From: Verrucomicrobiota bacterium
Lineage (GTDB): Bacteria > Verrucomicrobiota > Verrucomicrobiia > Limisphaerales > CANJXF01
DNA: 19,142 nt
NCBI GenBank assembly: GCA_038214755.1
Contig: JBBQRQ010000099.1
Span: forward strand, 1 to 19,142
Direction: 5' to 3'
Made by a program: the position numbers and the translations under genes
The notes under the pieces: generated by a model
What the model saw: the letters and a program-made list of their open reading frames with translations, nothing else
What the model was told of the DNA's origin: nothing
Databases searched by the model: none
Part shown: in pieces, positions 1 through 19,142 of the stretch
Numbering within the stretch: the first letter of the stretch is position 1
How the letters are laid out: the number at the start of each line of letters is the position of its first letter

Positions 1-254
1 GTTCCCGGGACTACAAAAGCCCAGCCGATTTACTGGCGCTCAAAGCTCCTCACCTCTCTCCCAAAATATTCTTGCTCCATCCCATCGCTTTGGAGTCTCT
101 TCTTTCTCAAACACGGGGTCACGATGTACCAAGGCGGCCCGAAATGGGTTGGCTTCCCCATTTACAACCGCGGTGCAAATCATCATTATGCCGCGCCCTT
201 CGGAGAAACAAAGATGCCGCAGGGAGAATAACCGCAGAAAAAAATTAAAAACTT

Positions 255-380
255 ATGGGCGATAAATCACCAAAATCGAATCAGAAAAAATCCTCGCAAA
301 AACAATCGATGGCCAACAGCGCCAATCAAAAGAAAAATCAGGCCACCGCTGCCAAGCAGGCCTCCGCCAAAAAAAGATAA
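255..380 (+). CDS. Small Lys/Gln/Ser-rich basic protein, 41 aa (MGDKSPKSNQKKSSQKQSMANSANQKKNQATAAKQASAKKR)
   Basis: Translated by hand (below ORF-track cutoff). ATG follows an A-rich leader, TAA at 378-380, and it converges on the hairpin at 439-474. Confidence 0.65.
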   Translation: MGDKSPKSNQKKSSQKQSMANSANQKKNQATAAKQASAKKR

Positions 381-438
381 CGCGATTAATTCTCTCTCCC
401 CCGCCTGAAAATCATGAGAGAGAGATTGGTTTGTTGCC

Positions 439-474
439 GGTAGCTTCTGCCTGCGGGGCGAGGCAGAAGCTACC
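439..474. terminator. Perfect 14-bp inverted repeat; likely bidirectional terminator or GTAG-type REP between convergent genes
   Basis: GGTAGCTTCTGCCT (439-452), 8-nt loop, AGGCAGAAGCTACC (461-474). No clear U-tract. Confidence 0.6.
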
Positions 475-498
475 CTCCCCCAAGATCGGAGCCCGACG

Positions 499-1542
499 CT
501 ACCCCAGGTTTTTCAAGTCGCTCAAGAAGTTTTGCACGTCATCCTCGCTCGTGTCCCAACTGCACATCAAACGGCAATCGCCCAAGCTGACGTGCGTGTA
601 GAATTGCCAGCCGCGCTCGCGCAGTCCGGCGATGGCCGCTTCGGGCAATCGCGCAAAAACGGTGTTGGTCTGGCGAGGAAAAACAATTTTCACATCACGC
701 AACGGACGCAATCCGGCTTCAAGTTTTTCGGCCATGGCGTTGGCGTGCGCGGCATGGCGTAGCCACGCGCCATCCTGCAACAGGCCAACCCAGGGCGCGG
801 AAAGAAATCGCATTTTGGAGGCGAGCTGGCCGGCTTGTTTGCAGCGGTAATCAAATTCTTTGGCCAGTTCGAGATTAAAAAACACGACCGCTTCACCAAT
901 CGGCAGTCCATTTTTTGTTCCGCCAAAACAGAGAACATCGACGCCTGATTTCCAAGTGATTTCCTTCGGCGCAACGTTGAGGGCGGCGACGGCATTGGCG
1001 AATCGCGCTCCGTCCATGTGGATGCGCAAACCAAAACTTCGCGCGGTTTCCGTCAACGTTTTCAACTCGTCGGGCGAATAGAGCGTCCCCATTTCGGTGG
1101 CTTGAGTGAGACTGAGCACGCGCGGTTTTGGATAATGAATGTCGGTGCGTTTTTTTACCGCACCTTCGATGGAGGCGGGATTGATTTTTCCATCATCGCC
1201 CGTGAGCAACAAAACTTTTGAGCCGTTGGAAAAAAATTCCGGCGCGCCACACTCGGCGATTTCGAGATGCGCCGCTTCGTGGCAAAGAATGCCGTGATAG
1301 GACTGGCACATGGACGCGACAGCGAGCGAATTGGCGGCGGTTCCGTTGAAGACAAAAAAAACTTCGCAGCGCGTTTCGAAAATTTCGCGAATTAAATCCG
1401 CCGCTTTTTCCGTCCACGGATCGTTGCCGTAACTTCGGGCGTGGCCGCAGTTTGCCTCGGACAGGGCGGCGAAGGCTTCCGGGCAAATTCCCGCGTAGTT
1501 GTCGCTGGCGAATTGGCGGCGGGTTCCGAGAATTTTTTCCAT
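499..1542 (-). CDS. ltaE: Low-specificity L-threonine aldolase (PLP-dependent, beta-eliminating lyase family)
   Basis: Motifs FASDNYAG, YGNDPWT, GTAANSLA, HMDGARFANA and FGGTKNG (PLP lysine). Confidence 0.93.
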   Translation of the reverse strand: MEKILGTRRQFASDNYAGICPEAFAALSEANCGHARSYGNDPWTEKAADLIREIFETRCEVFFVFNGTAANSLAVASMCQSYHGILCHEAAHLEIAECGAPEFFSNGSKVLLLTGDDGKINPASIEGAVKKRTDIHYPKPRVLSLTQATEMGTLYSPDELKTLTETARSFGLRIHMDGARFANAVAALNVAPKEITWKSGVDVLCFGGTKNGLPIGEAVVFFNLELAKEFDYRCKQAGQLASKMRFLSAPWVGLLQDGAWLRHAAHANAMAEKLEAGLRPLRDVKIVFPRQTNTVFARLPEAAIAGLRERGWQFYTHVSLGDCRLMCSWDTSEDDVQNFLSDLKNLG

Positions 1543-1571
1543 AACAAAAACGAACCGATGACTGCAAAAAA

Positions 1572-2786
1572 TTATTGGCCAAAAATACGAAAGAGACCGC
1601 GTGATTTGTAAGGGCTGTCCGGATCAAGCAGAACGTGGGAGCGATAGCGCGCTTCCAAATCGTATTGAAAAATCAGGCCGATGCTTTGCGCGCCGCGACC
1701 ATGTGAGCGCATGGCGTTGAAGCCATAGGAATAGGCGAGAATGAATTGCCAGGCTTTCGGAGATTTGTAGCCAATGCCCAACCCCGCGCCAGAATGCACA
1801 TTGCCCGGCTGGCTTAATCCGGCGACGTAATCGACTGCCGCAACGGTCGCCATCGCGGTGACGTTCCAACGTTTGTCCGGGTCAATCGGAATAGAATATT
1901 GGCCGCTCAACAGAGCAAATTGCCGCGCGCGAATTTCCTGAAAATAATATCCCGGCAGCGACAAAGGGAATTCCGCGATCAAGGGCAGAACTCCGCCGAG
2001 TCGGTAGGCGCTGAATCGATCCGAGGCCAGACTTGTCCCGGCGGTCAGACTGAGTCCGAAATTATGTTTTAACTTTGGCAACGTATAAATCAGCAAAGCC
2101 CGCGCCCAAAATAAATGGGTGGAAGGACGAACCTCACGATCACTATTGAAGCCATAATTTCCATACGCCGTGCGAAACTGCCCTTCATACCATCCGGAAA
2201 TCTCCATCGCCAAATCGGGATTCATGACTGGCTCCCGGCCGCCCCAGCGAAATCCAGCGCGGACATTCAGAGAGGTCCGATCGCTGGGCAGTTCAAAAGC
2301 GCTGCTCGTCTGGGAGTCTTCCGAATAAATAGTGTGATGCGCGCTGACTCTAAGAACTCCGTTCAATGGAATTCTTTGGCCGGGATTGAACAGGTGATAA
2401 ATACTGGAGGAAATTTCGCCGCCGTGTCCGGTGAAGGATTCCTCGTCGCGCAATCTCCCTTGTCGAACTTCCGAGTAACTGTCGGCAAAACCGCCGCCCG
2501 CTATACCGACCGCGAAATCAGTTTGGTCGCCCAGCGCGTGGGCAAATCCGATTTCCGCGTCCACATAAATTGGCGCGATGGCCAAGCGCAAAGTAATGTT
2601 CGTGCGAAAAAAATCAGGATCGTTTCGAAAATAAAATGCGTAACCGGAAATAGGACCTCTGCCCTCGATCGGTTGATTGTAACCGAACTGAATCAACAGG
2701 CGTTTTTCAGGATCAATTTGTCCAAACGCGCTGGACAAAGCCGTCAGAAGAAAAAGCCCGCACCACAAAAATTTTCGCACCAACAA
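1572..2786 (-). CDS. Exported protein, probable outer-membrane beta-barrel; start codon uncertain by a few codons
   Basis: N-terminal signal peptide (RKFLWCGLFLLTALSSAFG/Q), alternating aromatic/Gly amphipathic strands, 404 aa. Confidence 0.7.
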   Translation of the reverse strand: MLVRKFLWCGLFLLTALSSAFGQIDPEKRLLIQFGYNQPIEGRGPISGYAFYFRNDPDFFRTNITLRLAIAPIYVDAEIGFAHALGDQTDFAVGIAGGGFADSYSEVRQGRLRDEESFTGHGGEISSSIYHLFNPGQRIPLNGVLRVSAHHTIYSEDSQTSSAFELPSDRTSLNVRAGFRWGGREPVMNPDLAMEISGWYEGQFRTAYGNYGFNSDREVRPSTHLFWARALLIYTLPKLKHNFGLSLTAGTSLASDRFSAYRLGGVLPLIAEFPLSLPGYYFQEIRARQFALLSGQYSIPIDPDKRWNVTAMATVAAVDYVAGLSQPGNVHSGAGLGIGYKSPKAWQFILAYSYGFNAMRSHGRGAQSIGLIFQYDLEARYRSHVLLDPDSPYKSRGLFRIFGQ

Positions 2787-2848
2787 TTCCTACTGAACAA
2801 AGTTTGGTGGGAGCAAGCTGATTTAAATCCGGGTTTTGCATTGGCGGC

Positions 2849-2962
2849 GTCGCGCAAGTTTGGCAGAGATGGATCGCCGATTTGCAATCGGCAATGGCTT
2901 GGAAGCAACGACGCTCTGCAGGTTGCAAACCTGCGATACGGCAGGTTAAAAACCTGCGCTAC
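2849..2962. repeat. GTAG-family REP doublet (REPIN-like) with degenerate left arm
   Basis: Right arm GCAGGTTGCAAACCTGCGATACGGCAGGTTAAAAACCTGCGCTAC matches the right arm of 5006-5156. Left arm begins GTCGCGCAAG and retains ATCGCCGATTTGCAATCGGC. Confidence 0.8.
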
Positions 2963-4821
2963 TGAACCGCCGGCTCGGCCAGTTTTCGCTCGATGATTTC
3001 CAAATACGATTCGGCGATTGGGTTCGGCATCAGGATTTCCGAACGCTCAAATAATTTTTTTGCGCCGGAATAATCGCCGAGTTGCAGCCGATGCCAGCCT
3101 TGATGGGCGACGGTGTAGTAACCATTGGGATCGAGCCTGGCGGCCTGCTCGAAATATTTGGCAGCTTCCTCATTTTTGTTCAGCCAATCCAAACACATCC
3201 CATAACGCACATAGCTGAATGGATAAAACGGATTGAGATCGATGCTGCGCTGAAACCATTCCATCGCTTCTTGAGCCAGGGATTTGTAATCGCCATTACC
3301 CGCCGAACTCTGGTTGCGAAAAATTTCGCCGATGGAATAGGCCGTCGCAAAATTTTTCGGCTCAAGGGCAAATGCTTTTTTCAACAGCGCCAGTTTTTTC
3401 TCCGAGAAATCAACTTCCACCGCCGCTTGAGACAGCAACGAATCTTCGCGGACCCGTTGCGCGATTTGCGGCGCGAGATAAAACAATCCGGCCAGACCGA
3501 GCGGCATCAGGAAAATTTTTCGAGTAATCCCCAGACTGGACCAAAACGTTTGCGTGGCGAAACGAATGTAATTAGTGACCAGCGCGATCAAGGTCAGGGC
3601 GAGGATGGCGTTGGCCGGGATTTGCATATTGAAATCGACGAAGGAATGGAAGAGCAGCGCGAGGATGCCGAGGGAGCCGCCGAGGACGAAGGCGGCTTTA
3701 TTGCTGGATTTTGTGCCGAGATCATTGGGGCTGCGTTGCACGAAGCGCCACGTTTTGAAAACGCCCGCGTAAAATAAAAGGATAAAAATCACGACGAGGC
3801 CAAGACCGACGAGACCGAGATCGGCCAGCGTATTCAAATAATCGTTGTGAACGTATTGCGGAGCGCCTTGCAAAGCGGGAGCGCGATATTGCCGAAAGCG
3901 ATAGTCATAATGGGCCGGTCCCGCGCCCAGCCAAATATTTTCCCGCCAGATTTGCGCGGCTGAATTCCAATAAAGGAAGCGATCATCTTGGTGGGTTGTG
4001 GCGGCGACTAATTGGTCAAAACGTTTTTGCGATTGATGTGCTCTTGCGACAAAAGCGACTCCAGCCGCCAGCAACACCCCGAGCACAAGGACCGAGCGCA
4101 AACGAAAATCACGTTGCAGAAGCAGCACAATCGAAAACACCGCCAGCATCAGCGCGGTCGCCACCCAGCCCCCGCGAGAAAGCGTCACGCCGATTCCAAC
4201 GATGATCGCCAGAGAGGCGTATCCTAAAACAACCTTGCTGGCGTGGCTGAATCTTCCAACCAGGGTGTAGGCCAGAGCGAGCGGCAAAATCATTTCCAGA
4301 AATCCGGCGAAATGATTCGGATTGATAAAAGTGCCGCTGCCGCGCACGACGTAGCCTTCCGGTTTGATCATTGTCCAAACTCGATCGTAGTGAGTGATGA
4401 ATTGAAAAACCGCGAACATCGAAAGCGCGGCGGCCAGCCCGATCAAAGCCAGGCCGATAATCTGGGTGGATTCCTGACGCGATAAATTATTGATGATCGC
4501 CAGAAATAAAAAAGCGTAGGTCAGAATTTTTGTCAGCTCGATCCGCGCCACGTATTCAATGGGCGCGATTCGATAACGAGCGATTGCGTAAGCGACGAAC
4601 GCGAGCACGGCCCAACCGATTGGCGGCCAAAAGAAAACCGGACGAGGATTTATCCACAGGCGCAAAATCCAGAGGAGAACGATGGCGAGAACAAGTCCTT
4701 GAATCGAAGCGAACTGCAACGTTTGCACCGCGCCGTAAGCGAGGGGTCCCAAAATTACAATGCAAAGAACCAGGCCGAGAATGCCTCGTTCACACCACCG
4801 GTCTAAACTTTCGCGATCCAT
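2959..4821 (-). CDS. O-antigen ligase (Wzy_C/WaaL-like) family membrane protein with C-terminal TPR repeats
   Basis: Many TM segments, GTFINPNHFAGFL, TLSRGGW, WLGAGP, HNDYLN and HSFVDFNM motifs, TPR-like helical C-terminus. Confidence 0.88.
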   Translation of the reverse strand: MDRESLDRWCERGILGLVLCIVILGPLAYGAVQTLQFASIQGLVLAIVLLWILRLWINPRPVFFWPPIGWAVLAFVAYAIARYRIAPIEYVARIELTKILTYAFLFLAIINNLSRQESTQIIGLALIGLAAALSMFAVFQFITHYDRVWTMIKPEGYVVRGSGTFINPNHFAGFLEMILPLALAYTLVGRFSHASKVVLGYASLAIIVGIGVTLSRGGWVATALMLAVFSIVLLLQRDFRLRSVLVLGVLLAAGVAFVARAHQSQKRFDQLVAATTHQDDRFLYWNSAAQIWRENIWLGAGPAHYDYRFRQYRAPALQGAPQYVHNDYLNTLADLGLVGLGLVVIFILLFYAGVFKTWRFVQRSPNDLGTKSSNKAAFVLGGSLGILALLFHSFVDFNMQIPANAILALTLIALVTNYIRFATQTFWSSLGITRKIFLMPLGLAGLFYLAPQIAQRVREDSLLSQAAVEVDFSEKKLALLKKAFALEPKNFATAYSIGEIFRNQSSAGNGDYKSLAQEAMEWFQRSIDLNPFYPFSYVRYGMCLDWLNKNEEAAKYFEQAARLDPNGYYTVAHQGWHRLQLGDYSGAKKLFERSEILMPNPIAESYLEIIERKLAEPAVQ

Positions 4822-5005
4822 CGTGGCCCCGGTGGAGAATTTTTAAGCCGACCCGCACGGACAAAGTGGTTGAGTGAGAGAGAATGAAACCAATTTCATG
4901 CAGGCCAAGGCGCGCTCGAATTTTTGCATTGGAAAAGATGTCACGCCGGCAACGCAGTGGCAAGCGGGGCGTTACCGCGTGGGTGTGATTTCAAGTGGCG
5001 GTCAC

Positions 5006-5156
5006 GTAGCGCAGGATTGCATCCTGCTGTATCGCCGGTTTGAAACCGGCTGAACGTCGCAAATAGAGAAAGTCTTTAGTTTCCGAAAGTCTCCCGTTCT
5101 GGCGGCATCTCGCAGGTTGAAAACCTGCGATACGGCAGGATGCAATCCTGCGCTAC
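5006..5156. repeat. GTAG-family REP doublet (REPIN-like), two ~45-bp inverted arms each with two internal palindromes
   Basis: Left GTAGCGCAGGATTGCATCCTGCTGTATCGCCGGTTTGAAACCGGC versus reverse complement of right arm GTAGCGCAGGATTGCATCCTGCCGTATCGCAGGTTTTCAACCTGC. Confidence 0.9.
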
Positions 5157-5186
5157 AACTGATCAACTGACCGCCAGTTCACACCC

Positions 5187-6230
5187 TTATCGCGTTGACC
5201 AGAAAAACGCCGGCCAAATTCCGGGAAAGCGCGAGGCGATGAGCAACAAGCACCCGAGTCCGGGATGAAACAAACCGGCCTGCAAATGGCGCGCCCAGAA
5301 AAGCCGCGCTTGAAACACTTCGTTGTAACGTCGCGCGAGATTTGTTTGCGCACTCTCCCAGGAAATTTCTCCAGAGCTGTACTCGGCCAGCGTTCCAACC
5401 GCCAGTTCCGCTGATTCAAAGGCCATCGACATTCCGTTTCCGGTGACGGGTGGAATCATCGTCAGCGAATCGCCGACACACATTTCCTGCGAGTCGTTGA
5501 AGCAACGCGGTTGGAGAGAAAGACCGGCCACGCTGCAAAAAGAATTTTCATCGAAGACCGCTGGGGCGAGTCGTGTTTCCAGCGCGGAGGCAGCGCGTCC
5601 GCGCAACCGGTCACGCCATTGGTTTGCCAGATCTTGCTCAGTTTTTCGGCTGCGAAACAGGCCGCAGATATTTACCTCGCCATGACTGAGTTGACATAAA
5701 CCGACGTAGCCGTTTTCGACGAAATGCATTTCTAAATCGGTTTCTAATTTCACATTTCGAGCGTGAACTTTCAGGCCAAAATAACGCCAGCCCGCCACGA
5801 CGCTCTCTCTGCGGCGACCGGTGGCGCGGACGAATCCTTCACCGAAAATTCCTTTCCACCGAGTGCTGGAATGCAATTGGCCGCCGAGTCTGGAAAACTC
5901 TTCCGCCAGCAAATTGTCCAGCGCGAAGCGTGAAATGCAGAGGGCAGGTTCGGGCAAATTTTTTTTGGGCGAAGAAATTTTGCCGGAGAAGAAAGCGGTG
6001 GTTTTTGCAACACGGGCTCCGGCGGAAATCAATTTCTCACCCAGACCGAGCCGGTTGAGCGAGCGTTGTCCGAGGCCGCTGATGAATTCGCCGCAAACGC
6101 GATGGCGCGGATATTTTCCCGCCTCAAAAAGTTCAACGGGAATTCCGCGTTGTCGCAAACCGATGCCCAAGGAAAGTCCCGCCAAACCTCCGCCGACGAT
6201 TGTGATCGGCTTGAAATCGCGAGAATTCAT
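5187..6230 (-). CDS. NAD(P)/FAD-dependent oxidoreductase (geranylgeranyl reductase/flavoprotein monooxygenase-like)
   Basis: Rossmann motif ITIVGGGLAGLS, YPRHRVCGEFIS, ISRFALD and VGDS..MIPPVTGNGMSMA. Start moved to MNSRDF (6230) because the ORF-track extension runs through a repeat. Confidence 0.85.
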   Translation of the reverse strand: MNSRDFKPITIVGGGLAGLSLGIGLRQRGIPVELFEAGKYPRHRVCGEFISGLGQRSLNRLGLGEKLISAGARVAKTTAFFSGKISSPKKNLPEPALCISRFALDNLLAEEFSRLGGQLHSSTRWKGIFGEGFVRATGRRRESVVAGWRYFGLKVHARNVKLETDLEMHFVENGYVGLCQLSHGEVNICGLFRSRKTEQDLANQWRDRLRGRAASALETRLAPAVFDENSFCSVAGLSLQPRCFNDSQEMCVGDSLTMIPPVTGNGMSMAFESAELAVGTLAEYSSGEISWESAQTNLARRYNEVFQARLFWARHLQAGLFHPGLGCLLLIASRFPGIWPAFFWSTR

Positions 6231-6276
6231 CGGGGCAAATCTAACAGGGATGTAAAAGATAAACAGAATGCAAACC

Positions 6277-6398
6277 GGAGTGCGGCGGCATGACGCCGCT
6301 TTTCCTGCACGCCTCTCTGGGAGATGAAGCTCTCGAACTCGCTTTAGCCGCTTTCTTTTTCCACCGTACAACCAAAGCGGGGACATGTCCCGCACTCC
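6277..6398. repeat. GGAGTGCG...CGCACTCC REP-like inverted doublet
   Basis: Left GGAGTGCGGCGGCATGACGCCGCTTT, right AAAGCGGGGACATGTCCCGCACTCC. Each arm is internally palindromic and the element is intergenic. Confidence 0.75.
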
Positions 6399-6410
6399 AC
6401 ATACGCCGCG

Positions 6411-8573
6411 CTACGCCCGGCGTTCCCGCGAGGAACGCACCGGTTTGGCCGCCAGTTTCATCGGCAAATATTTGGATTTCTGACGCGAATCCTTTGCGTG
6501 GTTTCCGTCTAACGCGCGCGAAAGTAATTCGCTTTGGCTGCGGTGCGTGACAGCGCCGCGCTTCAGACCCGCCCGCGAATAAAATCCACTCGCGTTGAGA
6601 ATTCGCGCTTTCACATTATCGTTCAGCGCAAGTTCCAAAATTTCATTCCGAATCCGCTCGCGCAAGTTGCCATCGAGGATCGGGAAAAGAATTTCGATGC
6701 GCCGAAAAAAATTGCGCGGCATCCAATCCGCGCTGCCGATAAAAATCTCCGGCTGACACGCGTTGTCAAAATAAAAGATCCGGCTGTGTTCCAGGAAACG
6801 ATCCACGATGCTGCGCACAGAAATGTTCTCGCTCACCCCTTTCATTTTTGGCCGCAGGCAGCAAATCCCACGAACGATCAAATCGATTTTCACCCCGGCC
6901 TGGGACGCGCGATAGAGCGCTTCAATCACTTCACGGTCCACCAGCGCGTTCATCTTGGCGATGATCCGAGCGGGCAAACCTTTCCTGGCATTCTCAGTCT
7001 CACGCTGGATGAGGGACAAAACTTTTTTGTGCAATTCAAAGGGCGCGACGAAAAATTTGCGGGTGCCTTGAAACTGGCAAATGCCGGTCAGCAAATTAAA
7101 AAGATTGGTCGCGTCTTCGCCAAAGTCTGCGCGGCACGTCAGCAGCCCCACGTCCGTATAAAATCGCGCAGTCGTCGGATTGTAATTGCCCGTGCTGAGA
7201 TGGACATAACGGCGGATGGCATCGTCATCTTTGCGCACGACGAGACACATTTTCCCGTGAATTTTGTAGCCGACCAAACCATAGACAACATGCACGCCGG
7301 CTTCTTCGAGTTTCTGCGCCCACAAAATATTATTGGCTTCGTCGAAACGCGCTTTGAGTTCCACGACGGCGGTGACTTGTTTTCCGTTGCGCACCGCGTC
7401 CATCAATGCGCCGACGATTTGCGGATCACCGCCGCTGCGATAGAGCGTTTGTTTGATGGCCAGGACATTGGGATCAGCGGCAGCTTGCGTGAGAAAATCG
7501 ACGACGCTGGAAAAATTTTCGTAAGGATGATGCAACAAAATGTCGCGCTCACGAATGGCTGCGAACAAATCTTTTTCCGTGCGCAAGGCCGCAGCGACCG
7601 GCGCGACGAAAGGCGGGTCGCGCAATTCGGGGGAATGATCGCCCTCGTAAATCGACATCAGCCGCACCGGGTTAAGCGGGCCGTCGATCACATACAAATC
7701 CCCTTCCTGGAGACGAAAATTTTCAAGAAGTTGGGCGCGAATTTCGAGCGGACAATCTTGTTCGACTTCGAGGCGGACGGCATCACCCCGGCGGCGATTA
7801 TGCAATTCATTTTCCACCGCCTTGAGCAAGTTCGCCATGTCGTCCTCGTCGATATACAACTCGCTATTGCGCGTAACTCGAAAATGCCAGTAGCCAAAAA
7901 TCTTCGTGCCCGGAAAAAGATCGCTCAGGTAATGGCCGATCAGATTTCCTAGAAATAAATAATCCTGCCGCGCATCGGTGCGAGGAAGTTTCACCAGACG
8001 CGGGAGCACCCGCGGCACTTGCACCACGGCGAGGCGGCGGCGGGTTTCTTTCGCCTGCACGATTTCCAGTTGCACGACAATATTGAGGGATTTGTTGAGC
8101 AGTTGCGGAAAGGGATGAGCGGGGTCAATGCCGAGCGGCGTGAGCACCGGACGAACTTCGGCGCGATAATAATTTTCGATCCAAGCGAGATCGGGTTTGG
8201 TTAATTCGGTGAAGTCGAGAAAGCGAACTCCATTTTCGGCGAGCGCCGGCAAAAGTTCTTCGCGCCAGCATTTATATTTTTGCTCGACCATTCGGCGAAC
8301 GCGTTGCGTCACGGCGCTGAGATTTTCACTGGCGGTCAAGCCATCGGCCGTCCGCTCCACCACGCTGCTTTCCACCTGCTGCTTGAGCCCGGCCACACGC
8401 ACTTCAAAAAATTCATCGAGGTTCGAGCAGGCGATGCAAAAAAACTTCACCCGTTCGAGCAACGGAGTTTTGGCGTCGAGCGCTTCATCCAAAACGCGCT
8501 GGTTAAATTCCAGCCAGCTCAATTCGCGATTGAGGAAATGTTGCGGGCCAAAAGTTGTCGGGACAGTTGTCAT
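6411..8573 (-). CDS. ppk1: Polyphosphate kinase 1
   Basis: FLNRELSWLEFNQRVL, SNLDEFFEVRVAGL, DPAHPFP, LLHHPY, KIHGK, STGNYN, DRFLEHSR, SADWMPRNF. Start taken at MTTVPTT (8573). Confidence 0.97.
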   Translation of the reverse strand: MTTVPTTFGPQHFLNRELSWLEFNQRVLDEALDAKTPLLERVKFFCIACSNLDEFFEVRVAGLKQQVESSVVERTADGLTASENLSAVTQRVRRMVEQKYKCWREELLPALAENGVRFLDFTELTKPDLAWIENYYRAEVRPVLTPLGIDPAHPFPQLLNKSLNIVVQLEIVQAKETRRRLAVVQVPRVLPRLVKLPRTDARQDYLFLGNLIGHYLSDLFPGTKIFGYWHFRVTRNSELYIDEDDMANLLKAVENELHNRRRGDAVRLEVEQDCPLEIRAQLLENFRLQEGDLYVIDGPLNPVRLMSIYEGDHSPELRDPPFVAPVAAALRTEKDLFAAIRERDILLHHPYENFSSVVDFLTQAAADPNVLAIKQTLYRSGGDPQIVGALMDAVRNGKQVTAVVELKARFDEANNILWAQKLEEAGVHVVYGLVGYKIHGKMCLVVRKDDDAIRRYVHLSTGNYNPTTARFYTDVGLLTCRADFGEDATNLFNLLTGICQFQGTRKFFVAPFELHKKVLSLIQRETENARKGLPARIIAKMNALVDREVIEALYRASQAGVKIDLIVRGICCLRPKMKGVSENISVRSIVDRFLEHSRIFYFDNACQPEIFIGSADWMPRNFFRRIEILFPILDGNLRERIRNEILELALNDNVKARILNASGFYSRAGLKRGAVTHRSQSELLSRALDGNHAKDSRQKSKYLPMKLAAKPVRSSRERRA

Positions 8574-8649
8574 AAAAACGGAGGAGGATGCTAGCGCGGA
8601 GACCTGCAAAGAGGCGAGTCGATTTGCGCGACAAACGCTCGCTTCAAAG

Positions 8650-8669
8650 TTTGTGAAAAAAATCACAAA
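8650..8669. promoter_or_regulatory. Palindromic operator TTTGTGAAAAAAATCACAAA (Rex-box-like; also matches CRP-family TGTGA-N6-TCACA)
   Basis: TTGTGAA-AAAA-ATCACAA at 8651-8668 is one mismatch from the Rex consensus TTGTGAA-N4-TTCACAA. It lies in the divergent ppk1/nuoB intergenic region. Confidence 0.7.
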
Positions 8670-8673
8670 GTTC

Positions 8674-8706
8674 TTGCCACTCTAAAAAAGCGATGGTTAG
8701 TTAATT
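8674..8706 (+). promoter_or_regulatory. Candidate sigma70 promoter of the nuo operon
   Basis: TTGCCA (8674-8679), 17 nt, then AT-rich TTAGTTAATT, about 25 nt before the nuoB ATG. Confidence 0.4.
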
Positions 8707-8729
8707 TCGTTCGCGCAGCGTTCGCTCCT

Positions 8730-9302
8730 ATGAAGACCAACACTGAATTCGGATATAACTCGAAAATCGAAGGCGACGTTGTTGTCACACGAGTCGATGC
8801 CGCGCTCAATTGGTTTCGCAAAAATTCTCTCTGGCCGATGCCGATGGGTCTGGCGTGTTGCGCGATTGAACTGATGGCGGCGGGGGCCAGTCGCTATGAC
8901 ATCGCGCGTTTCGGTTCGGAAGTCATGCGTTTTTCTCCGCGCCAATCGGACGTGATGATTGTCGCGGGCACGGTCACTTACAAAATGGCGCTTGCCGTCA
9001 AAAGAATTTACGACCAGATGCCGGAGCCGAAATGGGTCATCGCGATGGGCGCGTGCGCTTCGACCGGCGGGATGTATCGCAGCTACGCCGTTTTGCAGGG
9101 CGTGGACAATATTATTCCCGTGGATGTTTATGTGGCCGGTTGTCCGCCTCGTCCCGAAGCGCTGCTCGACGCGCTGGTTCGGCTGCAAAACAAAATCGGT
9201 GGTGAACCGATTCGTTATCGTCCGCGCGATTCTGAACTGGTGGCTGAAACGGCACAGCCAGGCACACCCAAACCGGAATTTGAAGTTACGACAAAACAAT
9301 AA
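8730..9302 (+). CDS. nuoB: NADH-quinone oxidoreductase subunit B
   Basis: [53 protein letters not shown] (N2 cluster ligands). Confidence 0.98.
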
Positions 9303-9360
9303 ACCACGAATGAACACGAATTCACACGAATGGAATGTGCTGGGTAGGTCGCGTCACTCC

Positions 9361-9532
9361 AAGACTGTCTCAAAACTTCAAGAGTCGCGACGATTTGCTC
9401 CCTCTCATCCATCGGATGGAGGAGAGGGCTGGGGAGAGGAGGCTTGTTTTGTCCAGAATTCCCCTCTCCTCGGTCCTCTCCCCATTCGTTCCTCATGGGG
9501 AGAGGAAGAAAACAAAGTTTTGAGACAGTCTC
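9361..9532. mobile_element. MITE (non-autonomous, ~172 bp) with 17-bp perfect TIRs and a 5-7 bp target duplication
   Basis: AGACTGTCTCAAAACTT (9362-9378) / AAGTTTTGAGACAGTCT (9515-9531). (TC)ACTCC is duplicated at 9354-9360 and 9531-9537. Ends resemble IS5/IS1182-type termini (inference). Confidence 0.82.
9400..9505. repeat. CCCTCTC...GAGAGGG palindromic repeat doublet inside the MITE
   Basis: Hairpins CCCTCTC..GGAGAGGG (9400-9428) and CCTCTCCCCAT..ATGGGGAGAGG (9475-9505), with GGGGAGAGG/CCCCTCTCC between them. Confidence 0.78.
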
Positions 9533-9629
9533 ACTCCGTGCGCGCCGTCCTCGTCTTGCAAACCAGCGGCGCGCACGGAGTGACGCGCCCTACCAATTCG
9601 TGTTCATTCGTGTCTATTCGTGGTTGAAA

Positions 9630-10304
9630 ATGAGTGCCATCGACTTAGCCCAAAAACTTCAGGCGAAATTCGGCGAATTGGTTTCTGCGCCAACGGAATT
9701 TCGCGGGGAAATCTCGATCACGATTTCCGATGCGGAAAAGATCGCGGACGTTTGCGCGTCCGCGAAAAAAGAACTCGGCTTTGATTATCTGGTCGATTTG
9801 AGCAGCGTGGATAATTACGGCGACGATCCGCGTTGGACGTTGGTTTACGAACTTTACGGCTACGGACATCGCGCGCATTTGCGTCTGAAAACCAGCGTCA
9901 GCGAGGAGAAATCCGAGTTGCCGACGATCAGCAATGTCTGGCGCACCGCCGATTGGCACGAGCGCGAAATTTACGACATGATGGGCATTCGTTTTCGCGG
10001 TCATCCTGATCTGCGCCGCATTTTGATGTGGGACGGCTATCCTTATTTTCCGTTGCGCAAAGATTTTCCGCTCGCCGGCAAACCGAGCGAAATGCCCGAC
10101 GTCGCTTTCACCAACAAAGCTCCGATGGAAGGCGGGCCATGGGTGACGATTGCAGGGGGCAAGGACACCATTGCTCGCGAGCCGCGCGTTCGCATTCCCG
10201 GAACCGACGCTTTGGAAACAACGAATCGCGTCGAACGCCGCACGGACATCAAAGATTTGCACGGCCATTCGCATGGGCCGGGACCGATTGAGAAGAAATC
10301 ATGA
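9630..10304 (+). CDS. nuoC: NADH-quinone oxidoreductase subunit C
   Basis: FRGEI, FDYLVDLSSVD, ADWHEREIYDMMGIRFRGHPDLRRILM, FPLRKDFP. True start is MSAIDL at 9630; the ORF-track extension is repeat-derived. Confidence 0.97.
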   Translation: MSAIDLAQKLQAKFGELVSAPTEFRGEISITISDAEKIADVCASAKKELGFDYLVDLSSVDNYGDDPRWTLVYELYGYGHRAHLRLKTSVSEEKSELPTISNVWRTADWHEREIYDMMGIRFRGHPDLRRILMWDGYPYFPLRKDFPLAGKPSEMPDVAFTNKAPMEGGPWVTIAGGKDTIAREPRVRIPGTDALETTNRVERRTDIKDLHGHSHGPGPIEKKS

Positions 10305-10429
10305 AGCTTGAAATCAAAGCGATTTGGGATGGAAAAGTTTTTATTCCGCTAGAGCCGGTGAACTTGAAACCGGGCACGAAAGTTAAATTGACTGTTACAA
10401 CTTTGCCAAAGCCAAAAAAAACGAAATGA
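10301..10429 (+). CDS. AF2212/DUF104-like antitoxin family protein, 42 aa
   Basis: Hand translation MKLEIKAIWDGKVFIPLEPVNLKPGTKVKLTVTTLPKPKKTK fits the IxAIYxxGVFxPLEPVxLxEGxxVxI pattern. ATGA overlaps at both ends. Confidence 0.78.
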   Translation: MKLEIKAIWDGKVFIPLEPVNLKPGTKVKLTVTTLPKPKKTK

Positions 10430-10746
10430 AAGAGATCAACGAAACTTTGCTGCAAACCGTCACGCAACGGCTGGTCGCTGAATTTCAACCTGAGCAAATC
10501 TGGCTTTACGGTTCACACGCATGGGGCAATCCCCACGACGACAGTGACGTCGATCTTTTTGTCGTTGTGCCAGAGAGCGAGGAGACGCCGATCTCCCGTT
10601 CGCAACGCGCGCATCGTTGCCTGCGCGGTTTGCGGATGCCGAAGGACGTATTGGTCGAAACCCGAAGTGAAGTGAATCGCGTTAAAGAATCTAAAACATC
10701 TCTGGAAAACACGATTTTAAGTCGCGGCAGGAGGTTATATGGGTGA
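10426..10746 (+). CDS. Minimal nucleotidyltransferase (MNT) domain protein, putative antitoxin
   Basis: IWLYGSHAWGNPHDDSDVDLFVV (GS-x10-DxD), 106 aa, directly upstream of a HEPN gene. Confidence 0.92.
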   Translation: MKEINETLLQTVTQRLVAEFQPEQIWLYGSHAWGNPHDDSDVDLFVVVPESEETPISRSQRAHRCLRGLRMPKDVLVETRSEVNRVKESKTSLENTILSRGRRLYG

Positions 10747-11164
10747 CGCGCCAATTTCCGATGAAAAAGCGTGGGTGACCAAGGCTTGGCGTGATTTGGA
10801 AACCGCGCGGCGTTCTGCGAATGGCGAACCGCCATTCTATGATATTGCCGTTTATCATTGTCAGCAGGCTGCGGAAAAAGCGGTGAAAGCTTTTCTCGTT
10901 TTTCACGACAAATCCTACGAGAAAACTCACGACATTGAAGTGCTGGTTGATATTGCCTGTGAGATTGATTCCAGTTTTAGAAATCTTTCAGAGGCTGCCG
11001 ACGTTTTGACTCCCTATGCGACAAGGTTTCGATATCCCAACGCGACATTTGCCATTGAGCCGACGCCGTCCGAATACAACGAAGCGTTGAAACACGCTGA
11101 GGCTATTTATTCTTTTGTGTTGAATCTGCTGCCGTCAGACATGCGACCTGACGAAGAGAAATAA
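10739..11164 (+). CDS. HEPN domain protein (COG2250-like), partner of MNT
   Basis: WVTKAWRDL, YHCQQAAEKAVKAFL, KTHDI, YATRFRYP. Confidence 0.92.
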   Translation: MGDAPISDEKAWVTKAWRDLETARRSANGEPPFYDIAVYHCQQAAEKAVKAFLVFHDKSYEKTHDIEVLVDIACEIDSSFRNLSEAADVLTPYATRFRYPNATFAIEPTPSEYNEALKHAEAIYSFVLNLLPSDMRPDEEK

Positions 11165-11168
11165 TTAA

Positions 11169-12452
11169 ATGGCAACCACTGAAGAAATTCAATTTCGAGA
11201 TCCCGCAACGCGTGTTGCGGCAGCGCAACCGATTTACTCTGCTCCGGTCACGTCGCCCAACCTGGATTTGCCCGACATGCAGACCGAGAAAATGGTTCTG
11301 AACATGGGGCCGTCGCATCCGGCGACTCATGGCGTGTTGCGCATTGTTCTCGAACTTGACGGCGAAATTATCACGAAGGCGATTCCCGACGTCGGTTATC
11401 TCCATCGCGGCGACGAAAAAATCGCCGAGAACATGACTTACACCCAGTTCATTCCTTATACGGATCGGCTGGATTATCTCGCGCCTCTCGCCAACAACGT
11501 CGCCTACGCGCTCGCCGTGGAAAAGTTGATGGGCATCGACCAACAACTTCCGCCGCGCTGCCAATATATCCGCGTGATTTGCTGCGAACTCGCCCGCATT
11601 TCCGCGCACTTGCTCGGTCTCGGTGCGTTCGCGATGGATGTCGGCGCGCTCACTGTTTTTCTTCACACGTTCACCGAGCGCGAAAAAATTTATAATCTTA
11701 TCGAAGCGCTGACCGGCGCGCGTTTCACCACGACTTACACGCGCATCGGCGGACTTGCGCGCGATTTGCCGCCGGGTTGGATTGAGCAATGCCGAAAATT
11801 TCTCGACGAAGTTGTCGTCAACTTTGATGAATCGGAAAAATTGCTCACGCGCAATCGCATTTTCGTTGATCGCACGCGCGATATTGGCGTGATTTCCAAG
11901 GAAGACGCGATCGATTTCGGATTGACCGGCCCGAATCTGCGCGGCTGCGGCGTCGATTACGATTTGCGCAAAGCGCATCCGTATCTTTGCTACGCCGATT
12001 TGGATTTTGAAATTCCGGTCGGCTCAGTCGGCGATTGCTACGATCGCTATCTCGTGCGCATGGAAGAAATGCGCCAGAGCGTTTGCATCCTGCGCCAATG
12101 CCTCGACAAACTTCCCGACGGCCCAATCAACGTTGCCGATGGCAAAATTGTTTTGCCGAAAAAAGATAAAGTCCTGACGAGCATGGAAGAATTGATTCAT
12201 CAATTCATTCTCGTCACGCAAGGCGTCAATGCACCGGTTGGTGAAATTTATTTCGGCGCAGAAAATCCGAAAGGAGAACTTGGCTTTTACATCAACAGCA
12301 AAGGTGGCGGCACGCCGAACCGAATGAAAATCCGCGCGCCATCGTTCGTGAACCTGAGCATTTTATCGCACCTGCTGCCGGGCCACATGATGAGCGACAC
12401 GGTGGCGATTCTGGGTTCGCTCGATTTCGTGATGGGAGAATGTGATCGGTAA
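11169..12452 (+). CDS. nuoD: NADH-quinone oxidoreductase subunit D
   Basis: LNMGPSHPATHGVLR, GYLHRGDEK, YTDRLDY, ENPKGELG, KIRAPSF, DFVMGECDR. Confidence 0.98.
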   Translation: MATTEEIQFRDPATRVAAAQPIYSAPVTSPNLDLPDMQTEKMVLNMGPSHPATHGVLRIVLELDGEIITKAIPDVGYLHRGDEKIAENMTYTQFIPYTDRLDYLAPLANNVAYALAVEKLMGIDQQLPPRCQYIRVICCELARISAHLLGLGAFAMDVGALTVFLHTFTEREKIYNLIEALTGARFTTTYTRIGGLARDLPPGWIEQCRKFLDEVVVNFDESEKLLTRNRIFVDRTRDIGVISKEDAIDFGLTGPNLRGCGVDYDLRKAHPYLCYADLDFEIPVGSVGDCYDRYLVRMEEMRQSVCILRQCLDKLPDGPINVADGKIVLPKKDKVLTSMEELIHQFILVTQGVNAPVGEIYFGAENPKGELGFYINSKGGGTPNRMKIRAPSFVNLSILSHLLPGHMMSDTVAILGSLDFVMGECDR

Positions 12453-12459
12453 ATAAAGT

Positions 12460-12765
12460 ATGCCGAAACTTTATGAGTATTTTGGATTGGTGGTGTTTTT
12501 CTATACGAATGAACACGAGCCGATTCATGTGCATGGCGAGTTTCAAGGCGGACATGCGAGAGCGGAAATTTTTTTGAAAGACGGCAAGATTTTGCGGATC
12601 GTATTCTCGAACGTCAGCGGAAAGCGGCCACTTGGCGGGAACAAGATGAAGGATTTCCGAACCTTGGTTCATGCGAAGTCGGATGACATCGTCCGGCGTT
12701 GGATTGAATATTTTGTGTTCAAGAAACACAACAAACCGGAAATCATCACCCGGAAATTGAAATGA
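12460..12765 (+). CDS. DUF4160 family protein, putative TA toxin
   Basis: MPKLYEYFGLVVFFYTNEHEPIHVH N-terminal signature; paired with a DUF2442-like gene. Confidence 0.88.
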   Translation: MPKLYEYFGLVVFFYTNEHEPIHVHGEFQGGHARAEIFLKDGKILRIVFSNVSGKRPLGGNKMKDFRTLVHAKSDDIVRRWIEYFVFKKHNKPEIITRKLK

Positions 12766-13022
12766 AAACGCAAACAACAATCTATCTGGAAATCACGGAG
12801 GCGAAATATGTCTCCGGTTACAAAATCCGCCTGACCTTCAACGACGGAATGGTTCATCTCATGGATTTCGAGCCGTTTTTGCGAAAGGCCATGAATCCCG
12901 ACATCACGAAGTATCGGCAGCTTCGGAATTTCAAAAAGTTTCATCTGCATTACGGCGATCTGATGTGGGGCAATTTTGAAATGATTTTTCCCACCTCAGA
13001 TTTGTATCGCGGAGAAATTTGA
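12762..13022 (+). CDS. DUF2442 family protein, putative antitoxin
   Basis: ITEAKYVSGYKIRLTFNDG, DFEPFL, GDLMW, DLY; ATGA overlap with the DUF4160 gene. Confidence 0.86.
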   Translation: MKTQTTIYLEITEAKYVSGYKIRLTFNDGMVHLMDFEPFLRKAMNPDITKYRQLRNFKKFHLHYGDLMWGNFEMIFPTSDLYRGEI

Positions 13023-13067
13023 TTTTGCTGCGCAACTTTGGATTAAAACTAAAAAAAGGAAAATTAT

Positions 13068-13430
13068 ATGCCTGATCAAATTGTTTGGTGTGACATTCCA
13101 GTGAAAGACCTCGACCGCGCGATCAAATTCTACAGCGCGGTTTTCGGTGTGAACGTAGAGAAACAATCCTTCGGCGACATGAACATGGGCGTCTTGCCGC
13201 ACGCGGGAGAAAACGTGAGCGGATGTCTCGTGGTAACGAAAGAGGCAAGGCCTTCCGCTGATGGCCCGCTGATTTATTTGAATTGCGAAGGTCGTCTCGA
13301 TGCTGCGGAAGCCGCCGTCGAAAAGAACGGCGGAAAAGTTTTGCAATCAAAACATCAGATCGGGCCGTACGGATTTCGCGCGGTGGTTGTGGACAGCGAA
13401 GGCAATCGTGTCGCGCTGCACTCGAAATAA
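13068..13430 (+). CDS. VOC family protein (glyoxalase/bleomycin resistance)
   Basis: VWCDIPVKDLDRAIKFYSAVFG, GGKVL, GFRAVVVDSEGNRVALH. Confidence 0.93.
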   Translation: MPDQIVWCDIPVKDLDRAIKFYSAVFGVNVEKQSFGDMNMGVLPHAGENVSGCLVVTKEARPSADGPLIYLNCEGRLDAAEAAVEKNGGKVLQSKHQIGPYGFRAVVVDSEGNRVALHSK

Positions 13431-13432
13431 TT

Positions 13433-13675
13433 ATGAAACCCGTTGCTGAGATGACATCTGATGAAAAAGCGCGAGCAATGATCTGTATCAATGCCTGGAA
13501 ACGCGCTGGCCCCGAATTGGAAAAGATGCGACGCGACGACATACGCCGCGCAGATACAGCCAGTTCAATTCCTGCCTTTGACGGATTGTTCGAGAATGCC
13601 GTGCGAAATTTTCCTCCCAAGCCCACCTCGGGACTGGTGCAGCAACAACATTTCTTCCTGCGGGCAAAAAAATGA
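13433..13675 (+). CDS. Small helical protein, 80 aa, putative antitoxin/partner of the downstream nucleotidyltransferase
   Basis: ATG 2 nt after the VOC stop. WKRAGPELEKMRR and SGLVQQQ..F segments; ATGA overlap with the next gene. Confidence 0.72.
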   Translation: MKPVAEMTSDEKARAMICINAWKRAGPELEKMRRDDIRRADTASSIPAFDGLFENAVRNFPPKPTSGLVQQQHFFLRAKK

Positions 13676-14244
13676 CACGGCTTGTAAAACTGGCGGCGGA
13701 GATACAGCAGCTTCTCGATACGGAAGGATGGAAGAATTGTTTAATCGGCGGTTTGGTGCTGCAGAGATGGGGCGAACCGCGATTAACGAAAGACGTGGAT
13801 TTGACGGTGTTGACGGGTTTTGGCGGAGAGGAAGAAGTGGTGGATTTATTGATGGCGCGTTATTCGGGCCGACGACCCGACGCGCGCGATTTTGCGTTAA
13901 TAAATCGAGTGTTGTTAATCCAGTCATCCGATGGCGTTGGGATAGATGTGGCGCTTGGGGCATTGGATTTTGAAGAACGGGTGATGGAACGAGCGAGCGG
14001 CTTTGACTTTTTGCCGGATTGCAGAATGCGGACGTGTTCAGCGGAAGATTTTGTGGTGATGAAAGCATTTGCCAATCGTGACCGCGATTGGCTGGACGTG
14101 GAAACCGTGTTGATTCGGCAAGAGAACACATTGGAATGGAAACAGATTATCAGAGAATTAAAGCCGCTCTGCCTGTTGAAAGAATCGCCGGACATCGTGC
14201 CACGCCTTGAGAAATTGCGTTTGAAAATTATTGACCAGGATTGA
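13672..14244 (+). CDS. Nucleotidyltransferase-superfamily protein (AbiEii/DUF6036-like putative toxin)
   Basis: LIGGLVLQRWGEPRLTKDVDL (GG..R.T.DxD), SAEDFVVMKAFANRDRDWLDV. Confidence 0.85.
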   Translation: MTRLVKLAAEIQQLLDTEGWKNCLIGGLVLQRWGEPRLTKDVDLTVLTGFGGEEEVVDLLMARYSGRRPDARDFALINRVLLIQSSDGVGIDVALGALDFEERVMERASGFDFLPDCRMRTCSAEDFVVMKAFANRDRDWLDVETVLIRQENTLEWKQIIRELKPLCLLKESPDIVPRLEKLRLKIIDQD

Positions 14245-14245
14245 A

Positions 14246-14731
14246 ATGAGTTTCGTTGTTCCAGCCGAATTAGAAACCGAGTTGAACGAACTCGTGACGC
14301 ATTATCCGCAAAAGCGGAGCGCATCGCTGATGTTCCTGCACGCGATTCAGGAACATTTCGGCTACATCTCAAAAGACGCGATGGAGTGGACGGCGGCGAA
14401 ACTCGAATTGCAGCCGATCAATATTTACGAGTTGGTCACGTTTTATCCGATGTTCCGTCAGGAACCGGCGGGCAAATATCAAATCAAAGTTTGTCGCACC
14501 TTGAGTTGCGCGTTGGCTGGCTCTGGGAAATTGCACAAACATTTTTGCGAGAAATTTGGATTGGATTCCCACGCGCACGGCGTGCAAACGGGCAAAGACG
14601 GAAAATTCTCCGTCGAATTTGTCGAATGTCTGGCGAGTTGCGGCACCGGCCCGGTGATGATGTGCAACGAAGATTTTTACGAAGCAGTTACGGATCAGCA
14701 GGCGGATGAAGTTGTGGAGAAATGTAAATGA
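14246..14731 (+). CDS. nuoE: NADH-quinone oxidoreductase subunit E
   Basis: YPQKRSA, VTFYPMF, VCRTLSC and VECLASCG (2Fe-2S N1a ligands). Start taken at MSFVVP (14246). Confidence 0.97.
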   Translation: MSFVVPAELETELNELVTHYPQKRSASLMFLHAIQEHFGYISKDAMEWTAAKLELQPINIYELVTFYPMFRQEPAGKYQIKVCRTLSCALAGSGKLHKHFCEKFGLDSHAHGVQTGKDGKFSVEFVECLASCGTGPVMMCNEDFYEAVTDQQADEVVEKCK

Positions 14732-15204
14732 AGAAGCCTGCGCTATATCTTGAAACGTCGGTCGTCAGTTATCTGGTGGCGCGCCCTGCTCCAGATTTGA
14801 ACACCGCCGCGCACCAGCAAATAACGGTCGAATGGTGGGACACCAAACGAAAGAACTTCGATATTTACATTTCGAAAGTGGTGTGGAACGAGGCCGCGTC
14901 AGGCGACAAGGAAGCAGCGGAACGCCGACTCAAAATTTTGAAACCGCTACGAATGCTGCCCTTGAATCGCGAAGTTTTCTCGTTGGCCCGATCTTTTGGC
15001 GCGGCGGGTTGTGTTCCCCTCAAGGCAGCGGATGACGCCATTCACATTGCCTTGGCGGCGGTGCATCGCATTCACTTTCTGTTGACCTGGAATTGCACGC
15101 ACATCAACAACGTGGCGACGATTGAAGAAATCAGGAAGGTTTGCGAGAGTCACGGTTACAATTGCCCGGTCATTTGCACGCCGGACGAATTGATCCGAAT
15201 TTGA
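14728..15204 (+). CDS. PIN-domain (VapC-like) toxin
   Basis: LYLETSVVSYL, ISKVVWNEA..GD, DAIHIALA, LLTWNCTHINN, PVICTPDEL. Confidence 0.92.
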   Translation: MKKPALYLETSVVSYLVARPAPDLNTAAHQQITVEWWDTKRKNFDIYISKVVWNEAASGDKEAAERRLKILKPLRMLPLNREVFSLARSFGAAGCVPLKAADDAIHIALAAVHRIHFLLTWNCTHINNVATIEEIRKVCESHGYNCPVICTPDELIRI

Positions 15205-15207
15205 ATT

Positions 15208-15384
15208 ATGAAAGATCCAATTGTTCAGGAAATTCGAAAAATCCGCGACACGCACGCCGCGAAATTTAATCACAACTTTGACGCCATCGCAGAGGATTGG
15301 TTGAAAGAACAGGCCGCCGCAAAGCGCGCCGGACAGAAATTCGTGGATTTATCTACGAAGGCGAATGCAAATCGGAAATCGTAA
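15208..15384 (+). CDS. Small protein, 58 aa, putative downstream antitoxin of the PIN toxin
   Basis: Hand translation MKDPIVQEIRKIRDTHAAKFNHNFDAIAEDWLKEQ...; DPIVxEIRxIR-type N-terminus; starts 3 nt after the PIN stop. Confidence 0.78.
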   Translation: MKDPIVQEIRKIRDTHAAKFNHNFDAIAEDWLKEQAAAKRAGQKFVDLSTKANANRKS

Positions 15385-15398
15385 ATGAAGAATTTGGT

Positions 15399-15472
15399 TG
15401 ATGTGCCACGAAGATTTTTACGAAGCGGTTTCGAATGAGAAGGCGGAGGAGATTGTGGACAGTTGCAAATGA
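15399..15472 (+). pseudogene. nuoE: Diverged duplicate of the last 74 bp of nuoE
   Basis: 61/74 nt identical (hand count, no gaps) to 14658-14731. Encodes MCHEDFYEAVSNEKAEEIVDSCK* versus MCNEDFYEAVTDQQADEVVEKCK*. Confidence 0.92.
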
Positions 15473-15907
15473 AATTTCCGCTTAATCCGCTGAACTTGTT
15501 GCAGGAGTCGGCAATTCGCGTGGCATTAAGTGAAGCGTGGAAAGAATCAAAGCCCGCCTCAACAGGCGGTCACGAAGAAGGCGGCTTTATCGTTTTGGGC
15601 CATGAGGGAAAGGTCAGTGTGCGGGCCTTGGCGGAAAGGCGAAGGAAATTTGATTCGAGGGCCAGAACACGCCGAATGCGCGGTGGGAGGATGGGCGATT
15701 GTTGCCACATTTCACACTCATCCGAATATCGGGATGGATTTTTTGCAAGAACCGAGTGAGACGGACAAGCGTGGCGTGCGAGAGGATGCGAATTTGAAAG
15801 GCGCGCTTTATATCGGCGAGTTTGTGATTGCGAATGAGACAATTTATTTAATTACGCCCAGCGGCACGATTCGCGAAATCGGCACGCGCGCTGAACTGCT
15901 TCGCTGA
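15469..15907 (+). pseudogene. JAB/MPN-like (Tox-JAB/DUF4329-like) gene split by a +1 frameshift
   Basis: One frame gives MKFP...HEEGGFIV...VR and the next gives PWRKGE...VATFHTHPN...PSETD. Removing one G from GGG at 15623-15625 yields one ORF with the E...HxH...S..D motif. Confidence 0.75.
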
Positions 15908-15917
15908 GAGAAAATCT

Positions 15918-16184
15918 ATGGACATGACATTGACCAAAGAAGATCTGACTGACGAATTCGTCGTCTCATTGGCGCACATTCTCGCCATAGCCAATCGCCG
16001 CGCGCGACAACTGGGCTGCGATGTTTCGCAAAGCCGTGTCACCATTTCGCAGCATTTTGAGGGCGACTCTTTTTGGCGGATCAATTATGGCGCAAAAAAT
16101 CCGATTGCCCAACGTGGCGGGGATTTGATCGTCGAGGTGAACGCGGAAAATGCGGAAGTGAAACGTGTCTTGCGAGGACAATGA
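15918..16184 (+). CDS. Hypothetical protein, possible NTF2-fold immunity protein
   Basis: 88 aa, intact. C-terminal WRINYG...RGGDLIVEVNAENAEVKRVLRGQ; lies directly downstream of the JAB-like gene. Confidence 0.65.
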   Translation: MDMTLTKEDLTDEFVVSLAHILAIANRRARQLGCDVSQSRVTISQHFEGDSFWRINYGAKNPIAQRGGDLIVEVNAENAEVKRVLRGQ

Positions 16185-16201
16185 GCCAAGGCCAATGCGA
16201 C

Positions 16202-16232
16202 TCGTAAATCGTAAATCAAAAATCGTAAATCG
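16202..16232. repeat. Heptamer tandem repeat (TCGTAAA)n, about 4.4 copies
   Basis: TCGTAAA TCGTAAA TCAAAAA TCGTAAA TCG; a shorter relative occurs at 15369-15386. Confidence 0.8.
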
Positions 16233-16236
16233 AATT

Positions 16237-16310
16237 TGGCTGCCCGACATGGATTTGAACCATGACAAACAGATTCAGAGTCTGTTGTGCTACCGTTACA
16301 CCATCGGGCA
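16237..16310 (-). tRNA. tRNA-Gln(CTG), CCA encoded
   Basis: TGCCCGA/TCGGGCA acceptor stem, G73, CCA; anticodon arm ACAGA-CTCTGAA-TCTGT; T arm CATGG-TTCAAAT-CCATG; 74 nt. Confidence 0.97.
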
Positions 16311-16325
16311 GACCGGAGCGGGTCA

Positions 16326-16353
16326 AAGGTAAAAGATTGGTTTTGAGAGTCAA
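16326..16353 (-). promoter_or_regulatory. Candidate sigma70 promoter of tRNA-Gln
   Basis: Minus strand TTGACT (16353-16348), 16 nt, TACCTT (16331-16326), 15 nt upstream of the tRNA 5' end. Confidence 0.55.
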
Positions 16354-16443
16354 GTTTAGTGCTGGTAGCTGCGTCTCGTGAGAGCGCGGACTGACTGAAA
16401 ATAAAAGCCGCGTTGTCACCCACGCAGCCACATTGAAAATAAA

Positions 16444-17871
16444 ATGCCGCAACAACATCGGCTCATTTTAAAAAATATCGACGCGCCAGGTTACACGAAC
16501 GATCTCGATTGTTACGTGCGCCACGGTGGCTACGATGCTTTGAAAAAAGCCTTCGAGATGGGCCCGCGCATTTCGCCCGACGGCGGCACGGTGAGTGGTC
16601 CCGAAAAGATTCGCAAAACCGTTTTGGAATCGGGATTGCGCGGACGCGGCGGCGCAGGTTTTTCGTGCGGATTGAAATGGTCGTTTGTTGATCGCAAGAG
16701 CGGCAAACCGATTTATCTCATCTGCAACGCCGACGAATCCGAGCCGGGCACCTTCAAAGATCGGCAGATCATTTATAAAGATCCGCATCAGTTGATCGAA
16801 GGGATGATCATCTCCTGCTACGGGAACGATGTTCATCTCGCTTACATTTATATTCGCGGCGAATTTCCCGAAGGCGCGCGCATTTTGAAACGCGCATTAG
16901 CTGAAGCGAAGGCGAAAAATTTCCTCGGAAAAAACATTCTCGGCAGTGATTACGATCTGGAAATTTACATTCATCGCGGCGCGGGCGCTTACATTTGCGG
17001 CGAGGAAACCGGCCTCATCGAATCGCTTGAAGGCAAACGCGCTTATCCGCGCATCAAGCCGCCGTATTTTCCGGCAATTCTCGGCCTCTACATGTGTCCG
17101 ACCATCGTCAACAACGTCGAGACGCTTTGCCACGTGAAACACATCATCACGATGGGCGGCGCGGATTACGCGAAGCTCGGCACGCCGAACAACACCGGCA
17201 CGCGCATCGTCAGCTTGAGCGGCCAGGTGAAAAAGCCCGGCTATTACGAAATTGAAGTCGGCAAAGTCACTATCGGCGAATTGATCAATCACGAAAATTT
17301 CGGCGGTGGTTTGCTCGACGGTCGAAAATTAAAAGCCATTATTCCCGGCGGTTCTTCCGCGAAAGTTTTCAAAGCGGGCGAAAAATTTAAGCTCAAGAAA
17401 AAAGGCGCTGACGGCCAGATGACCACCGTCGAAGTGGACATGCTCGATTTGCCTTACGATTTCGATTCACTCCAGGCCGCCGGCAGCATGTCTGGTTCGA
17501 GCGCGATCATCGTGATGGACGACAGCGTGGACATCGTCGAAGCGCTCGCGAACCTCAGCGAATTTTACGCGCACGAAAGTTGCGGCCAATGCACGCCCTG
17601 CCGCGAAGGTTCGCTTTGGATGAGCAAAGCGCTCCATCGCATGACGCACGGCGAAGGCCGCAAACAAGACGCCGATTATTTAATCAACATCGCGCAAAAT
17701 ATCCAGGGCCGAACGATCTGCGCTTTCGGCGAAGCCTGCGCGTGGCCGGTGTTGAGTTTTGTGAAAAAATTTAAAGACGAATTCGAAGCCAAAGGTGCCG
17801 CCGACGAATCTCGCAACAAAGGCGCTGGCCCAACAAGCGAAATGAAAATCGCGGCCAGCCCGCAATTTTGA
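16444..17871 (+). CDS. nuoF: NADH-quinone oxidoreductase subunit F
   Basis: SGLRGRGGAGF, NADESEPGTFKDR, GAGAYICGEETGLIESLEG, NNVETL, ESCGQCTPCREG, TICAFG. Confidence 0.98.
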   Translation: MPQQHRLILKNIDAPGYTNDLDCYVRHGGYDALKKAFEMGPRISPDGGTVSGPEKIRKTVLESGLRGRGGAGFSCGLKWSFVDRKSGKPIYLICNADESEPGTFKDRQIIYKDPHQLIEGMIISCYGNDVHLAYIYIRGEFPEGARILKRALAEAKAKNFLGKNILGSDYDLEIYIHRGAGAYICGEETGLIESLEGKRAYPRIKPPYFPAILGLYMCPTIVNNVETLCHVKHIITMGGADYAKLGTPNNTGTRIVSLSGQVKKPGYYEIEVGKVTIGELINHENFGGGLLDGRKLKAIIPGGSSAKVFKAGEKFKLKKKGADGQMTTVEVDMLDLPYDFDSLQAAGSMSGSSAIIVMDDSVDIVEALANLSEFYAHESCGQCTPCREGSLWMSKALHRMTHGEGRKQDADYLINIAQNIQGRTICAFGEACAWPVLSFVKKFKDEFEAKGAADESRNKGAGPTSEMKIAASPQF

Positions 17872-17883
17872 TTTAATTATTCT

Positions 17884-18120
17884 ATGATTACCACAGCCCT
17901 TAAAATATGTATCGAAGCCCTGAGTCTGCCCCGCAAGTCACGGGCCGACCTTGCCCACCGTCTGCTGGTGAGCCTCGAAGATGAGCCAGCTGCGCCGGAA
18001 ATTGAGGATGCCTGGAAGAACACAGCCGAACGTCGCTTTGAAAATTTGAAAAAAGGCCAGACAACCGGTCGCGATGCGAAAAAAGCTGTGCGAGAGGCGC
18101 GCAAACGGCTGGCGAAATGA
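17884..18120 (+). CDS. Addiction module antitoxin component (TIGR02574-like)
   Basis: EALSLPRKSRADLAHRLLVSLE, IEDAW..AERR; upstream of a RelE/ParE gene with ATGA overlap. Confidence 0.88.
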   Translation: MITTALKICIEALSLPRKSRADLAHRLLVSLEDEPAAPEIEDAWKNTAERRFENLKKGQTTGRDAKKAVREARKRLAK

Positions 18121-18419
18121 GAGTGATTCTCGAACGCGAAGCCGACCAGGAAATGGTTGAAGCAGCGCAATATTACCATGAACAACAGCCCGAACTCGGT
18201 TCCGATTTTTTGGACAAGGTGGATTCAGCAATTGACAAGATTGCTTCCAACCCGCTTCGCTGCGCTTTTTATCGAGGCTCAAAGTTGGTTCGCAGCATTC
18301 GCATGGAACGCTTTCCCTATCGACTTTTGTTCGTGGTCGAGCCGAGCCGGATTTCGGTTGTCGCTGTCGCCCACCTTCATCGCCATCCCGATTTCTGGAA
18401 GCAGAGACTCCCTCAATAA
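18117..18419 (+). CDS. Type II TA RelE/ParE family toxin
   Basis: EADQEMVEAAQYYHEQQPELGSDF, RFPYRLLF, VVAVAHLHRHPDFW. Confidence 0.92.
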   Translation: MRVILEREADQEMVEAAQYYHEQQPELGSDFLDKVDSAIDKIASNPLRCAFYRGSKLVRSIRMERFPYRLLFVVEPSRISVVAVAHLHRHPDFWKQRLPQ

Positions 18420-18421
18420 CG

Positions 18422-19142
18422 ATGTCCACAGCACCAACAACTGAAACCAAACCCGCACCGCCGCCAGTCGATAAGATGAAAATCAAAATCGACGGGCGCG
18501 AAATTGAAGTGCCGAAGATGATGCCGGATTGGCAGGGCAAACCTCAGCCCACGACCATGCTGCAGGCTTGCGCGCTCGCCGGTCACGACGTACCGCATTA
18601 TTGTTATCATCCAAAATTGCCCATCGCCGGAAATTGCCGCATGTGCCTAGTTGAATTCGGCACGCCTGCGATGGGACCGGATCGCAAACCCGTTCTCAAC
18701 GAAGATGGCTCGCCTAAGATTGCGAAATCCGTTTTGCCTTACGAACCGACTTCGGCCCGCGGCGCGATTGCCTGCGCCACGCCGATTTCGCCCGGCATGG
18801 AAATTTATCCGAACTCTCCCGCGACCAAACAAATGCGCGAAGCGGTTCTGGAATCGCTGCTCATCAATCATCCGCTCGATTGCCCGATTTGCGATCAGGC
18901 TGGCGAATGCAAACTGCAGGAATATTCCGTCGATCACGGAAATGCGGGCAGCCGCTTCGTCGAAGAAAAAGTTCACAAACCCAAGCACGTTGATCTCGGC
19001 CCCCGCATCGTTCTCGACGACGAGCGTTGCATTCTCTGCTCGCGCTGCGTTCGTTTCACCAAAGACATCGTCGGCGACGACGCGCTCGGTTTCTCACAAC
19101 GCGGCAGCCATAACACGCTCACGAATTTTCCCGGCAAAACGT
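18422..19142 (+). CDS. nuoG: NADH-quinone oxidoreductase subunit G, N-terminal part (truncated by the window end)
   Basis: Hand translation: IKIDGREIEV, HYCYHPKLPIAGNCRMC, IACATP, HPLDCPICDQAGECKLQ, ERCILCSRCVRF; no stop before 19142. Confidence 0.96.
   Translation, partial: MSTAPTTETKPAPPPVDKMKIKIDGREIEVPKMMPDWQGKPQPTTMLQACALAGHDVPHYCYHPKLPIAGNCRMCLVEFGTPAMGPDRKPVLNEDGSPKIAKSVLPYEPTSARGAIACATPISPGMEIYPNSPATKQMREAVLESLLINHPLDCPICDQAGECKLQEYSVDHGNAGSRFVEEKVHKPKHVDLGPRIVLDDERCILCSRCVRFTKDIVGDDALGFSQRGSHNTLTNFPGKT

Follow-up and report, generated by a model that had tools for sequence, protein, structure and literature searches.

How chromosomal toxin-antitoxin (TA) pairs without an adjacent transposase or integrase reach their sites is a wide question, and it is raised here by a complex I (nuo) operon. 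In the window, which is the whole analysed stretch of 19,142 nucleotides, 14 accessory open reading frames (ORFs) are spread over four nuo junctions, every one of them on the plus strand. The original prediction was an integrase-free array of promoterless TA cassettes, with the nuo genes acting as recombination arms and supplying transcription.

Core genes and cargo of the nuo cluster

The core genes nuoB (8730-9302; PF01058), nuoC (9630-10304; PF00329), nuoD (11169-12452; PF00346), nuoE (14246-14731; PF01257), nuoF (16444-17871) and nuoG (18422-19142, truncated by the contig end) all lie on the plus strand, and Pfam places these and the named accessory families where they had been predicted. 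The whole B/C junction is occupied by a nested inverted-repeat element, REP/MITE-like and without strand (9302-9625, z -14), the inner hairpin of which is dispersed across many contigs. This element had been overlooked, as had a copy of the nuoE 3' end. Between nuoC and nuoD there is an orphan AF2212-like ORF of 42 aa (10301-10429; PF01954), followed by an MNT-HEPN pair (10426-11164) with MNT at 10426-10746 (PF18765/PF01909) and HEPN at 10739-11164 (PF05168), which scores under the MntA equivalog cut-off. The D/E junction holds a DUF4160-DUF2442 pair (12460-13022, by Pfam), a single VOC/glyoxalase gene (13068-13430; PF00903), and an 80-aa ORF with a DUF6036/AbiEii-like nucleotidyltransferase (NTase) known from Pfam (13433-14244); in Atlas the 80-aa ORF meets just unnamed clusters, below 0.9.

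The E/F junction starts with a PIN toxin-like gene (14728-15204; PF01850) and its 58-aa partner (15208-15384), together spanning 14728-15384, and continues with a JAB-like gene (15469-15907) and an 88-aa ORF (15918-16184) of a conserved unnamed family, with a homolog at E/F in locus L089. The predicted JAB-immunity-like gene is present as an ORF region, but it is split over two frames by a frameshift near 15625; its halves are 51% (N) and 56% (C) identical to one intact relative (P0001), its Prok-JAB match falls under the Pfam cut-off, and the "immunity-like" label of the E/F cargo is an Atlas lead at 0.87 only. A tRNA-Gln(CTG) does lie between this cargo and nuoF (16237-16310), but on the minus strand, divergent from nuoF and with its own promoter-like site, and it probably splits the nuo cluster into two transcripts. 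The F/G junction carries a PF09720 antitoxin with ParE (17884-18419, by Pfam).

Adjacent toxin and antitoxin families are found in PF09720-ParE, MNT-HEPN and DUF4160-DUF2442, while the partners of the PIN and NTase genes are without an assigned family; none of the window cargo exceeded an NCBIfam cut-off. Most joins are as short as predicted (1-12 nt), with ATGA overlaps verified at 10301, 10426, 12762, 13672, 14728 and 18117; nuoD, nuoE and nuoG follow their upstream neighbours after 4, 1 and 2 nt, respectively, but 45 nt precede the VOC gene, 84 nt the JAB-like gene and 259 nt nuoF. TA genes are dense compared with the genome background, 5 of the 116 genome matches to six TA-type families falling in 10.4 kb where 0.24 are expected, although the window was picked for density and another 10.4-kb stretch, on contig C115, holds 6. 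No integrase is near, and none of the five PF00589 matches is on contigs C99 or C2. Between the cassettes, where most gaps are 1-12 nt, no recurring inverted repeat of the kind expected of attC sites was seen.

Sequencing run X1, assembled independently, reproduces the window at 9801-11428, 11489-12272 and 12245-16741 with 0 differences and at a depth of 21-24, so the C/D, D/E and E/F cargo is real. Past 16741 there are 23, 19 and 22 differences between the dominant X1 contigs and the window, exactly as many as contig C2 shows against the window in the same spans. C2 carries a second nuoF and nuoG of the same bin (93% and 91.5% identical) with other F/G cargo, including a GTG-start ORF of 98 aa that matches ParE. 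For the F/G module of the window an exact match exists in run X2 only, at a depth of about 5. It is most likely that the contig joins two strains inside nuoF, where 48 nt are identical (16704-16751), and the F/G module, a minor-strain allele, probably belongs to a co-occurring strain. The chimeric assembly that had been named as a refuting outcome therefore probably concerns the F/G part only, C/D, D/E and E/F being intact in the independent assembly.

Cargo in related nuo loci

A comparison of 97 related nuo loci, with L091 excluded for its many frameshifts and L031, L032, L034, L037 and L040 left out of pooled counts, showed that the cargo varies among relatives and among co-occurring strains. 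All 107 family matches were in sense, and Pfam matches were obtained for 82 of 215 sense junction ORFs versus 1 of 85 antisense ones (85 of 90 were submitted). Many modules are locked to one junction: NTase200 to E/F (12/12), NTase190 to D/E (6/6), PF09720 to F/G (9/9), RAYT to H/I (7/7), DUF2442 to F/G (11/13), VOC to D/E (5/5), and the AF2212-like ORF to C/D in its three carrier loci. The DUF4160-DUF2442 pair of the window sits at D/E instead of the F/G place usual in relatives, so non-allelic moves occur too. Restriction-modification pairs were cargo only at F/G of L069, L080 and L118, and RAYT at H/I is the exception to an absence of mobility genes in the cassettes.

Most relatives have empty junctions, with a median length of 1-30 nt except for E/F (178 nt; empty in L031), and exact empty junction alleles were also found. 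On a NuoD+E tree, cargo presence changed as often as with shuffled labels, a count in which gain and loss are not told apart. DUF2442 is 88% identical between hosts whose NuoD+E are 81% identical, and NTase 87% against 79%. The window PIN is 82% identical to that of a host at 81% core identity and 52% to that of a host at 97%, its best relatives being in L085 (82%) and L036 (76%). On the other hand, VOC, an L12-like ORF and PF09720 follow host identity (Spearman 0.64-0.67), and some cargo may have come by inheritance. The six TA-type families gave 6 matches in genome G001 versus the 116 in G000, and nuo carries far more inserts than atp, with one insert, or the ribosomal cluster.

Gene tails and probable displaced gene ends

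The idea that nuo genes serve as recombination arms, which is that of the published minimal mobile elements, is indirectly supported by these data, as cargo identity does not track that of the host and gene tails change with the cargo. Among pairs of loci, which are not independent of each other, the drop in tail identity of nuoE had a median of 0.166 with differing cargo (33 pairs) versus 0.044 (88 pairs), and that of nuoF was 0.43 (63 pairs) versus 0.07 (39 pairs). No such drop was seen at nuoD, nuoI or nuoK.

In the window, the nuoE 3' end recurs on the plus strand behind the PIN module (15399-15473) as a copy of 74-75 nt with 83% identity, and the stop of this copy overlaps the ATG of the JAB-like gene. 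Just before this stub there is a plus-strand segment (15358-15400) with a short tandem-word spacer of the kind preceding a tRNA and the first 6 nt of the 3' end of tRNA-Gln, resembling the flank behind the PIN partner in L085; L085 and L039 were the loci compared. The one joint between this flank and the stub has a 2-nt overlap and is likely to be illegitimate, and the final ~46 nt of nuoE probably derive from the donor. A displaced nuoE end together with the donor's own downstream flank suggests that other lineages supply the cassettes from their own copy of this locus.

By blastn, with a reversed control that gave one weak non-adjacent match, eight clear stubs were found at nuo junctions: window E/F, F/G and L/M of L131, and L083, L123, L039, L111 and L132 (in the unpublished genome G009), the last of which is double. 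Matches from single queries whose annotated gene end extends into the cargo (F3_L056, C3_L046, C3_L049) were dropped as artefacts, as were non-adjacent matches of 24-40 nt. The stubs always copy the end of the adjoining gene, those of nuoF beginning at -36, -153 and -157. They are detectable in about 8 of 145 junctions of at least 200 nt, most cargo junctions being without one.

Genome-wide, a stub was found at 59 of 2590 gene ends and at none in the reversed control, and it was more frequent beside TA matches (18/166) than at other gene ends (41/2424). Fifty-three stubs lie at least 250 nt from the parent gene, 38 of them 3' and 15 5', with a median insert of 716 nt and a median identity of 84% (at least 97% in 4/53). 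A few may be decayed paralogs (one of 447 nt, another of 375 nt at 62%). The host genes include serS, gltX, aspS, mutS, ftsK, nadA and lipA. Back-to-back double stubs, the 5' end of the downstream gene with the 3' end of the upstream gene, occur on C25 and C141 of G000, and the C25 site is empty in G001, G005 and G007. At a deoC-like gene, empty in G003, G005 and G007 have the same cargo and the same stub start (-59), while G000 has related cargo with the start at -141. None of 91 cargo ORFs belonged to integrase or transposase families, and no motif common to the joints was recognised by eye. As the same scars adjoin about 50 unrelated housekeeping genes, a scaffold role special to complex I is not supported; displacement of gene ends appears to be genome-wide, with nuo as a hotspot.

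Proposed origin of the arrays and comparison with known systems

Our preferred reading, with a probability of about 0.68, is that nuo junctions are hotspots of the minimal-mobile-element type which grow by gene-end displacement. In one lineage or another, a TA pair or a small gene of the same orientation would become lodged behind the stop codon of a nuo gene, and DNA from this locus would enter another cell and recombine with the resident nuo gene, a step for which the case is strong. Two homologous crossovers would replace the junction allele and swap the gene tail. One homologous crossover combined with one illegitimate joint (homology-facilitated illegitimate recombination) would instead insert donor tail, cargo and a piece of flank ahead of the resident gene end, which would be left as a stub in front of the earlier cargo, and repetition would lengthen the array stepwise. 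The available part of one study (PMC5361080) describes the latter route as rarer than homologous recombination by orders of magnitude. In a compact essential operon, joints would survive only within the last 40-230 nt of a gene or in old cargo, and cargo overlapping the stop codon would be read through from the operon promoter. Modules would then spread by allelic exchange, decay into frameshifted genes and orphan halves, and be lost through allelic replacement or recombination between gene end and stub, with addictive pairs persisting longer and biasing the load towards TA. That nuo is most loaded would follow from the many arms it offers, which are long and highly conserved and whose tails are free (nuoE, nuoF). 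Such cargo would be mostly selfish or transiently useful, and not a designed respiratory switch. Of nine genomes of the genus, 8 have ComEC, which alone is no proof of competence.

That the host retains promoterless TA and defence genes in nuo, with expression following respiration and the array resisting deletion, is doubtful. All cargo is in sense with tight overlaps, the nuo load is far above that of atp or the ribosomal cluster, and tails preceding cargo have no sigma70-like enrichment, with a median score of 3.2 bits (145 tails) versus 3.8 for 463 empty tails and 6.5 at the starts of 59 TA genes that stand alone. The modules may thus be promoterless as predicted, but the support is weak since the scan is low in power and missed nuoB's own promoter; in the window, sigma70 and terminator scanning gave 10 sites versus 7.0 +/- 3.2 by chance. 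Moreover, sense orientation is also required to survive inside an operon, the cargo decays, the antisense tRNA probably makes two transcripts, and both the empty junctions of most relatives and the few TA-type matches in G001 speak against retention, as does the lack of conserved TA neighbourhoods in Photorhabdus, as stated in the available part of that paper (PMC13617665). An operon that was fully loaded in the ancestor and lost different parts in different lineages would account for the junction lock and for the host-tracking VOC, L12-like and PF09720 genes, but we consider it highly improbable given cargo more similar than the cores between distant hosts, more than 15 cargo types that all differ from one another, and stubs and swapped tails.

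A circular intermediate is also rather unlikely. The cassette with the host gene end would pop out between gene end and stub and re-enter elsewhere by a single crossover, resembling unconventional circularizable structures. Gene end, cargo and stub do form a unit flanked by direct repeats, stub sites near the joint are often unlike those of relatives, and the cargo and stub start of G005 are also those of G007, but inheritance or allelic transfer would explain this agreement too, and the differences near the joint may be alignment overrun or decay. Furthermore, G000 has a different start with related cargo, and the repeats are only 84% identical at the median. A seven-site informative-site test between linear and circular donors gave a signal that was mostly stub decay and favoured neither. 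Site-specific targeting of gene ends in trans, by an integrase or by a RAYT/REP transposase, would fit the RAYT at H/I, the REP-like hairpins at B/C and duplications that look like phage attR remnants; it is nevertheless very unlikely with dozens of unrelated targets of both polarities, variable starts, double stubs, no visible joint motif and no integrase nearby. The probable strain switch in nuoF and the two nuoF/nuoG copies in the bin might suggest that the whole array is a mixed-strain assembly artefact, but this is hardly credible when independent exact contigs cover C/D, D/E and E/F, stub included, and many independent assemblies have these modules at the junctions where the window has them.

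If gene-end displacement operates, some 50 dated scars in one genome and a donor flank at nuo make an enzyme-free route testable at scale by a simple stub search. The replacement of essential gene tails by foreign ones would be the cost of the cargo, and a core operon would act as an exchange site between families. It is conceivable, although we regard it as speculative, that the complex I operon is a shared enzyme-free bank, where junction-locked modules circulate between families on nuo tails, each insertion creating its own pop-out repeat, countered by addiction. With modules that lack a promoter, falling nuo transcription, by anoxia or phage shut-off, would then deplete antitoxins and fire toxins, so that respiration status triggers dormancy or abortive infection. 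Were the promoterless coupling true, toxin release would be linked to respiratory transcription.

Literature searches returned nothing apt on TA insertion that leaves stubs, nor on TA cassettes lodged in a nuo or housekeeping operon, with subscription journals mostly outside their coverage. Integron cassette arrays consist of small co-oriented, often promoterless genes, some of them TA. Unlike these, the nuo array is without integrase or attC, and its cassettes are interleaved with core genes. In the T6SS effector-immunity/Rhs loci, the available account describes stepwise sequential displacement with an upstream anchor, where the new module comes first and old parts are pushed downstream, besides ordinary allelic replacement (PMC5361080). 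The nuo stubs share with that account their variable joints and a remnant of the resident that lies downstream of the incoming module, but here an essential gene of respiration or housekeeping is the anchor, its tail is replaced, and the cargo is unrelated to it. Insertion with long target duplication was reportedly described by Nobusato in 2000. Furuta 2010 (PMC2853133), in its available part, reports restriction-modification inserts between long variable direct repeats, often over a start or stop codon, in 9 cases among 760 locus pairs, with the host gene whole, no mobile element and one case in an operon; among the Table 2 rows listed, 44-47 of 46-47 nt are identical. The present inserts are similar in having a repeat above 30 bp, a size below 20 kb, no other mobile element and an empty site in a relative. 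They differ in their TA cargo, in repeats that are diverged (83% in the window, 84% at the median) and not near-identical as in those rows, in the ~50 cases in one genome, and in a donor traced to the allelic locus.

Another close parallel is the minimal mobile elements, said to have been described in Neisseria by Saunders and Snyder in 2002 and Snyder in 2007. According to the available part of one paper (PMC3787668), the genes of such an element vary whereas the conserved genes on either side are fixed; homologous recombination within these neighbours exchanges the content, and the element has no mobility gene of its own. Recombination was detected in 11 of 14 nuo genes in the same paper. 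Variable cargo between fixed nuo flanks without a mobility gene, RAYT at H/I excepted, fits this description. Unlike in Neisseria, the cargo here is mainly TA and defence genes, exchange reaches across families of an order, nearly all junctions of one operon are usable, and stubs record the growth of the arrays.

Cargo at the nuo junctions

When the nuo loci of related genomes were compared, as the original prediction had proposed, the accessory genes (cargo) between adjacent nuo genes were found to vary between loci. The survey covered 81 loci (the window, locus L131 and 79 of 80 loci retrieved from relatives), and junctions of at least 450 nt were seen at E/F in 22/74, F/G in 22/69, D/E in 5/78, C/D in 4/64, H/I in 8/56 and B/C in 0/65. 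The median junction length is near zero except at E/F, where a tRNA is always present. By hand count, 82 of 215 sense junction ORFs had Pfam matches as compared to 1 of 85 antisense, and with 16 more loci included each cargo family is locked to one junction, in sense orientation in 107/107 matches. The matched cargo comprises toxin-antitoxin (TA) pairs, Uma2, GxxExxY nucleases, restriction-modification (RM) pairs, AAA ATPases, RAYT, VOC, SMR and an L12-like protein, and since the last three are present the cargo is not TA alone.

The commonest E/F cargo is a family of ~200 aa with a 66-aa partner (L064:10496-11098 and 11 other E/F junctions); the family, NTase200, has no match in Pfam or NCBIfam and was judged nucleotidyltransferase-like by eye. 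The C/D junctions of L054, L055, L062, L063, L107 and L038 carry a recurrent protein of ~90 aa, which has a domain like the C terminus of ribosomal L7/L12. Carriers are scattered on the NuoD+E tree (FastTree): the 12 that have NTase200 require 11 changes (11.3 with shuffled labels), the 10 with DUF2442 require 10 (9.6) and the 8 with PF09720 require 8 (7.7). Cargo identity does not track host identity in most families, but in VOC, L12-like and PF09720 it does.

Anatomy and probable strain mixture of the window

The window is contig C99 of the source genome, and its nuoE is nearest, among named loci, to those of Verrucomicrobiota MAGs under the names Limisphaerales, Pedosphaera or Verrucomicrobiales. 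The gene calls, families and overlaps first described for the window held, but the JAB-like gene is frameshifted and not intact, the tRNA-Gln between nuoE and nuoF (16237-16310), which has a good sigma70-like site, is antisense and not co-oriented with nuo, the gaps are longer than thought at three places, and the B/C content had to be corrected. The B/C junction holds a nested inverted-repeat element (9302-9625, DNA fold z -14), whose inner hairpin (9531-9595) has copies on more than 15 contigs. The E/F cargo is bounded by nuoE on one side and by the 3' end of the tRNA on the other, a place where a transcript probably ends. A 140-nt repeat at 1-144, also found at the ends of contigs C12, C23, C47, C61 and C110, is probably an unassembled multi-copy element. 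The source genome has a second, distant nuoB/C/D-like cluster at C42:4282-8394 (NuoD 49%, NuoB 59%).

An independent assembly of sequencing run X1, which is possibly the source sample yet separately assembled, matches the window exactly from nuoC through nuoF position 16741. Past this point the dominant X1 contigs have the alleles of contig C2, on which the order is nuoF-Uma2-stub-PF09720-ParE-PF09720-nuoG-DUF2283-nuoH-RAYT-nuoI-J-K-L-DUF1016-stub-MNT-HEPN-nuoM-N. The F/G module of the window has an exact match in run X2 at a depth of about 5, and a depth-4 contig in X1 joins VOC directly to nuoE. These allele matches imply that two strains live together, with nuo genes about 92% alike and different cargo, and that the window probably fuses them; on the contig data it may instead represent a true recombinant subpopulation.

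Displaced gene ends

A stub at 15399-15473 copies the last 74 nt of nuoE, and swapped tails are found at both nuoE and nuoF. Working nuoE is 85-95% identical to the two closest loci up to the last 60 nt, where identity is 77% and 65%, and at positions -46 to -21 the six closest loci agree more often with the stub than with working nuoE. Immediately 5' of the stub are a spacer made of tandem words and six letters from the 3' end of a tRNA-Gln. In L085 the PIN partner is followed by a like arrangement, and the L085 PIN is 82% identical to that of the window. This flank and the PIN likeness mark the insert as part of another lineage's nuoE-PIN-partner-tRNA locus; its far end is joined to resident nuoE at -74 with a 2-nt overlap. 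The remaining nuo stubs have varied starts and both polarities. Double stubs, in which the resident gene end directly follows the start of the donor's next gene, are present on C25 and C141 of the source genome and at C/D of the unpublished genome G009, as predicted by unequal exchange between allelic loci. In L111:4030-4344 the displaced 5' end of nuoG forms the start of a DUF2442 ORF, possibly a fusion created by the displacement.

Stubs are not confined to nuo. With gene calls made for this analysis, they were present at 59 of 2590 gene ends of the source genome facing an interval of 250-5000 nt, and the reversed controls gave zero. Their frequency is sevenfold higher beside a TA match, and the hosts are ordinary housekeeping genes. 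In 53 of the 58 rows passing the higher score the separation from stub to gene is 269-1870 nt; the cargo of those rows is entirely co-oriented in 37 and entirely opposite in 7. Families beside the stubs include HigBA, RelE, ParE, MazF, PIN, MNT-HEPN, DUF433-DUF5615, DUF4258-DUF2283 and TumE, and no integrase or transposase was found among the 91 cargo ORFs. A deoC-like gene has stubs with differing starts in G000 (the source genome) and its relatives G005, G006 and G007, and an empty site in G003. Matches to six TA-type families number 116 in G000, 56 in G007, 49 in G003, 38 in G005 and only 6 in G001, although G001 is of the same genus and 97% complete.

Despite the genome-wide stubs, nuo remains a hotspot. 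The comparison of TA density with the genome background, called for originally, gave 8 matches for the dominant strain where 0.54 were expected, in a 24-kb region picked after the fact. As contrast, atp has one insert and the stretch behind rplB has inserts of 85-360 nt only. The atp insert is a 184-aa ORF between atpA and atpG (L179:8509-9063, contig C10), with zero NCBIfam matches and absent there in G001 and G005; the cluster behind rplB (C34:30990-46089) has, relative to G001, eight junction inserts of 85-140 nt and one of ~360 nt. Genome-wide, TA matches are densest at C115:7589-15393, with 6 in 10 kb.

Expression, mechanism and known systems

The original prediction of promoterless cargo is weakly supported. 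The nuo tails ahead of cargo do not have higher sigma70-like scores than tails at empty junctions, and the 11 TA starts with tight coupling resemble operon-internal genes in score (3.5 as compared to 4.5) and fall below the 59 stand-alone TA starts (6.5), but the result is weak because no more than 14% of divergent starts pass the matrix. Tight coupling is absent in most TA modules of the source genome. That TA expression is coupled to respiration is a long shot.

The phenomenon is real, broader than first described and mechanistically well constrained. Cargo would enter by one homologous crossover and one illegitimate joint, spread by allelic exchange, be expressed by read-through and be retained through addiction.

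Our literature search did not turn up a description of TA cassettes at nuo junctions, or of stub-leaving TA insertion at this scale. An integron was rejected as the identity of the nuo arrays. According to PMC13617665, TAs are gained with mobile elements and neighbouring genes are not protected. Insertion with long target duplication (PMC2853133) has the repeat anatomy in common with the present sites, but its RM cargo and near-identical repeats do not apply here; the minimal mobile element (PMC3787668) works in a similar mode, and the nuo cargo has its anatomy; and the growth step of the T6SS array model (PMC5361080) matches the array growth proposed here.

Follow-up and report, generated by a model that had tools for sequence, protein, structure and literature searches.

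Two versions of the nuoE-to-tRNA-Gln interval in tandem in a verrucomicrobial complex I operon: a probable footprint of cargo exchange

Results

Two units with unrelated cargo lie between nuoE and nuoF

We analyzed a 19,142-nt stretch of a Verrucomicrobiota genome (contig JBBQRQ010000099.1), referred to below as the window. Between its complex I genes nuoE and nuoF, the window carries the following features.

14246..14731, + strand: nuoE, complex I 24-kDa subunit, 161 aa (Pfam 2Fe-2S_thioredx, 155 bits)
14658-14731, + strand: tail 1, the last 74 nt of nuoE
14728..15204, + strand: PIN-domain gene, 158 aa (Pfam PIN, 30.2 bits against a cut-off of 23.6); its start overlaps the nuoE stop (ATGA)
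15208..15384, + strand: 58-aa ORF (sORF58), the PIN partner; its final codons extend into the heptamer tail
15358..15394, + strand: 3' border of unit 1, a heptamer-motif tail plus the pre-tRNA flank GAATT (36 nt, 83% to 16188-16223)
15395..15400, + strand: TGGTTG, a remnant of a tRNA-Gln 3' end (CCA and 3 acceptor-stem nt, in + strand reading)
15399..15472, + strand: tail 2, a second nuoE 3' end in displaced position, covering codons 138-161 and the stop (61/74 to tail 1)
15469..15907, + strand: JAB/JAMM-like gene, frameshifted, ATGA-coupled to tail 2
15918..16184, + strand: orf88, the 88-aa JAB partner; JAB is directly upstream in most loci with orf88, and a complex of the two is predicted
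16188..16236, + strand: 3' border of unit 2, a heptamer-motif tail plus pre-tRNA flank
16237..16310, - strand: tRNA-Gln(CUG), antisense to the nuo operon, the right anchor of the slot (ARAGORN; Rfam tRNA, 65.9 bits)
16444..17871, + strand: nuoF, the next complex I gene (Pfam Complex1_51K, NADH_4Fe-4S)

The initial annotation had described a tandem two-unit structure here, and when its coordinates were checked every element was found in place, including the ATGA overlaps of both units (nuoE/PIN, 14728-14731; tail 2/JAB, 15469-15472). The borders of the two units are homologous and their cargo is unrelated: a PIN gene with a 58-aa ORF in unit 1, and a JAB/JAMM gene with an 88-aa partner in unit 2. 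The GC contents of the units (0.505 and 0.51) are like those of neighboring genes. An Rfam scan of 14000-16600 returned the tRNA as its sole match, and a promoter and terminator scan returned consensus matches only, at most about 2 to 3 sd over shuffled sequence.

A second nuoE 3' end is specific to the locus

A repeat search paired 14658-14732 with 15399-15473 (75 nt, 83%), and a direct count over the two 74-nt tails confirmed the 61 identities that had been claimed. The nuoE homology of tail 2 begins exactly at 15399. Tail 2 is an open frame that translates as MCHEDFYEAVSNEKAEEIVDSCK, the nuoE counterpart being MCNEDFYEAVTDQQADEVVEKCK. When nuo gene ends were scanned against 9001-19142, only the nuoE tail rose above background; the other eight scored 31-38, and the window holds no duplicates of them. 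Among 40 random 74-mers, 37 scored 32-37 and the remaining three scored 41, 54, and 57. In a search of the 5.1-Mb genome, the two tails matched only each other (49 nt, 87.8%, E 2.7e-7). The tail is the C terminus of the NuoE 2Fe-2S subunit, not a toxin domain (the Pfam match extends to residue 161), and the cargo genes are ORFs separate from it. Translational coupling in a chain from sORF58 through tail 2 to JAB was ruled out, because a TGA at 15386-15388 lies in the tail 2 frame.

The differences between the tails had been called synonymous or mostly conservative. Mostly conservative they are, but the synonymous share was overstated: 3 of the 12 changed codons are synonymous and 9 are nonsynonymous. 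The tails diverge by 18%, like same-genus species pairs (window-G007, 19%; G007-G001, 26%). G007, the closest relative, has a nuoE product 94% identical to that of the window, and each tail matches its counterpart there at 60/74 positions; neither tail can therefore be called resident. Tail 1 matches the genomes with the nearest PIN genes at 57/74 (G339) and 55/74 (G024), no closer than the remaining nuoE does. A phylogenetic breakpoint near 14658 had also been proposed. None could be called from identity profiles against G007, G001, and G058: in every pair, also those between relatives, identity is even over the 5' 412 nt and then falls over the final 74 nt. Because this segment evolves fast in all relatives, and because both tails are equally distant from the closest one, no breakpoint is resolvable.

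The junction joins a tRNA remnant to nuoE

The pre-tRNA stretch is repeated as proposed, 15358-15400 against 16188-16242, and a repeat search recovered 15358-15393 against 16188-16223 (36 nt, 83%). The 29-mers match at 25/29 positions, and GAATTTGGTTG matches GAATTTGGCTG at 10/11, the alignment having a 12-nt gap. As a unit border, the 29-nt tail stands as a repeat but not as a locus-specific one: about half of it consists of a CGTAAAT heptamer motif, of which the genome has 31 exact two-unit sites. The locus-specific match is therefore confined to the flanks, AAGGCNAATGC (10/11) and GAATTTGGNTG (10/11). Comparable tails precede tRNA-Gln in G042, L088, and G013. They do not travel with cargo type: the unit 2 tail scores 35 to G042, a PIN allele, and 34 to L088, a JAB allele.

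The remnant TGGTTG (15395-15400) differs by one letter from the intact tRNA end, TGGCTG (16237-16242); in L089 the true tRNA reads TGGTTG. Its last two letters, TG (15399-15400), are shared by the remnant and the start of tail 2 and hence mark the junction, which coincides exactly with the switch from tRNA-end homology to nuoE homology. Microhomology at the joint amounts to these 2 nt, or to 3/4 (GTTG against GATG) if imperfect pairing is allowed. The tRNA-Gln(CUG) is the only tRNA-Gln among the 51 tRNAs of the assembly, and it occupies the same place, between nuoE and nuoF and antisense to them, in 23/26 loci of relatives.

The junction recurs in separate assemblies

The genome is a metagenome bin of 175 contigs, and nuoE was not found with the query used in 6/8 same-genus genomes, so the locus may assemble badly. 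Perhaps the assembler had stitched two strain alleles in series? We regard this as extremely improbable. The Logan k-mer assembly of run X1 yields one contig of 4497 nt that covers 14300-16500 with 0 differences, at a flat depth of 20.7 and with no joint that skips either unit. Since the window was probably derived from X1, this contig tests the assembler and not the sample. The same junction lies in a 288-nt contig from a different study, run X2 (15164-15425, depth 3.2), which crosses 15399 by 27 nt, an overhang below the tool's 31-letter bridging bar. Moreover, the longest identical run between the tails is 19 bases, too short to mislead a graph of 31-mers. Contiguity across 15399 is supported by this second assembly, of what is probably the source run, and by the X2 overhang. 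An exact search of metagenome_contigs with the junction 23-mer gave 0 matches. Runs X4 and X6 (small share) covered only the conserved parts of nuoE and the tRNA; each has one contig joining 14689 to 16232, which we take to come from a relative whose slot is empty or nearly so.

Both units occur singly in relatives

We sampled the order through 400 plus 60 genomes. The initial annotation had predicted relatives with each unit alone, and both forms were found: seven genomes have nuoE-PIN-sORF-tRNA-Gln (G339, G024, G080, G177, G012, G007, and G042), and one, L088, has nuoE-JAB-orf88-tRNA-Gln with an intact, ATGA-coupled JAB. The prediction that slot cargo differs by lineage also held, the contents being near-empty, PIN plus sORF, sORF plus nucleotidyltransferase (NTase), JAB plus orf88, orf88 alone, or a ClpP-like protease plus orf88. 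Among 29 relatives, the slot measures about 0-145 nt in 20 and about 600-900 nt in 7; the tRNA was not found in the fetched DNA of 2/29.

The frame of tail 2 is still open, and its ATGA overlap with JAB recurs at the nuoE-JAB junction of L088. Tail 2 thus derives from a working nuoE-JAB allele. This bears on an ancient tandem duplication in situ of the stretch bounded by the nuoE tail and the tRNA edge, whose borders then diverged and one of whose cargoes was later replaced by double-crossover recombination. In formal terms the arrangement qualifies as a tandem duplication, a unit's right end being joined to its left end, and the junction is common to the X1 and X2 strains and is therefore not brand new. 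We nevertheless think this history unlikely. Two events would be needed, and a nonfunctional copy would have had to diverge by 18% and yet keep its open frame and its JAB overlap; the tail 2-JAB junction matches the working one of L088; and relatives with two like units number 0/36 loci. No further nuoE-tail duplicate was seen in these 36 other loci, so the exact tail-duplication footprint was seen once only.

Similar scars lie elsewhere. In L074, nuoE-orf88 is followed by a 22/30 remnant of the tRNA-Gln 3' end and then by the start of the sORF-NTase cargo. In the nuoF-nuoG slot of G043, two unrelated Unstab/ParE pairs flank 28 nt copied from the nuoG head (27/28). These two scars are independent and of the same kind as that in the window.

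Genomic islands classically target tRNA genes and leave partial tRNA copies at their ends, typically a direct repeat of the tRNA 3' segment of at least 15 nt at both ends. The tRNA 3' remnants at two junctions, in the window and in L074, would fit site-specific insertion of a small element at the tRNA-Gln 3' end by an integrase since lost or acting in trans. We judge this very unlikely. Integrase, recombinase, and transposase Pfam domains were absent from the ORFs scanned across the 19-kb window. The window remnant is 6 nt long, and the other side of its junction lies inside nuoE, not in a tRNA copy; in L074 the second end is not visible. The G043 scar formed at nuoG with no tRNA involved.

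The PIN cargo is discordant with host taxonomy

A PIN gene occupies the same position, with an ATGA/GTGA overlap, in G339, G024, G177, G042, and G080, and a homologue of sORF58 follows PIN in seven nuoE-slot relatives (35-81% identity). sORF58 itself has no family match, and none of PIN, sORF58, JAB, and orf88 matched an NCBIfam or PADLOC family. In a PIN tree, one branch (support 76/74) has all eight slot PINs on the same side. The window PIN groups with those of G339 and G024, which belong to other families (98/93); the PIN of same-genus G007 is only 52% identical to it and groups with that of G012 (100/99). The phylogeny of this cargo is discordant with host taxonomy. By its Pfam match the PIN protein is a predicted toxin of the type found in VapBC-like type II toxin-antitoxin systems, but no DNA-binding antitoxin gene lies upstream of it; its partner ORF is downstream and without a family match.

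JAB is decaying and orf88 is kept

The JAB gene reported for unit 2 is present and coupled to tail 2, but it is not intact. Compared with intact homologues, it has a +1 frameshift near 15625-15629, which leaves one part of the gene in 15469-15627 and the rest, in a second frame, in about 15629-15907; the homologues of G343 and L088 read through the site. Its JAB motif is divided accordingly: frame 1 encodes HEEGG, and frame 2 encodes HTHPN..SETD. Across 40 aligned homologues, the JAMM catalytic motif E ... HxH ... S..D has E36, H82, H84, and D99 invariant and S96 conserved in at least 90%. Pfam Prok-JAB scores fall below the cut-off of 25, at 20.2 bits for the C-terminal part in the window and 18 bits for L088.

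A search of 400 genomes of the order gave three JAB matches (G343, G265, and G114), 0 of them beside nuoE. JAB lies directly upstream of orf88 in 53 of the 77 loci that bear orf88, and the predicted complex of the two proteins scores 0.87, against 0.01 for the best control. Orf88 is probably an inhibitor or immunity-like protein. We conclude that the JAB gene of the window is decaying while orf88 is kept.

Discussion

The initial annotation read this locus as a footprint of cargo exchange between two alleles of the nuoE slot, and our data support that reading, since both single-unit forms exist in relatives. We consider it likely that a cargo slot extends from the last 24 codons of nuoE as far as the 3' end of the antisense tRNA-Gln, and that two alleles of it were joined out of register here. 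In the verrucomicrobial order studied, lineages differ in the small two-gene modules that fill this part of the complex I operon, and the modules would be exchanged by recombination in conserved flanks, nuoE on the left and tRNA-Gln and nuoF on the right. In the window, one join would have been homologous and the other illegitimate. The illegitimate join would have fused codon 138 of the JAB-allele nuoE to the PIN-allele tRNA, of whose 3' end 6 nt remain, with only TG in common, by a process like homology-facilitated illegitimate recombination or a two-step equivalent. The C-terminal end of nuoE would thereby have been displaced: the active nuoE would now end in tail 1, translationally coupled to PIN, and an orphan tail 2 would have been left downstream with the JAB-orf88 cargo, its JAB decaying.

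As to the order of arrival, the proposal that the PIN unit came in upon a resident JAB unit is plausible, but it is not supported as written, given the equal distance of both tails from G007. We lean slightly toward the PIN unit as the newcomer. No donor lineage was found.

Displacement of C-terminal ends, with orphan modules left behind, is reportedly known from Rhs and CDI loci. The likeness lies in replacement of the 3' end of a conserved gene body, along with linked downstream genes, and in an old 3' end that is shifted downstream with its partner gene as an orphan keeping homology to the main gene. In orphan arrays of the Rhs, CDI, and T6SS effector-immunity kinds, a displaced 3' fragment is followed by its own cargo, as tail 2 is by JAB and orf88, and alternative end-plus-cargo alleles occur singly in relatives, as the PIN allele does in seven genomes and the JAB allele in L088. 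In Rhs and CDI loci, however, the displaced end is a toxin domain and the cargo its immunity gene, an arrangement not found at nuoE; here the gene encodes a housekeeping complex I subunit, the displaced part is 24 non-toxin codons, and the cargo is a free-standing, ATGA-coupled two-gene module.

Homology-facilitated illegitimate recombination has reportedly been described in several studies. The microhomology at its joints is about 3-10 nt, and the 2 nt at the window joint are at or under this range. The likeness would be one homologous anchor and one illegitimate joint, with putatively foreign DNA beside a conserved gene; the difference is that the process was reportedly demonstrated by experiment in competent bacteria, whereas here it is read only from a scar. 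PMC3240628 also concerns this process. In Vibrio cholerae, T6SS effector-immunity modules are displaced sequentially (Kirchberger et al. 2017, PMC5361080). There, a conserved upstream stretch is proposed to anchor incoming DNA while the other end joins illegitimately, and the old module moves downstream, keeping its immunity gene and losing its effector (PMC5361080). The mechanism proposed for the window is the same, and JAB decay with orf88 kept parallels effector loss with immunity kept. The window differs in having a respiratory operon in place of a secretion system, an antisense tRNA gene as its right anchor, and a stack of no more than two units.

Polymorphic toxin loci are known to undergo gene-end displacement with orphan modules left behind, and here the same scar lies in a core respiratory gene, with small toxin-antitoxin-like modules wedged between complex I genes as the cargo. 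Highly conserved operons may act as recombination anchors that move accessory modules between distant lineages without a dedicated recombinase, and scars of this kind would be dated "fossils" of single exchange events. A full-text search, judged by titles and abstract openings, found no published description of accessory modules inside nuo operons. More tentatively, and with rather more doubt than confidence, the complex I operon of the order might be an integrase-free cassette rack. The nuo junctions and the nuoE-tRNA-Gln gap would be its slots; toxin-antitoxin-like or defense-like two-gene modules would be swapped between families by recombination in conserved nuo genes, expressed through start/stop overlaps with complex I genes, and sometimes stacked by out-of-register joins, with scars in the window, L074, and G043. 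If so, selfish or defense modules would be tied to the expression of an essential respiratory operon.

The locus also points to a widely spread, uncharacterized module of a JAMM protease and an 88-aa partner, in which the partner gene outlasts the protease. Neither JAB nor orf88 has a sequence relative in the PDB. The predicted fold of orf88 is a helix with four strands (pLDDT 86.9), and it had no PDB match at E <= 0.001; the weak PDB rows include cystatin-like and PepSY-like inhibitors, which we note as a lead only.

Small accessory genes within the complex I operon

The assembly that holds the window (as its contig C99) comprises 5.1 Mb in 175 contigs, with a GC content of 0.527. A plus-strand complex I operon fills the right half of the window. 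Small accessory genes occupy nearly all of its nuo-nuo junctions (9444-19142), including a PIN gene with a 58-aa ORF (sORF58) and JAB with its partner orf88, and the modules are packed tightly, 1-12 nt from the following nuo gene.

Features of the complex I operon
8730-9302, plus strand, nuoB
9444-10304, plus strand, nuoC
10426-11164, between nuo genes, MNT+HEPN
11169-12452, plus strand, nuoD
12460-13022, between nuo genes, DUF4160+DUF2442
13068-13430, between nuo genes, glyoxalase-fold gene
13672-14244, between nuo genes, AbiEii/DUF6036-like nucleotidyltransferase
14246-14731, plus strand, nuoE
16237-16310, antisense to the nuo operon, tRNA-Gln(CUG)
16444-17871, plus strand, nuoF
17884-18419, between nuo genes, Unstab_antitox+ParE
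from 18422, plus strand, nuoG

The tRNA-Gln is the only one among the 51 tRNAs found in the assembly. A full-text literature search, judged on titles and abstract openings, returned no description of accessory modules within nuo operons. Among relatives' genomes, DUF4160+DUF2442 sits in the nuoF-nuoG junction of G001, and a second PIN does so in G007; none of the window's cargo proteins was detected in G058, G051, G017 or G049. By this query nuoE was not found in six of the eight same-genus genomes (G002-G006 and G008, 62-92% complete), and a cargo-laden nuo operon may assemble or bin poorly there.

The borders of the nuoE-tRNA-Gln slot are duplicated

The initial annotation proposed that two allelic nuoE-to-tRNA intervals had been stacked in tandem by recombination with a related lineage's DNA. 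The repeats behind this proposal are real. The last 74 nt of nuoE recur 741 nt downstream (14658-14732 versus 15399-15473, 75 nt at 83%; 61/74 by direct count), and the stretch preceding the tRNA is also duplicated (15358-15393 versus 16188-16223, 36 nt at 83%). Homology of the nuoE tails begins precisely at 14658/15399, the sequences 5' of both points being unrelated, and tail 2 (15399-15472) translates as MCHEDFYEAVSNEKAEEIVDSCK*, free of internal stops. If a 12-nt gap is allowed, the pre-tRNA match extends to GAATTTGGTTG versus GAATTTGGCTG, where TGGCTG is the CCA end of the tRNA plus three acceptor-stem bases. The flanks of this match are locus-specific; the remainder is partly a heptamer motif, CGTAAAT, whose exact two-unit form occurs at 31 sites genome-wide. 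Unit 1 (tail 1, PIN and sORF58) extends from codon 138 of nuoE to a point 6 nt into a tRNA-Gln 3' end, and unit 2 (tail 2, JAB and orf88) from codon 138 to the true tRNA-Gln. The two sides of the joint share TG only (15399-15400).

Within 9001-19142, nuoE alone among the nuo genes has a duplicated end: the remaining eight ends score 31-38 of 74. Among 40 random 74-mers, the score was 32-37 for 37 and 41, 54 and 57 for the other three. In a whole-genome search, tails 1 and 2 match each other only. Orphan tail 2 has a 23-codon open frame with an ATG start (15401-15472) that ends in an ATGA overlap with JAB; upstream, a TGA in the same frame (15386-15388) cuts it off from sORF58.

Could a tRNA-targeting element have produced the arrangement? 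Unit 1 does end within tRNA sequence; the ORFs scanned across the window contain no integrase or transposase domains, and we consider such an element unlikely.

The initial annotation takes JAB as an ATGA-coupled gene. Its reading frame is interrupted: the ATG at 15469 opens a frame that holds HEEGG, and HTHPN...SETD is found in the next one. Intact homologues in the genome G343 (...LRVIRWPKGAGNVI...) and the locus L088 (...NMRRWPTGEGNLI...) read through the site, which places a +1 shift near 15625-15629.

Read assemblies support contiguity of the junction

Sequencing run X1, the probable source of the window, contains all sampled words of the window. A 4497-nt contig from its k-mer assembly (Logan) spans 14300-16500, and thus the 15399 junction, with a flat depth of 20.7 and 0 differences; this contig tests the assembler, not the sample. 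None of the X1 Logan contigs carries a joint bypassing unit 1 or unit 2. In run X2, from another study, a 288-nt contig (depth 3.2) covers 15164-15425 with 6 differences, in the order sORF58, the pre-tRNA stretch, TGGTTG and then 27 nt of nuoE-tail sequence. These 27 nt fall below the 31-letter bridging bar, so the contig is a hint; it favours the stacked junction because a PIN-only allele would run into the tRNA there. Its 26 loose letters past 15425, read by eye, encode MNMTLT, which fits the orf88 N-terminus M[DNS]MTLT of the window and of loci L074, L088 and L089. From this sequence we infer that the X2 strain would share the junction, with JAB deleted. Misassembly is unlikely.

Relatives carry different cargo in the same slot

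ARAGORN placed an antisense tRNA-Gln(CUG) in the nuoE-nuoF interval of 23 of the 26 relatives' loci scanned; the fetched DNA of G059 and G050 has none, and the L074 contig stops too early to be scored. Slot size, taken from just after the nuoE stop to the tRNA 3' end by fuzzy matching and uncertain by a few nt, is about 0-145 nt in 20 of 29 relatives and about 600-900 nt in seven (G007, G037, G052, G013, G042, G012 and G057); the tRNA was not seen in the other two. Both of the single-unit forms predicted by the initial annotation occur, PIN+sORF in seven genomes and JAB+orf88 in L088.

Cargo of the slot in relatives (G, genomes; L, loci or metagenome contigs)
PIN+sORF: G339, G024, G080, G177, G012, G007, G042
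Small ORF + DUF6036-like nucleotidyltransferase: G052, G013, G037
JAB+orf88: L088
ClpP/SDH-like protease + 79-aa ORF + orf88: L089
Cargo without identification: G057

The PIN start overlaps the nuoE stop (ATGA or GTGA) in G339, G024, G177, G042 and G080, as does the JAB start in L088; both window junctions overlap likewise. In L089 (2873-4264, a Limisphaerales MAG), orf88 is retained behind nuoE, with a 289-aa ClpP/SDH-like serine protease and the 79-aa ORF in JAB's place: the same partner is paired with a different protease. The L088 nuo operon shows 75-79% protein identity to that of the window and shares its antisense tRNA-Gln, and the label of this record, 'uncultured Bifidobacteriaceae', is probably wrong. 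In G007 (L031), a further 178-aa ORF separates tRNA-Gln from nuoF, which makes the interval beyond the tRNA a cargo site as well.

Cargo moves between hosts

For a PIN tree, the PIN of the window was combined with the best 29 places among more than 200 matches; every fetched row was kept. G009, a genome flagged as unpublished, contributes to search tallies alone. A weakly supported branch (76/74) has all eight nuoE-slot PINs on the same side. The window clusters with G339 and G024, members of two other families (98/93). In same-genus G007, nuoE is 94% identical and PIN only 52%, and this PIN clusters with that of G012 (100/99). Hence cargo moves between hosts yet keeps its slot, as recombination in conserved flanks predicts.

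The initial annotation also proposed testing for a breakpoint in nuoE near 14658. None is detectable, since the last 74 nt evolve fast in every pair compared: identity over the first 412 nt and in the tail is 90.5% and 74% for G007 versus G001, and 91.7% and 81% for the window versus G007. The G007 tail matches tails 1 and 2 equally (60/74 each); tail 2 is marginally nearer than tail 1 to G001 (57 vs 53) and G058 (58 vs 56), and tail 1 is no nearer to the tails of G339 and G024 than the nuoE gene body is. These comparisons identified no donor. The tail differences had been described as synonymous or mostly conservative; the 12 changed codons comprise 3 synonymous and 9 nonsynonymous ones, and tail 2 carries His where the relatives' tails compared all carry Asn, Asp or Gly. 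By sequence, both tails look like genus-level variants. Duplication in situ, with the cargo swapped later, would also give two tails and is unlikely.

Which unit arrived second? We lean slightly towards the PIN unit. One hint is that the downstream JAB is decaying; this is weakened by the absence or non-adjacency of JAB at 24 of 77 orf88 loci, so that loss is frequent anyway. Another is that the remnant reads TGGTTG, whereas the window's own tRNA and those of G001 and G007 read TGGCTG; the true tRNA of L089 does carry TGGTTG. A single base is thin evidence.

Stacking recurs in another lineage and another slot

The nuoE of L074, a metagenome contig of 1725 nt, shares 88% identity with that of the window. 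Along 1064-1725 this contig has nuoE, orf88 2 bases past the stop with no JAB, a 22/30 tRNA-Gln 3' remnant, and then the start of a small ORF (MKTSLKDW...), the first gene of the nucleotidyltransferase cargo in G052 and G013. We conclude that L074 is an independent stacked slot. In the nuoF-nuoG slot of G043 (L034), two Unstab/ParE pairs, whose DNA match is limited to one 14-nt hit, have between them 28 nt that repeat the opening codons of nuoG (27/28; copies at about 11046-11073 and 11634-11661 of L034). Here the stacking scar is of a second kind, located at the 5' end of a gene. Stacking with a core-gene fragment at the joint therefore recurs. The breakpoints vary (nuoE codon 138 and tRNA nt 6 in the window, tRNA nt ~25 and the post-nuoE spacer in L074, nuoG codon ~9 in G043), which favours illegitimate joins over a single fixed recombination site.

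We propose that two slot alleles recombined out of register, through one homologous and one illegitimate join. The functional nuoE would now terminate in tail 1, coupled to PIN, with orphan tail 2 and its cargo left downstream; an identical scar would also result from a two-step route through a merodiploid and a later deletion. The window shows the pattern termed C-terminal displacement in Rhs/CDI loci and sequential displacement in T6SS effector-immunity modules. For the T6SS modules, PMC5361080 proposes homology-facilitated illegitimate recombination. In its essentials, the interpretation in the initial annotation holds. The proposed mechanism belongs to a known kind and is seen here in an unusual location.

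Cargo proteins and the heptamer motif

The window's PIN scores above the Pfam cut-off; no family match was found for sORF58, its downstream partner. The JAB family, with E36, H82, H84 and D99 invariant across 40 sequences, falls short of the Pfam Prok-JAB cut-off. Homologues of orf88 are present in 77 of 78 fetched loci (L074-L151), spanning many phyla. JAB lies immediately upstream at 53 of the 77 and 409 nt away at one, and was undetected at 23, three of which have <240 nt of upstream DNA. JAB(JAMM) and its 88-aa partner (window 15469-16184; L088 3549-4264) are an uncharacterised two-gene module of many phyla.

A model of the L088 JAB-orf88 complex scored 0.87 versus 0.01 for the best control. 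Of 157 solved complexes 116 attain that mark, as do 2 of 215 mismatched pairs (rough counts, with own alignments used). Runs agreed in at least 98% of contacts, with partner pLDDT of at least 88. Neither protein has sequence relatives in the PDB, so the score is not recall of a complex similar by sequence. In the modelled interface, the invariant R66-G67-G68-D69 loop and residues 83-88 of orf88 face JAB E36, 82-86 and 96-99, the catalytic site. The model supports binding of the two proteins, and a role for orf88 as a putative inhibitor or pseudo-substrate, kept after JAB loss, would fit. The predicted orf88 fold, one helix and four strands, has no significant match in the PDB.

The (CGTAAAT)n motif lies at 15370-15386 and 16203-16229 in the window, and its 31 sites are dispersed over the window's own genome (G000), frequently as inverted pairs. 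At 11/31 sites, versus 207/3000 random positions, an ORF with an ATG start and a length of at least 140 aa opens no more than 35 nt downstream, and the motif probably serves as a promoter or leader element. It also precedes tRNA-Gln in cargo-bearing alleles from other families (G042, L088 and G013).
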